Under the pieces are notes generated by a model that saw only the letters and a program-made list of their open reading frames with translations, did not search any database and had not been told where the DNA came from. A program made the position numbers and the translations under genes. A stretch of 64,000 nucleotides of DNA. Source: a virus. The stretch is taken from positions 32,001-96,000 of the IMG/VR virus record IMGVR_UViG_3300025108_000015; one strand, 5' to 3'. Shown one piece after another: positions 1 through 64,000 of the stretch (its first letter is position 1; every line of letters begins with the position of its first letter).

Positions 1-285
1 CTATGGAATACTGAAGGTAAATTAGTAACACCAATTATTGGTACAGTTTACTATCCAGTCCCAATGGATATTGAAGGTGGGTATTTGGAAATATTTAGTG
101 GTGGTGACGATAACGAACCGGAACGTATTAAAGCCAAACATAATAGGTTAGTCATATTTCCAGCCGGCCAATACAAACATAGGGTTACTGAAGTTACAAA
201 GGGTAATCGTAGCGCAATCGCAATAAACCTATGGGCATCTGCGCCAAGTGGTGTAGAAAATGGTGAAATAATTTTGGAAAAATAA
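1..285 (+). CDS. 2OG-Fe(II) oxygenase, prolyl-hydroxylase-like (5'-truncated by window edge)
   Basis: Frame is open from base 1 (LWNTEGKLVTPIIGTVYYP...). It shows GGYLEIF, NRLVIFP, distal H (KHRV) and the R-x-A/S 2OG-binding strand typical of the family. Confidence 0.7.
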   Translation, partial: LWNTEGKLVTPIIGTVYYPVPMDIEGGYLEIFSGGDDNEPERIKAKHNRLVIFPAGQYKHRVTEVTKGNRSAIAINLWASAPSGVENGEIILEK

Positions 286-304
286 AATAATTTTTGTATA
301 TTAG
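273..304 (+). promoter_or_regulatory. Bacteroidota sigma70-like promoter
   Basis: TTTG(273-276)-N20-TATATTAG(297-304). Confidence 0.7.
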
Positions 305-308
305 TAAT

Positions 309-728
309 ATGAAAAAGCAGTTACAACAACTTTGGGACTTCCAAAGTATATATGACCAAACACGGAATACAACACCTACATTAATTGAGCCAGATGATTA
401 CTATTTAAGGTATCGTTTGGGTAAAGAAGAGTTGGTGGAGTATTTAGAGGCTTGTAATAACGATGACATTGTGGAAGTTACAGATGCACTTGCTGACCAA
501 CTATATATCTTATTAGGTACTATGGTTGCTCATGGTATGGGTGATATCATCGAGGATGTCTTTGATGAGGTCCATCGTTCTAATATGTCAAAGTTAGGTG
601 AGGATGGTAAACCTATTTATCGTGAGGATGGTAAAGTATTAAAAGGGCCTAATTTTTCAAAACCAAATCTATCTCAATTCTTAGCCGATACTACTCAAAT
701 TGAACTTCCTTTTAATGAGAAAGTTTAA
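309..728 (+). CDS. MazG-like all-alpha NTP pyrophosphohydrolase (DR2231-like)
   Basis: EELVEY...EVTDALADQLY and FDEVHRSNMSK...REDGKVLKG motifs; ATG at 309 preferred over the upstream alternative start. Confidence 0.8.
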   Translation: MKKQLQQLWDFQSIYDQTRNTTPTLIEPDDYYLRYRLGKEELVEYLEACNNDDIVEVTDALADQLYILLGTMVAHGMGDIIEDVFDEVHRSNMSKLGEDGKPIYREDGKVLKGPNFSKPNLSQFLADTTQIELPFNEKV

Positions 729-729
729 G

Positions 730-933
730 ATGGCACTACGAGGTGAATCACATCCACAACATAAACTTACGGAGGACCAAGTAAAGTCTATTCGCCAGTT
801 GTGGGCTGTTGGTCATAGAAATACAAGAGTTTTAGCACGAAACAATGGTGTATCACCCGCTAACATTCGTAGAATAGTAAGGGGAGAAACTTGGACACAT
901 ATTCTTTTTGGAGAATTTAATGATTATCAATGA
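730..933 (+). CDS. Stand-alone HTH DNA-binding domain of the type found at HNH endonuclease C-termini
   Basis: GESHPQHKLTEDQV..IR...LA...GVS...I..IVRGETWTHI pattern; no nuclease domain attached. Confidence 0.6.
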   Translation: MALRGESHPQHKLTEDQVKSIRQLWAVGHRNTRVLARNNGVSPANIRRIVRGETWTHILFGEFNDYQ

Positions 934-1691
934 AAGTAGAGGGTAAGGTATATTTTAATCCATCTAAATTTTCAGTAAGACCGATTTCAAAATCAGTTGC
1001 AAAAGACATAGTGGTAAATCACCATTATGCTGGAATTTGGACAAAAGTATCTTATGCATTGGGTTTGTTTTATGAATCCGATGAAGAACATCAGTTTTTC
1101 AGTGGTGTAAATGAGAAGTTAGTCGGAGTGGCTACGTATGGCGACCCCATAGGTAGGCATTCTGGCGCTTCTATTTCTGAACATATTGACCGAACTGAGG
1201 TATTTGAACTTACCAGATTATTTGTATTTGATGGATATGGGTGTAATATAGAAAGTTGGTTTGTAGGTCAGACCTTCAAGTGGTTACGCAAAAATACTCC
1301 CCATATTAAAGCACTTATCTCATACTCCGACCCTAAAGTAGGCCATAAGGGAACAATTTATATGTCTACAAATTGGATTTATCAAGGTAATCGTATCAGA
1401 CCAAACGATTCGTGGTTATTTAGATGGGAAGATGGTGGTGAATGGACTCATTCACGTACATCGTTCGTAAAGTTTGGTACTAACAACCCTACCAAAATAC
1501 AAGAAATGACATCAACGCCATTTTGGATTAAAAAGGAGTTGAGGAAACATAGATACGTTTACATTTTGGATAAGTCAAAAAAAAGTCGTATATTGAAGTC
1601 ATTGAAATACCCATCATTACCATATCCAACGGAAAATGAGGAATTTAAAGAAGAGATATACAAATTAGACCCAATTGAAAGAAGCAAATAA
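930..1691 (+). CDS. Mom-like GNAT-fold DNA modification protein, paralog 1
   Basis: GVATYG.P, ELTRLF, NIESWF, LISYSDP..GH.GTIY..TNW.YQG signature. Confidence 0.75.
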   Translation: MKVEGKVYFNPSKFSVRPISKSVAKDIVVNHHYAGIWTKVSYALGLFYESDEEHQFFSGVNEKLVGVATYGDPIGRHSGASISEHIDRTEVFELTRLFVFDGYGCNIESWFVGQTFKWLRKNTPHIKALISYSDPKVGHKGTIYMSTNWIYQGNRIRPNDSWLFRWEDGGEWTHSRTSFVKFGTNNPTKIQEMTSTPFWIKKELRKHRYVYILDKSKKSRILKSLKYPSLPYPTENEEFKEEIYKLDPIERSK

Positions 1692-2469
1692 AATATACGT
1701 AGACACGTCACGTGTTACAATTCGTGAGATTGGTAAGGCAACCGCAAAAGAGATGATTGTTACTTACCACTATTCTCATGCTTGGACGATGTGTAGATAC
1801 GCTCTTGGGATATTCTATGAAACTGATAAGAAAGACGTATTAGGTAATTCAGAACAACTAATTGGATGTTTAGTATATGGGTATCCAGTAGGTAGGTCAG
1901 CAATCAAGTCAGTTATCGATGGGTTAGAGAAAGACCAATGTTTGGAGTTGACACGATTGTTTATACACGATGGGTATGGGTCTAATATCGAGTCATACGC
2001 TATGGGTCAATCATTCCAATGGATTAAGGAGAATGCTCCTAATATCAAGATGTTACTCAGTTACGCTGATCCTGAACAATTACATTTAGGTGGTATCTAC
2101 CAAGCAACAAATTGGTTATACCAAGATTGTCGTGATATTCAACTGATGCCAAACTATTCTATATCAATCCAAGATAACCCACATAAGTGGATACACTCAC
2201 GGACTGTATTCTCACGTTGGGGGTCTCATAATTTAGACCATCTAAAAACTCAAATGGGTAAGGAGAACATAAAAGAGTTTTGGAGAAAGAAGGAGTCTGC
2301 TAAACACCGATACATCCAAGTATTGGGTCAGAACAAATCAGAGAAACGTAAGTTGACTAAACAACTCAAACACAAAGTGAGCCCGTATCCTAAAGATGCG
2401 AGTGAGTTCCTATCAGAGGTAGTCAGACACGAAACATTCGAGCCGGAAAATAAAGTAAGTTTTTGGTAA
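1675..2469 (+). CDS. Mom-like GNAT-fold DNA modification protein, paralog 2
   Basis: GCLVYG.P, ELTRLF, NIESY, LLSYADP...H.GGIYQATNW.YQ; colinear with paralog 1. Confidence 0.75.
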   Translation: MKEANKIYVDTSRVTIREIGKATAKEMIVTYHYSHAWTMCRYALGIFYETDKKDVLGNSEQLIGCLVYGYPVGRSAIKSVIDGLEKDQCLELTRLFIHDGYGSNIESYAMGQSFQWIKENAPNIKMLLSYADPEQLHLGGIYQATNWLYQDCRDIQLMPNYSISIQDNPHKWIHSRTVFSRWGSHNLDHLKTQMGKENIKEFWRKKESAKHRYIQVLGQNKSEKRKLTKQLKHKVSPYPKDASEFLSEVVRHETFEPENKVSFW

Positions 2470-2471
2470 GT

Positions 2472-2526
2472 TTAACAATTTCTTAACATTATAATTTGGT
2501 AGATTAAGAAAATAATCGTATATTAG
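2472..2526 (+). promoter_or_regulatory. Promoter with upstream TTAACA direct repeat
   Basis: TTAACA at 2472 and 2483 (11-bp period); TTTG(2495)-N20-TATATTAG(2519). Confidence 0.75.
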
Positions 2527-2540
2527 TTAATAAATAAGAA

Positions 2541-4373
2541 ATGAAAGATATGAAATTAATTGACAAGTTAAAACAATTTGTAGAGAGTGACAAAAGACAC
2601 AAAATCATTACCGCTAGTATCTCTGAAATCAGAGAAATTTTTAAACCCAAAGAAGATGTTCCAGCAGTATTTAAGATTCAGTTTTATATCTTTAACTCTG
2701 TATGGAATCGTATTCCTAACTTTGGTATCCCTTCTGTATTAGAAGATAAATTAAAATACGCAATCAAAATTGGTAGTGGTATTTCTTCGTATAACCAACT
2801 TCCGATTTCTTGGATTGAGGATAAAGTTTTTAAACTTAAAAACTTCCTAATGAAAGATAGGGGACACATCACTACTTTAGTGTGTTGGTTGTACTCACAT
2901 AAGTTTCCAATAACAGCTTTTGAAAAAATTGTTGATAAACTAATCACCCAATACAAATCAGTTGAGGATTGGAAGAACGATTTTTCAGTTAAACACACTG
3001 TTTCCATATTAGAAGAAGTTCAATCTTACATTGAGGAATCAAAAAACCAACAAAAGAAAGTTGGAACTAAGAAATCACACCAAACACTTTCCATTCAGAT
3101 GATTTGTGAGAATGTTTCATCGTTTGGTGAAACACTTGATGATTTTGAAGTAAGTATTGAGGTTCGTAGAGAAAGTATCTATGTTCATATGTTAGAGATT
3201 TTAGCTCTTAACAACACTTTTAACAAATGGATTGAGTATCAGAAAGCATTCCTTGGTTTTGTTGGTAAGGTAATGAGAAAGGATGGTTCTGATAATTACT
3301 TCAGAGATGTTATTAATATAGATGCAGTTAGAAATCACATTGATGATTTGAATACATTTATGGGTAATAGTAAGATTGTTATCTTCTCATCGGCAATTGC
3401 TTCTTACAAACGAAAGGTATCTGAATATAGTGAAATCATCCCCATGAGGTTATTGGGATTACGAAAGTTGACCACCTTTGATAAGAGGGGTTCATACTAC
3501 TACTCATCAACTGAAAGTGTTATTGAAGAACAATTGATGGCTTTACATACTAATAATGTTACTGAAGAATCCGCTAAATTGGAATTGACAATTATGAATC
3601 AAATAGCTGATAATGTGGCTTGGGATTCATATGAAGAGAAACGAAAAGATTTGTTGAGTTCACAACCTGATAAGTTGAATACCAAAAATTTAGAACATGC
3701 TTCATTGGGTAAGGAAGATTTTGGTATGGCGTGTGTGGATGCTGTAATGGAGTTGAGAGCAGCTCTACCACATATGGGTGATAGAAAATCAGAAAAACAA
3801 ATTAACCTATTGGTTACTGATTTTGTGAATGGTTTGATTGTACAAATGGAAGAAGTGGTTGATGATGAAACTCTTTTCAATGTTGGGGCTACTATGGATA
3901 AGCGATTCCAAAAGCTGATTCTACCAACTTATACCAAACTTAAAAATTCATACACATCAGAATCTCCAAAGGATAACAAACAAACGATTTACGAAACTCT
4001 ACTTAATGAACTTAAACCATACCTAAACGGACAGGCTAAGTTTAAAGTAATGAAGTTTACATCCGAATCTTACAAAGAACCTGAAGTTGCTACCATTAAT
4101 TTTGGAACAACTAAACGAGGTGAAGCTGGTTTAGATTTGGGACAACGAAAACAAAGTATGGGTTACACCATTCATAATTGTATTGTTCAGCAGAAACACC
4201 ACAACCGCTCTGAAAACGATGTTGACCACAATATTTCAAATGTGGACTATTGGAAGTGGTATTCTAAAGCCAACTTTGATTTGGTGATGAAGAATCAACA
4301 ACACTTCATCTCAATTGGTGAGTTTAGTGTTTTGGCTGATGCACACACATTGAATAACATTTTTAACGGATAG
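2541..4373 (+). CDS. 610-aa protein of unknown function; possibly degenerate DUF262 (ParB/Srx) plus C-terminal HNH-like (GmrSD-like)
   Basis: Long clean ORF with its own promoter. Weak echoes only: KDRGHITTL vs DGQQRLTTL, and LDLGQ...NC...KHHNRS vs an HNH core. Confidence 0.35.
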   Translation: MKDMKLIDKLKQFVESDKRHKIITASISEIREIFKPKEDVPAVFKIQFYIFNSVWNRIPNFGIPSVLEDKLKYAIKIGSGISSYNQLPISWIEDKVFKLKNFLMKDRGHITTLVCWLYSHKFPITAFEKIVDKLITQYKSVEDWKNDFSVKHTVSILEEVQSYIEESKNQQKKVGTKKSHQTLSIQMICENVSSFGETLDDFEVSIEVRRESIYVHMLEILALNNTFNKWIEYQKAFLGFVGKVMRKDGSDNYFRDVINIDAVRNHIDDLNTFMGNSKIVIFSSAIASYKRKVSEYSEIIPMRLLGLRKLTTFDKRGSYYYSSTESVIEEQLMALHTNNVTEESAKLELTIMNQIADNVAWDSYEEKRKDLLSSQPDKLNTKNLEHASLGKEDFGMACVDAVMELRAALPHMGDRKSEKQINLLVTDFVNGLIVQMEEVVDDETLFNVGATMDKRFQKLILPTYTKLKNSYTSESPKDNKQTIYETLLNELKPYLNGQAKFKVMKFTSESYKEPEVATINFGTTKRGEAGLDLGQRKQSMGYTIHNCIVQQKHHNRSENDVDHNISNVDYWKWYSKANFDLVMKNQQHFISIGEFSVLADAHTLNNIFNG

Positions 4374-4381
4374 TAAATAAT

Positions 4382-5500
4382 ATGAGAGTATTAGTTATAC
4401 CAAATTATACAAATTTTGGGGCTGTTAAGGACATCAATAGGGATTCGTTCCTATTGGTGTTTAAGTCCTTTATAGAGAATACTGAAATCGGAAAAGAGTG
4501 GGAGTGGATTCTACCATATCCTGACTTTGATAATCATCCTGGCATCATTAATAAGTTTGAACACCCTAATGTTGAACTCATAAAGATGGACGGGTTAGAT
4601 TGCTTTCCACCTAAAATGAGAGTAGACTATCCACATAAGTTTTTCAATAGACTGATTGAAAAATACAATGGTGAGTTTAATCTTATATGGTCACATTTGC
4701 CGGAGTGGACAAATGAATTCAAAGTATCAAGAATATATAATAAATCACAACCTATTATTGGGTATTGTCATTGGTGGGAAATCAAAGACAATGGGGCTAG
4801 AGACAATAACTCATTTTGGAGAAATGTCAAAGGTATGTTACAAATGAAAGTTTGTGGTGTAAACTCACAATGGGTAAAGGATTTAGTTATCAGACGAGCA
4901 TCAGAAACATTCCAACCACATATTACTGATAAATTAGAAGAAATTATCCAACCTTGGTATTTGGGATGTGATTCAGCCACACCAACATCCACATATGAAC
5001 CTAAAACTATTCTATTTAATCATAGATGGGGAGTATATACTGGCGCCGAGTGGTTCTTCGAGGCAATGGATGAGTTATGGGAAACTCGTAAAGACTTCCA
5101 AGTATGGACTTCATTAAAAGATATGGGTAAATCATATACCAAGTATATTGGACACGCTGATAGAGATGTGTATATGAATCAAATGTCCAAAGCACATTTT
5201 GGTGTAGGTACATTCCAAGGATATTCGGCTTGGTCAATGTCGGCTACTGATGGGTTAAGTCGAGGTGTACCTTACTTACTTCCAAATGATTTTTGTTATC
5301 CCGAAATGGTTGGTGAGGAATATCCACTACTTTATAATGGTAAAGAAGAATTTAAGAAAATGGTTGTTAAGTTATTGGATGGTGAAATCGAACGTCCTGA
5401 TGTAACTCATATAGCGGAGTCTTTACTATGGGAATCTCAACTTAAAAGCTGGGATGTCGAGAACAACTTTATTAATATGGCTAGAAAAGACTTTAATTAA
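4382..5500 (+). CDS. GT-B fold glycosyltransferase (GT4-like), coupled to the DNA polymerase gene
   Basis: ILFNHR, then FGVG...SAWSMSATDGLSRGVPYLLP...YPEMV resembles the GT4 E-x7-E region; TAA/ATG overlap with polB. Confidence 0.65.
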   Translation: MRVLVIPNYTNFGAVKDINRDSFLLVFKSFIENTEIGKEWEWILPYPDFDNHPGIINKFEHPNVELIKMDGLDCFPPKMRVDYPHKFFNRLIEKYNGEFNLIWSHLPEWTNEFKVSRIYNKSQPIIGYCHWWEIKDNGARDNNSFWRNVKGMLQMKVCGVNSQWVKDLVIRRASETFQPHITDKLEEIIQPWYLGCDSATPTSTYEPKTILFNHRWGVYTGAEWFFEAMDELWETRKDFQVWTSLKDMGKSYTKYIGHADRDVYMNQMSKAHFGVGTFQGYSAWSMSATDGLSRGVPYLLPNDFCYPEMVGEEYPLLYNGKEEFKKMVVKLLDGEIERPDVTHIAESLLWESQLKSWDVENNFINMARKDFN

Positions 5501-8016
5501 TGTATCAAAATGTATACTTCGAAAAAGAAAACAACCTCATCCATTGTTGGGATGATGAGAAAGGTTACTTCACATCTAAATACCGTAGATATGCTTACGT
5601 TAGAGATGGGAATGGTGCTCATACTTCTATTCATGGAGAGAGGCTAAAGAAAATCAACTTTTGGAAGCAAGACGATGGTCTTGAATTATATGAAAGTGAT
5701 GTAAACGAGATGACACGTTTTCTGATTGACCAATATGGTGATTCAGATGAGGTATCGAATGGACATACTGTACTTACCTTTGATATTGAGGTAGAGATGA
5801 ATAGTGGTCTGCCTGATACAAATGAAGCTAAGAATGCTATGACCTCAGTCGCAGGTCATGATTCGGTGAGTGGTGATTACTTTGTATATGTTGTAAATAA
5901 AGGTGAGAAGATTAACAAGACCATCAAAGGTGCTACGGTAGAATCGTTCGATACTGAAGAAGGTATGTTGATTGCGTTCCTAAACAAATGGAAAGAAATT
6001 AATCCAACTATTATTACTGGTTGGAACATTGACTTCTTTGATGTCACGTATCTATACAATCGAATGAAGAGAGTATTGGGTGAGTCTACTGCAAATCAAT
6101 TATCACCAATTGGTAAAGTTCATTGGAATAAGTATCGTAATCGTTATTTGATTGCTGGAGTATCTGCATTGGACTACATCGCTTTATTCAAGAACTTTAC
6201 GTATACTGAATATCCAAACTACCGATTAGACACTATTGCTCGATTAGAGTTGGGTAGAGGTAAGATTGAGTATGAGGGTAACCTTGACCAATTATTCAGA
6301 GATGACTTAGAGAAGTTTATTGAGTACAACTTGGTAGATGTTGAGTTAGTTGTTGATATGGACAAGAAACTTCAGTTCATTGATTTAGCTAGAGCAATAT
6401 GTCACGCAGGTCACGTATTTTATGAAGACTTCTTATTCTCGTCAAAATGGCTAGAGGGTGCAATGTTAACGTTCCTACGTAGGAGTGGTCGTGTTGCTCC
6501 AAACAAACCAAGACGAAGAGCACGTAATGATGATGGAACTGAGGCTGAAGGTAAGTTTACCGGCGCATATGTAAAAGAACCTAAACCTGGTCTTTACAAA
6601 TGGGTATATGATTTGGATTTAACATCACTATATCCATCTATCATTATGACCATCAATATCTCGCCAGAGACAAAGATTGGTAAGTTAAAGAACTATGTGG
6701 CTGAAGACCATATGAAGGGTAAGATTGAAACATATTCAATTATCGATGACGATGGTAATGAGTTTCCTCCATTGGCTAAGGATAAGTTTATGAACTTTAT
6801 CGAAAAGTCAAACTACTCAGTTGCTGCTAATGGTGTTCTATATCGTAGAGATAAGGTGGGTGTGATTCCTGAGATTCTTAATGTTTGGTTTGACAAACGT
6901 GTGGAATACAAAGACCTTATGAAGAAGTATGGTAAGGAAGGTAATGATGAGTTGTATAAGTTCTACTCTCAACGTCAGTTGGTACAAAAGATTATGTTGA
7001 ACTCCTTATATGGGGTACTTGGTCTACCATCATTCCGATTCTATGATGTGGATAATGCTGAGGCAACCACAATCACAGGTCAGACTGTAATTAAGACTAC
7101 CGAGTTGATTGCTAACCAATACTACACAAAGAACATTGGTAAGGAAGCAGATTATAATGTGTATACTGATACGGATTCCGTATTCTATCAGGCAGCACCA
7201 CTTGTAAAAGCTCGTAATCCTGAAATCGATGAGAACTCGGATGAACAAATGATTCCAGCAATTCTATCAGTCGCTAAAGAGGTTGAAGAGCACATCAACA
7301 AGGTGTATGATATGATGGCATTTAAATTGTTCAACGTAGACACTCACCGATTCGACATCAAACAAGAGACTATCGCTAAGGGTGGTTTTTGGGTATCGAA
7401 GAAGAGATACGCTCAATGGATTATAAATGATAATACCGTTGATTGTGATAAGTTGGATGTGAAGGGGTTAGATGTAAAACGTTCATCATTTCCAGTATAC
7501 TTCAAAGAGGTAATGTCTACTGTACTGATGGATATCCTAAAAGATGAGGACAAGAAGAAGTTGGACGATAAAATCCTAAACTATAAGGATGGGATGACTG
7601 ACCAACCATTTGTGAATATCGCAAAGAACTCGGCTGTAAAGGATATGTCTAAGTATAGGTTTAAGGACCAAGCACTTGGTGAGTTCATGAAGGGGACACC
7701 TGCTCACGTAAAGGCTGCACTTACTTACAACCAACTATTGAAGAAGTTTGATGCTCCTTACAAATACGAACCAATGAAGGATGGTGATAAGATTAAGTGG
7801 GTATATCTAAAGAAGAATCCACTTGGACTTCAGACTACCGGATTTACTGGTCACTCCGACCCACCTGAGATAAACGCATTCATTGAACAATACATTGACT
7901 ATGATTTGATTTGGGAGAAGGAGTTGAATAACAAACTCGATGACTTCTACAAAGCAATGAATTGGGAGAAACCAAATCCCAACCTTGCTGCTGCAGCACA
8001 ATTTTTCTCATTTTAA
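5500..8016 (+). CDS. polB: Family B DNA polymerase (T4 gp43-like)
   Basis: Exonuclease FDIE, GWNIDFFD and YNLVD; polymerase DLTSLYPSII, KIMLNSLYG, YTDTDS; no intein seen. Confidence 0.97.
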   Translation: MYQNVYFEKENNLIHCWDDEKGYFTSKYRRYAYVRDGNGAHTSIHGERLKKINFWKQDDGLELYESDVNEMTRFLIDQYGDSDEVSNGHTVLTFDIEVEMNSGLPDTNEAKNAMTSVAGHDSVSGDYFVYVVNKGEKINKTIKGATVESFDTEEGMLIAFLNKWKEINPTIITGWNIDFFDVTYLYNRMKRVLGESTANQLSPIGKVHWNKYRNRYLIAGVSALDYIALFKNFTYTEYPNYRLDTIARLELGRGKIEYEGNLDQLFRDDLEKFIEYNLVDVELVVDMDKKLQFIDLARAICHAGHVFYEDFLFSSKWLEGAMLTFLRRSGRVAPNKPRRRARNDDGTEAEGKFTGAYVKEPKPGLYKWVYDLDLTSLYPSIIMTINISPETKIGKLKNYVAEDHMKGKIETYSIIDDDGNEFPPLAKDKFMNFIEKSNYSVAANGVLYRRDKVGVIPEILNVWFDKRVEYKDLMKKYGKEGNDELYKFYSQRQLVQKIMLNSLYGVLGLPSFRFYDVDNAEATTITGQTVIKTTELIANQYYTKNIGKEADYNVYTDTDSVFYQAAPLVKARNPEIDENSDEQMIPAILSVAKEVEEHINKVYDMMAFKLFNVDTHRFDIKQETIAKGGFWVSKKRYAQWIINDNTVDCDKLDVKGLDVKRSSFPVYFKEVMSTVLMDILKDEDKKKLDDKILNYKDGMTDQPFVNIAKNSAVKDMSKYRFKDQALGEFMKGTPAHVKAALTYNQLLKKFDAPYKYEPMKDGDKIKWVYLKKNPLGLQTTGFTGHSDPPEINAFIEQYIDYDLIWEKELNNKLDDFYKAMNWEKPNPNLAAAAQFFSF

Positions 8017-8048
8017 TTTGGATAGTCCAATTTAATTTCGTATATTAG
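8017..8048 (+). promoter_or_regulatory. Bacteroidota sigma70-like promoter
   Basis: TTTG(8017)-N20-TATATTAG(8041). Confidence 0.75.
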
Positions 8049-8072
8049 TATAATAAATAACAAATAATAACA

Positions 8073-8768
8073 ATGAAAAAGAATTCTATTGAAGGTTTCA
8101 TCTCTCGTTACAACTTGGGTGGTGAAGTGGAGTCAGTAAAAGTTAATTCTACTGACGCCGGAATGCAAGTTTCATTCATCTCTGATGACAAAACTCTATT
8201 GGGTACTGTTGAGAGTGAAGAGACTGGTTTTCCAAATGGAGAGTATGGGGTTTATACCACATCTCAATTAAAAGGTCTACTTGGTGTATTGGGTAGTCAA
8301 GTTGATGTATCCGAAGGTACGGCTGCATTGGTATTCTCTGATGGTAAAACTTCAGTAAACTATATGTTGGCTGACCTCTCAGTTATTCCAGTAGTACCTG
8401 AACTAAAACAACTTCCACCATTTACATCTAATGTAACTATGGATGGTGATTTCATCGCTACCTTTACAAAAGCTAAGGGTGCTATGTCTGATTCAGACAC
8501 GTTTACATTTACGTGTAAAGAAAACAAAGGTGAGGTAATTTTAGGTTACTCTAAAATCAACTCTAACCGAATCTCTATGAATGTCGAGTGTACGTGTGAA
8601 AGTGATGTTGAACCAATTTCATTCTCAGCTAAGTACTTGAAAGAGATTCTAAGTGCTAATCGTGGTGCTAAGTCATCTTCTTTGAAGATTTCACCACAAG
8701 GTCTTGCTCACGTTGCATTTGAGCATGATGGATTCAAGTCTAATTACTATTTAGTAGAGATTAAGTAA
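8073..8768 (+). CDS. Sliding clamp (gp45/PCNA-like)
   Basis: 231 aa with a repeated alpha/beta pattern and FSAKYLKEIL...LKIS..GL..V.F C-terminus; lies between polB and the clamp loader. Confidence 0.8.
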   Translation: MKKNSIEGFISRYNLGGEVESVKVNSTDAGMQVSFISDDKTLLGTVESEETGFPNGEYGVYTTSQLKGLLGVLGSQVDVSEGTAALVFSDGKTSVNYMLADLSVIPVVPELKQLPPFTSNVTMDGDFIATFTKAKGAMSDSDTFTFTCKENKGEVILGYSKINSNRISMNVECTCESDVEPISFSAKYLKEILSANRGAKSSSLKISPQGLAHVAFEHDGFKSNYYLVEIK

Positions 8769-8769
8769 T

Positions 8770-9960
8770 ATGCAGTTTTGGGACACAGAACCAACGAAGC
8801 CGGTGTTTGACTATAATGTTGAGAAAGAAAAGTTCATTGAGAATATGGACTACCTTTCGTCAATGTCAGTAGAAGAGCAGACGCTTTACAAAAAGTGGGA
8901 TGAGTGGAATTCAGACTTACCAACTTCAATGAAACGGAAAGCCGCAATGGCTCAGTATATTGACCAACTATGGTCACCTACTGACATTACGAACAAGGAC
9001 CAAACAATCAAAGAGATTGAGGACCTTGACCCATACGTTGAGATTGTAACTGACTCCAAAGAATCCACTCGTTGGACTGAAATCCGTAAGTTAATCCATA
9101 CAATGTCATTCACTGCTAATCCAGGTCGTAATGTAAAGATGTACATTAAAGACCGAGTAAGTGGTAAGATGTTGGGGTTGGTTTCTTTGGGTTCTGATGT
9201 CACTTCATTGGGAGTTAGGGATAACTATATAGGATGGACTAAGGAGAACAAATTCCAAGATGGTAGATTGAATCACACTACAATAGCAAGTACTATTGTG
9301 TGTACTCAACCATTAGGATATAACTTCTTAGGTGGTAAGTTAGTAGCCTGTATGACTACATCTCCAGTCGTTCGTGAACATTGGAAAGAAAAGTACGGAC
9401 AAGAACTTATTGCAGTAGGTACTACTTCACTATATGGTATCCACTCTCAATATAATGGTATTCCACATTTCAAAACATTGGGTGAGTCAGCTGGTAAAGT
9501 TGCTACCAAGCCAGATGATTCAGTTTATGATGTATGGCATCAATGGTTAAAAGAAAACCAGCCAGATGAGTATGCTAGACACACAACTCAGAAGGATGGG
9601 ATTGCTGGACCTGTATCAGGTGTAAAGCAACGTATCCTATCAATGATATTCAAAGAATTGGGTATTAAACAAAGTCATTATATGCATGGATTCAAACGAG
9701 GTGTATACTTCGCTATGATGTATGATAATGGAAATGAGTTTCTTCGTAATGAGATTGGCGAAAGTGAATTGAAACTAAAGAAGAAGTTTGAGGAAGGTGA
9801 CGATTATACTATGAGGTGGTGGAAGAAGAAGGCTATTAAACGATACTCTAAACTATTTGATGAGGGTCGTATTAAACCAGAACCATTATTTTATCTTGAC
9901 ATCATTGGTATGTCTTGGGAAGAAGCAAAAAAACAATACTTAAAAGAAGTAGGACGATGA
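8770..9960 (+). CDS. DUF4338 (DruA-like, Mom-related GNAT fold) protein
   Basis: IASTIVCTQPLGYNFLGGKLVA, W...YG..L.AVGTTSLYG..SQYN, GES.G pattern. Confidence 0.7.
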   Translation: MQFWDTEPTKPVFDYNVEKEKFIENMDYLSSMSVEEQTLYKKWDEWNSDLPTSMKRKAAMAQYIDQLWSPTDITNKDQTIKEIEDLDPYVEIVTDSKESTRWTEIRKLIHTMSFTANPGRNVKMYIKDRVSGKMLGLVSLGSDVTSLGVRDNYIGWTKENKFQDGRLNHTTIASTIVCTQPLGYNFLGGKLVACMTTSPVVREHWKEKYGQELIAVGTTSLYGIHSQYNGIPHFKTLGESAGKVATKPDDSVYDVWHQWLKENQPDEYARHTTQKDGIAGPVSGVKQRILSMIFKELGIKQSHYMHGFKRGVYFAMMYDNGNEFLRNEIGESELKLKKKFEEGDDYTMRWWKKKAIKRYSKLFDEGRIKPEPLFYLDIIGMSWEEAKKQYLKEVGR

Positions 9961-10877
9961 GTAATTCACTATGGGTTGAGAAGTATCGACCAGACACATT
10001 AGAAGGTTATGTAGGTAACGACCATATCCTTGAGAAGGTAAAGATTTATATCGAGAATGATGACGTACCACACTTACTACTTTATGGAGTAGCAGGTACT
10101 GGTAAAACCACTCTCGCTAAAATCATTACAAACCAAATTGATTGTGATGTTATGTACATTAACGCATCTGATGAAAACTCAGTAGATGCAGTTAGGGATA
10201 AGATTAGAGGGTTCGCATCATCTATGGGATTCCGTAAGTGGAAAGTTGTAATATTAGATGAGTCTGATTACTTAACACCAAACGCACAAGCAGCACTCCG
10301 TAATCTTATGGAGACATTCAGTAAGTCAACACGATTTATCTTAACGTGTAACTATGTGGAGAAGGTAATCGACCCTATCCAATCAAGATGTCAAACATTT
10401 GCTATTGCACCTCCATCAAAGAAGGAAGTAGCTAAACGTTTACACCAAATCTTAAATAAAGAAAGTGTTACGTTTAACAACGAAGACCTTGCCGTGTTGG
10501 TGAATAGTGGATATCCTGATATTCGTAGAGTACTAAACGCAGCACAACGTCAAGTTGTCAAGGGTGAGTTAAAGATTGATACCACATCTACTGTACAAGC
10601 TAATTACACCGATAATGTAATTAAGGTTTTACAAAAAAGTGGTGACATCAAAGAACAATTCACGGAAATCAGACAAATCATCAATGATTCAAAATTAAAG
10701 GATTTTACACCATTGTATCGTTCTCTTTATGACGAGGTAGATAACTACGCAAGTGGTAAAGTGGGTCAGACTATCTTAAACATCGCAGATGGTCAGTACA
10801 AAGACGCAATGGTAGTTGATAAGGAAATCAACGTAATGGCGATGATGTTAAATATATTAATAACAATAGGAAAGTAA
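9957..10877 (+). CDS. Clamp loader AAA+ subunit (RFC small / T4 gp44-like)
   Basis: WVEKYRP, Walker A GVAGTGKTT, NASD, Walker B ILDESD, SRC motif; start at ATG 9957. Confidence 0.93.
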   Translation: MSNSLWVEKYRPDTLEGYVGNDHILEKVKIYIENDDVPHLLLYGVAGTGKTTLAKIITNQIDCDVMYINASDENSVDAVRDKIRGFASSMGFRKWKVVILDESDYLTPNAQAALRNLMETFSKSTRFILTCNYVEKVIDPIQSRCQTFAIAPPSKKEVAKRLHQILNKESVTFNNEDLAVLVNSGYPDIRRVLNAAQRQVVKGELKIDTTSTVQANYTDNVIKVLQKSGDIKEQFTEIRQIINDSKLKDFTPLYRSLYDEVDNYASGKVGQTILNIADGQYKDAMVVDKEINVMAMMLNILITIGK

Positions 10878-10880
10878 ATT

Positions 10881-11051
10881 ATGGCAAATTCAAACGAATT
10901 ATTCGAACAAATGACCGAGCTATTTGCAGACTTCACCGAGTCTCACAATGGAACGACTAAGAAGTCATCTACCCAAGCTAGAAAAGCAATTGGTGAGTTG
11001 AAGAAATTAGTTACTGAGTATCGTAAGGCTTCGGTAGAAGAAAACAAGTAA
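10881..11051 (+). CDS. Histone H1-like (Hc1-type) nucleoid protein, 56 aa; missed by ORF track
   Basis: My translation: MANSNELFEQMTELFADFTESHNGTTKKSSTQARKAIGELKKLVTEYRKASVEENK. It matches the Bacteroidota Hc1-like pattern G.K.A..RARK....L.K...E.RK.S.E. Confidence 0.6.
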   Translation: MANSNELFEQMTELFADFTESHNGTTKKSSTQARKAIGELKKLVTEYRKASVEENK

Positions 11052-11054
11052 GTT

Positions 11055-11345
11055 ATGGCTAAGAAAAAAGGTAAAGTAGTAAGTATGGGTGGTCCATCTA
11101 ATGCACAACCAGCACCGCAAATACAATTAGACCCATTCAAGTTACCAACAGTAACTTGTCCTAATTGTGATGGTATATTTTTTACGGAAGTTTCCATGTA
11201 CAAGGAAGTGCCAGCAGTTCAGTCACCATCAGGTCAAGCATCCATGTTACCTATTCCCGTAGTCATTTGTAATGAATGTGGGACAGTACATCCAAAGTTC
11301 ACTCCAAAAGAGTTTTTTGAAGATGGCGGAAGCAAAGAAAGCTAA
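11055..11345 (+). CDS. Small zinc-ribbon protein
   Basis: CPNC...CNECG. Confidence 0.6.
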   Translation: MAKKKGKVVSMGGPSNAQPAPQIQLDPFKLPTVTCPNCDGIFFTEVSMYKEVPAVQSPSGQASMLPIPVVICNECGTVHPKFTPKEFFEDGGSKES

Positions 11346-11763
11346 GACCTTATTTCAACACCTTTCGGGAATAAAGGAGAAGAAAACATCTTGGGAGTCC
11401 CTTTCAGTTATGGACAAAAAGAGTTTCGAACCATATATGGTAAATAGATTTCTATCTATGAATATGGGTCTTCTTGAGTTGGTCAATGAGTTACAACAAT
11501 ATACCATTGGCCAACTCTCACCGAAAGATGTATACAAGTTATACTTGGATGTCTTACCTAAGAAAAAGTCATTCGACAAGTATATAAAAGCAAAGGGTGG
11601 TGACAAGTATAATGATAAGGTATTGAGTTACTTGACACGATACTTCGAAGTATCAGAACGTGAAGTTAAGGATTATCTTGAAATTTTATCAAAAGATGAA
11701 GTAATTGAGATTATTCAAAAGTTTGGTGTAGATAAAAAAGACATAAAAAAATGGCTGAAATAA
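11323..11763 (+). CDS. Clamp loader accessory subunit (T4 gp62-like)
   Basis: F.PYMVNRFLS...L..VNE motif and position; ATG 11323. Confidence 0.6.
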   Translation: MAEAKKAKTLFQHLSGIKEKKTSWESLSVMDKKSFEPYMVNRFLSMNMGLLELVNELQQYTIGQLSPKDVYKLYLDVLPKKKSFDKYIKAKGGDKYNDKVLSYLTRYFEVSEREVKDYLEILSKDEVIEIIQKFGVDKKDIKKWLK

Positions 11764-12161
11764 TAAAAGAAGCAAAGACTAAAGTTGAGTGGGTTAATGA
11801 AGAAGAAAGACCCATATATGGTGAGATGACCGCAAGAGAATTTTGTGAGGATACTTATCCTGAAATGATGGAAGAGTACAAAAGAATCATGTGGGAACAA
11901 TACGAGACCTTTTGTAAAAAACAACGAAACTACGGACCAGGTAACATCTCGGTTGGAACTCCGTTGGAGACAAAAGATGACGTAAAATTATCACTAACCG
12001 GATTATGGTTTAGAATGAACGATAAGGTTCAGAGACTAAAACAACTCGTAGTATTAGGTCAGCCAGATGAGGTTGGTGAATCACTACAAGATACCTATGC
12101 AGATTTATCAGTATATGGTATCATTGCCCAATTAGTCCAAAACGGAAAATGGGCAAAGTAA
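11751..12161 (+). CDS. DUF1599 / nucleotide-modification-associated all-alpha domain
   Basis: KQRNYG..NI, RMNDKVQRL, ESLQDT..DLSVYGII. Confidence 0.65.
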   Translation: MAEIIKEAKTKVEWVNEEERPIYGEMTAREFCEDTYPEMMEEYKRIMWEQYETFCKKQRNYGPGNISVGTPLETKDDVKLSLTGLWFRMNDKVQRLKQLVVLGQPDEVGESLQDTYADLSVYGIIAQLVQNGKWAK

Positions 12162-12171
12162 TTGTTAAAAC

Positions 12172-12226
12172 TTAACAATTTAATAACATTAAAATTTGGT
12201 GGTTCCGCCATAATTTTGTATATTAG
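12172..12226 (+). promoter_or_regulatory. Promoter with upstream TTAACA/ATAACA direct repeat
   Basis: TTAACA 12172, ATAACA 12183; TTTG(12195)-N20-TATATTAG(12219). Confidence 0.75.
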
Positions 12227-12231
12227 AGTAT

Positions 12232-13167
12232 ATGAAAAAGTCAGAAGTATCAAATGTGTTTAACCTCTCCATACGAGAAGACGTAGGTGGGGTTTCCAAA
12301 GTATCATACTCCCAATATACGATGTGGGCGAACTGCCCTAAACAATGGAAGTTAACCTATATGGATGGTCACAAAGACTTTGACCCATCCATTCACCTTG
12401 TCTTTGGTACTGCCATGCACGAGACTCTTCAAGAGTGGTTACAAATCTTGTATAAGGATGGGCCTACTGAAGCAGATAAACTCGACTTGGGTCAGTTGTT
12501 ATTAACTTCAATGGCTAATGAGTACAAATCAATGTCAGAACGATATGGTTCATTCACAACCAAAGCTGAGATGAACGAGTTCTACGATGATGGTATTCAA
12601 ATCATTGACTACATCAAAAAGAATCGTACTGATTACTTCTCAACTAAGAAGTTAAGCTTGAGGGGTGTAGAGTTACCAATCTTCCACGAGACCTCAAACA
12701 AAAACATTATGATGAAGGGATTCATCGATTTAGTGTTTGAAGACCAAGATGGTATCATAGAGATTTGGGATATCAAGACATCTACAAGAGGATGGAATGA
12801 GTATCAGAAGAAAGATAAAACCAAGACTGCTCAATTAGTTCTATATAAGAAGTTCTTCTCAGAACAATACGGATGGCCTATCGACAAGATTCAAGTCAGA
12901 TACTTTATTGTAAAACGTAAGTTGTGGGAAGAAGCAATGTTTGCTCAGAAGAGAGTTCAAGAGTTTGTACCTGCTCATGGTAGTATTACAATGAGAAACG
13001 TATCAACATCATTCGATGATTTTATATCTAAATCATTCAATGAAGATGGGTCATATAATACTGAAGGTGAGTTTCCTGCTATCGCAGGTAAGAACTCCAA
13101 GAATTGTAAGTATTGTCCTTTCAAGAAAAGTGAGTTGTGTAATCGTAAGGAAAGAATCAAATCCTAA
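12232..13167 (+). CDS. PD-(D/E)XK exonuclease, Cas4/AddB-like, with Fe-S cysteines
   Basis: SYSQ...W..CP, GTAMHE, GFIDL, DIKT, QL.LY, C-terminal CKYCPF...C. Confidence 0.85.
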   Translation: MKKSEVSNVFNLSIREDVGGVSKVSYSQYTMWANCPKQWKLTYMDGHKDFDPSIHLVFGTAMHETLQEWLQILYKDGPTEADKLDLGQLLLTSMANEYKSMSERYGSFTTKAEMNEFYDDGIQIIDYIKKNRTDYFSTKKLSLRGVELPIFHETSNKNIMMKGFIDLVFEDQDGIIEIWDIKTSTRGWNEYQKKDKTKTAQLVLYKKFFSEQYGWPIDKIQVRYFIVKRKLWEEAMFAQKRVQEFVPAHGSITMRNVSTSFDDFISKSFNEDGSYNTEGEFPAIAGKNSKNCKYCPFKKSELCNRKERIKS

Positions 13168-13170
13168 TAT

Positions 13171-13701
13171 ATGAGAAAGTTACTATTAGTACCTGCTATT
13201 TTATTAATTTCAGCTACCTACATGATTAAAAAAAAGGAATCTTTAATTAATATTCCTTTAAAAGAAATTAACCAAATCGAAGTAACACCCCCAAATGTAC
13301 AATTAGCACCCGTTTCGTTAAGAAACCTAAACGATTTAGTAGAAGCAATCATTTGGGTAGAAAGTCGTGGTGACACGTCTGCATATTGTAAAAAAGAAGA
13401 TGCTGTTGGTGTTCTTCAAATTAGACCAATAATGTTAAAAGAAGTTAACCGAATTTTGGATTTAAAAGGTTCAGGTTACATATTTACATTAGAAGACCGA
13501 TGGAGTAGAGATAAATCTATTCAAATGTTTAACATAGTTGCAAATTATTATCACGAAACAAGTTCATATGAAAAAATCGCTAGGTGTTGGAATGGTGGTC
13601 CGAAGGGATTACAAAAAAAACAAACCAAGAAGTATTGGAGGAAGGTTCAAAAAAGACTCAAAAAATATGAGAATAGCACTGCTGGGGAGCCCAACGTATG
13701 A
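13171..13701 (+). CDS. Lysozyme-like / transglycosylase with N-terminal signal
   Basis: AIIWVES catalytic Glu, GVLQIRP, ARCWNGGP; hydrophobic N-terminus. Confidence 0.7.
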   Translation: MRKLLLVPAILLISATYMIKKKESLINIPLKEINQIEVTPPNVQLAPVSLRNLNDLVEAIIWVESRGDTSAYCKKEDAVGVLQIRPIMLKEVNRILDLKGSGYIFTLEDRWSRDKSIQMFNIVANYYHETSSYEKIARCWNGGPKGLQKKQTKKYWRKVQKRLKKYENSTAGEPNV

Positions 13702-14062
13702 GAATAGGGGTGAAGTAAAAGAACTCGTTTGGAATCTAAAACAAAAATTTGGAGAAGAATTAATACTAATAACACGTGGAAATACTGATGGTATAGAAAA
13801 ATGGGTACGTAAGTTCTCATTAGAATTAGGTGTTAAGTATATAGAGTATAATCCAGCACATACTATAATGTCATTATATAGTGGCATGGAATCTGAATAT
13901 TATGGTAAGCCATATCACCCAACTCAGCCTTTACATCAATATGATTGTGTAGTCAGAGGTTCAGATAAGTTATACTTCTTTGGGGAAATTAAAAAAAATG
14001 AATTCAACCATTTTAAACGAGTATTAAGTCGTAATGGTAAAACTGCTAAATTTATACAATGA
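13667..14062 (+). CDS. SLOG-superfamily protein (DUF2493-like)
   Basis: MRIALLGS..Y, ILITRG...GIEK....F....GV.Y.EY.P.H; ATG 13667. Confidence 0.55.
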   Translation: MRIALLGSPTYENRGEVKELVWNLKQKFGEELILITRGNTDGIEKWVRKFSLELGVKYIEYNPAHTIMSLYSGMESEYYGKPYHPTQPLHQYDCVVRGSDKLYFFGEIKKNEFNHFKRVLSRNGKTAKFIQ

Positions 14063-15894
14063 ATATAATAGGAATGCACACCGGCCATGATGCATCATTA
14101 TCGTTAGTACGTAATGGCAAATTAGTATCATCATTAAGCGTTGAAAGATACAGTAGGGTAAAGAAAGATGAAGTATTAAGTAGAGAGTTCTTTAACCACT
14201 TTCTACAAGTAAACGAAATGACTATTGATGATATAGATTGTATCACAATGGCATTTTGGAACTATGATAATTGTAATTGGATAAAACTATACAGCCCAAC
14301 CAATTCCGTTTATCCACTTAATACATTTGGCGCACAACGACAAGACACGAGAATACTCAACCACTTGGATGAGTTTCCATACAAACCAGAATATGTTGAT
14401 GGGCTTGGGATATCTCTGCCGGACTTTATAGACAACATCGACCCTCCATTTGGGCCTGAAGTGATACAACATAGTGAATCATTTCCATTGATAATTGATA
14501 TAGAGGGGTACACCCGACCAATTAATGGTTGCTTTGTAAGACATCATACTGCCCATGCTGCAGCTGCATTTTATACATCACCATTTCCAAGGGCAGCTGT
14601 ATTTACGGCTGACGCTTCGATGCATACTCCAAAAAATTGTAGTACCTCAATGGTTGGTAATGGTAGTATACTACAATCTTTTAAATCTCCTGAATTTATG
14701 TTGGGGAACTTCTATGATGTAGCTACTGAGTTTTGTGGGTTAGGGCCGGGAACATTAAAAGCAGGTACATTAATGGGATTATCTTCATTCGGTAATGTAA
14801 ATGGTAAGACCATGGAGCAGTGGGAAAAATGGTGTCTCCCATTTAATCAAATTAGTACTGAATATCACCGATATAGTGATTGGTTATTTTCAGAAATCAG
14901 TGGTAGATACCCATTCATAAGTACAGCACGTAAAGAGTACGTAAATAAAGAACCAGGTTATCAGTTTATAAATAGAATATACCAAACAGTGTATTCAAAA
15001 GAAGAATCAGATTCTCAAGAAGTCATGGATATTGCTGCAAGTATTCAATATTTATTAGAACGTGCTCTTATTAAGTATATCAATGAATTGTATGAAGATA
15101 CTAAAAATTTCAACGATGGTAATTTGTGTTTAGCCGGTGGTACATTTTTAAATTGTAACGCAAATTATAAGATATTAAAAGAAACAAAATTTAAGAATAT
15201 ACACTTTTTCCCAGCGTGTGGTGATGATGGAATACCAGCTGGTTCGGCATTGTTTTACTATCACTTTAATTTAGGTGGTAAACGTGTTAACTACACTACA
15301 AATGAACTTGCTTATTTAGGTGTTACATATGACCACCAACCTGAAACTGACACAAATGCAGTTCCATTAGATTTGGATGTAGTTGCTCAAAATATTGCTG
15401 ATGGTAAAATTGTGTGTTGGTATCAAGGTCACTCTGAAGTAGGTCCACGTGCATTGGGTAATCGTTCTTTTATAAGTGACCCTCGTAATAAAGAGATGAA
15501 GGATATTCTAAACTCAAGAGTTAAATTCAGAGAATGGTTTAGACCATTTGCGCCAGTAGTGTTAACCGAAGATAAGGAGGAGTGGTTCAATATGGATTTT
15601 GAGTCACCATTTATGTTACATACTGTACCATGTAGAAAGCCACAAGAAATACCATCAGCAGTTCATATAGACAATACATCACGTGTTCAGACTTTAACAA
15701 GAGACCATAACCCTATATTTTACGATTTGATTTCTAAATTTAAGGACATAACTGGTGTGCCAGTTGTACTAAATACTTCACTGAATGTAAAAGGTGAACC
15801 TATTGTGGAAACGCCCGAAGATGCAATGAAATTATTTGATGAGTCTGATGTTGATATATTAGTAATCAACGATATGATGTATTTTAAAAATTAG
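14059..15894 (+). CDS. Carbamoyltransferase, NodU/CmcH/TobZ family
   Basis: HDAS...ERYSR.K, HHTAHAAAAF, GTLMGL, LAGG..LNC, DDG...G, GPRALGNRS, VK.RE.FRPFAP, H.D.TSR.QT, LNTSLN. Confidence 0.92.
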   Translation: MNIIGMHTGHDASLSLVRNGKLVSSLSVERYSRVKKDEVLSREFFNHFLQVNEMTIDDIDCITMAFWNYDNCNWIKLYSPTNSVYPLNTFGAQRQDTRILNHLDEFPYKPEYVDGLGISLPDFIDNIDPPFGPEVIQHSESFPLIIDIEGYTRPINGCFVRHHTAHAAAAFYTSPFPRAAVFTADASMHTPKNCSTSMVGNGSILQSFKSPEFMLGNFYDVATEFCGLGPGTLKAGTLMGLSSFGNVNGKTMEQWEKWCLPFNQISTEYHRYSDWLFSEISGRYPFISTARKEYVNKEPGYQFINRIYQTVYSKEESDSQEVMDIAASIQYLLERALIKYINELYEDTKNFNDGNLCLAGGTFLNCNANYKILKETKFKNIHFFPACGDDGIPAGSALFYYHFNLGGKRVNYTTNELAYLGVTYDHQPETDTNAVPLDLDVVAQNIADGKIVCWYQGHSEVGPRALGNRSFISDPRNKEMKDILNSRVKFREWFRPFAPVVLTEDKEEWFNMDFESPFMLHTVPCRKPQEIPSAVHIDNTSRVQTLTRDHNPIFYDLISKFKDITGVPVVLNTSLNVKGEPIVETPEDAMKLFDESDVDILVINDMMYFKN

Positions 15895-15922
15895 GATTTA
15901 ATAAATATATTTTGTATATTTA
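15891..15922 (+). promoter_or_regulatory. Variant promoter ahead of the glycan island (overlaps an ATATTTATA motif)
   Basis: TTAG(15891)-N20-TATATTTA(15915). Confidence 0.5.
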
Positions 15923-15950
15923 TAACTAAATAAAAAGGAAATAGTTACGA

Positions 15951-17360
15951 ATGGAATTACCAAAACTACGAAAAGTAGACCCAACTAAACCGAAGAAGAA
16001 AAAGATTCTACTTCTATCGGATGACCTCAGATTACATAGTGGTATTGCCACACAATCAAAGGAGATTGTTTTTTCAACAATTCATAAGTATGATTGGGTT
16101 CAACTTGGAGCCGCACTAAAACATCCTGAAGAGGGTAAGATGTTTGATGTTTCAGCTGATACACAAAAGGAAACTGGTGTAGAAGATGCATCACTCAAAA
16201 TATACGCAAGTAGCGGATATGGGAATCCTGAAATACTAAGGCAACTTATTAACATTGAGAAGCCTGATGCAATCTTACACTTCACTGACCCACGTTTTTG
16301 GAAGTGGTTGTACGATATGGAGCATGAAGTAAGAGAGTTCGTTCCTATTATGTATTACAATATTTGGGACTCATTACCAGACCCAATGTGGAATGCACCA
16401 TTTTATGCATCGTGTGATATGCTGATGTCAATCTCAAAACAAACATATGGTATCAACAAGAGAACTCTTGAGAAATATGGTATGGCGAAGGAAGATTGGG
16501 CATACAAATATATCCCACATGGAGTATCCAAACACTTCAAACCATTACCATCGGATGACGCAAAGTTAGTGGAGTTCAAAAACAGATTTGGATTAAACGA
16601 ATACGACTTTGTAGTTCTATGGAACAATAGAAATATTCGTAGAAAAGTACCAGGTGATGTAGTTCTTGCATTCAATGAGTTTGCAAAACAACATGAGGAT
16701 AAGAAGGTATGTTTATTCTTCCATACTCAACGAAGTGATGACAATGGAACTGACTTGAATGAGGTAATCAAACACAATGGTCACTATGGTGATTACAAGT
16801 TTACTGATGCTAAATTCACTACCGAAGATTTAAACCTATATTACAATTCAGGTGATATCATTCTAAACATCGCTTCTAATGAAGGTTTCGGACTCGCCTC
16901 TTGTGAAGCATTGAGAGCTGGTACACCAATTATAGTCAACGTAACAGGTGGTCTTCAAGACCAATGTGGTTTTGATTTGGAAGGTGAAACTCTAACTGCT
17001 GAAGATTATGTTGAGATTGGGTCACTACATGATAGAAGAAAATGGTCTAAGTATGAATTATTAGGACGTGGTAGTTGGGTTTATCCTGTATGGCCATCTA
17101 ATAGGTCACTACAAGGTTCACCACAAACACCATATATATTCGATGATAGATGTGACTTTATGGATGTAGCTGAGAAGTTAGGAAACGCTCTTGAAGATGG
17201 TAGAGACCACTTAGAATACGTGGGACATATTGGACATGAGTGGGTTCAAGGTGAGAGTGGGATGGCATCCGAAAATATGGGTGGTAAGTTTATTGACGCA
17301 ATTGATGGTTGTCTTGAAAATTGGACACCTCGTAAAAGATTTGAGATTTATTCAGTATGA
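15951..17360 (+). CDS. GT4-family glycosyltransferase
   Basis: NRNIRRK, NEGFGLASCEAL..GTP...TGGL.DQ. Confidence 0.85.
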   Translation: MELPKLRKVDPTKPKKKKILLLSDDLRLHSGIATQSKEIVFSTIHKYDWVQLGAALKHPEEGKMFDVSADTQKETGVEDASLKIYASSGYGNPEILRQLINIEKPDAILHFTDPRFWKWLYDMEHEVREFVPIMYYNIWDSLPDPMWNAPFYASCDMLMSISKQTYGINKRTLEKYGMAKEDWAYKYIPHGVSKHFKPLPSDDAKLVEFKNRFGLNEYDFVVLWNNRNIRRKVPGDVVLAFNEFAKQHEDKKVCLFFHTQRSDDNGTDLNEVIKHNGHYGDYKFTDAKFTTEDLNLYYNSGDIILNIASNEGFGLASCEALRAGTPIIVNVTGGLQDQCGFDLEGETLTAEDYVEIGSLHDRRKWSKYELLGRGSWVYPVWPSNRSLQGSPQTPYIFDDRCDFMDVAEKLGNALEDGRDHLEYVGHIGHEWVQGESGMASENMGGKFIDAIDGCLENWTPRKRFEIYSV

Positions 17361-18676
17361 AAAAGTTATGTGTAGTTAGTTGCCCTATTGCAACGAGAAG
17401 TGGGTATGGTGCTCGTTCGAGGGATTTAGTCCGTTCGTTAATTCAAACCAAAGGTGAAGAGTGGGATATAAAAATCTTACCACAACGATGGGGTAATACA
17501 CCTCAAAATGCACTCACAACGGAAGATGTAGACTTAACATCAAGGCTCATTAGTGGTAATATAAATCAGAAGCCAGACGTGTGGATGCAGATTACAATTC
17601 CAAGTGAGTTCCAACCCGTTGGTCACTTTAACATTGGGGTATCGGCTGTTATTGAAACTACCGATGCATCTGCTGAATTTATTGATGGGTGTAATCGTAT
17701 GGACCTTACATTGGTTTCATCAGAACACTCTAAGAAAACACTCGAAGTGGTTTATGATAAAATAAATGAAAAAACCAAAGAAAAGGTAGGTCAAACATCT
17801 CTAACAAAGCCGGTTGAAGTTTTATTCGAAGGATTTGACCCTAAGATTTACGATAATAAATCTGAAGTTCATCAATCTGTTAATGATGTACTAAGTAATG
17901 TGAAAGAATCTTTTACATATCTATTTGTTGGTCATTGGTTACAAGGTAACATAGGTCATGATAGAAAAAACGTAAGTGGTTTGATTCACACATTCCTAAA
18001 TACGTTTAAAAACAAAAAGAATCCACCTGCACTTATTCTAAAGACATCTATCACGGCACCTGGCATCACAAATGTACATGAGTTGAGAAAGAGAATCGAA
18101 ATGATTAAAGGTATGATTGATTCAAAGATACTACCAAACATCTATATTCTCGATGGTGACCTTTCAGATGAGGAGATGAATTCACTGTATAATCACCCAA
18201 AGGTAAAAGCACACGTATCATTTACACGTGGTGAGGGTTTTGGTAGACCTTTATTGGAAGCTTGTGTTAGTGGTAAACCAATCATTACATCAAATTGGAG
18301 TGGTCATGTAGACTTCCTTCACTCAGATTACAACTTCTTAGTAGGTGGTGAACTTCAGAATGTAGACAAATCGGCTGCAAACAATTGGATTAGGAAAGAG
18401 TCCAAGTGGTTTACAATTAATTATAATGACGCAGCTCATACTTTAAAAACAATCTACGATAATTATAAGAAAGCAGTTGAGAAGTCTCGTAAGAATCGTA
18501 AGTATGTAAAAGACAACTTTACACTTGATAATATGTCAAGTAAATTGTCCGAAATACTTGACATTTACAAAGTAGGTGATGGTCCACAACAAGTTGGATT
18601 AACGTTACCAACTTTGAAAAAGAAAGACACGCCAACTGAATTAAAATTACCAAAACTAAAGAAAGTAGGTGAGTAA
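17357..18676 (+). CDS. GT4-family glycosyltransferase
   Basis: SGYGARSRD, DRKN, RGEGFGRPLLEA..SGKPII..NWSG..DF. Confidence 0.8.
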   Translation: MKKLCVVSCPIATRSGYGARSRDLVRSLIQTKGEEWDIKILPQRWGNTPQNALTTEDVDLTSRLISGNINQKPDVWMQITIPSEFQPVGHFNIGVSAVIETTDASAEFIDGCNRMDLTLVSSEHSKKTLEVVYDKINEKTKEKVGQTSLTKPVEVLFEGFDPKIYDNKSEVHQSVNDVLSNVKESFTYLFVGHWLQGNIGHDRKNVSGLIHTFLNTFKNKKNPPALILKTSITAPGITNVHELRKRIEMIKGMIDSKILPNIYILDGDLSDEEMNSLYNHPKVKAHVSFTRGEGFGRPLLEACVSGKPIITSNWSGHVDFLHSDYNFLVGGELQNVDKSAANNWIRKESKWFTINYNDAAHTLKTIYDNYKKAVEKSRKNRKYVKDNFTLDNMSSKLSEILDIYKVGDGPQQVGLTLPTLKKKDTPTELKLPKLKKVGE

Positions 18677-19173
18677 TGCCCGATTACACGACAATGCATA
18701 GAAATCGAATTGCTGACGCTACTCGTATACCTAAGTCAAAATTAGAGAAAGGTATGGTAGCTAAAATCAGATACAAGAAAGTATCTGGTGAGGCCCGAGA
18801 TTATTATGTATTCGTGTTACAGCCAAAGTTTAAAACATACTTTCATTGTTTAGACTTAAAACACATCGCACCACCACAAATGCTAAAAATGGCATCTTCA
18901 TTAAATGAAGTAATCAGTTCAACCTCGAAAGTAAAAAAGTTAGATTTGACTAAATTAAATCTTGATGTAAACTCTAAACAATTTTACCTTAATGAGATTA
19001 GAAATAAGAAGTTAAAAGGTGGTTATCGTACATTAGTTGAAAAGAATATATCAACTGTTATGGTATATAACTATGATTATGGTATCTTCGATAAGATAGA
19101 TACTAAAGCAAAACGTAGACAAGAAGATAGTCTTGAAAAGGATGACACTCCGGACTTCTTAAAAGGAATATAA
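18676..19173 (+). CDS. Hypothetical protein
   Basis: Coupled ORF within the operon; no motif recognised. Confidence 0.5.
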   Translation: MPDYTTMHRNRIADATRIPKSKLEKGMVAKIRYKKVSGEARDYYVFVLQPKFKTYFHCLDLKHIAPPQMLKMASSLNEVISSTSKVKKLDLTKLNLDVNSKQFYLNEIRNKKLKGGYRTLVEKNISTVMVYNYDYGIFDKIDTKAKRRQEDSLEKDDTPDFLKGI

Positions 19174-19176
19174 TAT

Positions 19177-19803
19177 ATGAAAATCAGTTACGCAGTCACA
19201 GTATGTAATGAGTTCTTAGAGATTCAAACCTTACTACAAAAGTTAATCACACTAAAACAACCACAAGATGAGATAGTTGTATTATGGGATTCTAAGAATG
19301 GTGACCCAATGGTAGAAACATATCTCCGTAAAATGAACGCGGAGAAGACTCAATTCCTATGGTATCCTTATGAGTTCGATGGACACTTTGCAGATTTAAA
19401 GAATGAACTTACCAAACATTGTAGTGGGGATTACATCTTTCAGATTGACGCAGATGAGTACCCACATGAAACTCTTATGGATAACATCCACTCAATCTTG
19501 GAAGTAAATGATGTTGATGTGATTCTCGTACCACGAGTAAATACAGTCGAAGGGTTAACTCAGAACCATATTCAAAAGTGGGGATGGAATGTCAACGAGG
19601 GGGGTTGGGTAAACTTTCCAGACCCTCAATGGAGAATATACAAAAACTCAGATACGATACGTTGGGAAAATAAGGTACACGAGAAACTCGTTGGATATGA
19701 TACTATCTCTAATCTACCATGGGCAGAGGAACTATCCTTATACCACCCAAAACAAATTGAACGACAAGAAAAGCAAAACGAATATTACGACACCCTCGTG
19801 TAA
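19177..19803 (+). CDS. GT2-family glycosyltransferase
   Basis: ISYAVTVCNE, FADLKN, YIFQIDADE (DxD), FPD.Q.R, VHE. Confidence 0.85.
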   Translation: MKISYAVTVCNEFLEIQTLLQKLITLKQPQDEIVVLWDSKNGDPMVETYLRKMNAEKTQFLWYPYEFDGHFADLKNELTKHCSGDYIFQIDADEYPHETLMDNIHSILEVNDVDVILVPRVNTVEGLTQNHIQKWGWNVNEGGWVNFPDPQWRIYKNSDTIRWENKVHEKLVGYDTISNLPWAEELSLYHPKQIERQEKQNEYYDTLV

Positions 19804-19853
19804 TTCCATTTTGGAAACGAACGTGTGTCAAAAGAAAATTTAACAATTTTATT

Positions 19854-20678
19854 ATGAAAAAAACTATTGGTATTATAGGTAATGGCTTCGTTGGAGAGTC
19901 ACAAGCATTCGCGTTTTCCCCAACTACGAATGTTCGTATATTCGACATAGACCCCTTAAAAGCTACTCATACTCTTGAAGAAACATTAGAACAAGAATTT
20001 GTGTTTGTATGCTTACCCACACCAATGACTATGGATGGGATTCAAGATATTTCGTATATTGAGAACTTTTTCGAATCAATCACACCTAATGATGATACGA
20101 TATTCATTATTAAGTCTACGGTCTTGCCAGGTACTACACAAGGTTTGATTGATAAGTATGGGTACAATATAATTTTCTCTCCGGAGTTTTTGACCGAACG
20201 TACTGCGAAGTTGGATATGTTGACTCAATCACGAATCATCTTTGGTGGTAGTGAAGACTTGACTAAACGGGTAGAAGAATTGTTTACGGATAGATTTATG
20301 AATCGACACATCATCCATACTAATTCAACTACGGCAGAATACATCAAGTATATGAATAATACATTTTTTGCAACAAAAGTTGCAGTGATGAACGAGTTCT
20401 ATCGATTGAGTCAATGTATTGATGTTGATTGGAAAACGGCACTATATGGATTTGCTGCAGATGGTAGAGTCGGAGATAGTCATTTACACGTACCTGGTCC
20501 TGATGGTAAGTTGGGGTATGGTGGTACTTGTTTCCCCAAAGATGTAAACGCTATTATTAATTTTGCTAAAGAGCATGGAGTTTCTATGAACGCCATTGAA
20601 GGTGGTTGGGAAACTAATGTAGAGGTTAGGCCTGAACGTGATTGGGAACAATTGGAAGGTAGAGCAGTTTCTAAATGA
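19854..20678 (+). CDS. ugd: UDP-glucose/UDP-GlcNAc 6-dehydrogenase, short form lacking the C-terminal domain
   Basis: GNGFVG, VCLPTP, IKSTV.PG, PEFL, K...N...A.K, GYGGTCFPKD. Confidence 0.88.
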   Translation: MKKTIGIIGNGFVGESQAFAFSPTTNVRIFDIDPLKATHTLEETLEQEFVFVCLPTPMTMDGIQDISYIENFFESITPNDDTIFIIKSTVLPGTTQGLIDKYGYNIIFSPEFLTERTAKLDMLTQSRIIFGGSEDLTKRVEELFTDRFMNRHIIHTNSTTAEYIKYMNNTFFATKVAVMNEFYRLSQCIDVDWKTALYGFAADGRVGDSHLHVPGPDGKLGYGGTCFPKDVNAIINFAKEHGVSMNAIEGGWETNVEVRPERDWEQLEGRAVSK

Positions 20679-21514
20679 TTTTCTGGAGAACATACGATAA
20701 TAAAGTAATTCCTATACAAGAGGTTGAAGCGTTAGGATTTCCTTTAAGTGACCCTTCCTATATTACTGATGAATACTTGGAAGGTAAAAACTTTGTAATC
20801 CTAAGAACTTGTTTTGGTGTTGGGGATTGGGGAATTATCTCCGCATTCCCACGAAAATTAAAGGAGAAGTATTCCGATTGTAAGGTTTGGATACCATCAC
20901 CAAAATTGTTGAGAGAGATGTTTGGTCACTTAGAACAAAATTGGTCAGCGTGGTCAGACCCGCTTCAAGTAGTTCATACTATTTTTGATAACAACCCCTA
21001 TATAGATGGGTTTGTAGATTCATTTGAAGGGGAGGTGTTCAATGACCACTACCGAATCTATGGTGATGAAGATGTACCACTTATGGAAGAGTTGTTGAGG
21101 TTCTGGCAGTTCGAGGAGTTCGATGATATTGAACCCGAACTATACTTTTCAAAAGAAGAAATTGAGTTAGGTGACCAAATCATAAAAGAACATTGTGATG
21201 GAGACTTCGGAACTCTTCTAATATCAAATAGATTTGATGGTGTTGGGGTTGAAAAAATCCAACAAAAAATTAATGAGTATGACCTACCTATGTTCTATTG
21301 GACTAAATCTACGGATGTAGGGTTAAATTTCAAAGAAGCATTAGATATGAGACACATCAATACTCGTATTCAGTTATACATCAAAACAAAGGCAAAGTTT
21401 AATGTGGGTAACCAAACTGGAGTGAATGATACCATCGCAAATTATTCACCAACCTATACAGTTGCCAGGCCTAATCTTGGGTCAAATTTAGTTAGAAGTG
21501 AGATTTACTTATGA
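20675..21514 (+). CDS. Putative glycosyltransferase, GT9 (heptosyltransferase)-like
   Basis: GVGDW.I.SA..RKLK.KY.D.K...; NPYID; GNQTG. Confidence 0.5.
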   Translation: MIFWRTYDNKVIPIQEVEALGFPLSDPSYITDEYLEGKNFVILRTCFGVGDWGIISAFPRKLKEKYSDCKVWIPSPKLLREMFGHLEQNWSAWSDPLQVVHTIFDNNPYIDGFVDSFEGEVFNDHYRIYGDEDVPLMEELLRFWQFEEFDDIEPELYFSKEEIELGDQIIKEHCDGDFGTLLISNRFDGVGVEKIQQKINEYDLPMFYWTKSTDVGLNFKEALDMRHINTRIQLYIKTKAKFNVGNQTGVNDTIANYSPTYTVARPNLGSNLVRSEIYL

Positions 21515-22185
21515 GAGTAGTAGTATATACAGCGATTATTGGTGGGTATGACACACTCAATGAACCACTCGTAAAACCAGATGGTGTGGACTTTGTTTGT
21601 TTTACCGATAGGGAGATGGAGTCTGACACTTGGGAGATTCGTAAGATTACGTCATTATATGAGGACTCTACAAGAACTGCACGAAAGTATAAGGTTTTAC
21701 CACATCGTTGGTTTACTGAATATGATGTCAGTATATGGGTTGATGGTAATAAACTTATAGAGGGTAATGTTTTAGATTATATCACACAGTTAGGGGGGAG
21801 TAACCTTTCGTTGTTTGACCATATGGAATGTTTTGACAAAAGAAATTGTGTATATCAAGAGGCAAATGCTATTTTTAGGTTAGGACAAGAGTCGGGTAAA
21901 ACTTACAAAGATAACCCATTAACTATAAAATCCCAAATGGAACGATATCTTTCTGAAGGATATCCACAAAATAATGGATTGGCATTTACTTGCGTTGTGG
22001 TTCGGAAACACAATGACTCAGATACTATCAATCTGATGGAAAATTGGTGGACTGAAATCAAATATGGTTCTAAGAGAGACCAATTAAGTTTTGATTACGT
22101 TGCTTGGAAAAATAACTATGATTTTAAGTATCTAAGTGGTGATGGTAGAAACGATGGTATAATAACACATAAATCACATTTATGA
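21511..22185 (+). CDS. DUF616 (TOD1/MUCI70-like) glycosyltransferase
   Basis: VVYTAIIGGYD.L, FVCFTD, AR.YK.LPH, SIWVDG, W..E....S.RDQLSF. Confidence 0.85.
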   Translation: MRVVVYTAIIGGYDTLNEPLVKPDGVDFVCFTDREMESDTWEIRKITSLYEDSTRTARKYKVLPHRWFTEYDVSIWVDGNKLIEGNVLDYITQLGGSNLSLFDHMECFDKRNCVYQEANAIFRLGQESGKTYKDNPLTIKSQMERYLSEGYPQNNGLAFTCVVVRKHNDSDTINLMENWWTEIKYGSKRDQLSFDYVAWKNNYDFKYLSGDGRNDGIITHKSHL

Positions 22186-23174
22186 AACGTATATTGTTTA
22201 TAACATCTCAGTATAGAACTGGGGAGCGGTTATATCCCATCTTACCCATACTTGCGTCTGAATATAAGGTAGACCTACTAAAGGTATATCAGATGACCAA
22301 TAAATACAAGTGGGTTGGTGATAAAGATATGCGATTAAAGTTTAATGGAGACTACTTACATTTATTTGATTCGGTATTTGAAAACACGTGTGATGTCACT
22401 AAGTATGACCTCATCATATCTGATGATAATAGACATACATCAAAAACAAAACTATCCAATTTATACAATCAGAAGAATTGTCCGATGGTATCCTTCGAGC
22501 ACGGAAATAATGATAAAGGGTATTTCAGATTGGGCTACAAAGTAGTCTTTGATAAATGTTTTGTGTTTGGTGACAAGGATGTGAAACACAAAGACCAGAT
22601 TGCAGGTGGTATTCCATCTAATGATAGGCTATCCGAGTATATAAACTTGGAAAAGAAACACATTTTGGTAATTGTGAATTTTTTAGGCAATAGAAGGTCA
22701 CCATTCAAAGTTAACTTTGATAATACGGTATTTAATAAAATTAACTTAGTAAATCTACAACAACGAACTGGTTTACCAGTTGTTATAAAACTAAAAAGTA
22801 GAGCAGATGAGGGTGGGTTTAAGAACAACCTAACATACCTTCAAAGTATATTACCAAGCGAATTAGACTACAAGATTATTATCGATGCTGAAGATGATAA
22901 CAAATTAATTGCTGAGAGTAAATACGTTATATCAGCACCATCAACTCTTGCATTCAAACCAATTCAGTTGGGTATACCAACCATTTTAATCAAAGACTCT
23001 GGTCAGATTGGTAGTTTCTATGATTATGATGGGTTGTATGACATTGATGAAATTAATATAGACTATTTACTAAAGGACACCAATAATCATCAATGGATAA
23101 CCAACTCAGTAATGGGTGGTATCAATTTCAACTCTTCAGAAATAGTGGTGTCTAAATTAAAAGAAATGTTATGA
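22182..23174 (+). CDS. Putative GT-B transferase (capsule/CDP-glycerol or sialyltransferase-like)
   Basis: FEHG, GGIPSND.L, IKLKSR, LI...YVIS.PST...K....GIPT. Confidence 0.45.
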   Translation: MKRILFITSQYRTGERLYPILPILASEYKVDLLKVYQMTNKYKWVGDKDMRLKFNGDYLHLFDSVFENTCDVTKYDLIISDDNRHTSKTKLSNLYNQKNCPMVSFEHGNNDKGYFRLGYKVVFDKCFVFGDKDVKHKDQIAGGIPSNDRLSEYINLEKKHILVIVNFLGNRRSPFKVNFDNTVFNKINLVNLQQRTGLPVVIKLKSRADEGGFKNNLTYLQSILPSELDYKIIIDAEDDNKLIAESKYVISAPSTLAFKPIQLGIPTILIKDSGQIGSFYDYDGLYDIDEINIDYLLKDTNNHQWITNSVMGGINFNSSEIVVSKLKEML

Positions 23175-24178
23175 AAGTAGTTCATATTTTAGCAGCACGC
23201 CCTAATTTTATAAAAGCGTCACCAATCATCCGCGAATTTAAAAATAATGGACATGAAAATGTAATCATACATACTAATCAACACTATGATTACAAAATGT
23301 CTGAAATATTTTTTGAACAATTAGATATTCCAACGCCGGATGTTCATTTAGGTATTGGGTCATCAACTCATGCAAAACAAACCGCAGACGCAATGATTTC
23401 CATAGAAAGGGAGTTGGTAGATTTGGATGTGGACTATGTTGTAGTGTATGGTGATGTTAATTCATCAATGGCAGGAGCACTTGCTGCATCTAAATTAAAT
23501 ATACCAATAGTCCATATTGAATCTGGATGTAGAAGTTATGATAATACGATGCCGGAAGAAGTAAATCGTAAAATTATAGATACGATTAGTGATATACTGA
23601 TATGTACTGAAAAATCCGCGTTTGAAAATCTGATTAAGAGTGGATTTGATGAAAAATCAATCTATGTGGCAGGTAACACTGCAATTGATAGTATGTATGA
23701 ATTGGCATTCGATGATATGAGTGGTATAGATTACGATTACTATTTGGCAACTTTTCATAGACCATTTAATGTAGATGACCCAATTATATTGGATTCAATA
23801 CTCTCTAAATTAGAGGATTTTTCATTGCCTGTGATTATACCGGCGCATCCAAGATTAAGAAAGAATCTTAGTAGAGACTATAAAAATATTATATTCAAAG
23901 AACCAGTTGGATATTCCGAATTTATTTCGTATATTAAACGAAGTAGTGGTGTAATATCCGATTCAGGAGGTGTTCAATGTGAGTGTGGTGTTTTGTCAAA
24001 GCCACTTCTTACCCTTAGACCATCTACTGAACATCTTATTACATTAGATTATGGTAATAAATTAATTGGGTTGGACGAATTGGATGAATCTTCGTTTCCA
24101 ATAGACTTCTCAACACAAACACCAACTGAGTGGGATGGTAATGCATCCAAGAGGGCGGTAGAATTTATTTTAAAATGA
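23171..24178 (+). CDS. wecB: UDP-GlcNAc 2-epimerase (non-hydrolysing, WecB/WbpI-like)
   Basis: ARPNFIK, HTNQHYD, VYGDVNS, HIESG.RS...MPEE.NR, ATFHRP.N, SDSGGVQ.E, WDG.AS.R. Confidence 0.9.
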   Translation: MKVVHILAARPNFIKASPIIREFKNNGHENVIIHTNQHYDYKMSEIFFEQLDIPTPDVHLGIGSSTHAKQTADAMISIERELVDLDVDYVVVYGDVNSSMAGALAASKLNIPIVHIESGCRSYDNTMPEEVNRKIIDTISDILICTEKSAFENLIKSGFDEKSIYVAGNTAIDSMYELAFDDMSGIDYDYYLATFHRPFNVDDPIILDSILSKLEDFSLPVIIPAHPRLRKNLSRDYKNIIFKEPVGYSEFISYIKRSSGVISDSGGVQCECGVLSKPLLTLRPSTEHLITLDYGNKLIGLDELDESSFPIDFSTQTPTEWDGNASKRAVEFILK

Positions 24179-25038
24179 AAAACTTTGCATTGATAGGTGC
24201 TGCTGGGTATATAGCACCACGACACGTTGAAGCCATAAAGCACACTGGTAATAATTTGTCTGCTATTCTTGACCCATATGATGGTGTTGGGTACATAGAC
24301 AAATACTTCCCAACTGCATCTTATTTTAAAGAAGCAGAACGATTTGACCGGCACTTATTTAGACACCGTGGTGAGTTTGACTATGTTTCAATATGCTCCC
24401 CAAACTACTTACACGATGCACATATGAGGTTATCTCTTAGAAATGGGTGTGATGTAATTTGTGAAAAACCATTGGTACTTAAACTTGAACACCTTGATGC
24501 ATTGAGGAGTTTGGAGAATGAAACAGGTAATACAATAAACACCATTCTTCAACTTAGATATCACGATTCGATTATAGCTTTAAGAGAAAAGTTTAAAAAC
24601 ACAAATAAAGTTCATAATGTGGTTTTAGACTATATCACACCAAGAGGTACTTGGTATAACTACTCTTGGAAAGGTGACCATGATAAATCAGGTGGAGTTG
24701 CATCAAACATTGGTGTACACTTCTTTGATATGTTGAGTTGGGTATTTGGTGAGGTAGAATCCTTTGAAGTAGAAAATGGTGAACTGTACTCACGTGGTAC
24801 TATAAAACTAAAAAACGCTGAGGTAAAATATAATCTAAGTATTGATTCAAATGATTTACCCTGGTCCGATTGGAAACCATATAGATGTATAACAGTCGAT
24901 GGTGATGAATTAGAATTTTCAGAGGGCTTTACTGAGTTACACAATAAGAGTTATGAACAAATCTTATTGGGGAATGGTTATGGGTTGAGTGATATTGAAC
25001 CCACTATAAAATTAATAGAAAGTGTAAGAAATGCATAA
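24175..25038 (+). CDS. wbpB: Gfo/Idh/MocA oxidoreductase, WbpB/WlbA-like UDP-GlcNAcA 3-dehydrogenase
   Basis: FALIGAAGYIAPRH..AIK, ICSPNYLHD.H, ICEKPLV, LQLR.H, SWKGD..KSGG...NIG.HFFD, FTELH..SY. Confidence 0.85.
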   Translation: MKNFALIGAAGYIAPRHVEAIKHTGNNLSAILDPYDGVGYIDKYFPTASYFKEAERFDRHLFRHRGEFDYVSICSPNYLHDAHMRLSLRNGCDVICEKPLVLKLEHLDALRSLENETGNTINTILQLRYHDSIIALREKFKNTNKVHNVVLDYITPRGTWYNYSWKGDHDKSGGVASNIGVHFFDMLSWVFGEVESFEVENGELYSRGTIKLKNAEVKYNLSIDSNDLPWSDWKPYRCITVDGDELEFSEGFTELHNKSYEQILLGNGYGLSDIEPTIKLIESVRNA

Positions 25039-25993
25039 GAATATTATCATATACACGTCATCCCATAACAACTATGATATGTTGAAGGGTGAAGTTCTTA
25101 AAATAGATTTTGAGGGGTTTGAGTTTATAAATGTTGATGATGCATCAACGGATTCTGAGATACAAAAGGGTAAGAAAATTTGTAAAGATAATGATGTAAC
25201 ATACTTACAAAATAAGGGTAGAGGTGTACAAATGGCAACTCAAACTCTAATTGACTTTATAAATGAAAATAGAGCTGATTGTAAATATATTATTTGTTTA
25301 CAACACGATGTGAAACCCATAACTAATGGGTTCTTTAAAAAACTATCAACTTACATTTCAGATGGTAAATTAGATGAATTTGGCGCTATTGGGTTTAATG
25401 TAATTGATAGGGGTAAGTATACTGGAAACTCGTATGAGTTGTTTAAAAAGGGTACATATGGTCTTGGTATGATTGGGTTAGCACATTTATCGGTAGCTAA
25501 CGAATCAAAAAGATGGATGAGCCCACATCATAACTCAGAATCTTTAAAAAGAAATAAAGAAAAGTGGTCTAACCCATTCATTATAGAATTTCCCGCTTGG
25601 ATGGTAGTGGGTATAAATGTTAATATTTGGAACAAAGTTGTAACTCCAACTGAAGATTATCAATTCCACCTATGGTTTCCAGATGTTGCAATGCAACTAA
25701 ATCGGTCTAATCACCCACTCTTGGTCATACCATCCTTATATTGTTTAAATCAACAAGAGGTGAAATCAAAGTATGGGATAAGTGAAAACTCCGCCCATGG
25801 TGCCAACCGAGGGGAAGTACATCACTTCGGAAAATCCTCTAACTTCAAAGCATGGAAACGAAGATGGGGTTGGGAATACACAAACGCAAAAAATACATTC
25901 AAATCAGTAGCCGAACAATATAAAGGAACATTATTGTATGAGTATTACAAACATAATAATAATAACGGACCATTAAAAAACTACGACTTATGA
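25031..25993 (+). CDS. GT2-family glycosyltransferase
   Basis: NVDDASTD, QHD, WFPD..MQ. Confidence 0.6.
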   Translation: MHKNIIIYTSSHNNYDMLKGEVLKIDFEGFEFINVDDASTDSEIQKGKKICKDNDVTYLQNKGRGVQMATQTLIDFINENRADCKYIICLQHDVKPITNGFFKKLSTYISDGKLDEFGAIGFNVIDRGKYTGNSYELFKKGTYGLGMIGLAHLSVANESKRWMSPHHNSESLKRNKEKWSNPFIIEFPAWMVVGINVNIWNKVVTPTEDYQFHLWFPDVAMQLNRSNHPLLVIPSLYCLNQQEVKSKYGISENSAHGANRGEVHHFGKSSNFKAWKRRWGWEYTNAKNTFKSVAEQYKGTLLYEYYKHNNNNGPLKNYDL

Positions 25994-26955
25994 GAATCAT
26001 AGTAACAGGAGCAGCGGGCCTAATTGGGAGTCACCTTACTGACCATTTAATTTTAGAGGGGCATGATGTAATTGCAGTAGATAACTTATCATTTGGTAAT
26101 CCTAAAAATTGTAATTTCACCCTATATAACATAGATTTAACAACTGAAAATTGTCTTGATAAATTTAAGGAGGTTGATATAGTTTGTCATCTGGCTGCAT
26201 ATAAAAAAGCGCCTAAAAATTCAATAGCATCATCTGATGTTATGAAAGTTAATTTCAAGATGATGGATAATATTCTCGAATATTGTAGTAAGACAAACGC
26301 TAAGTTGATGTTTACATCCACTTCAGACATCTATGGTAACTCAGATACTTTTACCGAAGATGAACCAATCACTATTGGACCACCTAATGTCGAGAGATAT
26401 TCATATGCATTGTCAAAATTACACGATGAGCAACTGGTACTTAATATGATATCTGAAAATAGACTTCATGCATCAATCGCTAGAATCTTTGGATGTGCTT
26501 CACCCCGTTCAAATAAAGGGTGGTCAGGTGGGCATATACCATTGTTTGTAGATAAAGCTATAAAAAATGAAGATATAGTTATACACGGAGATGGGTCTCA
26601 AACAAGAAGTATGTCCCACGCATTAGATATTGTAAATGGATTAGTATCTATGGTAGATAATATAGATGAACTGAATGGTGAGATTTATAACTTAGGTACT
26701 GATGAGGAAATGTCCGTAAAGAAGTCTGCTGAGTTAATAATAGAAAAAACCAATTCTAAATCTAATATTATATTCCAACCGAAAACTGAAGCATTTGGTA
26801 ATTATAGGGAGATTACTCGTAGATTCGCAAATACGAAGAAAGCCAGAGATAAATTTGGATATGAGGTAAACTATACGTCTACACAAGTTATAGATGAAAT
26901 AATAAAAAGTTTTACAAATGAAAATAGCAGTAATAACACCAGTAAAACACCTTGA
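25990..26955 (+). CDS. NAD-dependent epimerase/dehydratase (extended SDR)
   Basis: TGAAGLIG, HLAA, STSDIYG, YALSK, G.G.QTR. Confidence 0.9.
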   Translation: MRIIVTGAAGLIGSHLTDHLILEGHDVIAVDNLSFGNPKNCNFTLYNIDLTTENCLDKFKEVDIVCHLAAYKKAPKNSIASSDVMKVNFKMMDNILEYCSKTNAKLMFTSTSDIYGNSDTFTEDEPITIGPPNVERYSYALSKLHDEQLVLNMISENRLHASIARIFGCASPRSNKGWSGGHIPLFVDKAIKNEDIVIHGDGSQTRSMSHALDIVNGLVSMVDNIDELNGEIYNLGTDEEMSVKKSAELIIEKTNSKSNIIFQPKTEAFGNYREITRRFANTKKARDKFGYEVNYTSTQVIDEIIKSFTNENSSNNTSKTP

Positions 26956-27835
26956 TGGGGTATATGAACTACTTCAGACAAAGGGTGAGGTTTACTTGTT
27001 AGAGAATGGTACACGGCACCAAGTTAGTGAACTATTACTTAACAACCCAATTGATACTATCTTTTGTAACCCAAATCAACAAAGTTACAAAATAGATAAA
27101 GACTTGTTGTGGGGTACTGATGTTCGTATTATCAATACCGCATCCACTGGACTAAATCACATTGACTTAGACTATTGTAAATCGGTGGGTATTGAAATCC
27201 AATGTCACAAAAATGACTTTGAGTTAATTAATCAACTACCATCTACTTCCGAGTTAGCATTTGGGTTACTTCTCGACTTGATGAGAAATATCACAATTTC
27301 AAACAATGTGACCAAACGAGATAAAAGCTGGGACTACCTACCATTCGTAGGTCAGCAAATGAAAGACTATAAAGTTGGTATCGTTGGGTATGGTAGATTG
27401 GGTAAGATGATGGCCAAGTTTTGTAGAGCATTTGATGCTGAGGTTTACATCTACGACCCATATTCAGATGAATCTAACATTGAGACATTGGAAGAGTTGT
27501 TTGATATATGTGATGCAGTATCGCTCCACGTTCACGTTACGGATGAAACACGACATATGATTGATTATGATTTACTTTCACGTGGTGTTAAGTTCTTGGT
27601 AAATACATCTCGTGGTGAGATTGTAAATGAAACTGATATCATAAAGGCACTACACGAGTGTAAGTTGTGGGGGTATGGTACTGATGTTATAGAAAATGAG
27701 TTTGGTGACCCATCTAAATCACCATTCTTTAATTTGGAAAATTCAAAATTAAATTGTATATTTACACCACATACAGGAGGAATGACCATACAAGGTCAGA
27801 CCAAAGCATATAAATGGAGTATAGATAAATTATGA
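26918..27835 (+). CDS. D-isomer-specific 2-hydroxyacid dehydrogenase
   Basis: STG.NHID, GIVGYGRLG, VNTSRGEI, TDV...E, TPH.GG.T. Confidence 0.85.
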   Translation: MKIAVITPVKHLDGVYELLQTKGEVYLLENGTRHQVSELLLNNPIDTIFCNPNQQSYKIDKDLLWGTDVRIINTASTGLNHIDLDYCKSVGIEIQCHKNDFELINQLPSTSELAFGLLLDLMRNITISNNVTKRDKSWDYLPFVGQQMKDYKVGIVGYGRLGKMMAKFCRAFDAEVYIYDPYSDESNIETLEELFDICDAVSLHVHVTDETRHMIDYDLLSRGVKFLVNTSRGEIVNETDIIKALHECKLWGYGTDVIENEFGDPSKSPFFNLENSKLNCIFTPHTGGMTIQGQTKAYKWSIDKL

Positions 27836-28374
27836 GAGTACTAGCAATAATTCCAGCAAAGCTGGATTCTAAAAGACTAAAACACAAGAACATTAGAGAG
27901 ATTGATGGTAAACCCATGTTCCTACATTCAGTTGATTATGCAAACGCAAGTCAATACCATGTAGAGGTTATCGTATCATCTGAGAGTGATGTTGTTGGAG
28001 AGATTTGTAATCAACACGAAGTAAGATTCCACAAAAGGACTGCTGAGTTGTGTGGTGATGTTGAGGTTGTGGATGTATATGAATATGTAATCAGTCAGAT
28101 TAAACACGAAGAGTATGACCTTGTGGTTGGATTACAACCCGATAATCCAAATAGGTCACATACTTTGGATGAGTGTATTGACTATATGATTGAGAATAAT
28201 TATGATGACTTGATTACAGTAAATCCATCTTACAAGAGAAGTGGTTCAGTTCGTATATTTAAATACGACTATCTAAAAGCAGGTAAAGTCAGTAAAAGAC
28301 TTGGGTGTATCAAAGATGATGCAACCGATATACACTATGAATCTGACTTGGAAAGTGTAAAAAATAATTTATGA
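27832..28374 (+). CDS. Acylneuraminate cytidylyltransferase (NeuA-like)
   Basis: AIIPAK..SKRL..KNI, V.LQP..P.R, DI....DL. Confidence 0.85.
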   Translation: MRVLAIIPAKLDSKRLKHKNIREIDGKPMFLHSVDYANASQYHVEVIVSSESDVVGEICNQHEVRFHKRTAELCGDVEVVDVYEYVISQIKHEEYDLVVGLQPDNPNRSHTLDECIDYMIENNYDDLITVNPSYKRSGSVRIFKYDYLKAGKVSKRLGCIKDDATDIHYESDLESVKNNL

Positions 28375-28964
28375 AGACAGTCAATAACAGAGCAGCTTTA
28401 AAGAACAAAGCAGATGGGGAAATCAAAAAATTAAAAGAGTTCTGGATTTCATCTGAGATTCCTCTAATTTGCGACTTAGGGAGTAATATAGGATACTATA
28501 CTGAAAGCTTTATCAATCATTTCTCAGAAAGCACAATACATGCTTACGAACCCCACCCGTACAATATTGAAAAGTTTAAAACTTTCGTCAAATCAGATAA
28601 AGTTATTCTTCACGAATACGGATTATTTAATAAGGACACCGAATTGATAATAGGCTTACCAAATCATGCTAAAGATAACAATGGGTGTTATAGTATAAAG
28701 CATACACATAACGGAATAAAGGTCAAATTAAGAAAAGCAGATAAACAAGAGATTCGACCCGATATTGTAAAAATTGATGTAGAAGGAGCAGAACCTCAAA
28801 TATTAGAGTGTGCGGAGTTTTTTAAAAATACTAAACTGATACTTATCGAGATGTTATACAAAGATGATATGAATATAAACGAAGAAATCTCAGAAAGGTT
28901 ATTAGAATTAGGGTACACATATAAATTAAATACAAGTAAAAATAATCAGTTATGGTTAAAGTAA
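28371..28964 (+). CDS. FkbM-family SAM methyltransferase
   Basis: DLGSNIG, HAYEP, KIDVEGAE. Confidence 0.85.
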   Translation: MKTVNNRAALKNKADGEIKKLKEFWISSEIPLICDLGSNIGYYTESFINHFSESTIHAYEPHPYNIEKFKTFVKSDKVILHEYGLFNKDTELIIGLPNHAKDNNGCYSIKHTHNGIKVKLRKADKQEIRPDIVKIDVEGAEPQILECAEFFKNTKLILIEMLYKDDMNINEEISERLLELGYTYKLNTSKNNQLWLK

Positions 28965-29752
28965 TAGCAGAAATAGGTTGGAATCATTGTGGCGATATGG
29001 AACTCGCCAAAGAGATGATTCTATCGGCAAAGGAAAGTGGTGCAACTTACGCAAAGTTTCAAAGTTGGTCAGTTAGTAGACTCAAGCCAGGTGCTTGGGA
29101 TGAAGATGGCCGTAGAGAGATTTATGAGAAAGCAGAACTTACAAGGGAAAGACACATTGAACTAATCAACTATTGTAATGAAGTGGGTATCACTTTTATG
29201 TCAAGTGTATTCAGTATCAAAGATGCAGAACTTCTTGTTGAATTGGGTGTTGAAGATGTGAAGATTCCAAGTTTTGAATCTCGTAATCACGAACTTATCA
29301 AGTATTGTGATGAAAACTTCAAAACAATCTTTATGTCAACTGGGACATCTACCTTTGATGAGATTAAAGAAAGTGTAAACTTAATCAAGATTGCAGACCT
29401 TTATTTATTACATTGTGTATCTACTTACCCTTGTAATCCATCAATGTCAAATATTAATCGAATGAATCGACTAAAGACACTACATATGCCAGTTGGGTAT
29501 TCAGACCATATTCAAGGTGTAGAGTCGGCAAAGGTTGCGATTGGTGAGGGTGCAATGGCTATTGAAAAGCACTTTACTACCGACAATGACTTGCCGGGTC
29601 GTGATAACAAATTCGCAGTACTACCTCATCAAATGAAGGACTTGACTGACCATATCACGATGAGAGAGGAGATGTTTATTCAACACGGGAATGATTTCCA
29701 AGATAGTGAATTGGATTCGAGAAACAACTATACAGGAAGATTCGATGGTTAG
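28952..29752 (+). CDS. neuB: N-acetylneuraminate synthase family (NeuB), lacking the C-terminal SAF/AFP-like domain
   Basis: IAEIGWNH.GD, AKFQ, KIPS, STG, LHCVS.YP, GYSDH, IEKHFT. Confidence 0.9.
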   Translation: MVKVIAEIGWNHCGDMELAKEMILSAKESGATYAKFQSWSVSRLKPGAWDEDGRREIYEKAELTRERHIELINYCNEVGITFMSSVFSIKDAELLVELGVEDVKIPSFESRNHELIKYCDENFKTIFMSTGTSTFDEIKESVNLIKIADLYLLHCVSTYPCNPSMSNINRMNRLKTLHMPVGYSDHIQGVESAKVAIGEGAMAIEKHFTTDNDLPGRDNKFAVLPHQMKDLTDHITMREEMFIQHGNDFQDSELDSRNNYTGRFDG

Positions 29753-30383
29753 TGTTATAATTAGAAATCACAATGAACACGAGTACATCGGGTTCTCAAT
29801 TCAATCAGTGTTGGAGTATATACCTGATGCTGAGATATTGATAATAGATGACCACTCTACCGATGACTCATTGGGTGTTGTTAAGTTGTTTAACAATAGA
29901 GGTGACATCAAGGTGACTACTATTGATGACTACACTCCTGGTAAAGCAATAAATCTTGGTGTAAAACTCGCTAAGTATGAAACGATTTTAGTATTGTCAG
30001 CACATTCTCAGATTACGAAGATGAATTTGGGTTATGTTCAAACCAAACTAAAGTACTACTCGGCGGTATTTGGAAACCAAACTCCAATTTATAGAGGTAA
30101 AAAAATTACTAAGAGATACATATGGTCTCATTTCGGAACTGATGAAGAGGTGGATAATATGCATTCTACTATTGAAGATAGACCATTCTTACACAATGCA
30201 TTTTGCTTTTACAATAAAAAAGATTTGGTTAAGAATCCATTTGATGAATCTATTCCAGGAAAAGAAGATAGGTATTGGGCAATTGAGATTTTAGAAGAAG
30301 GTAAAAACTATTTATATACACCAAGTATCGAAGTAAATCACTACTATACTGGTAATGGCGCGACTTGGAAAGGATTAGGATAA
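29745..30383 (+). CDS. GT2-family glycosyltransferase
   Basis: VSVIIRN.NE, DDHSTD.S, G.A.N.G, EDR.W; ATG 29745. Confidence 0.8.
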   Translation: MVSVIIRNHNEHEYIGFSIQSVLEYIPDAEILIIDDHSTDDSLGVVKLFNNRGDIKVTTIDDYTPGKAINLGVKLAKYETILVLSAHSQITKMNLGYVQTKLKYYSAVFGNQTPIYRGKKITKRYIWSHFGTDEEVDNMHSTIEDRPFLHNAFCFYNKKDLVKNPFDESIPGKEDRYWAIEILEEGKNYLYTPSIEVNHYYTGNGATWKGLG

Positions 30384-31081
30384 TGTATAATAGAACGAAC
30401 AAAGTATATGATGTGGTGGTGTGTACAACCGCAGTAGATAGGATTGATTTACATGAGATGGTATTTCCAAAGTACATTGAGTTCCTATCGGGATTAAATG
30501 TATATTGGATGTTTACTATGAATGATATATGGAATAGTGCTGATACATCTATTCAATATCTCATATCACTGCTCAAGCAAAATAATATAGATTATAATTT
30601 CAGTTGTCACGGGTTTGGTGGAACTCAGTATGACTTTTACAAATCCGCACACTATTTGGTAAATAATGTTTCTAATATGAATCCTAAATATGGTGTAGTT
30701 TGGTTAGAAGATGATTGGTTACTTACAAAAGAAGATAAAAAACTAAAACCTATATTAGAATCTTTTAATTTTGGTGAGAATGACTACATTGGATTAGCAG
30801 CAAATAAGTTTATGAGTTTTAATCCTGGTGTATTTGGTATGGGGATTATAAATAAAATAATGTTGAAAAACATAAACAATATGGAAGGTGTATATGGACC
30901 ATCAATTGATGATTTTGGGAAGGGTAATCCTGAAAGAGCAAGTTTGTATGGACCAACAAGGCAACCATCCTCGCTAAAATGTCCAGGTAAACATCATCAC
31001 CGACCTTACTTTAAGGATATCGGTAGGAGTTGGGTTTCTCGTAATAAATTAAAAGAAAGAACTTTTAAACAAAATTTATAA
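30383..31081 (+). CDS. Hypothetical protein, possible GT-A fold
   Basis: WLEDDW (DxD-like), FNPG; lies inside the glycan island. Confidence 0.4.
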   Translation: MYNRTNKVYDVVVCTTAVDRIDLHEMVFPKYIEFLSGLNVYWMFTMNDIWNSADTSIQYLISLLKQNNIDYNFSCHGFGGTQYDFYKSAHYLVNNVSNMNPKYGVVWLEDDWLLTKEDKKLKPILESFNFGENDYIGLAANKFMSFNPGVFGMGIINKIMLKNINNMEGVYGPSIDDFGKGNPERASLYGPTRQPSSLKCPGKHHHRPYFKDIGRSWVSRNKLKERTFKQNL

Positions 31082-31947
31082 TGAAAATATTAGTTACAGG
31101 TGGTGCAGGTTTTGTAGGAACAAACCTCATCAAAAGATTATTGAAAGATGGACACAATGTAGTATCTATCGACAATTATTATACTGGTAATGTACAAAAT
31201 CATCAAAAAGGATGTAAGTATCTAAACCACGACCTCAGAAACATTACTGAGTTTATGGATGTTGATGTTGTATTTCACTTGGCAGCGATTGCCCGTATCC
31301 AACCATCATTCAAATTACCCAAAGAATATTTTACTACCAATGCAAATGGAACTCTGAATTTGGTAGATTGGTGTGCTAATAATAACGTACCAATCATATA
31401 CGCTGGTTCATCATCAAAACATAGTGGTAGATTTAAGAATCCATATACATTCTCAAAAGATGTGGGTGAAGACATCATTTCACTTTATCAGAAACATTAT
31501 GAGTTGAAATCATCAATTACACGATTTTACAATGTATATGGACCACATCATCTAAAAGATGGTGGGTATTGTACTTTAATTGGTAAATGGGAAAAGGCAA
31601 TTGAAGATGGTAAGTCGCTTACTATTTTTGGTGATGGTACTAAACGTAGAGACTTTACTCATATTGACGATATCGTAGACGCATTAGTAAAGATTATGGA
31701 ACAAGGGGCATATGGGTATGACTTTGAACTTGGTAGAGGTAAAAACTACTCTGTTAAAGACATAGCAGATATGTTCAACTATGATGATATTGTTTATGAA
31801 GATGATAAGCCAGGTGAAGCATTGGTAACTCTTTGTGAAGATACACTCGCTAATGAAATACTTGGTTGGATACCAACTAAGGATATAGATAATTACATAA
31901 CAAGTTATATAAATGAAAAAGAACATAATATTCATACCGGCAATTGA
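31081..31947 (+). CDS. NAD-dependent epimerase/dehydratase (UDP-glucose 4-epimerase-like)
   Basis: TGGAGFVG, HLAAIARI, Y..SK, RFYNVYGP, GDG...RDFTHI.D. Confidence 0.9.
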   Translation: MKILVTGGAGFVGTNLIKRLLKDGHNVVSIDNYYTGNVQNHQKGCKYLNHDLRNITEFMDVDVVFHLAAIARIQPSFKLPKEYFTTNANGTLNLVDWCANNNVPIIYAGSSSKHSGRFKNPYTFSKDVGEDIISLYQKHYELKSSITRFYNVYGPHHLKDGGYCTLIGKWEKAIEDGKSLTIFGDGTKRRDFTHIDDIVDALVKIMEQGAYGYDFELGRGKNYSVKDIADMFNYDDIVYEDDKPGEALVTLCEDTLANEILGWIPTKDIDNYITSYINEKEHNIHTGN

Positions 31948-32680
31948 TGCAGGTCGTGGAAGGCACCACGCATACAATTACAGTATTCAATCTTGGCAGA
32001 AGTGGGCTGAGAAAAATAATGCTGAAGTTGTAATTTGGGATACTGCGTTATATACTTGGGAAGAGATGACTATCCCATGGCAACGATATCACTTATTTAA
32101 AATACTTGACCATAACGAGATAGAATTTGACCAAGTTCTAATGGTTGATTCCGATACGATAGTACATCCAGATACACCTAATTTCTTTGAAATGAACGAA
32201 CGTAAGTATACTGGTGTTCTTGATTTGGGGTGTTGGGAATGGACTGGTAGGTCACTAAGACATTACAAAGATATGTTCGATGGTTACAAGCTAGATAGAG
32301 GTATGTACTTTAATGGTGGATTTCAAATTGTAAACGAATCCCATAGAGAATTCTTTGATTACGTATTAGACTTTTATTTTAAAAATCAAGATACTTTGGT
32401 AGAAAAGCAAAAAGCAGGATTGGGTACTGACCAAACTGTTATAAACTATCTGATACAAACTCAAGGAATTGATTTGAAGATGTTACCTGCCACATTCAAT
32501 CTACATCATATGTCGAGTAAGAACCTACTTAACTTTGGCCAATCGTGGTGGGGTGATAGTATGGATAATCTATACGAACAAGCGTGGGTATATCATTTTA
32601 ATGCAATTCCTAAAAATGGATTGAATAGAAACTCATCATACTTTATAAAAAGAGCATACGAGGAATTATGGGGAGAATAG
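31913..32680 (+). CDS. GT8-like / nucleotide-diphospho-sugar transferase
   Basis: VDSD (DxD), YFNGG, DQT.IN, HFN. Confidence 0.65.
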   Translation: MKKNIIFIPAIDAGRGRHHAYNYSIQSWQKWAEKNNAEVVIWDTALYTWEEMTIPWQRYHLFKILDHNEIEFDQVLMVDSDTIVHPDTPNFFEMNERKYTGVLDLGCWEWTGRSLRHYKDMFDGYKLDRGMYFNGGFQIVNESHREFFDYVLDFYFKNQDTLVEKQKAGLGTDQTVINYLIQTQGIDLKMLPATFNLHHMSSKNLLNFGQSWWGDSMDNLYEQAWVYHFNAIPKNGLNRNSSYFIKRAYEELWGE

Positions 32681-33615
32681 CATTTATATCAGAGTTACCA
32701 TTTAATGGTAAGGTGAATAGAAACCACCCACATATGAGAACTGAGTTTGCTCAATTTTGTGCTCTAAACGCAGACCATTATTGTTTCTATCAGATGGAAC
32801 AATTACAATCTGAATACGACCATATCATTCTACTCATTAGTAAGACTGATAAACTCAGAGATTTTGTATACCAAAAAGAAAAGTTGGTATCAGACTTGAG
32901 GAAGTTTGGTAAGAAGATTTGGTTTATGCAAGAGGCAACCGCACAAATATATCAAACAAAAGAACTTCATCATCAGATTTGGCATTATAATTTATTACAA
33001 GAAGTAGATGGTATCCTTACTGAAAATGTAACGGATTTTAACTACTTTAAAGGTATAACCTCTTCTGATAAAGAAATTCACACAATTCCCACTTTGATTA
33101 TTGAAGATAATTTTGTATATTTAAAAAATACTACAAAAGAAGAAAAGGTTATGATGGGTGGTAATTTCACTTCTTGGTATGGTGGGTTTGATTCTTACTT
33201 GGTATCGAGTGAGTTTAACAAACCAATATCAGTACCTAAAATGAGAACAGTTGCAAACGAAAGCCAATTGGTAGAGGTATTACCACACGTTACATTTTCA
33301 GAGTGGATGAAACTCCTATCAAGTTATAAGTACGCGGTACATCTAATGCCTAACACCACTGCAGGTACGTTTTCATTGAATTGTTCTTTTCTTGGTATAC
33401 CATGTATAGGTTATGTTGATGCTGATACACAACGATTATCTCAACCCATGCTATCGGTTGATAGATTTGATTTAGAAAGTGCACGAAGTTTAGCAAAACA
33501 ACTTAGAGATGATGAGGGCTTCTATAATGAATGTTCCAAATCGGCTCTAAATAATTACAACAAACACTTCCATGAGAATGTGTTTTTAACTAAAATGAAT
33601 AAAATATTATGTTAA
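32668..33615 (+). CDS. Putative GT-B glycosyltransferase
   Basis: AG.F...C..LG.PCIG region resembling the GT4 C-terminal signature. Confidence 0.45.
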   Translation: MGRIAFISELPFNGKVNRNHPHMRTEFAQFCALNADHYCFYQMEQLQSEYDHIILLISKTDKLRDFVYQKEKLVSDLRKFGKKIWFMQEATAQIYQTKELHHQIWHYNLLQEVDGILTENVTDFNYFKGITSSDKEIHTIPTLIIEDNFVYLKNTTKEEKVMMGGNFTSWYGGFDSYLVSSEFNKPISVPKMRTVANESQLVEVLPHVTFSEWMKLLSSYKYAVHLMPNTTAGTFSLNCSFLGIPCIGYVDADTQRLSQPMLSVDRFDLESARSLAKQLRDDEGFYNECSKSALNNYNKHFHENVFLTKMNKILC

Positions 33616-34814
33616 ATAAATCAGATATATCATTTATCCAACCATCTCGTGATAATTTAAAGTACCTAAAGTGGTCATACGATTCAATCAGAAAGAATGG
33701 TGGGCCAGAACCAACCATTTGTGTTGCAGATGACTTCAGTAACGATGGAACTTGGGAGTGGTGTCAAGAAATGATGACCACGGACCCAAACTTCAAGGCA
33801 ATACGAAACGAAGGACCAACACGATTGGGTCATACTATTCTATACGATAGATTAATCAACGAAGTAGCTACCACGCCAATTGTAGGTATATATCATGCTG
33901 ATATGTATTTATGTCCTGGCGCTCTTGAATCAGTATTAGAACACATTAAACCTCTAAGTGTGGTATCACTTACTCGTATCGAACCACCATTACATCCGGA
34001 TGGTCCTGAAAAGATTCTTTTGGACTTTGGTATTGAGCCGGAAGAGTTTGTTGATTTAGAAGATAAGCTATTAGAACAATTACCATCGTTAAAACAAGGT
34101 AAAACTACTGAGGGTATATTTGCCCCATGGTTCTTATTTAAAGAAGACTTTACTTCTATTGGTGGACACGACCCGTTATTTGCACCCCAATCAAAAGAAG
34201 ATACTGATATCTTTAATCGATTCCATCTGAATGGATATAAGTTTATTCAGACTTGGGATGGGTTTGTATATCATATGACTTGTAGAGGTAGTAGATTTGC
34301 AGATGGAGCGAAGCGTAATCCAAATGGAGAGGTCTTCATGAAGAATAGGGAGACTGATGAGTGGTTGATTCAGAATCAACGTTCAACTCGTAACTTCCTT
34401 AGAAAGTGGGGGCATTATTGTAAACATGATAAGTTAATGAAACCAGTCGTACCACATAAGTACGATATACAATTCAATATTGAAAATGGTACTTATGCAT
34501 TACTACATGCCTTAGAACCCTGGTGTAGTAGAATTGTAATAGATTTAGATAAAGATAAAATCAAAGAATATATTGAGTTAGAACAACCAAGCACTCAGTT
34601 CGATTTAAGTAAAAGAATCAATGTAGATGTAGATTCTGATATTGAAATTAGTTTTGATGGTAATAAATTTACACAAAATGCATTTAATTACATACAGCAA
34701 TTATCAGAAATATTAGATTTTAACGATTTTTCTAATGGTGAGTATGAATTAGACATATTTAATATAAAGGTGAATCGTGTAAAACACTACGATTCTGAGT
34801 TAATTAATCTATGA
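33609..34814 (+). CDS. GT2-family glycosyltransferase
   Basis: ADD.S.DGT.EW, YHADM, GG.D..F.PQ..ED.D. Confidence 0.8.
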   Translation: MLNKSDISFIQPSRDNLKYLKWSYDSIRKNGGPEPTICVADDFSNDGTWEWCQEMMTTDPNFKAIRNEGPTRLGHTILYDRLINEVATTPIVGIYHADMYLCPGALESVLEHIKPLSVVSLTRIEPPLHPDGPEKILLDFGIEPEEFVDLEDKLLEQLPSLKQGKTTEGIFAPWFLFKEDFTSIGGHDPLFAPQSKEDTDIFNRFHLNGYKFIQTWDGFVYHMTCRGSRFADGAKRNPNGEVFMKNRETDEWLIQNQRSTRNFLRKWGHYCKHDKLMKPVVPHKYDIQFNIENGTYALLHALEPWCSRIVIDLDKDKIKEYIELEQPSTQFDLSKRINVDVDSDIEISFDGNKFTQNAFNYIQQLSEILDFNDFSNGEYELDIFNIKVNRVKHYDSELINL

Positions 34815-35056
34815 GATACTTTATATTACTACCAGGAGACACCGAAGAATCAGTTGATTTCTCAACTAATGTCTTAGGTGAAATTTCATTCAAAAACTTT
34901 TGGGCAGACCAAGGGTTTGAGATATTAGTAAGATTGGTAGAAAAGTATCCGGACACTTTATCTGAAGTGACAATCAAAGACGAACAATCTAAATCTTATT
35001 CCGTAGAAGAATTCTTGGACAAAATTAAAAAGTTAAAGGTAATCCAAAATGGGTAA
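34811..35056 (+). CDS. Hypothetical protein
   Basis: Overlap-coupled ORF. Confidence 0.5.
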   Translation: MRYFILLPGDTEESVDFSTNVLGEISFKNFWADQGFEILVRLVEKYPDTLSEVTIKDEQSKSYSVEEFLDKIKKLKVIQNG

Positions 35057-35234
35057 AATAGACCTTAATAAATTAGAAGACTATGTAGATAGTCATGAGA
35101 GATATGAAAAATTTACAAAATCAAATAGGAAGAAAGCTAATAATGAAGAAAACTTTCTCCAATCACAAGGGAAGTCTGTTGGGGGGAGAACGACTGACAC
35201 TTATATCGGTCAACGAACAAAAGCAAGAACTTAG
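35049..35234 (+). CDS. Small hypothetical protein
   Basis: Coupled to the upstream gene; overlaps a second ORF at 35143-35298. Confidence 0.4.
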   Translation: MGKIDLNKLEDYVDSHERYEKFTKSNRKKANNEENFLQSQGKSVGGRTTDTYIGQRTKART

Positions 35235-35298
35235 AGTATCAGACCCATTCGGAAGTGACTGGATAATTCCTTTGGAATTTGTAGATACTTATATATAA
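35143..35298 (+). CDS. Small hypothetical protein
   Basis: MKKTFSNH...DPFG..W.IP; overlaps the previous ORF in another frame. Confidence 0.35.
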   Translation: MKKTFSNHKGSLLGGERLTLISVNEQKQELRVSDPFGSDWIIPLEFVDTYI

Positions 35299-35309
35299 GG
35301 ATATGTAAT

Positions 35310-35465
35310 ATGAGTGGATTGAGTAGATATGAAGAAGCACTTGAACGTTTAATCAAATCGGTTGATGAGAAGTGGTCAGCTTCATATAAAAAATCCATAG
35401 ATTGTAATAACCCAAAAGGCTTTAGTCAAAAAGCACATTGTGCCGGCCGCAAAAAAGGAAAATAG
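35310..35465 (+). CDS. 51-aa protein with EKWS..YKKSIDCNNPKGFSQKAHC motif; missed by ORF track
   Basis: My translation: MSGLSRYEEALERLIKSVDEKWSASYKKSIDCNNPKGFSQKAHCAGRKKGK. I recall this motif from large myophage proteins. Confidence 0.6.
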   Translation: MSGLSRYEEALERLIKSVDEKWSASYKKSIDCNNPKGFSQKAHCAGRKKGK

Positions 35466-35466
35466 T

Positions 35467-36348
35467 ATGTTACTAAAAGTAGGTTCAAAAGGAAACGAAG
35501 TTAAATTATTACAAGAGTTTTTAGAAATTGGCGCAGATGGTATATTCGGTAAAGGAACTGAGAAATCAGTTAAAGAATTCCAAAAAATCAATGGTTTGGT
35601 TGCTGATGGTATCGTTGGCGCTTCCACTTGGGATTGTATGGGTTTGGCTACTACTGATGACTCAGAAAAGACATTCGAAACGGAAAATTGTCTAATTGTT
35701 AATAGACATTACTTACCTAATGGTGAGTATAAATCAGGCCCAACTAATAAAGAGTATATATTCTTACATCATACTGCAGGGTGGCACAACCCATTCAATT
35801 GTATCGACCAATGGGGTAGAGATTCTCGTGGTGCAGTAGCAACTGAATTTGTATTAGGTGGTCCATCAGTAAAAGGTAACAATGAAGACTATGATGGTGT
35901 AATGGTACAAGCATTTCCTGAAGGTGGTTATGGGTGGCACTTAGGTAAGAATGGGTCACAGTATATGCACACACATTCAGTAGGAATTGAAGTGTGTAAC
36001 TTTGGCTGGATTAAAGATGGTAAAACATATGCCGGTACACGAGTTCATGAATCTCAGTTGGTTGAGTTAGACACCCCATTTAGAGGATTCAAAACTTGGC
36101 ACAAATATTCCGATGACCAAATCGAAGCACTTAGAAAGTGGATTCTATGGATTGGTGAGAGAGATAACATTGATGTAAGAAGCGGATTAGTAGAAGAAGT
36201 AAAGAAAAAAGGTGCAGGTGGATTTGAATTCAATGAAGATGCATACTATGGTAGAGTAAAGGGTATGTGGACTCATACTAATACACGTAAAGATAAGTTT
36301 GATATGTTCCCACAACAAGAACTATTAGATATGTTAATCTCTTTATAG
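35467..36348 (+). CDS. N-acetylmuramoyl-L-alanine amidase with N-terminal peptidoglycan-binding domain (endolysin)
   Basis: LKVGSKG..V..LQ..L....DG.FG..T...V..FQ...GL..DGIVG; IFLHHTAG, SVGIEVCN.G, HTN.RKDK.D; ATG 35467. Confidence 0.88.
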   Translation: MLLKVGSKGNEVKLLQEFLEIGADGIFGKGTEKSVKEFQKINGLVADGIVGASTWDCMGLATTDDSEKTFETENCLIVNRHYLPNGEYKSGPTNKEYIFLHHTAGWHNPFNCIDQWGRDSRGAVATEFVLGGPSVKGNNEDYDGVMVQAFPEGGYGWHLGKNGSQYMHTHSVGIEVCNFGWIKDGKTYAGTRVHESQLVELDTPFRGFKTWHKYSDDQIEALRKWILWIGERDNIDVRSGLVEEVKKKGAGGFEFNEDAYYGRVKGMWTHTNTRKDKFDMFPQQELLDMLISL

Positions 36349-36397
36349 TAATATTACATAGTTATAACAGTAACGTAAATCATCCACGGAATTTATT

Positions 36398-39355
36398 ATG
36401 AAAAAGTATTTAATTAATTTATTACTATTGTTATTACCAACTGTAACATTAGCACAAGGTACAAGTTGGTTTGAGTTAAAAGTAGAATTTGGTAGATACA
36501 TATTCACCAGTGGAAATGTATATTCAAACGACCAGTCAATTTTAATAAAGCAAGGTAACGATACATTATACTACAAAGACTACGTTTCCTTAACTAATCC
36601 AAGTACTTACAACTACACTATTTTAAATTGTGATACTGGTGATGTTAAGATAATACTTAACTCTAATAGAACTAGATGGTGGGATAATCAAGGTGTACCT
36701 CCGGTTGTGTGGTTACGAAACGCAACTCAAGATACATTTGTAAACATAGCCCCAATGACATTAGGGTTATTTAGTGGTGCAAACTCAGTTTACTCATACG
36801 ATACAACTGTTAATCTCCTATCACAACCACCACCATACGCAGGTTGTATGGATACATTATCTTCAACTTACGACTCTAATGCTAATATTAATAATGGTCA
36901 ATGTAAATATCCTGTAACTTTTGCAGTAGATATGAACTCTTATAATGACACGTTCTCTCAAGTTTATGTAAGTGGGCAGTTTAATAGTTGGAGTGGTATT
37001 GCAGATTCTTTATCTGATTCAGATGGTGATGGTATTTGGACAGGTACTATTGATATACTAAACAATCCAGGTTGGTTATGGAAGTACTCAGTTGATAACT
37101 GGGTTGACCAAGAGTTACCACCAAATATGCAAAACAATCAAAACCCATACGCTACTTGTTTCTTATTAGATGCCGCAGGGTTTACAAATAGAAATCTTAT
37201 TGTAGATGGAACATCAGTAGTATTAGATACTAATTGTTGGGAAAAGTGTTTAGATTGTGCTGATATTATAGGATGTACTGATACCACTTCTGCCGAATAC
37301 AACCCATGGGCTACAATAAGTGATGGGAAGTGTATAGGGAATCCAGCAGATACACTTTCTTGTTCTTCAAGTGAAACTTACTTAGACGTACAATTCACTC
37401 CCGATAACTATGGTAGTGAATCAAGTTGGATTCTTTATGACAATAATGGAGCAGTATATACAGCATCTCAAGGGACCTATTCTGGCGCATCACCAGGTAT
37501 AGCTATATCACATTACATTTGTGTTGATACAAATGTATTAGTAGATATTGTAATTAACGATTCTTATGGTGATGGTTTAAATGGTACTTTATTTGGTGGT
37601 CAAGTAGATGGTGATTTAAAAGTATATGATTGTTCAGGTAATCTATTATGGTCGTTATCTGATACAATTCCAAATGGTAACTTTGGGTATCAATTCACAT
37701 CTCCACAATTTAATACTGGAGGGATATGTTCTTCAGGCGCGTCTGATGTTTATGGGTGTATGAATCCATTCTCAACCACATACAATCCAAGTGCTACAAT
37801 AGACACGGGTACGTGTGGGCCAGCCCGAATAGTAGGATGTACTGACACATCAGCATTCAACTATGTAGATACCGCTAACACCAGTGAGATAATGACTGGC
37901 GATTATACCTTAAAAATAAAAGATGGCGCCTCAAATGGTTGGGGTGGTACTTGGTTAGGTATCAAACAAGGTGATAACTTGTCTCCTCAATTTAAAATGG
38001 GACCAAATGATGGTTATGAATTAACGTTTGATGTACCTTTAAACATCTATGAACCAATTGATTTGTACCTATTTACAACGACTCAATCTCAAAACTCAAT
38101 CGCTCAGATAGCATATACGTTGTATGGTCCTGAAGGTGATACTATTGTAGATGTTCCGTTTTGGGGAGCAACTACATTACAATTCCCCATAATTCAAAGA
38201 GTTGATTCACAACCAACATTTGGTGATGTTTGTATCGAAAAAGTATTCGGATGTACCGATTCAACATCTATTAATTACGATTCATTAGCTAATACCGATG
38301 ATGGTGGGTGTATTCCTGTTATTTTAGGATGTATGAATCCATTGTCATTTAATTACAACCCTAATGCAAATACGCCTGATACTTGTATAGCTATTAAAGT
38401 AGGTTGTACGGATTCAACAATGTGGAATTACGACCCATTAGCAAATACGTCAGGTACTTGTATTCCTTATATCTATGGTTGTACAAACCCATCCTCATTT
38501 AATTATAATGCATTAGCTAACACGGATGATGGTTCATGTGTTCCTGTAATTTATGGGTGTACGGACCCAACATCTTATAATTACGATTCATTAGCTAACA
38601 CGGATGATGGGTCGTGTATCGCTAGAGTGTATGGTTGTACTGATTCAACTTCGTTTAACTTTGACCCATTAGCTAATACTGATAATGGAACTTGTGTTCC
38701 TTACATTTATGGGTGTATGGATGTTAACTCATTTAACTACAATCCTGATGCTAATACAAATCAAGTATCGGCTACTGATTTTTCAAACCCATGTATTCCA
38801 ATTATCTATGGTTGTACTGATTCAACGTCACTTAACTACAACCCATTAGCTAATACTGATAATGGTAGTTGTATTACCCCAATATATGGTTGTACTGACC
38901 CAAATGCTCATAATTATAACCCAAATGCTAATGTTTCTGACACTACGGCGTGTTTATATGATGCTGGGTGTATAGATGGGCCTGGTAACCCATATTGGTT
39001 AAATGACCCATGTTACGCTTGGGTAATTGATGTAGACGAGTATTGTTGTACTAATTCGTGGGACACTGATTGTCAATATCTGTATGATTATTGTGCTACT
39101 GTCAATGGTACTCTTAGTATTGATGATATTGACTTTAAAAATATTGTTGTGTATCCTAACCCAACAACAAATACATTAAATATCAGAACTACCTTGGATA
39201 TTACATATACTTTATACGACTTTATGGGTAAATTGATTGTTGAAAATTCTAAAGAACGAACAATTGATATGTCATCATTAGCAAATGGTGTTTATTTCCT
39301 ATCAATTGAACACCATGGTACACGATTTAATAAAAAAATTGTAAAGGAAGATTAA
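36398..39355 (+). CDS. Secreted repeat protein with a T9SS type-A C-terminal sorting domain
   Basis: Signal peptide ending TLA-Q; CBM48/CBM20-like module (VTFAVDM...VSGQFNSW...D.DGDGIW); 13 GC(T/M)D/N Cys repeats; C-terminal VYPNP...L...D..GK.I...IDMSSL.NGVYFL......KKIVK. Confidence 0.85.
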   Translation: MKKYLINLLLLLLPTVTLAQGTSWFELKVEFGRYIFTSGNVYSNDQSILIKQGNDTLYYKDYVSLTNPSTYNYTILNCDTGDVKIILNSNRTRWWDNQGVPPVVWLRNATQDTFVNIAPMTLGLFSGANSVYSYDTTVNLLSQPPPYAGCMDTLSSTYDSNANINNGQCKYPVTFAVDMNSYNDTFSQVYVSGQFNSWSGIADSLSDSDGDGIWTGTIDILNNPGWLWKYSVDNWVDQELPPNMQNNQNPYATCFLLDAAGFTNRNLIVDGTSVVLDTNCWEKCLDCADIIGCTDTTSAEYNPWATISDGKCIGNPADTLSCSSSETYLDVQFTPDNYGSESSWILYDNNGAVYTASQGTYSGASPGIAISHYICVDTNVLVDIVINDSYGDGLNGTLFGGQVDGDLKVYDCSGNLLWSLSDTIPNGNFGYQFTSPQFNTGGICSSGASDVYGCMNPFSTTYNPSATIDTGTCGPARIVGCTDTSAFNYVDTANTSEIMTGDYTLKIKDGASNGWGGTWLGIKQGDNLSPQFKMGPNDGYELTFDVPLNIYEPIDLYLFTTTQSQNSIAQIAYTLYGPEGDTIVDVPFWGATTLQFPIIQRVDSQPTFGDVCIEKVFGCTDSTSINYDSLANTDDGGCIPVILGCMNPLSFNYNPNANTPDTCIAIKVGCTDSTMWNYDPLANTSGTCIPYIYGCTNPSSFNYNALANTDDGSCVPVIYGCTDPTSYNYDSLANTDDGSCIARVYGCTDSTSFNFDPLANTDNGTCVPYIYGCMDVNSFNYNPDANTNQVSATDFSNPCIPIIYGCTDSTSLNYNPLANTDNGSCITPIYGCTDPNAHNYNPNANVSDTTACLYDAGCIDGPGNPYWLNDPCYAWVIDVDEYCCTNSWDTDCQYLYDYCATVNGTLSIDDIDFKNIVVYPNPTTNTLNIRTTLDITYTLYDFMGKLIVENSKERTIDMSSLANGVYFLSIEHHGTRFNKKIVKED
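38240..38960 (+). repeat. In-frame tandem repeats (9 units of ~25-27 aa, GCTD...NY(D/N)PLANTDDG.C) within the T9SS cargo gene
   Basis: Recurrent ggttgtac(t/g)ga...aattac...ttagctaa(t/c)ac(t/g)gat units; boundaries approximate. Confidence 0.85.
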
Positions 39356-39356
39356 T

Positions 39357-40436
39357 ATGAAAAAGTTATTGTTATTACTGATATTACCTCTTACAATGTC
39401 AGCACAAACTAAAGATGATAAATCAACACTTAGTGATTTCAAAAAGAATTTAAATAAAATTACTAAGTTTGCTACATTCTATGGTGCATATAATGGTAAT
39501 AATTCGATTTCGGATATTACCACATACTCAGTTACGGATGGGCTAAGTACGACAACAACTGTAACTCCTTACGATTACTCAGCAGTATTTGGATTGAGAA
39601 AGATTCAGAGATTTGGATATGAACCAAATATTCAGAATAGGTTTAAGAATGGTACTGAAAACTCATTCTCAGATGCAGCAACCATAGGAAGTAAATCACG
39701 TGGATTCGAGTATTTGTTCGAATTTGATTATAGAAGACAACAAGGTAAGCAGTTCTTAAATCAAGACCACTTTGTAAGATACATTGCAGACAACTATGTA
39801 TTTAAAGTAGAATACTTAGAGGATGGGTTTGCTGATATTGGTTATTTCGAGTCTTCAGAAAGACTTAGACATAAGTTCAATAGAAAGTTTTCAATTAATA
39901 TAGGTGCAATGCAACGTATCTCAGAACCATATGGATTCGACCCATTTGCCGATTGTATAAGACCTGATGGTAGTATCCCATGGATGAAAATAGCTACCGA
40001 TATGGGGTACAATTGGAATACATTGGGGTTGGGTGATGTTTATACAAATCCTAATGGTGAAATAGTAGCTAATAGTACCGCAGTATTCGAAGAAGTGGTT
40101 GTACCACAAATACTTTCAGAGTATGCTAATAACCAAAGAAATCAGTTACCTAACAAATGGGAACACTCATTGGTATTAGGATTTGATTATTACAAATACT
40201 CTAAAAACTTTTGGTTACACTCGTGGGCAAACTTGTTACCATATCACCTTGACTTAGACGATGATTATAGTTACCATAAATTTCACAATGGGCAATGGAT
40301 AGATTATTCAGGTGGACTAATTCTTGGATACCGATTCAATAAGTCATTGGGTATATTTACTGAAGGTAGATATCATCAATATTGGAATCGTAGTTGGTAT
40401 GAATTCTCAACTGGTATAAACTTTATTATATTATAA
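39357..40436 (+). CDS. Putative outer-membrane beta-barrel protein
   Basis: Signal peptide ending MSA-Q; aromatic/Gly-rich alternating strands; C-terminal YEFSTGINFIIL strand. Confidence 0.55.
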   Translation: MKKLLLLLILPLTMSAQTKDDKSTLSDFKKNLNKITKFATFYGAYNGNNSISDITTYSVTDGLSTTTTVTPYDYSAVFGLRKIQRFGYEPNIQNRFKNGTENSFSDAATIGSKSRGFEYLFEFDYRRQQGKQFLNQDHFVRYIADNYVFKVEYLEDGFADIGYFESSERLRHKFNRKFSINIGAMQRISEPYGFDPFADCIRPDGSIPWMKIATDMGYNWNTLGLGDVYTNPNGEIVANSTAVFEEVVVPQILSEYANNQRNQLPNKWEHSLVLGFDYYKYSKNFWLHSWANLLPYHLDLDDDYSYHKFHNGQWIDYSGGLILGYRFNKSLGIFTEGRYHQYWNRSWYEFSTGINFIIL

Positions 40437-40440
40437 TATC

Positions 40441-40674
40441 ATGAAAAACTTTAAAAAAAATATTGGAACATTATTATTGACTATCATAGTAATACTCCAC
40501 ATAATATTCATACATTTAAAGATATCAAGCGTAGAATCTAAGATTCCAACTGACTATGTACCAAGAATGGAATATGAATTAAAAGACCAAATGATTAGAC
40601 AATCGATAAATAATATTTTTGGTGATATTAGAGAAATACAAAAAGAACTTGAAAAAATAGAAGAGGGGAAGTAA
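40441..40674 (+). CDS. Single-TM coiled-coil membrane protein, paralog A
   Basis: N-terminal TM; RMEYELKDQMIR motif. Confidence 0.6.
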   Translation: MKNFKKNIGTLLLTIIVILHIIFIHLKISSVESKIPTDYVPRMEYELKDQMIRQSINNIFGDIREIQKELEKIEEGK

Positions 40675-40677
40675 GTT

Positions 40678-40962
40678 ATGGCTAAGAAGTTAGATGAGGG
40701 AACTCAAATTACTTTAGATTTAAAAACAATAGGAATCATCTTATTCTTTGTTGCCACTGTCGTAGGTATGTGGTTTACATTACAATCTGACATAGAAGAT
40801 GCAAAAGAATTACCAATACCACCCGATCCAGAAGTAACACGGATGGAGTTCGATATGAAAGACCAGATGATTCGTAATACTATTCTTAATACACAAGGTG
40901 ATGTTACTGAGATAAAAGAGGACATGAAGCGTATAGAAGAAAAAATAGATGAGTTGAGGTAA
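40678..40962 (+). CDS. Single-TM coiled-coil membrane protein, paralog B
   Basis: TM segment; RMEFDMKDQMIR motif shared with paralog A. Confidence 0.65.
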   Translation: MAKKLDEGTQITLDLKTIGIILFFVATVVGMWFTLQSDIEDAKELPIPPDPEVTRMEFDMKDQMIRNTILNTQGDVTEIKEDMKRIEEKIDELR

Positions 40963-40963
40963 C

Positions 40964-41293
40964 ATGAAAAAGATACTACTAATATTATCATTACTATTCA
41001 TTACAAATATATCAAAAGCTCAGATAGTTGTAATACACTTCAATGCTGCTTGGAACGAATCTAATTCAGTTAAGTGGGTAGATGGTTTAGAAGATTGTGA
41101 TATAGAACACGTTGATATCGCTAAAAAACCCAAACTACAAAAAGAATATCAAGTAGTAGTAGTACCTACTATTATAATACTTCAGTATGATGAAGTTAAA
41201 AAAAGATACCAAGCTGACTTGAGTTTTAAACTTAGTGCTACAAAAGAAGAAATACAAGATGCAATAGATGAACTTGTACTAAGTGGGTTTTAA
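40964..41293 (+). CDS. Exported thioredoxin-fold protein without CxxC
   Basis: Signal peptide ending SKA-Q; VIHFNAAWN..N at the active-site position; VDI...L..EY.V.VVPTIII (cis-Pro). Confidence 0.65.
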   Translation: MKKILLILSLLFITNISKAQIVVIHFNAAWNESNSVKWVDGLEDCDIEHVDIAKKPKLQKEYQVVVVPTIIILQYDEVKKRYQADLSFKLSATKEEIQDAIDELVLSGF

Positions 41294-41332
41294 CATCGTT
41301 ACATATTTATAATCAATAAGGAGTTACATTAC

Positions 41333-41578
41333 ATGAAAACAATTTGGAGAAAGATTATGGCTTTTAAAGACATTTTTAAAGATGACAACGATGTAAACGA
41401 GAAAAATGTAATAGGATTTCTATCATTTGCAGTAATGGTAATATTCGCAGCTGCCGATTTAATTACTGGTTACTTAGGTAAAGATTTGGTAGTTCAAGAA
41501 TTCATATACAACTCATTTGTGTTTATAACACTTGGTTGTTTTGGCATCGCAGGCTTAGAAAAGTTTGCTAAAAAATAG
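41333..41578 (+). CDS. Two-TM membrane protein (holin-like)
   Basis: Two hydrophobic helices and a basic C-terminus (EKFAKK). Confidence 0.5.
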   Translation: MKTIWRKIMAFKDIFKDDNDVNEKNVIGFLSFAVMVIFAAADLITGYLGKDLVVQEFIYNSFVFITLGCFGIAGLEKFAKK

Positions 41579-41584
41579 TAAAAA

Positions 41585-42229
41585 GTGAAACTTAGTGATA
41601 TAATAGAACTCAAGTCAATGGGGTACTCCGATGAGATTGACCCTAAACACTTGAAGGTGATGAAGGAAACTCCATCTATGTTGGCTGACTTTGAATGGAA
41701 GCAATTCGCAGGTCAACCACCACATGGTAATGATAATTCCAAAACGAAGATGGAACTCCACCAACTTGCTAAACTCCCTATGGATAACTCATTCGTAAAA
41801 GAAATGGATGATATATCTAAAGTATTCAAAGACTATTGTAATACAGTAGATATCGATTACCCAAAAGGATTAGTGGATATATTGATTGACGATTCTCGTA
41901 TTTTCATAACTAAACTTAAATACTTATATAATAGACCACGACCCAAACAATTGGCAAAACACCCAATGGTGAATGTCCCAATGAAGGATACTGAGTTGGA
42001 CTCTATGAATACTCCCTCATATCCAAGCGGACACTCAACTCAAGGTGTGTTAATTGGTTTGGTTTTGAGTGATATGTATCCGGACCATCAACACAATTTA
42101 ATGGACTTAGCAAAAGACATATCATACTCACGAAATGTGGGAAGAGCACACTACCCATCAGACTCAAAGTTTGGTGAAAAGCTTGGTAACGAAATGTTTA
42201 AGTATTTAAAAAAAGTGAAACTAATATAA
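41585..42229 (+). CDS. PAP2 / vanadium-haloperoxidase-like phosphatase
   Basis: K..Y.RPRP, PSYPSGHS, SR..G..HYPSD. Confidence 0.85.
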   Translation: MKLSDIIELKSMGYSDEIDPKHLKVMKETPSMLADFEWKQFAGQPPHGNDNSKTKMELHQLAKLPMDNSFVKEMDDISKVFKDYCNTVDIDYPKGLVDILIDDSRIFITKLKYLYNRPRPKQLAKHPMVNVPMKDTELDSMNTPSYPSGHSTQGVLIGLVLSDMYPDHQHNLMDLAKDISYSRNVGRAHYPSDSKFGEKLGNEMFKYLKKVKLI

Positions 42230-43317
42230 TGTCACTATACAAACAACATATGGGTGTTCGAATTGCCGAAGGTATTGACCTTGATATGATGAAGCTCATC
42301 AACAAGGCTATGAAGCAAATGCCCGGCTCTCCAAAGCAAAAGAAGACTATTGCACAACTAAATAAGTTGAGAAAATCTGCCGGACTTGAACCACTCAAAG
42401 AAGATATCAAAATACCAATTAAAGTGGGTGATACTGTTTTAGGTGGTAAATTCAAGAACAAGAGAATTGTAGTAAAGTCAATCGGTAAGAATGAAAAAGG
42501 TGATATCACAATCAATGGTAGACCACTCCTAAAGTATCGTATTATAGATAAGGTAGAAGAATCCGTACTAGCTGATAAGATTGAGTGTGACAATTGTGGT
42601 TCGACTTGGATGAAGAAAGATGGTGGTGATGACTTATACATTTGTCATAAGTGTGGTCACGACAATCAGAAATACGACAAAGCAGATAAGAGTTATAAAC
42701 GACTCAATGTAGGTGAATCATCTATCAACGAGTTTGGTGGTACTTTGTTTCATTTAGTTGGATTTGATTCAAACAACAAACCAGTTCAAAAGATAATCAA
42801 AAGGGTATCCGACTCCTTTATGAAGGATGTTGCCAAGTATGGTTCTGAAAAACTATTCAAAAGTGGTAAGAATGTCGAGTATGTAAAGATATACTACGAC
42901 AAGAACCATTTGGTAACTGTAAAAGATGGTGGTAGAAAAATAGTCAAAGAAAAGAGTTGGGGTAAGTTACCAATCAACGAAATCCCAATGGGAGACCTTC
43001 AGAAGATTGACCAATTCGCAGATAAGAAACTCAATCCAGTAGATGTAGTTCTAACTGACAAACATTTCTTTGATAGATTGAACGACCCCCGTAATGGTAA
43101 AGAGATATCACAAGCAGAACTCATAGGGTTCTTTAAACGATTGAGTAAGAAGAAGAAAGAGTTTGTTGAGTTTTTAAATCAGTATAACTCATTGGTGGCT
43201 GTGGATGATAGAACAAATCTTAACATTCCATTTATGAAGCAGGCAAACAAGGCAATCGCAAAAACAGTGATGCGTAAAAAAGATTTCAAATCTTCCGACA
43301 AAAAGTTGGATATTTAA
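42229..43317 (+). CDS. Multidomain probable virion protein with a Zn ribbon
   Basis: CDNC...CHKCGH; modules separated by L/I/V-x-E sites; C-terminal HFFDRLNDPRN domain. Confidence 0.5.
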   Translation: MSLYKQHMGVRIAEGIDLDMMKLINKAMKQMPGSPKQKKTIAQLNKLRKSAGLEPLKEDIKIPIKVGDTVLGGKFKNKRIVVKSIGKNEKGDITINGRPLLKYRIIDKVEESVLADKIECDNCGSTWMKKDGGDDLYICHKCGHDNQKYDKADKSYKRLNVGESSINEFGGTLFHLVGFDSNNKPVQKIIKRVSDSFMKDVAKYGSEKLFKSGKNVEYVKIYYDKNHLVTVKDGGRKIVKEKSWGKLPINEIPMGDLQKIDQFADKKLNPVDVVLTDKHFFDRLNDPRNGKEISQAELIGFFKRLSKKKKEFVEFLNQYNSLVAVDDRTNLNIPFMKQANKAIAKTVMRKKDFKSSDKKLDI

Positions 43318-43336
43318 TAAATTATTCGTATATTAG
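43305..43336 (+). promoter_or_regulatory. Bacteroidota sigma70-like promoter
   Basis: GTTG(43305)-N20-TATATTAG(43329); ATG only 2 nt downstream. Confidence 0.65.
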
Positions 43337-43338
43337 TA

Positions 43339-44103
43339 ATGAAATTAAAACAACTCATATTAGAAGGAATGTACGATAAACTCACGGGTGAAATCAATAA
43401 AGACGTATTCAAAACTATCAAGAATGCTATTAAGGGTAGTGGTACTCAAGAGAAGCCAAAGAAGTTTAAAGGGTATGATGTTCGTAAAGACCCAATGCCA
43501 ATGGTAGGTACAATGCAAAACCTATTTCAAGGTGAAAATAGAACATTATATGTTGGTGACTACACTGATAAAGTTAGTGGTGTTAGTGTTGAGGTTGAAC
43601 TCAAGCTCGCAGTAACTGAGGATGGTGTAGAGCCAGGTAAGTTCTTTATAGATGGTTCAGCTGAAGCTGATGAGGATTTCCCATCGTTGGAAGTAAATAT
43701 TGGTATTCATTCCGATGATGTTAATGGTAGTGTATTTTCAAAGATACAGCCAGTACTCAGAGATTTAGTAAGACATGAGATAGAACACCTAACACATGGC
43801 AAGGGTTCCGGCGCAGAGAAGTCTGGTAAGAGGATGAGAGGTGATACTGCGATGAGACGAAAGATTCGGTCTAATCCTAAATTGTATTACAAATACTTCT
43901 TACTACCAAAAGAGGTAGATGCAAACATCCACGGATTGTACTCTAAAGCAAAGACAATGAAACAACCCTACCAAAAAGTGGTTGATGATTACTTAGACTC
44001 GTTGGTTGATGATGATGTAATCACAATTGAGAAGAGAAAAGAAATTTATAAGAAGTGGAAGAAACGAATCCCAAAGATTGGTGGACTCCCTAAATTGAAG
44101 TAA
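43339..44103 (+). CDS. Putative zincin-like metallopeptidase domain protein
   Basis: VRHEIEH (HExxH) and downstream P.E..A. Confidence 0.55.
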   Translation: MKLKQLILEGMYDKLTGEINKDVFKTIKNAIKGSGTQEKPKKFKGYDVRKDPMPMVGTMQNLFQGENRTLYVGDYTDKVSGVSVEVELKLAVTEDGVEPGKFFIDGSAEADEDFPSLEVNIGIHSDDVNGSVFSKIQPVLRDLVRHEIEHLTHGKGSGAEKSGKRMRGDTAMRRKIRSNPKLYYKYFLLPKEVDANIHGLYSKAKTMKQPYQKVVDDYLDSLVDDDVITIEKRKEIYKKWKKRIPKIGGLPKLK

Positions 44104-44104
44104 T

Positions 44105-44674
44105 ATGGCTAAAGTATTAAGAGTTTTTGACTTTGATGACACACTTGCAACAACAGTGTCGTACATCTATGTAAAACACAAAGATGGGACTAAGACCACA
44201 CTATCGCCAGAGGAATATGCAAAGTATACCGAAAAATCTGGTGACGAGTATGACTTTAGTGACTTCAATCGTATGTTGAACAAACCACAAGTTATTAAGA
44301 AGAACTTCAAACTACTCCAGCGTATGTTAAAGAACCCTTCTAAGAAGGTAACAATCTTAACTGCACGTAAGTTAGGTTTCCCTATACGAAAGTTCTTTAA
44401 AGACGAGTATGGGATGGATGTATATCCAGTAGCACTCGCATCTAACAATCCAAAGGACAAAGCAGATTGGATTGAAAAACATATCAAAAAAGGATATACT
44501 GACATCGCATTTATGGATGACTCCATTAAGAATGTAAGAGCAGTGGGTAATCTACAAAAGAAATATCCAAATGTCAGAGTTAAGTCAGTACTCGCAGTAG
44601 AACATCTCAGTTCTAATGAAAAGACTGAATTAATAGAAAATTACCTATCTAACACATTCTTAGATATCATATAG
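44105..44674 (+). CDS. HAD-superfamily phosphatase
   Basis: FDFDDTL, ILTAR, K, FMDD...N. Confidence 0.8.
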   Translation: MAKVLRVFDFDDTLATTVSYIYVKHKDGTKTTLSPEEYAKYTEKSGDEYDFSDFNRMLNKPQVIKKNFKLLQRMLKNPSKKVTILTARKLGFPIRKFFKDEYGMDVYPVALASNNPKDKADWIEKHIKKGYTDIAFMDDSIKNVRAVGNLQKKYPNVRVKSVLAVEHLSSNEKTELIENYLSNTFLDII

Positions 44675-44719
44675 ACTATTTATAACCATAAGTTACTTAA
44701 TTCAATTAGGACTACGTAA

Positions 44720-45097
44720 ATGGCTAATACGCAAAAAGATATACTTAAAGAAATTCTTGTAGAAATTGCTGAAATGAAGGGTAAGTTACCAAATGGTGAA
44801 CTTAAACGTATGGAAGTGAGTATTAACGAGATGAAAGAAGATTATTCAGACTTAAAGACTGATGTATCTGATATAAAATTTACACTCTTAAATCCTGAAG
44901 ATGGTGTAATAGTACGTGTCAATAAAAACACGGTATATAGATATGACCGCGAAGACAAACAAGAGTACTATGATGGCGTACTAACCGAATTTGAAAAAAT
45001 GAAAGATTGGAAGGATGGTGTTACCAAAGCTCTATGGATTTTATTTGGTTCAATGATAGGTGTACTCGGATACATTATAAAATCCAACTTTATGTGA
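44720..45097 (+). CDS. Coiled-coil protein with a C-terminal TM helix
   Basis: ALWILFGSMIGVLGYII hydrophobic tail. Confidence 0.55.
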   Translation: MANTQKDILKEILVEIAEMKGKLPNGELKRMEVSINEMKEDYSDLKTDVSDIKFTLLNPEDGVIVRVNKNTVYRYDREDKQEYYDGVLTEFEKMKDWKDGVTKALWILFGSMIGVLGYIIKSNFM

Positions 45098-45130
45098 TTT
45101 ACTAACTTTCTTAAAACTATTTATGATTAT

Positions 45131-45337
45131 ATGATTAACTACGAACAATCGGCAATAGACGAAGTATATGATATTATACTATACAATCCGGACGTTCATA
45201 GTGAAATGAAGTTAAACATAGTAGATAACCTACTTGAGTATTACACTAATATCGAAGAATATGAAAAGTGTAAAAACTTACAAGAGTTACGGTTAGTTAT
45301 GGAGAGAGAAAATGAATCTAATAATAAAAAGACTTAG
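45131..45337 (+). CDS. Small protein with a UvrB/UvrC (UVR)-like motif
   Basis: LLEYY...EEYEKC..L..L. Confidence 0.5.
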   Translation: MINYEQSAIDEVYDIILYNPDVHSEMKLNIVDNLLEYYTNIEEYEKCKNLQELRLVMERENESNNKKT

Positions 45338-45500
45338 TAGTGAAGTACAAAGTTTAGATGGCAATACATTGATGTATGTTCAGACTGAAGGTGGTACTAA
45401 CATAAGAGCCGAAGTTTGTACCGAACAAGAGGTTTCAAACTATATTTACATACTAAAATCAGACTACGATATAAAACAAGTTATATATTTTGACCTTTAA
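45312..45500 (+). CDS. Hypothetical protein
   Basis: Coupled ORF. Confidence 0.45.
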   Translation: MNLIIKRLSSEVQSLDGNTLMYVQTEGGTNIRAEVCTEQEVSNYIYILKSDYDIKQVIYFDL

Positions 45501-45739
45501 TGGATTCCCGACTATATTTATTAAATGATGATATCCACTCGTTTGAAGACGTAGTGTTTGTTTTAAAACGTTACTTAGGTTATTCAGACTTACATGGAGC
45601 ATCTATTGCTGAATTAGTACATAGAACTGGTAAGTGTGAAATAAAGATAGGTGAGTTCTCTACATTAGAACTTGTCAAAGAAGCTTTAGTAAAAGAAGGT
45701 TATAACGTAAGATTGGAAAATGATTATGAAGGATACTAA
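45500..45739 (+). CDS. clpS: ATP-dependent Clp protease adaptor ClpS
   Basis: LYLLNDD.HSFE.V...L, A..VH..GKC. Confidence 0.75.
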   Translation: MDSRLYLLNDDIHSFEDVVFVLKRYLGYSDLHGASIAELVHRTGKCEIKIGEFSTLELVKEALVKEGYNVRLENDYEGY

Positions 45740-45926
45740 ATCCCAAGGATTGGGTGATACAATTGCAAAAATAACATCTGCTACTAAATTAGACAAGTTA
45801 GCAGAATCAATTGCTGATGCAGTTGGTGTGGATGATTGTGGGTGTAAATCGAGACAATCCAAGCTAAATAGAATGTTTCCATACAAAACTGGTAGAGACC
45901 CTAAAAACTTTCCAACAAAGGACTAA
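45726..45926 (+). CDS. Small phage protein (GLGDTIAK...CGC..RQ.KLN motif)
   Basis: Motif I recall as recurrent in phage small proteins. Confidence 0.55.
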   Translation: MKDTKSQGLGDTIAKITSATKLDKLAESIADAVGVDDCGCKSRQSKLNRMFPYKTGRDPKNFPTKD

Positions 45927-45927
45927 T

Positions 45928-46857
45928 ATGAATTTGATTAATAAGTTGATAAAGGAAGTAATCACCGAGGAACAACTCGATGAGAAACTCATTACATATA
46001 ACAATAGAAAACCATATGGTCAAGTAGTATTCTTGGCAGGTGGTGCTGGAAGTGGTAAGGGATTTGCCAGTTCCAACTTCTTAGACTCAGCTGGATTTAA
46101 AGTTCGTGATGTCGATGAAATGAAAAAACAACTCCAAGTCTTAAATAGAATGGGTAAACTCACAGTTTCAGATATCCTAAAAAAGTATGGTAAAAAGATA
46201 AAACCAAAGGATATGGAGATTGTTAACAAGGTATTTAACACCGAATTGCCAAGGGGTGGTAAACAAACTCTTCGTAATCTTAATCTAAAAGATCCAGACC
46301 ACGTGGCAACACTACATTATTTGGTAAAGGCCATGGGTATTAAAGATAAGTCTTTAGAGAATATGTTGGCTGCTACAAACAATCCAGAGACACTTCCTAA
46401 CATTATGTTTGATATCACGGCAAAAGATTTAAGTGATATTACTGATGTACTTCCTTTATTGAAAAAAGCAGGTTATGATTCTAAGAACATTCACTTGACT
46501 TGGGTTCTTACAAATTATGTAACAGCAATGGAAAACAATAAAAATAGAGAACGTATGGTACCTGAAGATATTCTTCTAAAAACACATGAAGGTGCTTCAA
46601 ATACAGTTTGGTCATTAGTTACACGAGCACTACCAAAAGGAATGAATGGTAGAGTTGACGTTATCCTAAACAACCCACAACATACTGTATTCTATACGGA
46701 TGGGGATGGTAAGACCATTAAAGGTGGTGTTAAGGGTTTCCTTTCACTTCCAGTCAAAAAAGCAGGTGGTTCAATCTTACCAGAAAAAGTTTGGAAAAGC
46801 AAACTATTTGATTGGATAAAAGATAACGCTCCTGAAGTCATTTCTAAAAATATGTAA
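45928..46857 (+). CDS. P-loop kinase (zeta-toxin/polynucleotide-kinase-like)
   Basis: FLAGGAGSGKG Walker A, DVD, FD.T, A...N..RER..P. Confidence 0.7.
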   Translation: MNLINKLIKEVITEEQLDEKLITYNNRKPYGQVVFLAGGAGSGKGFASSNFLDSAGFKVRDVDEMKKQLQVLNRMGKLTVSDILKKYGKKIKPKDMEIVNKVFNTELPRGGKQTLRNLNLKDPDHVATLHYLVKAMGIKDKSLENMLAATNNPETLPNIMFDITAKDLSDITDVLPLLKKAGYDSKNIHLTWVLTNYVTAMENNKNRERMVPEDILLKTHEGASNTVWSLVTRALPKGMNGRVDVILNNPQHTVFYTDGDGKTIKGGVKGFLSLPVKKAGGSILPEKVWKSKLFDWIKDNAPEVISKNM

Positions 46858-46875
46858 TAAAACTAAAAATAAGTT

Positions 46876-47460
46876 ATGAGAGTAAATTCATTAATCGTAG
46901 ATGATTTTTATACGAATGTAGATGATGTAAGAGCCTTTGCGTTATCTCAAGAATTTGGTATCACCGGTAATTATCCGGGCAACAGAACAAAGTCATTTGC
47001 TAACGATACTATCAAGGAATACATAAATTCACTAATACGACCCACGGCAGGTGAAATTACATATTGGGCAACCGATGAATATAATGGCGCGTATCAATAT
47101 ACCACTCAAAGAGACCGCTCTTGGGTTCATGCTGACCAAACAACAACGTGGGCTGCATTAGTATATCTTACACCAAATGCACCATTAAGTGGTGGAACTG
47201 GATTGTTTAGACACAAAGAGACTGGATTGGAAATGTCACCTAAGTTATCAGATGGTACAATTGACGATGAACTACTTAATGTAGTCTACAAGGATTCCCA
47301 AGATATGACAAAGTGGGAAATGACAGATAGAATTGCTAATAAATATAATAGATTAGTGTTATATAGAGGTGATTTGTTTCATATATCATTAGACTACTTT
47401 GGTACTAACAAAGAAGATGGTAGATTATTTCAGACATTCTTTTTCAATACTGAATATTAG
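46876..47460 (+). CDS. DUF6445-like 2OG-Fe(II) oxygenase
   Basis: IVDDFY, YPG.RT, WVHAD, A.LVYLTP, GGT.LF, NRLVLY...FH, R..QTFF. Confidence 0.7.
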   Translation: MRVNSLIVDDFYTNVDDVRAFALSQEFGITGNYPGNRTKSFANDTIKEYINSLIRPTAGEITYWATDEYNGAYQYTTQRDRSWVHADQTTTWAALVYLTPNAPLSGGTGLFRHKETGLEMSPKLSDGTIDDELLNVVYKDSQDMTKWEMTDRIANKYNRLVLYRGDLFHISLDYFGTNKEDGRLFQTFFFNTEY

Positions 47461-48107
47461 TGAACTACTCACATAAACATAAGTTTGTATGGGTTGCGCC
47501 ATTTAAGGTAGCAAGTAGGGCAACTGCAGATTTCTTTAGAGAACACTCAGACCTAAATCCTCACCTACCAAATAAAGATAATCCTGGTATGATATTCACC
47601 CATACTCAAGGATGGCCTGAAGAATGTCCGAGTGATTACTCATACATTGTGAATGTCAGACATCCATATTATAGGTGGATTTCGTATTGGAAGCATGACC
47701 TAAACGACACTACCGAATTAAAACCCAATACACCAGACCCATTAACAGCACTCAAGAGTGTTACTGATGAGAGGTGTATGGCTTGGTCCGAGTGGAGAAT
47801 TATATCAGATTACCCAATTGACTATATCCTTCACGCGGAATCAGTAGAAGACGACCTTCGTAAACTTCCATTCGTGGATGATGATATGGAGATTAAGTTC
47901 ACTCGTAGTAATCGAAGACCCACACAAATACCATTGGGTACAACTTGGGATGAGGAAGAACTCAGAGAGTTGGTATATGATAGATTCAGGCAAGACTATG
48001 ATAATTTAGGATATGGTAAGTGGGATAACTACGACCACATTTGGGATTGTAGTCCAAAGACTGGCGCAAACATCAGGTCAGTCAAAACTTTCCCAACAAA
48101 AATTTAA
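47460..48107 (+). CDS. Sulfotransferase (Sulfotransfer_2-like)
   Basis: F.W.APFKVASR (5'-PSB-like), VRHPY.RWISYW (3'-PB-like); GTG start. Confidence 0.65.
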   Translation: MNYSHKHKFVWVAPFKVASRATADFFREHSDLNPHLPNKDNPGMIFTHTQGWPEECPSDYSYIVNVRHPYYRWISYWKHDLNDTTELKPNTPDPLTALKSVTDERCMAWSEWRIISDYPIDYILHAESVEDDLRKLPFVDDDMEIKFTRSNRRPTQIPLGTTWDEEELRELVYDRFRQDYDNLGYGKWDNYDHIWDCSPKTGANIRSVKTFPTKI

Positions 48108-48159
48108 CAATTTCTTAACATTAAAAGCTTGTGTAACTACTACTTTTTCACTATATTTA
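48104..48159 (+). promoter_or_regulatory. Promoter with TTAACA direct repeat
   Basis: TTAACA 48104/48115; CTTG(48128)-N20-TATATTTA(48152). Confidence 0.7.
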
Positions 48160-48187
48160 CTATGTAATAATGAGAGAGATAAAGCTT

Positions 48188-48418
48188 ATGACAATTAAAG
48201 AATTTTACTTAGACAACTACCCAAGTGATGAGTTGGGTAATGAGATTAACGAGAACTCAACCTTCGTTGGGTTACTTTGGATGTTACAAACCAAACGTTC
48301 TGTCTACGACTTTCTTGGAATCTCCGATACTATTGTCAGAGAACGAGTGTTTCAAGAGTTGGCAAAACAGCTTCGATTAAGTTACACCACCATCTACGAG
48401 ATGTGGTTGAAAGCTTAA
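48188..48418 (+). CDS. Hypothetical early-type protein
   Basis: Follows its own promoter; alternative start 48170. Confidence 0.55.
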   Translation: MTIKEFYLDNYPSDELGNEINENSTFVGLLWMLQTKRSVYDFLGISDTIVRERVFQELAKQLRLSYTTIYEMWLKA

Positions 48419-48470
48419 CAATTTCTTAACATTAAACATTTGGTGATATCAAAAATTATCACTATATTAG
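48415..48470 (+). promoter_or_regulatory. Promoter with TTAACA direct repeat
   Basis: TTAACA 48415/48426; TTTG(48439)-N20-TATATTAG(48463). Confidence 0.8.
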
Positions 48471-48498
48471 TACTGTAATAATAAGAGATATAAAAGTT

Positions 48499-49044
48499 AT
48501 GAAGAAAGAAAATCCAAACATCCAAGTTGACTTCCAAGGAGTCCGTTACAACGTTCGTAAGACTGCTCTAAGAACTTACACCTATGGTGAGAACGAAGGT
48601 AGTAGGTATTTGAATATTGGGCCAACTGAGGGTGGTCAGATGACTAAACAATACGTTAAGACCATCAACAAGAACTACCTTTGTAAGGTCAAAGCAGAAC
48701 ACTTTAGTATGGGTAACTCACTAAATGTTTATGTGACTATGAAAGATGGGTCACCAATTCCACAAGAAGACTTTAATAAAATCAAAGACTTTGTTGAGAT
48801 GTTCAAGTATGGTAGTTTCAATGGTATGATTGATATGTACGAAACTCGAAACGCAAGTTACGAAACCGACAACGGAAACCACATTGAGGGTGGATGTAAA
48901 TACACCCACGTTAGTAACACACCACGATTCGGAACAGTTGAGTGGATTGTCAATGAGGTAACGAATCTTGGTAGAACTCTTGAGGATACTACACAATACG
49001 TTTCTAACAAAAAGATTGTTGAAAGAGCAGTGGCTCAACTTTAA
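48499..49044 (+). CDS. LPD29-like (large polyvalent protein domain) protein
   Basis: V....FSMG.SL.V...F.YGSFNGMID.YE pattern. Confidence 0.55.
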   Translation: MKKENPNIQVDFQGVRYNVRKTALRTYTYGENEGSRYLNIGPTEGGQMTKQYVKTINKNYLCKVKAEHFSMGNSLNVYVTMKDGSPIPQEDFNKIKDFVEMFKYGSFNGMIDMYETRNASYETDNGNHIEGGCKYTHVSNTPRFGTVEWIVNEVTNLGRTLEDTTQYVSNKKIVERAVAQL

Positions 49045-49096
49045 CAATTTCTTAACATTAAAAGTTTGGTGGTTGACTAAATAATCACTATATTAG
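49041..49096 (+). promoter_or_regulatory. Promoter with TTAACA direct repeat
   Basis: TTAACA 49041/49052; TTTG(49065)-N20-TATATTAG(49089). Confidence 0.8.
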
Positions 49097-49106
49097 TACT
49101 GTAATA

Positions 49107-49298
49107 ATGAGAGATATGATAAATAAAATTGATTTTAAGTTTTTAGTTGCTTCTTTAATGTTTTTAAGTTTGGGTGTATTAACACTTAATGGTAACATTC
49201 AAAACTACGTTCACTTCCAAGACCCCTTAAACGAAATGGGATTTGCATTCTTAGGGTTTTTCGGTGGTGTTTTATTCGCATTAGGTATTAAAAAATAA
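49107..49298 (+). CDS. Small two-TM membrane protein
   Basis: Two hydrophobic segments; alternative start 49116. Confidence 0.55.
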   Translation: MRDMINKIDFKFLVASLMFLSLGVLTLNGNIQNYVHFQDPLNEMGFAFLGFFGGVLFALGIKK

Positions 49299-49301
49299 AA
49301 T

Positions 49302-49610
49302 ATGGATTGTAAAATAATAATTGGTTGTCAGTATTACGAAAACTATAACGTAGGTCCGGAAGGATTCGGTGAAGTTCCACATTGGAAACCCAAAGGTGGG
49401 CATGATTTCCAAATCAAAGTGGATTCAGATTTGTTGTTGTATTCTAATAAGTTAGAACAACATTTAACAAAGTTGGTTGAGGCTCAATCAACTATTGCTG
49501 AAAAGTTTGAGTATCGTGAACACAAACTTGAATGGAGTGAACCATCGGTTTTGAGTACGGAATCTTTGTATGAACTAATTCGAACAGAAGATGAAGAAGT
49601 GGCAGTATAG
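49302..49610 (+). CDS. Hypothetical protein
   Basis: QYYENY...PHWKPKGG motif. Confidence 0.55.
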   Translation: MDCKIIIGCQYYENYNVGPEGFGEVPHWKPKGGHDFQIKVDSDLLLYSNKLEQHLTKLVEAQSTIAEKFEYREHKLEWSEPSVLSTESLYELIRTEDEEVAV

Positions 49611-49782
49611 AGAAATGGGGTCTCGCGATAAGAAGACCAAGAAGCTAAAATACTACAATGTATCAGTTGAGAACTGGAAGATTGTAGATTGTGAGTGTCC
49701 GGCACGTGAGTTCCGTAGATACACCCCTTGTAAACATATGAAACGACTATCAGAAAAGATGTCAAACTTAACAATAAATTAA
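49591..49782 (+). CDS. SWIM-type zinc finger protein
   Basis: CECPA...CKHM. Confidence 0.65.
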   Translation: MKKWQYREMGSRDKKTKKLKYYNVSVENWKIVDCECPAREFRRYTPCKHMKRLSEKMSNLTIN

Positions 49783-49822
49783 CATAAAAACTTGTGTATG
49801 TCGAATATATTTCGTATATTAC
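49768..49822 (+). promoter_or_regulatory. Promoter with TTAACA direct repeat
   Basis: TTAACA 49768/49779; CTTG(49791)-N20-TATATTAC(49815). Confidence 0.7.
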
Positions 49823-49853
49823 ACCTGTAATAAGAGAGAGAGAGATAATAAAC

Positions 49854-50207
49854 ATGAAACAAAAAACTATTTTCAGCGATATTGATGGGACTTTAGTTCA
49901 CCAAGTACAATTCGAAAATATTGACCCGTTCACTTCCAAAGCACTACCTGGCGCTGTTGAGATTCTAACTAAGATGTTCAAAGAAGGTCACCACATTGTG
50001 TTGACTACTGCACGTCCAGAAGAACTAAGAGACACTACCATCCAAGAGATGGACTTGTTAGGAATTCCATTTCACCAATTGGTAATGGGTATTGGTCGTA
50101 GTGAACGTATTTTAATCAACAATACAAGTACTAAGAACCCCAACGAGAAACGTGCTACGGCTATCGAGGTTCAGAAAAACAATGGTATTGAAGGTTACGG
50201 ACTATAA
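49854..50207 (+). CDS. Small HAD-family phosphatase
   Basis: FSDIDGTL, VLTTARP, LVMG...R.LIN; ATG 49854. Confidence 0.75.
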   Translation: MKQKTIFSDIDGTLVHQVQFENIDPFTSKALPGAVEILTKMFKEGHHIVLTTARPEELRDTTIQEMDLLGIPFHQLVMGIGRSERILINNTSTKNPNEKRATAIEVQKNNGIEGYGL

Positions 50208-50228
50208 AACTTAAAAACAAATAAATAT

Positions 50229-50405
50229 ATGAAAAAGTTAGCCAAATGGGCACCAGCCCTAATCGCATTAATCGCATTACTCTATTCAGTAGCGTTAGGT
50301 TCGATGGGTCGTACTGAAGAAGCACAATACTCTTCACATTGGCCAAGTACCTTAATCCTATTCTATCTACTAATAGACAAAATTAAGAACACGGAAATAC
50401 AATAG
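50229..50405 (+). CDS. 58-aa membrane protein; missed by ORF track
   Basis: My translation: MKKLAKWAPALIALIALLYSVALGSMGRTEEAQYSSHWPSTLILFYLLIDKIKNTEIQ. Confidence 0.55.
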   Translation: MKKLAKWAPALIALIALLYSVALGSMGRTEEAQYSSHWPSTLILFYLLIDKIKNTEIQ

Positions 50406-50407
50406 TT

Positions 50408-50596
50408 ATGAGCTTTTCAATGTATTTTGTAGGTTTTGTAATTTTTGTATTGTATATGTACTTTACTATTTGGAACATTAATAATGGTTCTAAAAAGCAA
50501 GAAGAAGATTACTACCAAAGACATAATCAACCTAACCCATCTGATTATGATGGCATGGGCAATTATAGTAGGTTCCCTAAAGATGAAATGGACTAA
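50408..50596 (+). CDS. Small single-TM protein
   Basis: Hydrophobic N-terminus; DYDGMGNYSRF tail. Confidence 0.55.
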   Translation: MSFSMYFVGFVIFVLYMYFTIWNINNGSKKQEEDYYQRHNQPNPSDYDGMGNYSRFPKDEMD

Positions 50597-50697
50597 ACTA
50601 TGGATTGGTTATTACTATTACTTATCGGAATACTTGGTGGTTCTACTACTTATGGTATGATACGTGTATTATCGTATCTTCACGATAAGGAGAATGG

Positions 50698-50934
50698 ATG
50701 ACTAAAGAAGATTTAATAGAGCTTGGATTTGATAGATTTGATGAGTATGATTCGGATGTTGGGGACTGGTATTACTATGAATCAACATGGAATGGTATTG
50801 AATTAATTACAAATCCATCAGATGAGTGGAATTCTAAAGGAATGTATGTCGAGATAATTGATACAGATGTAAGATTCCGGTCACTAAACGATTTATGGGC
50901 ACTAAAGGAGATACTTAGTAATAATATGAAGTAA
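50698..50934 (+). CDS. Hypothetical protein
   Basis: MT..DLIELGF start; coupled ORF. Confidence 0.55.
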   Translation: MTKEDLIELGFDRFDEYDSDVGDWYYYESTWNGIELITNPSDEWNSKGMYVEIIDTDVRFRSLNDLWALKEILSNNMK

Positions 50935-51269
50935 TGAGAGATAACTTAAAAACAATAGTTGTACATATACCAAAGCGGTGTAGAAAGCCAAAAATGGATA
51001 TATTCGATGACCACATTGATAAAGTTAACAATGCACGTTCAACTAAATACTTACCAGATGATACCAATATTATTGCAATGGGTATGGGTGGTCAAGGTTT
51101 AATTGATATGTATAATGAGAAACACTTTGGTATTAAACGTAAGGTAGTATCTAAAAAGGTGGTGAGTTTAAAGAATAAAAATACCACTAAGAAAAAAGTT
51201 AATAAATCTGAATTGAAGAAAGCTATATCTAACCAAAAGTCATTTGTTAATGGTGAAAAGTTTTGGTAA
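50934..51269 (+). CDS. Hypothetical protein with a basic C-terminus
   Basis: Coupled ORF; Lys-rich tail ending FW. Confidence 0.5.
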   Translation: MRDNLKTIVVHIPKRCRKPKMDIFDDHIDKVNNARSTKYLPDDTNIIAMGMGGQGLIDMYNEKHFGIKRKVVSKKVVSLKNKNTTKKKVNKSELKKAISNQKSFVNGEKFW

Positions 51270-51293
51270 TCTCAGATTTATTTTGTATATTAG
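51262..51293 (+). promoter_or_regulatory. Promoter upstream of groES
   Basis: TTTG(51262)-N20-TATATTAG(51286). Confidence 0.75.
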
Positions 51294-51316
51294 TAAATAA
51301 TAAAGGAAAACAAGTT

Positions 51317-51601
51317 ATGAAGTATCAACCTTTGAATGACTATGTGTTAGTCAAAACTATCAAAGAAGAAGAGAAAACTAAAGGTGGACTCTACAAACCA
51401 TCAGACTCTAAAGAGCAAATGCATGGTGAAGTAATATCAGTTGGAAATGGTATCTACACATCCAATGGTACATTGATACCTATGGTTTTAAATGTAGGTG
51501 ATAGAGTAATTGTACCAAATACTGGTATCCAAATGAAGTTGGATGGTGAGAAGTACAATATGTATCGTGAACAAGAAATTCTAATGGTAATCAATGAGTA
51601 A
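51317..51601 (+). CDS. groES: Co-chaperonin GroES
   Basis: PLNDYVLV, E.KT.GGLY.P, G.V..VG.G, VGD.V, E.EIL; ATG 51317. Confidence 0.92.
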   Translation: MKYQPLNDYVLVKTIKEEEKTKGGLYKPSDSKEQMHGEVISVGNGIYTSNGTLIPMVLNVGDRVIVPNTGIQMKLDGEKYNMYREQEILMVINE

Positions 51602-51773
51602 GATTAAACGTTGGATTGATGACGAAATGTCAAAGGGTATTGACCTATTACATCCAGACAATCAAGGATTTGATGATGATTATCAAGAAGAAGGTTTTGG
51701 GGAATGGTGTCACTACTCAGGAATGCCATCACCAAACGCATACGATAATACTGAAGGTTTAGATGAGGGATGA
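51594..51773 (+). CDS. 59-aa acidic protein with CHYSGMPSP motif; missed by ORF track
   Basis: My translation; overlaps the groES stop and the next start. Confidence 0.5.
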   Translation: MSKIKRWIDDEMSKGIDLLHPDNQGFDDDYQEEGFGEWCHYSGMPSPNAYDNTEGLDEG

Positions 51774-52114
51774 GAAATCTATTAATAGGAACACTTCTAT
51801 TTATAATAGGACAATCGTTAATATGGTTTCAAACCAACGGACAATTCGTATGGCCGTGGTTTAAAAAAAACCCACTGATAGTGTCCATCGTGGCTGGTAC
51901 GGGTATAAGTTACATATTTATTATGGCTACTCGTATGATAGCTGAGTATTATGATGGTACATTGTGGCCTGGTAGGTTTATTGCTTTTGGTAGTGGTATA
52001 TTTGGATTCACATTTCTAACTTGGTATTTTATGAATGAGGGTATTACTCTAAAAACACTTATATCATTAATTCTGGCAATTACAATAGTATCAATACAAA
52101 TCTTATGGAAATAG
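51770..52114 (+). CDS. Small multi-TM membrane protein
   Basis: About four hydrophobic helices in 114 aa (SMR/DMT-like size). Confidence 0.6.
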   Translation: MRNLLIGTLLFIIGQSLIWFQTNGQFVWPWFKKNPLIVSIVAGTGISYIFIMATRMIAEYYDGTLWPGRFIAFGSGIFGFTFLTWYFMNEGITLKTLISLILAITIVSIQILWK

Positions 52115-52323
52115 TAAAAAGTGAACTCGCTAGACACACGCTGATTCTAAATGAAGTTACTGAAATCGTATACTCAAATCCAATTCATATAAAAGGTATA
52201 ACTGCCTATAACGAGAAACGTAAGTTACTAACTCTTACAGATAGAGTTCAACAAAATCGCCAATTACTAAGAAGAAGAGACCTTCAATTTTTACAAAGGT
52301 TGATTAATAAGTATTCTCAATGA
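52105..52323 (+). CDS. Hypothetical protein
   Basis: Coupled ORF. Confidence 0.4.
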   Translation: MEIVKSELARHTLILNEVTEIVYSNPIHIKGITAYNEKRKLLTLTDRVQQNRQLLRRRDLQFLQRLINKYSQ

Positions 52324-52346
52324 TACTTATATAAAAATGGAAACAA

Positions 52347-52955
52347 ATGAGTAGTTACAAAAAAGGAACAAAACTTCCAAATGGTTATGTTTTAGGTAAA
52401 GGAAGAACTCCACTTAACCTTACTGAAGCTCAAATCCGTTATGCGATGAAGAACTCCAAATCTAACTCATCTGCTGCAAGATTCCTTAATGTATCATTTA
52501 CTACTTATCAGAAATATTCCAAATTATACAAAGACGATGATACTGGTAAAACTTTATATGAACTACATAAGAACCAAAAAGGTGAAGGTGTAAAGAAACC
52601 ATATAATGTTTCAAAAGGTAGATATGCGCTTCAAGACATTTTGGATGGTAAATATCCTGATTATGGTGTACATTTCTTAAAGAAGAGATTAATCAATAAC
52701 GCAGATAATATGCCAGAGTTCCCACATGAATGTCATAATTGTGGGTATAGTGAAAGTAGAATTACGGATGGAAACGTTCCATTAGTATTAGACCACATGG
52801 ATGATGATTGGACAAATCATAAACTTGAAAATATAAGATTTTTATGTTACAATTGTTATCACAACCTCCGAGGTAATATCAGAGGCAGACAGCCTGAGTG
52901 GAGAGCTGAACAAATTAGAAAAGCAAGAAAAAAACAAAAAAAGAAGGACAAATAA
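52347..52955 (+). CDS. HNH endonuclease with an N-terminal HTH-like region
   Basis: CHNCG...LVLDH.D.D..N.KLEN.RFLC.NC. Confidence 0.8.
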   Translation: MSSYKKGTKLPNGYVLGKGRTPLNLTEAQIRYAMKNSKSNSSAARFLNVSFTTYQKYSKLYKDDDTGKTLYELHKNQKGEGVKKPYNVSKGRYALQDILDGKYPDYGVHFLKKRLINNADNMPEFPHECHNCGYSESRITDGNVPLVLDHMDDDWTNHKLENIRFLCYNCYHNLRGNIRGRQPEWRAEQIRKARKKQKKKDK

Positions 52956-52958
52956 GTT

Positions 52959-54542
52959 ATGGGTAAAGAAGTATTTTACGGAAAGACATCGAGAGAGAAA
53001 CTCTTAGAAGGTGTAGATGCATTAGCAGATGCAGTTGTAGTTACATTAGGACCACGTGGTCGTAACGTGATTATTGAAACTGATACAACACCACATATTA
53101 CAAAGGATGGGGTTACAGTAGCTAAGTCTATTGAATTTACAGACCCAACCAAAAACTTGGGTGCTAAGGTAATCAAAGAAGCATCTCAACAAACTGCTGA
53201 CAACGCAGGTGATGGGACAACTACCTCAACTGTACTTGCACGTGATATCTTTAAAAAAGGTATGGATGCAATTGAAAAGGGAGCTAACCCAATTGAATTG
53301 AAACGTGGGATGGATACTGCAGTAAAAGGTATTGTTAATAATCTTGTTGAAACCATTTCAACTAAAGTAGAAACTAACGACCAAATCAAACAGGTAGCAA
53401 CAATCTCAGCAAATGGTGATTCGGTGATTGGTTCTATGATTGCTGATGCAATGGACCAAGTTGGTCGTGATGGGGTAATTACTGTTGAAGAGGGTAATTC
53501 AAGTGATGATGAACTGACTATTGTAGAGGGGTTGGAATTCGAACAAGGATACCTATCACATTATTTCATTAACAATCAGACCAAATTGACTTCTGAATTA
53601 GAAGACCCTATGATTCTTATGTATGATGGTCGTATTTCAGAAATGGATGACATCGTTGGTATCCTTGAGGGTGTATCAAGTAAGAATCAGGCAATTGTAG
53701 TAATTGCTCAAGAAGTAGATGGGCAAGCGCTAGCTACAATGGTAGTTAATTCGGCACGTCAAACCTTAAAATGTGTTGCTATCAAAGCACCTGGCTTCGG
53801 TAACGAACGTAGTGAGATGTTGAGAGATATGTCTGCTCTAACCGGCGCTACTTTGTTTGGTGGTGTTGGTAAAGAGTTGGAAGATATCACAATGGATGAC
53901 TTAGGGTCAGCTGACAAAGTAGTGGTTAGTAAATCTAAATCAGTAATCATTGGTGGTGCTGGTGAATCGGATGATATCAAACTCCGTATTGACCAAATCA
54001 AGAATGAAATCGAAGAATCGAGTTCAGACTATGAGAAAGAAAAACTACACAAACGATTATCTAAGTTAAGTGGTGGTGTTGCAGTTCTCAGAGTAGGTGC
54101 TGAATCTGAAATCGAGATGAAGGAAAAGAAAGATAGAATTGATGATGCTCTACTTGCTACAAAAGCTGCAGTCGAGGAAGGTATTGTGCCAGGTGGTGGT
54201 TCTGCTCTAATCCACGCAAGTGATAGAATACATATGGGTGTTGATAGATTATCAGCTGACCAAGAAACCGGATTCAATATTGTATGTTCTGCCTGTTACT
54301 CACCTTTTAATTCTATTTTAGAAAATGCAGGTTTAACTTATACACCAGAAGGTGAAACTCAAACTACTTATGGTTATAATGTAGTGACTGAACAATGGTG
54401 TGATATGTTAGAAGTGGGTGTAATTGACCCAACCAAAGTAACACGAACGGCACTTGAAAAAGCTGTCTCAGTTGCATCTACATTACTAACCACGGAATGT
54501 ATGATTGTCAATGAGGTAGAGGATAGTGAATCGGAAGCTTAA
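52959..54542 (+). CDS. groEL: Chaperonin GroEL
   Basis: TLGPRGRNV, ITKDGVTVAK, GDGTTT, KAPGFG, GGVAV, GIVPGGG, IDPTKVTR; no GGM tail. Confidence 0.97.
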   Translation: MGKEVFYGKTSREKLLEGVDALADAVVVTLGPRGRNVIIETDTTPHITKDGVTVAKSIEFTDPTKNLGAKVIKEASQQTADNAGDGTTTSTVLARDIFKKGMDAIEKGANPIELKRGMDTAVKGIVNNLVETISTKVETNDQIKQVATISANGDSVIGSMIADAMDQVGRDGVITVEEGNSSDDELTIVEGLEFEQGYLSHYFINNQTKLTSELEDPMILMYDGRISEMDDIVGILEGVSSKNQAIVVIAQEVDGQALATMVVNSARQTLKCVAIKAPGFGNERSEMLRDMSALTGATLFGGVGKELEDITMDDLGSADKVVVSKSKSVIIGGAGESDDIKLRIDQIKNEIEESSSDYEKEKLHKRLSKLSGGVAVLRVGAESEIEMKEKKDRIDDALLATKAAVEEGIVPGGGSALIHASDRIHMGVDRLSADQETGFNIVCSACYSPFNSILENAGLTYTPEGETQTTYGYNVVTEQWCDMLEVGVIDPTKVTRTALEKAVSVASTLLTTECMIVNEVEDSESEA

Positions 54543-55242
54543 AAAATATAACTTAAAGTATGAGTATTTAAAACTTGAAGAAGAGGATACCATTGAGTCT
54601 TTCGATGAGTATGTATCAGATTTTGAATTTTATTTCGAAAAATACTACAAAAAACCTAAAAAAGGTACACCTACTGCTAAAGAACGACATATTTGGGTAA
54701 ATGAAGAAACTGGAGAGGTTCGACACGAAGCCCCAAGTATGTCGTTCGAAGATATGGCAGAGGATAATAAACGAGTAGAACGAGAGAAATCTGAAAAAAA
54801 GAAGAAACGACTCGCTGAGATTAAAAATAGACCTGATAGGATTAAGAAGTTATATAAAAAAGTAGCAATAGCTACACATCCTGATAAGGGTGGTACTGAA
54901 TCCGAGTTTCAAAGAGTGTCCAACGCATTTAATGAGTTAGATTTAGCTACTTTACTTAATTTTGCTGGTAAATATGATGTAGAATATGATTTTGATGATG
55001 ATGACGAAGATATTCTTTTGAAGAATCTAAAAAAGCTAGAAGAAAGTATATCACATAAAAAATCAACATTAGCATGGTATTGGGGTACGGGCACACGTGA
55101 TGATAGGTTGGACGTATTACGTACCATAAAAAAGCAAACTGGTTGGGATGTTGAAGAATCGGATTTACCACCAGACCTTAAACCAAAAAAAGATGAACAA
55201 ATCTTATTAGAAGATAAGAAAAGTTTGGATAATAAAAAATAA
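54526..55242 (+). CDS. J-domain (DnaJ-like) protein
   Basis: IKKLYKKVAIATHPDKGG...F.....AF. Confidence 0.8.
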   Translation: MNRKLKKYNLKYEYLKLEEEDTIESFDEYVSDFEFYFEKYYKKPKKGTPTAKERHIWVNEETGEVRHEAPSMSFEDMAEDNKRVEREKSEKKKKRLAEIKNRPDRIKKLYKKVAIATHPDKGGTESEFQRVSNAFNELDLATLLNFAGKYDVEYDFDDDDEDILLKNLKKLEESISHKKSTLAWYWGTGTRDDRLDVLRTIKKQTGWDVEESDLPPDLKPKKDEQILLEDKKSLDNKK

Positions 55243-55255
55243 TGTTGTATATTAG
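55224..55255 (+). promoter_or_regulatory. Bacteroidota sigma70-like promoter
   Basis: TTTG(55224)-N20-TATATTAG(55248). Confidence 0.75.
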
Positions 55256-55258
55256 ACT

Positions 55259-55339
55259 ATGAATACCAATCAAATATTCCTCTATTGGGATGAAGACATC
55301 ACAACGGAGCAAACAAGTTCAACTAAAAACGAAGAATAA
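55259..55339 (+). CDS. 26-aa micro-ORF
   Basis: MNTNQIFLYWDEDITTEQTSSTKNEE; starts 3 nt after the promoter and its stop abuts the next ATG. Confidence 0.4.
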   Translation: MNTNQIFLYWDEDITTEQTSSTKNEE

Positions 55340-55537
55340 ATGGCAAAATTAAGAAAATTGGTCACCTATACTGATTATAGATGGGAAGAGACTGAGGAAT
55401 TAACTCCTGAACAAGTAGAAAAATGGAAGTCAGAAGACGAAGACCTACAAGATGAAGTTCTTGATGAGGTAGAGTTTGAATTATCTCATGACAAGGCCTT
55501 GGAAGATTCAGAATGGCCTGAACTAATAGAAGACTAA
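55340..55537 (+). CDS. Small acidic hypothetical protein
   Basis: Clean ORF. Confidence 0.55.
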   Translation: MAKLRKLVTYTDYRWEETEELTPEQVEKWKSEDEDLQDEVLDEVEFELSHDKALEDSEWPELIED

Positions 55538-55538
55538 G

Positions 55539-56102
55539 ATGGCAAATCACGTTCAAACTTGGATTCAAGTTCATAAAGGAAATGACCAAGTATTTAAAAA
55601 ACTCAAAGAAATGTTCACTCTACCAGAAGGTAAGTGGAATTATAGTGAAGAGATAAACTTTCACGACTTACTATGGCCTGGCCATGAGGATGAAGATTAC
55701 GATAGGGGTATATTCACCGAAAGAATGGGTGCTAAATGGTGTTACATTGAAGATGTGAGTTGTTTAGAAGATGACGAGTTTGAAATGTCTACAACTTCAG
55801 CTTGGAATTGGTCATCAGGAGCATTTGAACGTTTATTTGATATTCTTAAAGAAATTGATGAAGACGTTGTACTTACTGCTACCTATGAAGACGAAGGATA
55901 TAACTTTGTTGGTGGTGCTGCAATATCTAAATTAGAAGGTCTATACGATTACCAAGACACTACACTTGAATATCCCGAAACCGATGAGGATGATGAACTT
56001 GATAAGTTTTACGACCAAGTGTCGGAGGCAATGGTATCATGTCGTGACGAAGCACTTGCAGATGCAACTTACATATATACTGAAGAAAACGAAGATGAAT
56101 AA
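55539..56102 (+). CDS. DUF1281/YubB ferredoxin-like fold protein
   Basis: MANHV, W...MGAKW, TSAW, YEDEG..F.G. Confidence 0.55.
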   Translation: MANHVQTWIQVHKGNDQVFKKLKEMFTLPEGKWNYSEEINFHDLLWPGHEDEDYDRGIFTERMGAKWCYIEDVSCLEDDEFEMSTTSAWNWSSGAFERLFDILKEIDEDVVLTATYEDEGYNFVGGAAISKLEGLYDYQDTTLEYPETDEDDELDKFYDQVSEAMVSCRDEALADATYIYTEENEDE

Positions 56103-56709
56103 AAAATGGAATCCTATGAAAACATCATTGACACGATTATCGTTACTATTATTACTATTGCTTGGTTCGGTTACCTCACATGGGCAGACTGGAAAAACAA
56201 TAAAAAGTGACATATATACAGTAGTATATTCTGAAGATTATCAACAACCACTTAAATTGACGTATGTAGTACAATGTCCATCAGGTGGTGTTAGTAGAGG
56301 TGGGTTAGATTTCTATACCAACGATTCGGTAAATACTTCAGATGCCGATGACTATCGTAATAATGAGTGGGATAGAGGTCATTTAGCACCCGCAGCCGCA
56401 TTCAATTGTGATAGAGAAACATTAAAGAAAACATTCTCATATCTAAATTGTGCATTACAACATGAAGGACTCAATCGTGGTCCATGGAAAGAGTTGGAAC
56501 GTTTCGAACGTAACCTTGCTAAATTCTTTGAAGTAATGGTTAGTATTGAGGTAGACTTTGGAGAGACTCCATATAGAGTACCAGCCGGCGCTGCTATACC
56601 TATTGGGTTTACAAAAACCATATCATTTGATAACAAAATATATCAATTTTACTTTCCTAATACGGATGTAGCAGGGCAGGATTGGTTTAATTTTATTGTG
56701 GCGAAATGA
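56095..56709 (+). CDS. Exported DNA/RNA non-specific endonuclease (NucA-like)
   Basis: Signal-like LSLLLLLLLGSVTSHG-Q; DY....WDRGHLAPAA, TF.Y.N..LQ...LNRG.W..LE, A.IP..F.K. Confidence 0.88.
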   Translation: MNKKWNPMKTSLTRLSLLLLLLLGSVTSHGQTGKTIKSDIYTVVYSEDYQQPLKLTYVVQCPSGGVSRGGLDFYTNDSVNTSDADDYRNNEWDRGHLAPAAAFNCDRETLKKTFSYLNCALQHEGLNRGPWKELERFERNLAKFFEVMVSIEVDFGETPYRVPAGAAIPIGFTKTISFDNKIYQFYFPNTDVAGQDWFNFIVAK

Positions 56710-56740
56710 GAATAATAACTTTGGGATATAAATTATAGAG

Positions 56741-57028
56741 ATGGGTAGTTTAAAATCAAAATACAAACGAGATAAGTCGGAGCTAATAGAAACGTTATTA
56801 GATAATGGGCGAACTACTGCTGTATTGGAGATAAATGTTCTTACGACATCTAAAATCAAAGAACATTTAATCTACGAATGTATTTACTTACATAATAGTA
56901 AATTAAAGACTACTCAGATTATTGCTAAGGATATTACCGATGCAATGAGTAGATTAGACCCTTTTATAAAATCAGGCGCATCGAGCTCAGTAATTAATTA
57001 TGTTTTGAATAACGAGAACATAATATGA
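56741..57028 (+). CDS. Hypothetical protein
   Basis: Clean ORF. Confidence 0.5.
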   Translation: MGSLKSKYKRDKSELIETLLDNGRTTAVLEINVLTTSKIKEHLIYECIYLHNSKLKTTQIIAKDITDAMSRLDPFIKSGASSSVINYVLNNENII

Positions 57029-57216
57029 AAGATAAGATAGTATTTCTTTTATCAGTAGGTGTAATCCTTTTACTTGGAATGTTAATAATAGGGGATTTTA
57101 TTATCTCTCTAAAAGAAAACAGGCCAGTAGATGAATCAATTATACATTTGATACAAGTATCAATCACAGGTGTAATAGGAATATTAGGAACTTACTTTGG
57201 AATGAAAAACAAATAA
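57025..57216 (+). CDS. Small two-TM membrane protein
   Basis: Two hydrophobic helices. Confidence 0.55.
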   Translation: MKDKIVFLLSVGVILLLGMLIIGDFIISLKENRPVDESIIHLIQVSITGVIGILGTYFGMKNK

Positions 57217-57219
57217 ATT

Positions 57220-57456
57220 ATGGCAAATCCAATAGGTTGTATTGAAGCAATTAATAATGTAAGAACATCTGTTCAAGGGAATGACCCAAGGGGATGGATG
57301 AAAGCATGTGCAATAGAAACTTTACTAAAAGGTAAAAGTGGTAAACATTTTAAAAATTGTTTGATTCATAAAATGGAATCTACTGCTCAGCACATCGAAG
57401 ACCCCGTGGGGTATGCAGACGAGTTATATAATGAAATTAAGGGTAAGTGTAGTTAA
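57220..57456 (+). CDS. Small Cys-containing hypothetical protein
   Basis: Clean ORF with four Cys. Confidence 0.5.
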   Translation: MANPIGCIEAINNVRTSVQGNDPRGWMKACAIETLLKGKSGKHFKNCLIHKMESTAQHIEDPVGYADELYNEIKGKCS

Positions 57457-57459
57457 AAC

Positions 57460-58032
57460 ATGAAAAACTTAATAGTAATAGCACATCCTGATAAGAAATC
57501 ATTTTGTTATAATGGTATCTACAAAACTATTTTACAAACATTGGATGTAGATGGTGAAGAAATTAGAGTAGCAGATTTATACGCTGATAACTTCGAGAGA
57601 CCACGAACTGATATAATTAATCGTTATAAAGAAGATGTTACGTGGTCTGATAGAATCTATTTTGTATCGCCAGTATGGTGGTTTAGATTGACTCCGAGGT
57701 TGGAAGTATTCTTTGATGAAGTATTTTCTCCAGGATTCGCATACAAGTTTGTACCTATCATTGGTAAGTACGCATACCCTAAACCATTCTTAAAAGATAA
57801 GATAGTTAGAACTTACATCACCCACGGAGCACCAGCACTTCCAGTACTTACACTTTACTTGAACTCAGTTAAACTTCGGTTAGTTATGGGTGTATACACA
57901 TTTGTATTTGGATGGTCACCATCAAGGTGGTTAAAAACAAAACAATTTTGGTCAGTACCATTCGTTTCAGATAAAAAACGTAAGTCCTACTTACAACGTG
58001 TTATTAAAGATATTCGGAAGGATTTAAAATAA
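57460..58032 (+). CDS. NAD(P)H:quinone oxidoreductase, flavodoxin-like (MdaB/KefF family)
   Basis: AHP...SF, DLY...F, P.WW...P..L..F.D..F.PGFAY, T.G.P. Confidence 0.85.
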   Translation: MKNLIVIAHPDKKSFCYNGIYKTILQTLDVDGEEIRVADLYADNFERPRTDIINRYKEDVTWSDRIYFVSPVWWFRLTPRLEVFFDEVFSPGFAYKFVPIIGKYAYPKPFLKDKIVRTYITHGAPALPVLTLYLNSVKLRLVMGVYTFVFGWSPSRWLKTKQFWSVPFVSDKKRKSYLQRVIKDIRKDLK

Positions 58033-58266
58033 TTGGAATCAGAAGATATTGATAGAATAATTGAAATGGCTTGGGAAGATAGAACTCCCTTTGAAGCCAT
58101 AGAATTTCAGTTTGGTATCAAAGAGAATGAGGTTCGTAAGATAATGAGAACTCATATGAAAGAGTCATCATTTAAGATGTGGAGAAAGAGGGTCAAAGGT
58201 CGTAAAACCAAACACGAGAAGACCACAACATCAATTAGATTTAAAAGCAGTAACCAAAAGTTATGA
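58033..58266 (+). CDS. TIGR03643 / DUF2805 family protein
   Basis: RIIEMAWEDRTPFEAI..QFG..E.EV..IMR...K.SSFK.WRKRV.GRKTKH; TTG start. Confidence 0.8.
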   Translation: MESEDIDRIIEMAWEDRTPFEAIEFQFGIKENEVRKIMRTHMKESSFKMWRKRVKGRKTKHEKTTTSIRFKSSNQKL

Positions 58267-59177
58267 AAAACATAATAGTTTTAATTACATTAGTAGTAAG
58301 TATAAATGCTAACGCATCTCACTTTATGGGGGGTATCATCCAAGTTGCTCAAAAGAGTCAAGACTCCGTTTCCATTGGGATGTATATTGTAGGTGACCAA
58401 TTCCCAATACTTCCACAATATGTAACTTTAGAAATATGGGAGATGGATTCCCAAGGGTCGTATGACTTGGGTGGGTATATTACACTTACTAAATTCAACA
58501 ATGGTACACATCAAGGATTTAACACCGCAAACTACGGAAGTGATTATATTAATTTAGATTCGAACAAATATAGATTTATATATACCAATTGCTGTTGGTC
58601 AGTCTTAAATAACTCAACTAACTCTACTAATTCAGAGTTTGTCATATCAACGGACTATTGGCACGTTCCAAACAATACCACACCATATATGGAAAATCCA
58701 ATGTGGATTAATGTTCAGAGTAATAGTGTGAATGTTATGAAGCCGGTGTGGGGAATCTTTAATTGTTATTTTGGACATGATGACAATGATTCAGTCAACT
58801 TATATATGACCGAACTCTATTCATCCTATTCAAATGGAGTATTCGTACCTCAAACACAGACATCAACTAATATATCAGCTAATAATGATTCAATTACATT
58901 TGTAGGTACAACTTTAGGAAGAGTGGGTTATGGATTTCAGATTGATAAATATCGTAGTGGATACCTACTCACCAGCCAACGAATTCAATGGACATTTGTA
59001 GTGACACAAACCACACTTGATATTGAAGAAAATATCGGATATCGAGATATGGAATATAAAGTCTACGATTGGAGTGGTCGCTATATGGGAAGTGATATAA
59101 AAACACTAAATGGTGGATTATACGTAGTTAGATATAGTAATGGTAAAATGGAGAAGATAAATGTATTACTTCGATAG
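58263..59177 (+). CDS. Secreted protein with a reduced T9SS-like C-terminal domain
   Basis: Signal peptide followed by ASHFMGG (typical Bacteroidota T9SS-cargo N-terminus); C-terminal KVYDWSGR...L..GLY.VR...G...KI. Confidence 0.6.
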   Translation: MKNIIVLITLVVSINANASHFMGGIIQVAQKSQDSVSIGMYIVGDQFPILPQYVTLEIWEMDSQGSYDLGGYITLTKFNNGTHQGFNTANYGSDYINLDSNKYRFIYTNCCWSVLNNSTNSTNSEFVISTDYWHVPNNTTPYMENPMWINVQSNSVNVMKPVWGIFNCYFGHDDNDSVNLYMTELYSSYSNGVFVPQTQTSTNISANNDSITFVGTTLGRVGYGFQIDKYRSGYLLTSQRIQWTFVVTQTTLDIEENIGYRDMEYKVYDWSGRYMGSDIKTLNGGLYVVRYSNGKMEKINVLLR

Positions 59178-59343
59178 TGAACAAACAAATGCCCGTTCTA
59201 TGATGGGAAAGTATTTTATGGCATCTCTATTATGGAATACCGAGCCAGAGAAAATGATGTCTATATTAAAAGTAATGGGTAGTACATATACCGAATATGG
59301 ATTACCAATTGACTACGATTCATTGGGGATAGAGAGATGTTAA
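59161..59343 (+). CDS. Hypothetical protein
   Basis: Coupled ORF. Confidence 0.4.
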   Translation: MYYFDSEQTNARSMMGKYFMASLLWNTEPEKMMSILKVMGSTYTEYGLPIDYDSLGIERC

Positions 59344-59738
59344 AAGTAGTAGCTGGATTTTTATTTGATTATGATACATTCCTTATAGGACAACGTAAGT
59401 CAGATAACAACTCATATCCAGACTATTGGGAATTGCCAGGTGGGAAGGTTGATGATTCTGATTTAAATACGGACGAGTCAATCAAACGAGAGTGGAGAGA
59501 AGAATTAGATATAGAGGTCTTTATATGGCACGAACTACCTACTCAGATAATCAACGATATAGAGGTTATTCCTTATATGTTGAAGTATGAAAGTGGGAAG
59601 CCAACACTAAATGAACACAAATCAGTAAAATTCGTGAAATTTAATGAAATAAAACACTATAAATTGACTCCAATAAGTAAAGAAATACTACATATAATAA
59701 AGAGGTCATACAACATATTTTTAAAACCACAGGAGTAA
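59337..59738 (+). CDS. NUDIX hydrolase, MutT-like
   Basis: WELPGGKV...ESI.RE.REE. Confidence 0.85.
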   Translation: MLKVVAGFLFDYDTFLIGQRKSDNNSYPDYWELPGGKVDDSDLNTDESIKREWREELDIEVFIWHELPTQIINDIEVIPYMLKYESGKPTLNEHKSVKFVKFNEIKHYKLTPISKEILHIIKRSYNIFLKPQE

Positions 59739-59745
59739 CACCATT

Positions 59746-59949
59746 ATGAAACCCATCTACGAACTTATCTCTCAGTTCACAAAGAAGACATTCGGTAACA
59801 AGAACAACACCCCAATCAATCACATCGCAGAATTCCAAGAAGATATACCAACGGTTTGGTCACGTCAATTAGAGTATTCGGAGAAGCCACATATATCATT
59901 CGATATTACACAAGAAGATATATATAACGACATCCAAAGTAACCAATGA
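59746..59949 (+). CDS. Hypothetical protein
   Basis: Clean ORF. Confidence 0.45.
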   Translation: MKPIYELISQFTKKTFGNKNNTPINHIAEFQEDIPTVWSRQLEYSEKPHISFDITQEDIYNDIQSNQ

Positions 59950-60122
59950 AAAGCCAGACCGACCCACATCGAGATGGACACGAACGATTTCGTGTGACTA
60001 AGAAAAATTTGGAAGATAAACTTCCAAATCCCTCTATATTAAATGAATTACAGGACTTCAACACAACCCTTGGCGATGGGTTAGATGACTTGGACGAATG
60101 GTATCCAGATAACGTATTATAA
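59946..60122 (+). CDS. 58-aa hypothetical protein; missed by ORF track
   Basis: ATGA overlap with the upstream stop; DF.TTL.DGLD motif. Confidence 0.45.
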   Translation: MKSQTDPHRDGHERFRVTKKNLEDKLPNPSILNELQDFNTTLGDGLDDLDEWYPDNVL

Positions 60123-60198
60123 TAAGGTAAATTATGTTTGCGATAATAGTATTAGGTTTGTTGATAATATACACATATAAAATAACACATGATAATGA

Positions 60199-60483
60199 AT
60201 GATGAGTAAAGAAATGCCAAGAGAAAGAACAAAGGTATGGGTAAACGTCATACACACGAATAAGACAATCCAATTCTTTTTGAATAATAGTCCTCTACGT
60301 GGGGATGGTTCGTTTATGTCATTGGAGTATTTTAGCGTATATAAGGAATTGCAAGATTTGAGTGGATATAGATACTTAAATTCAAAGTATGACCTTCTTG
60401 ACAAGATTCCCCCATCTCCAAGTTTTGATGACTTACCATCAAGTCCAACGGAAGAGTATCATGATGATGACTTCGAGTATTAA
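60199..60483 (+). CDS. Hypothetical protein
   Basis: Clean ORF. Confidence 0.45.
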   Translation: MMSKEMPRERTKVWVNVIHTNKTIQFFLNNSPLRGDGSFMSLEYFSVYKELQDLSGYRYLNSKYDLLDKIPPSPSFDDLPSSPTEEYHDDDFEY

Positions 60484-60694
60484 AAAAAGTGATATAAAAC
60501 TAAATCAGCTAAATCTTATGGATATACAAATAGATGAACGTAATAATAGAATCAGAGTTATTAAAGATAACCATGTATATAGTATAGACAAAGAACATCC
60601 TCATTATGATGTTATAGTAGATAACCTTTTAAATATAGGGAACTCTATAACCACATATAAGGATAAGGTTAAAAGATTCTCTCCACATGGTTAA
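60461..60694 (+). CDS. Hypothetical protein
   Basis: ORF with uncertain start. Confidence 0.4.
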   Translation: MMMTSSIKKSDIKLNQLNLMDIQIDERNNRIRVIKDNHVYSIDKEHPHYDVIVDNLLNIGNSITTYKDKVKRFSPHG

Positions 60695-60911
60695 CAAGAA
60701 GAATATAATAGACTTACATGGAGTAAGGCATGGAGACGTAGAAGAAGTCTTAGAGAATAACCTATTAGGGTATCATGATACGGAAGGCTGGGAGATAATA
60801 ACAGGCAATTCAACCTATATGATAGAGATAGTAGAGGAGTTTCTAAGGTTAAACCTATTTAAGTTCTATCGAACCTCTGATAACTATGGTAGAATTATAT
60901 TAGCTCACTAA
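60687..60911 (+). CDS. Stand-alone Smr-domain protein
   Basis: IDLHG, IITGNS, N.GR..L. Confidence 0.65.
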   Translation: MVNKKNIIDLHGVRHGDVEEVLENNLLGYHDTEGWEIITGNSTYMIEIVEEFLRLNLFKFYRTSDNYGRIILAH

Positions 60912-60992
60912 GCTAATCGTAGGGTTATCGTACCCTATCAGAGGACATCAGAGCTGGGAAGTGCTAGTGTAATTTCCACCAAATATTCAGAG

Positions 60993-61013
60993 ACCCCTTT
61001 ATAGGGGTTTTTT
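60993..61013 (+). terminator. Rho-independent terminator
   Basis: ACCCCT-TTAT-AGGGGT hairpin followed by TTTTT, at the end of the gene block. Confidence 0.7.
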
Positions 61014-61019
61014 ATGCCT

Positions 61020-61620
61020 ATAAGGGTAATGATTACTCTTGTGGTCCGTACAAGGGTAAAATAACTACACATTTACCCCCACTTTCCCCCACTTTACCAC
61101 ATTTTCTATCAGTCACTTAACAAAATGTGTAGTTTTTAAACAATGTGTTAGATTTATAACAAAATGTAAGGATAGTAACACATACCCCTCTCAGCCCTCA
61201 ATCATTCATTTTTACCACAATTAACACAAACACACTTTCAGAAAAGGATACTATTACTTAACTACCACAAATTAGACTGGTATTATGTGTCTTTCGCGCG
61301 AGCAAGCAAAATTTCTGACAGGAAAGTTATTAACAGCCCTTTGTGGATAACTTTTTAGGGGTAAAATGTGGGTAGTCCGAGCCACCAAGCCTGAATATTG
61401 ACCATATATTAACATTTGTTAATAGACTTACAATGGTTAGCCGCGACTTACAAATGAAACAAAGTGTTACAATTGTAACTATTAAAGTTATTAACAATGG
61501 GATGTGGATAACTTAATGGCTAAATATTTGGCAATGTGGGTTATTTTTCGTATCTTAGTGGGGGGGTATATATAAAAAAAATAGTTAACAAATGTTAATT
61601 CCTCTCAACCCTAGTGTTTA
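61020..61620. other. Non-coding region with paired DnaA boxes; candidate replication origin
   Basis: TGTGGATAA at 61342 and 61503, each 6 nt after GTTATTAACA (61326, 61487); palindromes at 61407-61424 and 61466-61479. Confidence 0.55.
61527..61558 (+). promoter_or_regulatory. Promoter-like motif with no obvious ORF directly downstream
   Basis: TTTG(61527)-N20-TATCTTAG(61551). Confidence 0.55.
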
Positions 61621-61666
61621 CAGGGGTTAACGAATGATTTAGAATCGTTCTATATAAGGTGAATGG

Positions 61667-61698
61667 CTTGGATATTAAAGAATATTGTTGTATCTTAG
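61667..61698 (+). promoter_or_regulatory. Bacteroidota sigma70-like promoter
   Basis: CTTG(61667)-N20-TATCTTAG(61691). Confidence 0.6.
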
Positions 61699-61702
61699 TA
61701 GT

Positions 61703-61885
61703 ATGTTAAAAGATATAAAGGTTAAATACAATTCAAGATTAAAGAGTGTTTCATTTACTAAGGAGTCATCTATCACTGATGAGGAGTTAGAGACGTGTAT
61801 GGGGTATCTTTATTGGAGGTTTCGTAAAGAAGCTAATGATAGTGAGTTCTCTGATGATGGTAAAAAGCTAATATTAAAGATGTAA
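61703..61885 (+). CDS. Small hypothetical protein
   Basis: ATG 4 nt after the promoter. Confidence 0.5.
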   Translation: MLKDIKVKYNSRLKSVSFTKESSITDEELETCMGYLYWRFRKEANDSEFSDDGKKLILKM

Positions 61886-61896
61886 TTGTTAATAAC

Positions 61897-61952
61897 TTAA
61901 CGATTTCTTAACATATACAATTTGGCAATCCCAAACTTTATCACTATATTAG
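61897..61952 (+). promoter_or_regulatory. Promoter with TTAAC(G/A) direct repeat
   Basis: TTAACG 61897, TTAACA 61908; TTTG(61921)-N20-TATATTAG(61945). Confidence 0.75.
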
Positions 61953-61985
61953 TAGTGTAAGAGTGAGAGAGTTAAAAGATATAAG

Positions 61986-62147
61986 ATGATATTACGAGGA
62001 TTAATGATGTGTCAGATAGTTGATGGGAGTGGAATCCCAGTTAATAATGTAATCTATGAGGATTACGAAAAGGCTAAAGAGCATTGTAATAACTTGATGG
62101 AGAACTACACCGAGTACTACGGAGTAAGAATACTAACCATTAAGTAA
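61986..62147 (+). CDS. 53-aa hypothetical protein; missed by ORF track
   Basis: Follows the promoter and a GA-rich leader. Confidence 0.45.
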   Translation: MILRGLMMCQIVDGSGIPVNNVIYEDYEKAKEHCNNLMENYTEYYGVRILTIK

Positions 62148-62290
62148 GGTATATGGATGTACAAGAGCAAGTTTATTGGTGTGACCTATGTGAGTGTTAC
62201 TCAACCATATCAGAAGATAACCCGTGGGGTACTTGTTTGTGTTCGTGAAATAAAAGTGAAGTAAAATAATAATAGCTAAATATATAGTAT

Positions 62291-62494
62291 ATGAGAAGAG
62301 AGTATAGTAATGGGTATATACCCAAGATAGAGTATTGGAATGGTAAACTACAATATGCCATTAGTCAAAACAATTGGGTAGAGGTAGAGTATTGTATGAA
62401 GAAGATGAACCACTTCGTTTCTCGTCAGTATGTAATAGAGAACCAACAACCCTTCACCCCAGGCGTGAATGGCGCTCCCACCTTTCAGTTATAA
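62291..62494 (+). CDS. Small protein, paralog A (GYIPKI.YW family)
   Basis: Shares Y..GYIPKI.YW...KMN.F..R with 63361-63528. Confidence 0.6.
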   Translation: MRREYSNGYIPKIEYWNGKLQYAISQNNWVEVEYCMKKMNHFVSRQYVIENQQPFTPGVNGAPTFQL

Positions 62495-62521
62495 AGAGAA
62501 GAGACCTCTAATTAAGTTAAT

Positions 62522-62559
62522 CTAAGCCGTTCCACCCCCGTAAACCATTATAGGTGATG
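62522..62559 (+). repeat. 38-bp exact direct repeat, copy 1 (candidate structured RNA)
   Basis: CTAAGCCGTTCCACCCCCGTAAACCATTATAGGTGATG. Confidence 0.85.
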
Positions 62560-62615
62560 TATGGAGATGTACCAAGTAAGGTGGACTGGTTAAAACAAAT
62601 ACACGAGAGAAAGCT

Positions 62616-62768
62616 ATGAACAAGATGAATCAATTCCTACGCATTGCAAATGCGAGACTCAAAAAGACATACCCTAACAAGATGCAGAGAAAGTCTTGGG
62701 CTGCTAATATGTATGCGAGATGGATAGAGCGCAAAACCTTTAATGATACAAGTAAGGGTATAAACTGA
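62616..62768 (+). CDS. 50-aa basic hypothetical protein; missed by ORF track
   Basis: MNKMNQFLRIANARLKKTYP...; AAGCTATG start context. Confidence 0.5.
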   Translation: MNKMNQFLRIANARLKKTYPNKMQRKSWAANMYARWIERKTFNDTSKGIN

Positions 62769-62802
62769 CCTTTAATGATACATTGTAAGGCTATAGCTTG
62801 AC
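62736..62802. repeat. Tandem ~32-bp hairpin-forming repeat (2 copies)
   Basis: ACCTTTAATGATACA at 62736 and 62768, each followed by GTAAGG.TATA..TGAC. Confidence 0.7.
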
Positions 62803-62822
62803 ACTTTTAAAACAAACGAGAA

Positions 62823-63092
62823 ATGAAAACACCAATGCAAAAACTAATTGAAGTGCTGAAAGTCCATAGAGATACGGCATTTGAAAAGGAGAAACAATAC
62901 GAAGACCTTGTATTGACTGAATACTATGAAGGCAGAGCAAAGGCATTTGAAGATGCTATAAGTTTTGCGGAACTACACCTTGAGAAAGAGAAAGATGTGA
63001 TGTGCGACTTTGCAGATGACTATCAAAGGAACTGCTTCCAAAAATCAGCAGATGACTACTTTGAGGAAACCTTTAAAAAAAAAGAGAAATGA
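62823..63092 (+). CDS. MKTPMQ-family small phage protein, paralog A
   Basis: MKTPMQKLIE...EKEK..M...F..KEK. Confidence 0.6.
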   Translation: MKTPMQKLIEVLKVHRDTAFEKEKQYEDLVLTEYYEGRAKAFEDAISFAELHLEKEKDVMCDFADDYQRNCFQKSADDYFEETFKKKEK

Positions 63093-63334
63093 AAACACCA
63101 ATGCAAGAGTTGATTGAGCAACTTGAAAAAGAACACAAGAGATTTTTAGAGGAAGATGATGTGCCTAATTGGTTCTACAAAAACGGAATAAAACAAGCAA
63201 TCAAATACGCTGAATCAATGCTTGATAAAGAGAAAGAGGTGATGGAGTCTGCTTGGCAAGATGGTATGTATGAATGTGACGGAGACGGAACATTTGAAGA
63301 TTTCTACAAAACCTTTAACACCAAAGAGAAATAA
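63089..63334 (+). CDS. MKTPMQ-family small phage protein, paralog B
   Basis: MKTPMQELIE...DKEKE.M...F..KEK. Confidence 0.6.
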   Translation: MKTPMQELIEQLEKEHKRFLEEDDVPNWFYKNGIKQAIKYAESMLDKEKEVMESAWQDGMYECDGDGTFEDFYKTFNTKEK

Positions 63335-63360
63335 AATAATAATTGCTAAATAAGTAGTAT

Positions 63361-63528
63361 ATGAAGTATACACAAGGGTATATCCCAAAAATTAAGTACT
63401 GGTACGGAGTACTAAAGACAGCCGAAGGAGCAACGGCTATGAATCATGCTCTGAGTAAGATGAACTACTTCCAAAATAGACACTATGAAGTGTATGGGGA
63501 GTGGATATCAGTAGATGACCTTATCTAA
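63361..63528 (+). CDS. 55-aa protein, paralog B (GYIPKI.YW family); missed by ORF track
   Basis: My translation: MKYTQGYIPKIKYWYGVLKTAEGATAMNHALSKMNYFQNRHYEVYGEWISVDDLI. Confidence 0.6.
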   Translation: MKYTQGYIPKIKYWYGVLKTAEGATAMNHALSKMNYFQNRHYEVYGEWISVDDLI

Positions 63529-63532
63529 GGAA

Positions 63533-63570
63533 CTAAGCCGTTCCACCCCCGTAAACCATTATAGGTGATG
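63533..63570 (+). repeat. 38-bp exact direct repeat, copy 2
   Basis: Identical to 62522-62559. Confidence 0.85.
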
Positions 63571-63792
63571 AAAGAGACTCGTGTGGGGGGTGGGGGCATT
63601 TTAACGTAACCCTCTAGCAATCAAGCTGTTAGAAGGGGCTGGGGTCGGTTTTCCTATCGAGCCTGGTTTTTTTGGATGGAAAAGAAGTCCCCTCCACGCT
63701 TGGATACACCAAAGTGAGATGATATTAAAATACCTAATGTTAATATATGGGTAATACTTGTTAATAACCTGTCAATACTTTCAGAGATATTG

Positions 63793-63824
63793 TTTGGTTA
63801 TACAAGTATATTGTTGTATATTAG
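63793..63824 (+). promoter_or_regulatory. Bacteroidota sigma70-like promoter
   Basis: TTTG(63793)-N20-TATATTAG(63817). Confidence 0.75.
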
Positions 63825-63847
63825 TAGAGTAATAAGAGATAAGAGTT

Positions 63848-64000
63848 ATGACGTATTTAATTGACCCACAAGATTTAGTCCTTAGAGCATGGACACGTAT
63901 TAAAGGTTTCAATGACATGGTTATTGGTAACGACATTGAATCACACACACTATTAGAACTAGCAACTGAGGTTTCTGAAGAGTGGACTAACGATTGGGAT
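63848..64000 (+). CDS. Hypothetical protein (3'-truncated by window edge)
   Basis: GAGTTATG start; frame open to the end of the window. Confidence 0.5.
   Translation, partial: MTYLIDPQDLVLRAWTRIKGFNDMVIGNDIESHTLLELATEVSEEWTNDWD

Follow-up and report, generated by a model that had tools for sequence, protein, structure and literature searches.

An exact 38-nt repeat in the genome of an uncultured T4-like phage is a recombination scar, whilst the microprotein gene and the partly structured, apparently RNA-level element to which the repeat belongs form a conserved module. We consider it highly probable that one copy of this module is intact and that the other has been fused to a block of foreign DNA. 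The window, by which we mean the whole 64,000-nt stretch analysed (positions 32,001 to 96,000 of IMG/VR record IMGVR_UViG_3300025108_000015), originates from a ~173-kb T4-like phage with an aquatic, Bacteroidota-type composition. An earlier note on this DNA had described a pair of leaders, paralogous GYIPKIxYW microproteins and an exact pair of 38-mers (CTAAGCC...GGTGATG), all of which are real. The two 38-mers are spaced by 1011 nt and are the only copies in the 172,976-bp phage genome when up to three mismatches are allowed; 100 shuffles of the sequence yielded no repeat matching the pair. The features of the locus are given in Table 1.

Table 1. Coordinates of features at the tandem locus (positions in the window).
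Feature	Position	Strand	Remarks
Leader 1	62253..62290	+	conserved region upstream of microprotein gene; probable promoter/5' UTR
Microprotein 1	62291..62494	+	67 aa, GYIPKIEYW type
38-mer copy 1	62522..62559	+	truncated 5' stub: P1 5' strand and first 8 nt of invariant core
HNH endonuclease gene remnant	62560..62619	+	last ~20 codons, ..YGDVPSKVDWLKQIHERKL and stop; contains GGTGGACTGG
Gene A	62616..62768	+	47-50 aa; accompanies HNH gene in small unrelated phages
Gene B1	62823..63092	+	89 aa ORF
Gene B2	63089..63334	+	81 aa, mosaic; right end of foreign segment
Leader 2	63323..63360	+	probable promoter/5' UTR, as for leader 1
Microprotein 2	63361..63528	+	55 aa, GYIPKIKYW type
38-mer copy 2	63533..63570	+	first 38 nt of the whole element
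Whole conserved non-coding element	63533..63720 (~190 nt, end approximate)	+	begins with 38-mer copy 2
5' hairpin domain (P1)	63538..63601	+	C-rich 5' arm, core GGTGATGAAAGAnACTCGTG at 63564-63583, G-run 3' arm at 63585-63597
Terminator-like hairpin	63639..63673	+	CTGGGGTCG / CGAGCCTGG, 9-pair stem with one mismatch, 10-nt loop, then T7; recognised by eye
AAGTCCCCTC block and 3' hairpin	63684..63717	+	block at 63685-63694, nearly invariant

The leaders are identical at 29 of 32 positions over the span first described, and at 37 of 42 when 62253-62294 is compared with 63323-63364. Some ~35 related loci have the same motif (AAAGTGA..TAAAA..TAGCTAAATA..AGTATATG) ahead of the microprotein gene, and in this genome it is confined to the two modules. 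The microproteins have GYIPKIxYW in common and are 35% identical, and both fit a family signature consisting of an N-terminal KYPxGY[IL]PKIxYW followed by a two-helix hairpin with ..F..RQ... An alignment of both with 26 relatives left G8, Y9, K12, I13 and F42 invariant, and a profile search (E ≤ 1e-3) returned 323 cluster representatives, pointing to a diverse family of at least 323 clusters. The AlphaFold model of microprotein 1 is a helical hairpin (H10-25 and H29-51, core pLDDT ~96), for which Foldseek searches of the PDB retrieved generic helical hairpins only, every one at E > 1. Neighbours in the ESM Atlas were uninformative, tblastn against cultured phages found no match, and no family was matched in Pfam, PHROGs or PADLOC. 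The microprotein 1 ORF is retained in the sister phage G001 with six synonymous and four non-synonymous codon differences, whilst homologs of microprotein 2 in metagenomes are 71-93% identical and all are followed by the element. The domain (KYPxGYxPKIxxW...F..RQ) also occurs within a protein of 1170 aa that contains ArdA, as well as after an LPD29 domain, and the fused forms checked have no hairpin alongside. This places it beside the domains of large polyvalent proteins (ArdA, LPD families) encoded by phages and conjugative elements; here, by contrast, the domain stands alone in proteins of 51-122 aa and is usually coupled to an RNA hairpin. This link to polyvalent anti-restriction proteins offers a testable direction.

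The non-coding element was found in ~45 metagenomic contigs of uncultured T4-like water phages, in each case directly behind a gene of this microprotein family, and the normal unit at the locus is a leader, a GY[IL]PKIxYW gene and the ~190-nt element; the pair is distributed over marine, estuarine and freshwater contigs. The element occurs once per genome, starts 2-30 nt past the microprotein stop codon on the same strand, has no conserved promoter of its own and is far better conserved than the gene preceding it. Protein and hairpin are nonetheless separable, since homologs of the microprotein without the hairpin were found (L194, L196), as were hairpins whose preceding small ORF is unrelated (L037, L044). 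The module adjoins a tRNA-Tyr gene in three relatives, and distant subfamilies of the element have canonical terminators at their end. The 38-mer is not a free-standing unit but the 5' arm of a long hairpin together with the first 8 nt of an invariant 20-mer. Among loci of this RNA subtype these 38 nt are unchanged in the sister phage and in all metagenomic loci except L053 (one change), standing identically behind three different microprotein types; being near-universal in the subtype, their identity within the genome requires no special constraint.

The 5' hairpin comprises the C-rich arm, an apical region with the 20-mer and the G-run 3' arm. The hairpin model R1 scored 37-86 bits in 51 loci, including subfamilies with unrelated P1 stems (CTGACTGAT/ATTAGTTAG, TCGGT/ACCGA, AGGC/GCCT). 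The inner four pairs of P1 are paired in 97-100% of 43 distinct sequences, with 5-7 double changes each, and the observed covariation was reached in none of 500 shuffles, a value that reflects few independent lineages and one alignment fitted to the model. On the plus strand G-C, G-U and A-U interchange, i.e. the covariation is strand-specific. Invariance of the 20-mer is partly by construction, as family members were gathered with a pattern that fixes it. The AAGTCCCCTC block reads AAAGTCCCCTCC in most relatives and GAAGTCCCCTCC here, and is invariant across 36 aligned sequences; the stems of the 3' hairpin vary yet stay paired (CCCGTG/CACGGG, GTCGTA/TACGAC, CCCGAA/TTCGGG, TTGG/CCAA). Covariation thus supports both the 5' and the 3' hairpin as probable structures. 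The T-run after the terminator-like hairpin is kept in most but not all relatives, being gone in L051, and a consensus scan for intrinsic terminators across 61000-64000 called none, this hairpin escaping it because its loop exceeds 8 nt.

No consistent helices were found in the central ~80 nt, whether with RNAalifold (MAFFT alignment), with averaged pair probabilities or from covarying columns in the gapless central 105 nt; the conservation could therefore lie partly at the level of DNA. A covariation signal in the middle (70,87) is probably a subfamily effect. An RNA nature of the element is suggested by strand-specific covariation in two helices. A small ORF opening at an ATG in the core, and open in some members, was judged non-coding because other members contain stops and the G-run lengths differ by non-multiples of three. 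Base pairing between leader and element, sought by eye, was not conserved. The structured RNA that had been suggested earlier is hence upheld in so far as the 38-mer belongs to a conserved, partly structured element tied to the microprotein gene, for which ~45 loci and covariation of P1 and the 3' hairpin were found, but not in the form of two ~70-nt motifs.

Covariance-model searches of Rfam 15 matched no family: there were no matches in the whole window at gathering thresholds, noise only and nothing on the element for 62200-63750 at E ≤ 10, and no matches in 15 family loci at E ≤ 1. An ARAGORN scan for tRNA and tmRNA was negative. Look-alikes noticed by eye of hammerhead, twister, C/D-box/k-turn, RNase P CR-I (AAAGUCC) and group I/II cores were missing their required partner elements and were unseen by Rfam. 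Nor was there any likeness to type III toxin-antitoxin (ToxIN-like) systems, as each genome holds a single RNA element with no tandem RNA repeats, the second 38-mer being a truncated copy 1 kb away rather than part of a ToxIN-type array. The earlier proposals of a ribozyme or antitoxin-like RNA were therefore abandoned, no Rfam, ribozyme or antitoxin signature having been found. The element DNA matched no cultured phage, and its core pattern had nine matches in 185,579 prokaryote genomes, all unlike the element and missing its flanks; several of the nine read, by eye, as protein-coding. The microprotein/element pair is unnamed in Rfam, Pfam, PHROGs and PADLOC, the collections to which its novelty refers.

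Concerning function, we tentatively favour, at less than even confidence, a reading in which the microprotein mRNA carries the element as its 3' UTR and the hairpin loop of the element is a recognition site for a factor that sets the fate of the transcript. The loop would be recognised by a conserved factor, be it the host transcription or RNA-processing machinery or the microprotein itself, which would set termination, read-through or processing and may leave a stable RNA. The lambda nutR and HK022 put RNAs are cis-acting antitermination RNAs that lie after a small early gene and before a terminator. The order here is alike (promoter/leader, small gene, conserved structured RNA, hairpin with U-run, further early genes), and the loop sequences are highly conserved too, which suggests recognition by conserved machinery. 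The element nevertheless resembles these RNAs in neither sequence nor structure, and an N-like protein is lacking; since a new promoter-like repeat lies at 63789-63841, downstream of the whole element, there is also no obvious need for read-through. The start a few bases past a stop codon on the same strand, the want of a conserved promoter and the terminators of distant subfamilies recall 3'-UTR-derived bacterial small RNAs, whereas the element is phage-borne and much more conserved than its gene.

It is possible, though doubtful, that the element does not act in cis but as a stable trans-acting RNA, either 3'-UTR-derived or in an RNP with the microprotein; the invariant C/U-rich block AAAGUCCCCUCC would then serve as the seed that pairs with G-rich (Shine-Dalgarno-like) targets. 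In favour of this, the unpaired blocks are unchanged throughout marine and freshwater lineages, a CU-rich block (CTCTCTCCTATCC) is present in a distant subfamily too, SD-like purine runs precede 26% of the ORFs of this phage against a background of 9%, and the gene pairing is tight; yet no target was identified, the G-run can pair with AAAGUCCCCUCC in the same RNA and so mask the seed, and protein and hairpin occur apart. We regard as rather unlikely the broader proposal that leader, microprotein and hairpin RNA constitute a module, not described before, by which T4-like aquatic phages control early genes or counter host defence. The invariant loop would then be read by conserved host machinery such as a ribonuclease or, as for put RNA, RNA polymerase, and the helical-hairpin microprotein, which is rapidly shuffled, would be the variable partner facing the host. 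The G-run could pair by turns with the 5' C-arm, which a ribosome at the stop codon can reach, and with the invariant CCCCUCC block. Such switching would couple microprotein translation to the state of the RNA.

Two further comparisons bear on the pair. In ColE1, Rop/Rom works with RNA I-RNA II, and here likewise a ~60-aa helical-hairpin protein is encoded beside a structured RNA with a G-run; Rop was, however, not among the Foldseek matches listed and no kissing-loop partner was identified, such that this too is an analogy. An origin-like region with DnaA boxes (61323-61516) is situated near the module, as in the Rop/Rom comparison. The T4 RNAs rnaC and rnaD (species 1 and 2), which are stable, are likewise unexplained non-coding RNAs of a T4-type phage, but have tRNA-like 3' parts (GGTTCGAATCC) and none of the motifs of the element. 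Small proteins and non-coding RNAs being the least understood parts of phage genomes, a conserved module comprising both is a concrete experimental target.

Of the two modules in this phage, module 2 (63323-~63720) is whole and module 1 is broken. Module 1 keeps its leader and microprotein gene, and its RNA part is severed after ..AGGTGATG. Past the GTGATG of copy 1 the sequence becomes homologous to an HNH gene, with 62555-62731 being 90% identical to three loci with an HNH gene plus gene A (L162-L164). The full HNH proteins of these loci end in ..HGDVPSKVDWLKQIHERKL and stop, pass the Pfam HNH model and match the remnant residue for residue at the C-terminus. The HNH domain, which spans residues 22-64 of the 81-85-aa donor proteins, is almost wholly missing here, and no intact HNH ORF with a catalytic domain, as in a homing endonuclease cassette, is present at this locus. 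At the junction, GTAGACCATGTCATGTGATG of the HNH gene is the counterpart of GTAAACCATTATAGGTGATG of the RNA gene, the fusion point being the 6-nt GTGATG microhomology within a look-alike patch of 15/20 nt.

The remainder of the block is of similar provenance. Gene A has 59 homologs, the closest of which outside the lineage are located right after an HNH gene on ~20-30 kb contigs that also encode a DNA methylase, ParB, Mom and terminase. The B1 region (62800-62990) is 84% identical to a small-phage locus (L122), the starts of B1 and B2 are 85% identical to each other over 52 nt, and the B2 region 63218-63332 (115 nt) is 99% identical to two further small-phage loci (L098/L101), which shows that genes have recently passed between a 173-kb myovirus and phages of ~30 kb. 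B2 terminates in the junction motif ..TFNTKEK and stop. Taken together, the HNH end, A, B1 and B2 form a mosaic with 78-99% identity to phages that are small and unrelated, and both the junction and the foreign origin of the block are demonstrated. The RNA motif was absent from all 86 HNH/gene-A loci (L098-L183). Searches of Pfam, PHROGs and PADLOC with A, B1 and B2 gave nothing usable, and a 'cyclase' match on B1 covered only 25 residues, too few to trust. The small phages of the donor lineage are contigs from similar aquatic samples.

The sister phage G001, which is ~97% identical genome-wide, has a single module and is missing exactly the 1011 bp between the repeats, such that sequences corresponding to 62142-62559 and 63533-63798 of the window meet at one 38-mer. 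The region is hyperplastic, and the two phages differ there by several further indels. In their flanks, the single-module phages share 92-95% identity with this phage, as opposed to ~97% genome-wide, which argues that they are not recent deletion derivatives. At 15 single-module loci the DNA upstream of the microprotein gene either matches the leader-1 flank or is unrelated, with none of the 15 matching B2, and a parent with the order HNH-A-B1-B2-leader-microprotein 2 was not found among the contigs. We propose that the tandem form arose by illegitimate recombination during co-infection, in which the cut end of the RNA element would have been joined at the GTGATG microhomology to the 3' end of an HNH gene, with A, B1 and B2 following. 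The two 38-mers, like the two leaders, may now be substrates for homologous deletion; joining leader 1 to leader 2 would give a chimeric microprotein such as the one seen in L052.

Alternatively, the 38-mers could serve specifically for recombination, as a site of PeSL or att type by which the genes between them move as a cassette, and a recombination site had indeed been offered as the second reading in the earlier note. That reading correctly anticipated a phage without the exact interval, the region is hyperplastic with other indels, and PeSL repeats behave in this manner in T4-type phages (PMC2839356). Nevertheless, the genome holds only two copies, the 38-mer opens a longer element that is itself conserved, the left junction is illegitimate and falls within an HNH gene, no recombinase was found near the repeats, and the divergence of the single-module flanks speaks against recent deletion derivatives. 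A dedicated site is hence decidedly improbable, whilst passive homologous deletion between the repeats is likely.

A further reading, in which both 38-mers nucleate functional ~70-nt RNA motifs of their own that differ in the downstream strand closing them, is extremely unlikely. Both pairings exist as originally written (with 62580-62589 and 63586-63595), can be drawn and are contained in the minimum-energy folds, but the folding energies of the 86-nt stretches at the two copies are not above chance relative to shuffles (z = -1.05 and -0.64). Copy 1 is short of 12 of the 20 invariant core bases and scored 15.4 bits (E 0.09) with R1 against 76.6 bits for copy 2, which alone of the two has a P1 helix enclosing ..TAAG.C....A.AGGTGATGAAAGAnACTCG.G... 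All relatives carry the G-run partner and none the copy-1 type. As the copy-1 partner GGTGGACTGG simply encodes K-V-D-W of the HNH protein, and is nearly unchanged in HNH genes of phages without the element, its pairing is a coincidence. The copy-2 helix between C-rich arm and G-run, which covaries across relatives, is thereby retained, whereas the supposed conservation of pairing with different 3' strands dissolves into a truncated 5' stub fused to an HNH fragment. Mis-assembly or very recent tandem duplication, named earlier as a possible source of the identity, is barely credible: a collapsed or expanded assembly can yield an exact repeat 1 kb apart, but the two microprotein genes are just 35% identical, the interval is foreign DNA rather than a copy, and the same arrangement recurs in contigs assembled independently from other samples (one of 84.7 kb at 100% identity, a match at 99.85% and further contigs), which shows that the tandem form is not mis-assembled.

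The repeat shows with unusual clarity, and to the base, how hyperplastic regions of T4-like phages are put together: a conserved RNA gene, interrupted at a microhomology of 6 nt, was joined to an HNH piece from small phages of another lineage. Among the closest known arrangements are the PeSL (promoter-early stem-loop) cassettes of T4-type phages (Arbiol et al. 2010, PMC2839356; Comeau et al. 2014, PMC4122927), units of promoter and terminator that occur in many copies. As with PeSL, short direct repeats bracket small ORFan genes in a hyperplastic T4-like region, a sister phage of ~97% identity lacks exactly what the repeats enclose, and recombination from repeat to repeat is the expected route of loss. 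Unlike a PeSL, the 38-mer is only part of a longer RNA-like gene, occurs just twice and has one illegitimate junction; many dispersed copies were not found, and the 38-mer contains neither a plus-strand promoter-like site nor a terminator-like site. A separate, dispersed family of ~90-nt promoter-like repeats is present in the same genome and fits PeSL better than the 38-mer does.

The source virus record comprises 172,976 bp, of which the window represents bases 32095-96094; the G+C content of the window is 33-38%, and nearly all genes lie on one strand. The nearest cultured relatives are T4-like Flavobacterium myoviruses, with only ~68% identity over glycosyltransferase genes. An earlier note had described a duplicated cassette, in which similar leaders precede paralogous microprotein genes, each followed by an exact 38-mer. 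This was borne out: the 38-mers are exact and occur only twice in the genome, shuffles giving nothing comparable, the leaders are identical at 37 of 42 positions, and both ORFs (35% identity) encode GYIPKIxYW. The contrast between identical 38-mers and diverged proteins was likewise real, and the same 38 nt are shared by other loci of the RNA subtype, being unchanged in the sister phage G001 and in metagenomic phage loci L052, L056, L060, L069 and L093, with L053 (a single change) the sole exception. As identical copies follow three different microprotein types, the identity reflects an RNA gene conserved in the phage population and no genome-specific constraint. The microprotein genes are mosaic; that of L052 combines a type 1 N-terminus with a type 2 body, the expected product of recombination between leaders or within the GYIPKI-coding stretch.

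Homologues of microprotein 2 retrieved by protein search were all followed by a related sequence, in which the flanks and a central 20-mer are conserved, whilst the intervening parts vary but remain complementary (CCCCTCGC/GCGAGGGG and CCCCTCAC/GTGAGGGG in homologues, CCACCCCC/GGGGGTGG in the window phage). A metagenome scan with a 20-mer of the core, two positions being free, yielded 66 loci; ~45 are true relatives, which came from marine, estuarine and freshwater samples. Alignment of the relatives shows that the 38-mer is the opening part of a much longer conserved element of ~190 nt, consisting from 5′ to 3′ of a 5′ AAGCC, a C-rich arm, the invariant core GGTGATGAAAGAnACTCGTG, a G-run, a middle of constant length (~80 nt) with a hairpin and T-run in most members, the invariant AAAGTCCCCTCC and a last hairpin. 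Each genome carries one whole element. The Rfam search that the earlier note had proposed found nothing in the window, and no family matched any of 15 element loci; across 185,579 prokaryote genomes the core pattern matched unrelated sequences only, all without the element's flanks, and nothing among cultured phages carried it.

Features of the module region and its surroundings (window numbering unless another record is named)
Feature	Position	Observation
38-mer, copy 1	62522-62559	
38-mer, copy 2	63533-63570	
Microprotein 1 ORF	62291-62494	67 aa
Microprotein 2 ORF	63361-63528	55 aa
Genes A, B1, B2	62616-62768, 62823-63092, 63089-63334	
Whole element	63533-~63720	
Foreign block	62555-62731	DNA 90% identical to L162-L164
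Foreign block	62800-62990	DNA 84% identical to L122
Foreign block	63060-63336	DNA 78% identical to L124
Foreign block	63218-63332	DNA 99% identical to L098/L101 (2983-3097)
Dispersed repeat copies	61888-61986, 48094-48505, 49034-49132, 2468-2560, 66031-66126	
Promoter-like core, further sites	61663-61715, 63789-63841	
53-aa ORF	61986-62147	174-bp indel
TFNTKE[KR] junction sites	62800-62840, 63066-63106, 63314-63334, 64640-64660; G001 75532-75560; L098-L103	
863-bp insertion	G001 76395-75533	30 bp in window (66962-66992)
TGTGGATAA modules	61323-61516	161 bp apart
Palindromes and half-sites	61396-61600, 63731-63776	
15-nt direct repeat	62736-62750, 62768-62782	exact
B1 N-terminus	62823-62900	residues 1-25
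tRNA-Tyr(GTA) gene	L062 452-535, L075 4840-4923, L077 2359-2442	

The ~70-nt pairings proposed in the earlier note could be drawn in both copies, but the 86-nt stretches were no better folded than shuffles (z = -1.05 and -0.64). The element shows partial covariation. Its 5′ hairpin (P1) is formed by the C-rich arm, core and G-run. In a gapless alignment of 24 sequences, 79.5% of its cells were paired against 72.7% in shuffles, the covariation score was 0.252 against 0.131 (the observed value being reached by 0 of 500 shuffles), and every slid register scored worse than the true one. At one pair, G-C, G-U and A-U alternate between shifted-register subtypes, which identifies the folded strand as +. 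A covariance model of this hairpin (R1) matched 51 loci at 37-86 bits, including members with entirely different stems (CTGACTGAT/ATTAGTTAG, TCGGT/ACCGA and AGGC/GCCT). In its alignment of 43 distinct sequences, the inner four pairs were 97-100% paired and each showed 5-7 double changes; as the alignment had been fitted to R1 and the double changes stem from few lineages, the support is good, not overwhelming. The 3′ hairpin keeps its pairing across at least six different stems, and structure searches of the middle in alignments of relatives gave no resolved fold. The G-run could pair with either the 5′ C-arm or the invariant CCCCTCC block, and covariation cannot choose between them because all bases concerned are invariant.

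Copy 1 is a broken element, scoring 15.4 bits (E 0.09) with R1 against 76.6 bits for copy 2. Downstream of ..AGGTGATG its sequence continues as YGDVPSKVDWLKQIHERKL-stop and overlaps gene A at its start. Gene A has 59 homologues; those outside the lineage of the window phage follow immediately on an HNH endonuclease gene of 77-85 aa, in contigs of ~20-30 kb with genes for DNA methylase, ParB, Mom and terminase as well. These HNH proteins end in ..HGDVPSKVDWLKQIHERKL or contain ..KYGDVPDRVQWLKDIHEQRM.. at the C-terminus, and passed the Pfam HNH model. The interval is of foreign origin, matching such loci in four stretches, and the RNA motifs of the element were present in 0 of 86 HNH/gene-A loci. 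The left junction is placed to the base, with crossover at GTGATG within a 15/20 look-alike patch (RNA gene, GTAAACCATTATAGGTGATG/AAAGAG; HNH gene, GTAGACCATGTCATGTGATG/CATGGAGATG; window, GTAAACCATTATAGGTGATG/TATGGAGATG). The pairing of copy 1 with a different 3′ strand, previously read as conserved, is a coincidence, since the partner GGTGGACTGG represents the K-V-D-W codons of the HNH remnant. The right end of the foreign block falls at the junction motif ..TTTAACACCAAAGAGAAAT[G/A]A, encoding ..TFNTKEK-stop, common to many of these small genes.

The 172,940-bp record of G001 is ~97% identical to the window phage across most of its length, yet lacks the 1011 bp separating the 38-mers; its stretches matching 62142-62559 and 63533-63798 overlap by exactly one 38-mer. 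Mis-assembly of the tandem form is ruled out, as at least two contigs beside the window phage carry it: an 84.7-kb contig from a different sample (100% identity) and a further contig (99.85% up to 62853). The flanks of single-module phages diverge by 5-8% from the window phage versus ~3% genome-wide, so these phages are not its recent deletion products. We regard the single module as the common state and the tandem as derived. The tandem may have arisen in one three-way event or by insertion into an older duplication; no parent in which HNH-A-B1-B2 immediately precedes microprotein 2 was found among the upstream flanks of relatives, and hence either course may hold.

At essentially all main-family loci, the stop codon of a GY[IL]PKIxYW gene (51-122 aa) is followed after 2-30 nt by the element. 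The leader preceding that gene is conserved from marine to freshwater members and, within the window phage genome, is found at the two modules only; three loci carry a tRNA gene immediately upstream of leader and microprotein gene. The pairing of protein and element is frequent but separable: L194 and L196 encode the microprotein without the hairpin, in L037 and L044 the hairpin follows unrelated small ORFs, and L198 combines the microprotein and a minimal hairpin with another 3′ part, at the end of which is a canonical terminator. The microprotein is confidently predicted to form a two-helix hairpin, for which a structural neighbour search gave nothing informative, and it matched no family in Pfam, PHROG or PADLOC. 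A profile search retrieved 323 cluster representatives, and also placed the domain in larger proteins: within an ArdA-containing polyvalent protein of 1170 aa, fused behind LPD29, and eight times in a 1743-aa STAND-NTPase/LRR protein. These larger proteins (P0082, P0206 and P0215) hint at a role in phage-host conflict.

We hold this account of the nature of the duplicated cassette and its 38-mer with good confidence. The element would be transcribed with the microprotein gene, as its 3′ UTR, given that it shares the strand of that gene, begins right behind the stop codon and lacks a conserved promoter, and that distant members end in terminators. The hairpin loop, whose conservation far exceeds that of its neighbours, would probably be a recognition site for a conserved factor deciding termination, read-through or processing. 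This cis-acting reading is put forward tentatively. A stable RNA acting in trans through the CCCCUCC block, the alternative partner of the G-run, seems somewhat less likely, and an operator for the microprotein and something not yet thought of share the remaining probability. Resemblance to nut/put RNAs, 3′-UTR sRNAs and Rop with RNA I/II goes no further than functional analogy, and T4 rnaC and rnaD show no relationship to the element. Among the libraries compared (Rfam, Pfam, PHROGs and PADLOC), none appears to describe the RNA-microprotein module, whilst the repeat pair itself is ordinary mosaicism. What comes closest to the repeat among described phenomena is shuffling mediated by promoter-early stem-loop (PeSL) cassettes in T4-type phages (PMC2839356, PMC4122927); the outcome is alike, but the 38-mer element falls outside the PeSL definition in copy number and content.

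The PeSL idea is better fitted by a dispersed intergenic family of at least 10 copies (~70-100 nt, 75-90% identity), also found beyond the window, whose copies have a promoter-like core ..TTGTTGTAT[C/A]TTAGTAG.. in common. One copy lies exactly at a 174-bp indel between the window phage and G001, where a 53-aa ORF is present in the former only. Unrelated small ORFs share the C-terminus ..TFNTKE[KR]-stop with an ATGA stop/start overlap, the next gene often starting MKTPMQ; this ~35-nt junction sequence, common to the T4-like window phage and ~30-kb phages, may be a translational-coupling signal doubling as a recombination linker. The 115 nt shared at 99% identity with another type of phage, of ~30 kb (DNA methylase, HNH, ParB, terminase), point to very recent exchange, and probably to a shared host. 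An 863-bp insertion in G001 comprises three small ORFs, ending with a B-like MKTPMQ..FFNTKER gene; it is bordered by a promoter-like site on one side and on the other by a gene with a product beginning MSIDTTYKNLLVDIMYDGIERD, which we presume, as a guess only, to be thymidylate-synthase-like. Two TGTGGATAA modules (DnaA-box complement), together with perfect TTAACA-NN-TGTTAA palindromes and repeated GTTATTAAC/GTTAATAAC half-sites flanking the module region on both sides, look like an operator or origin. The direct repeat ACCTTTAATGATACA, located at the end of gene A, has the look of a scar left by a small duplication, which changed the C-terminus (..TFNDTSKGIN versus ..TFNTKER in relatives). 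For the B1 N-terminus, PADLOC gave a short hit to oligonucleotide-cyclase models (25 residues, E 4e-5), which is probably spurious.
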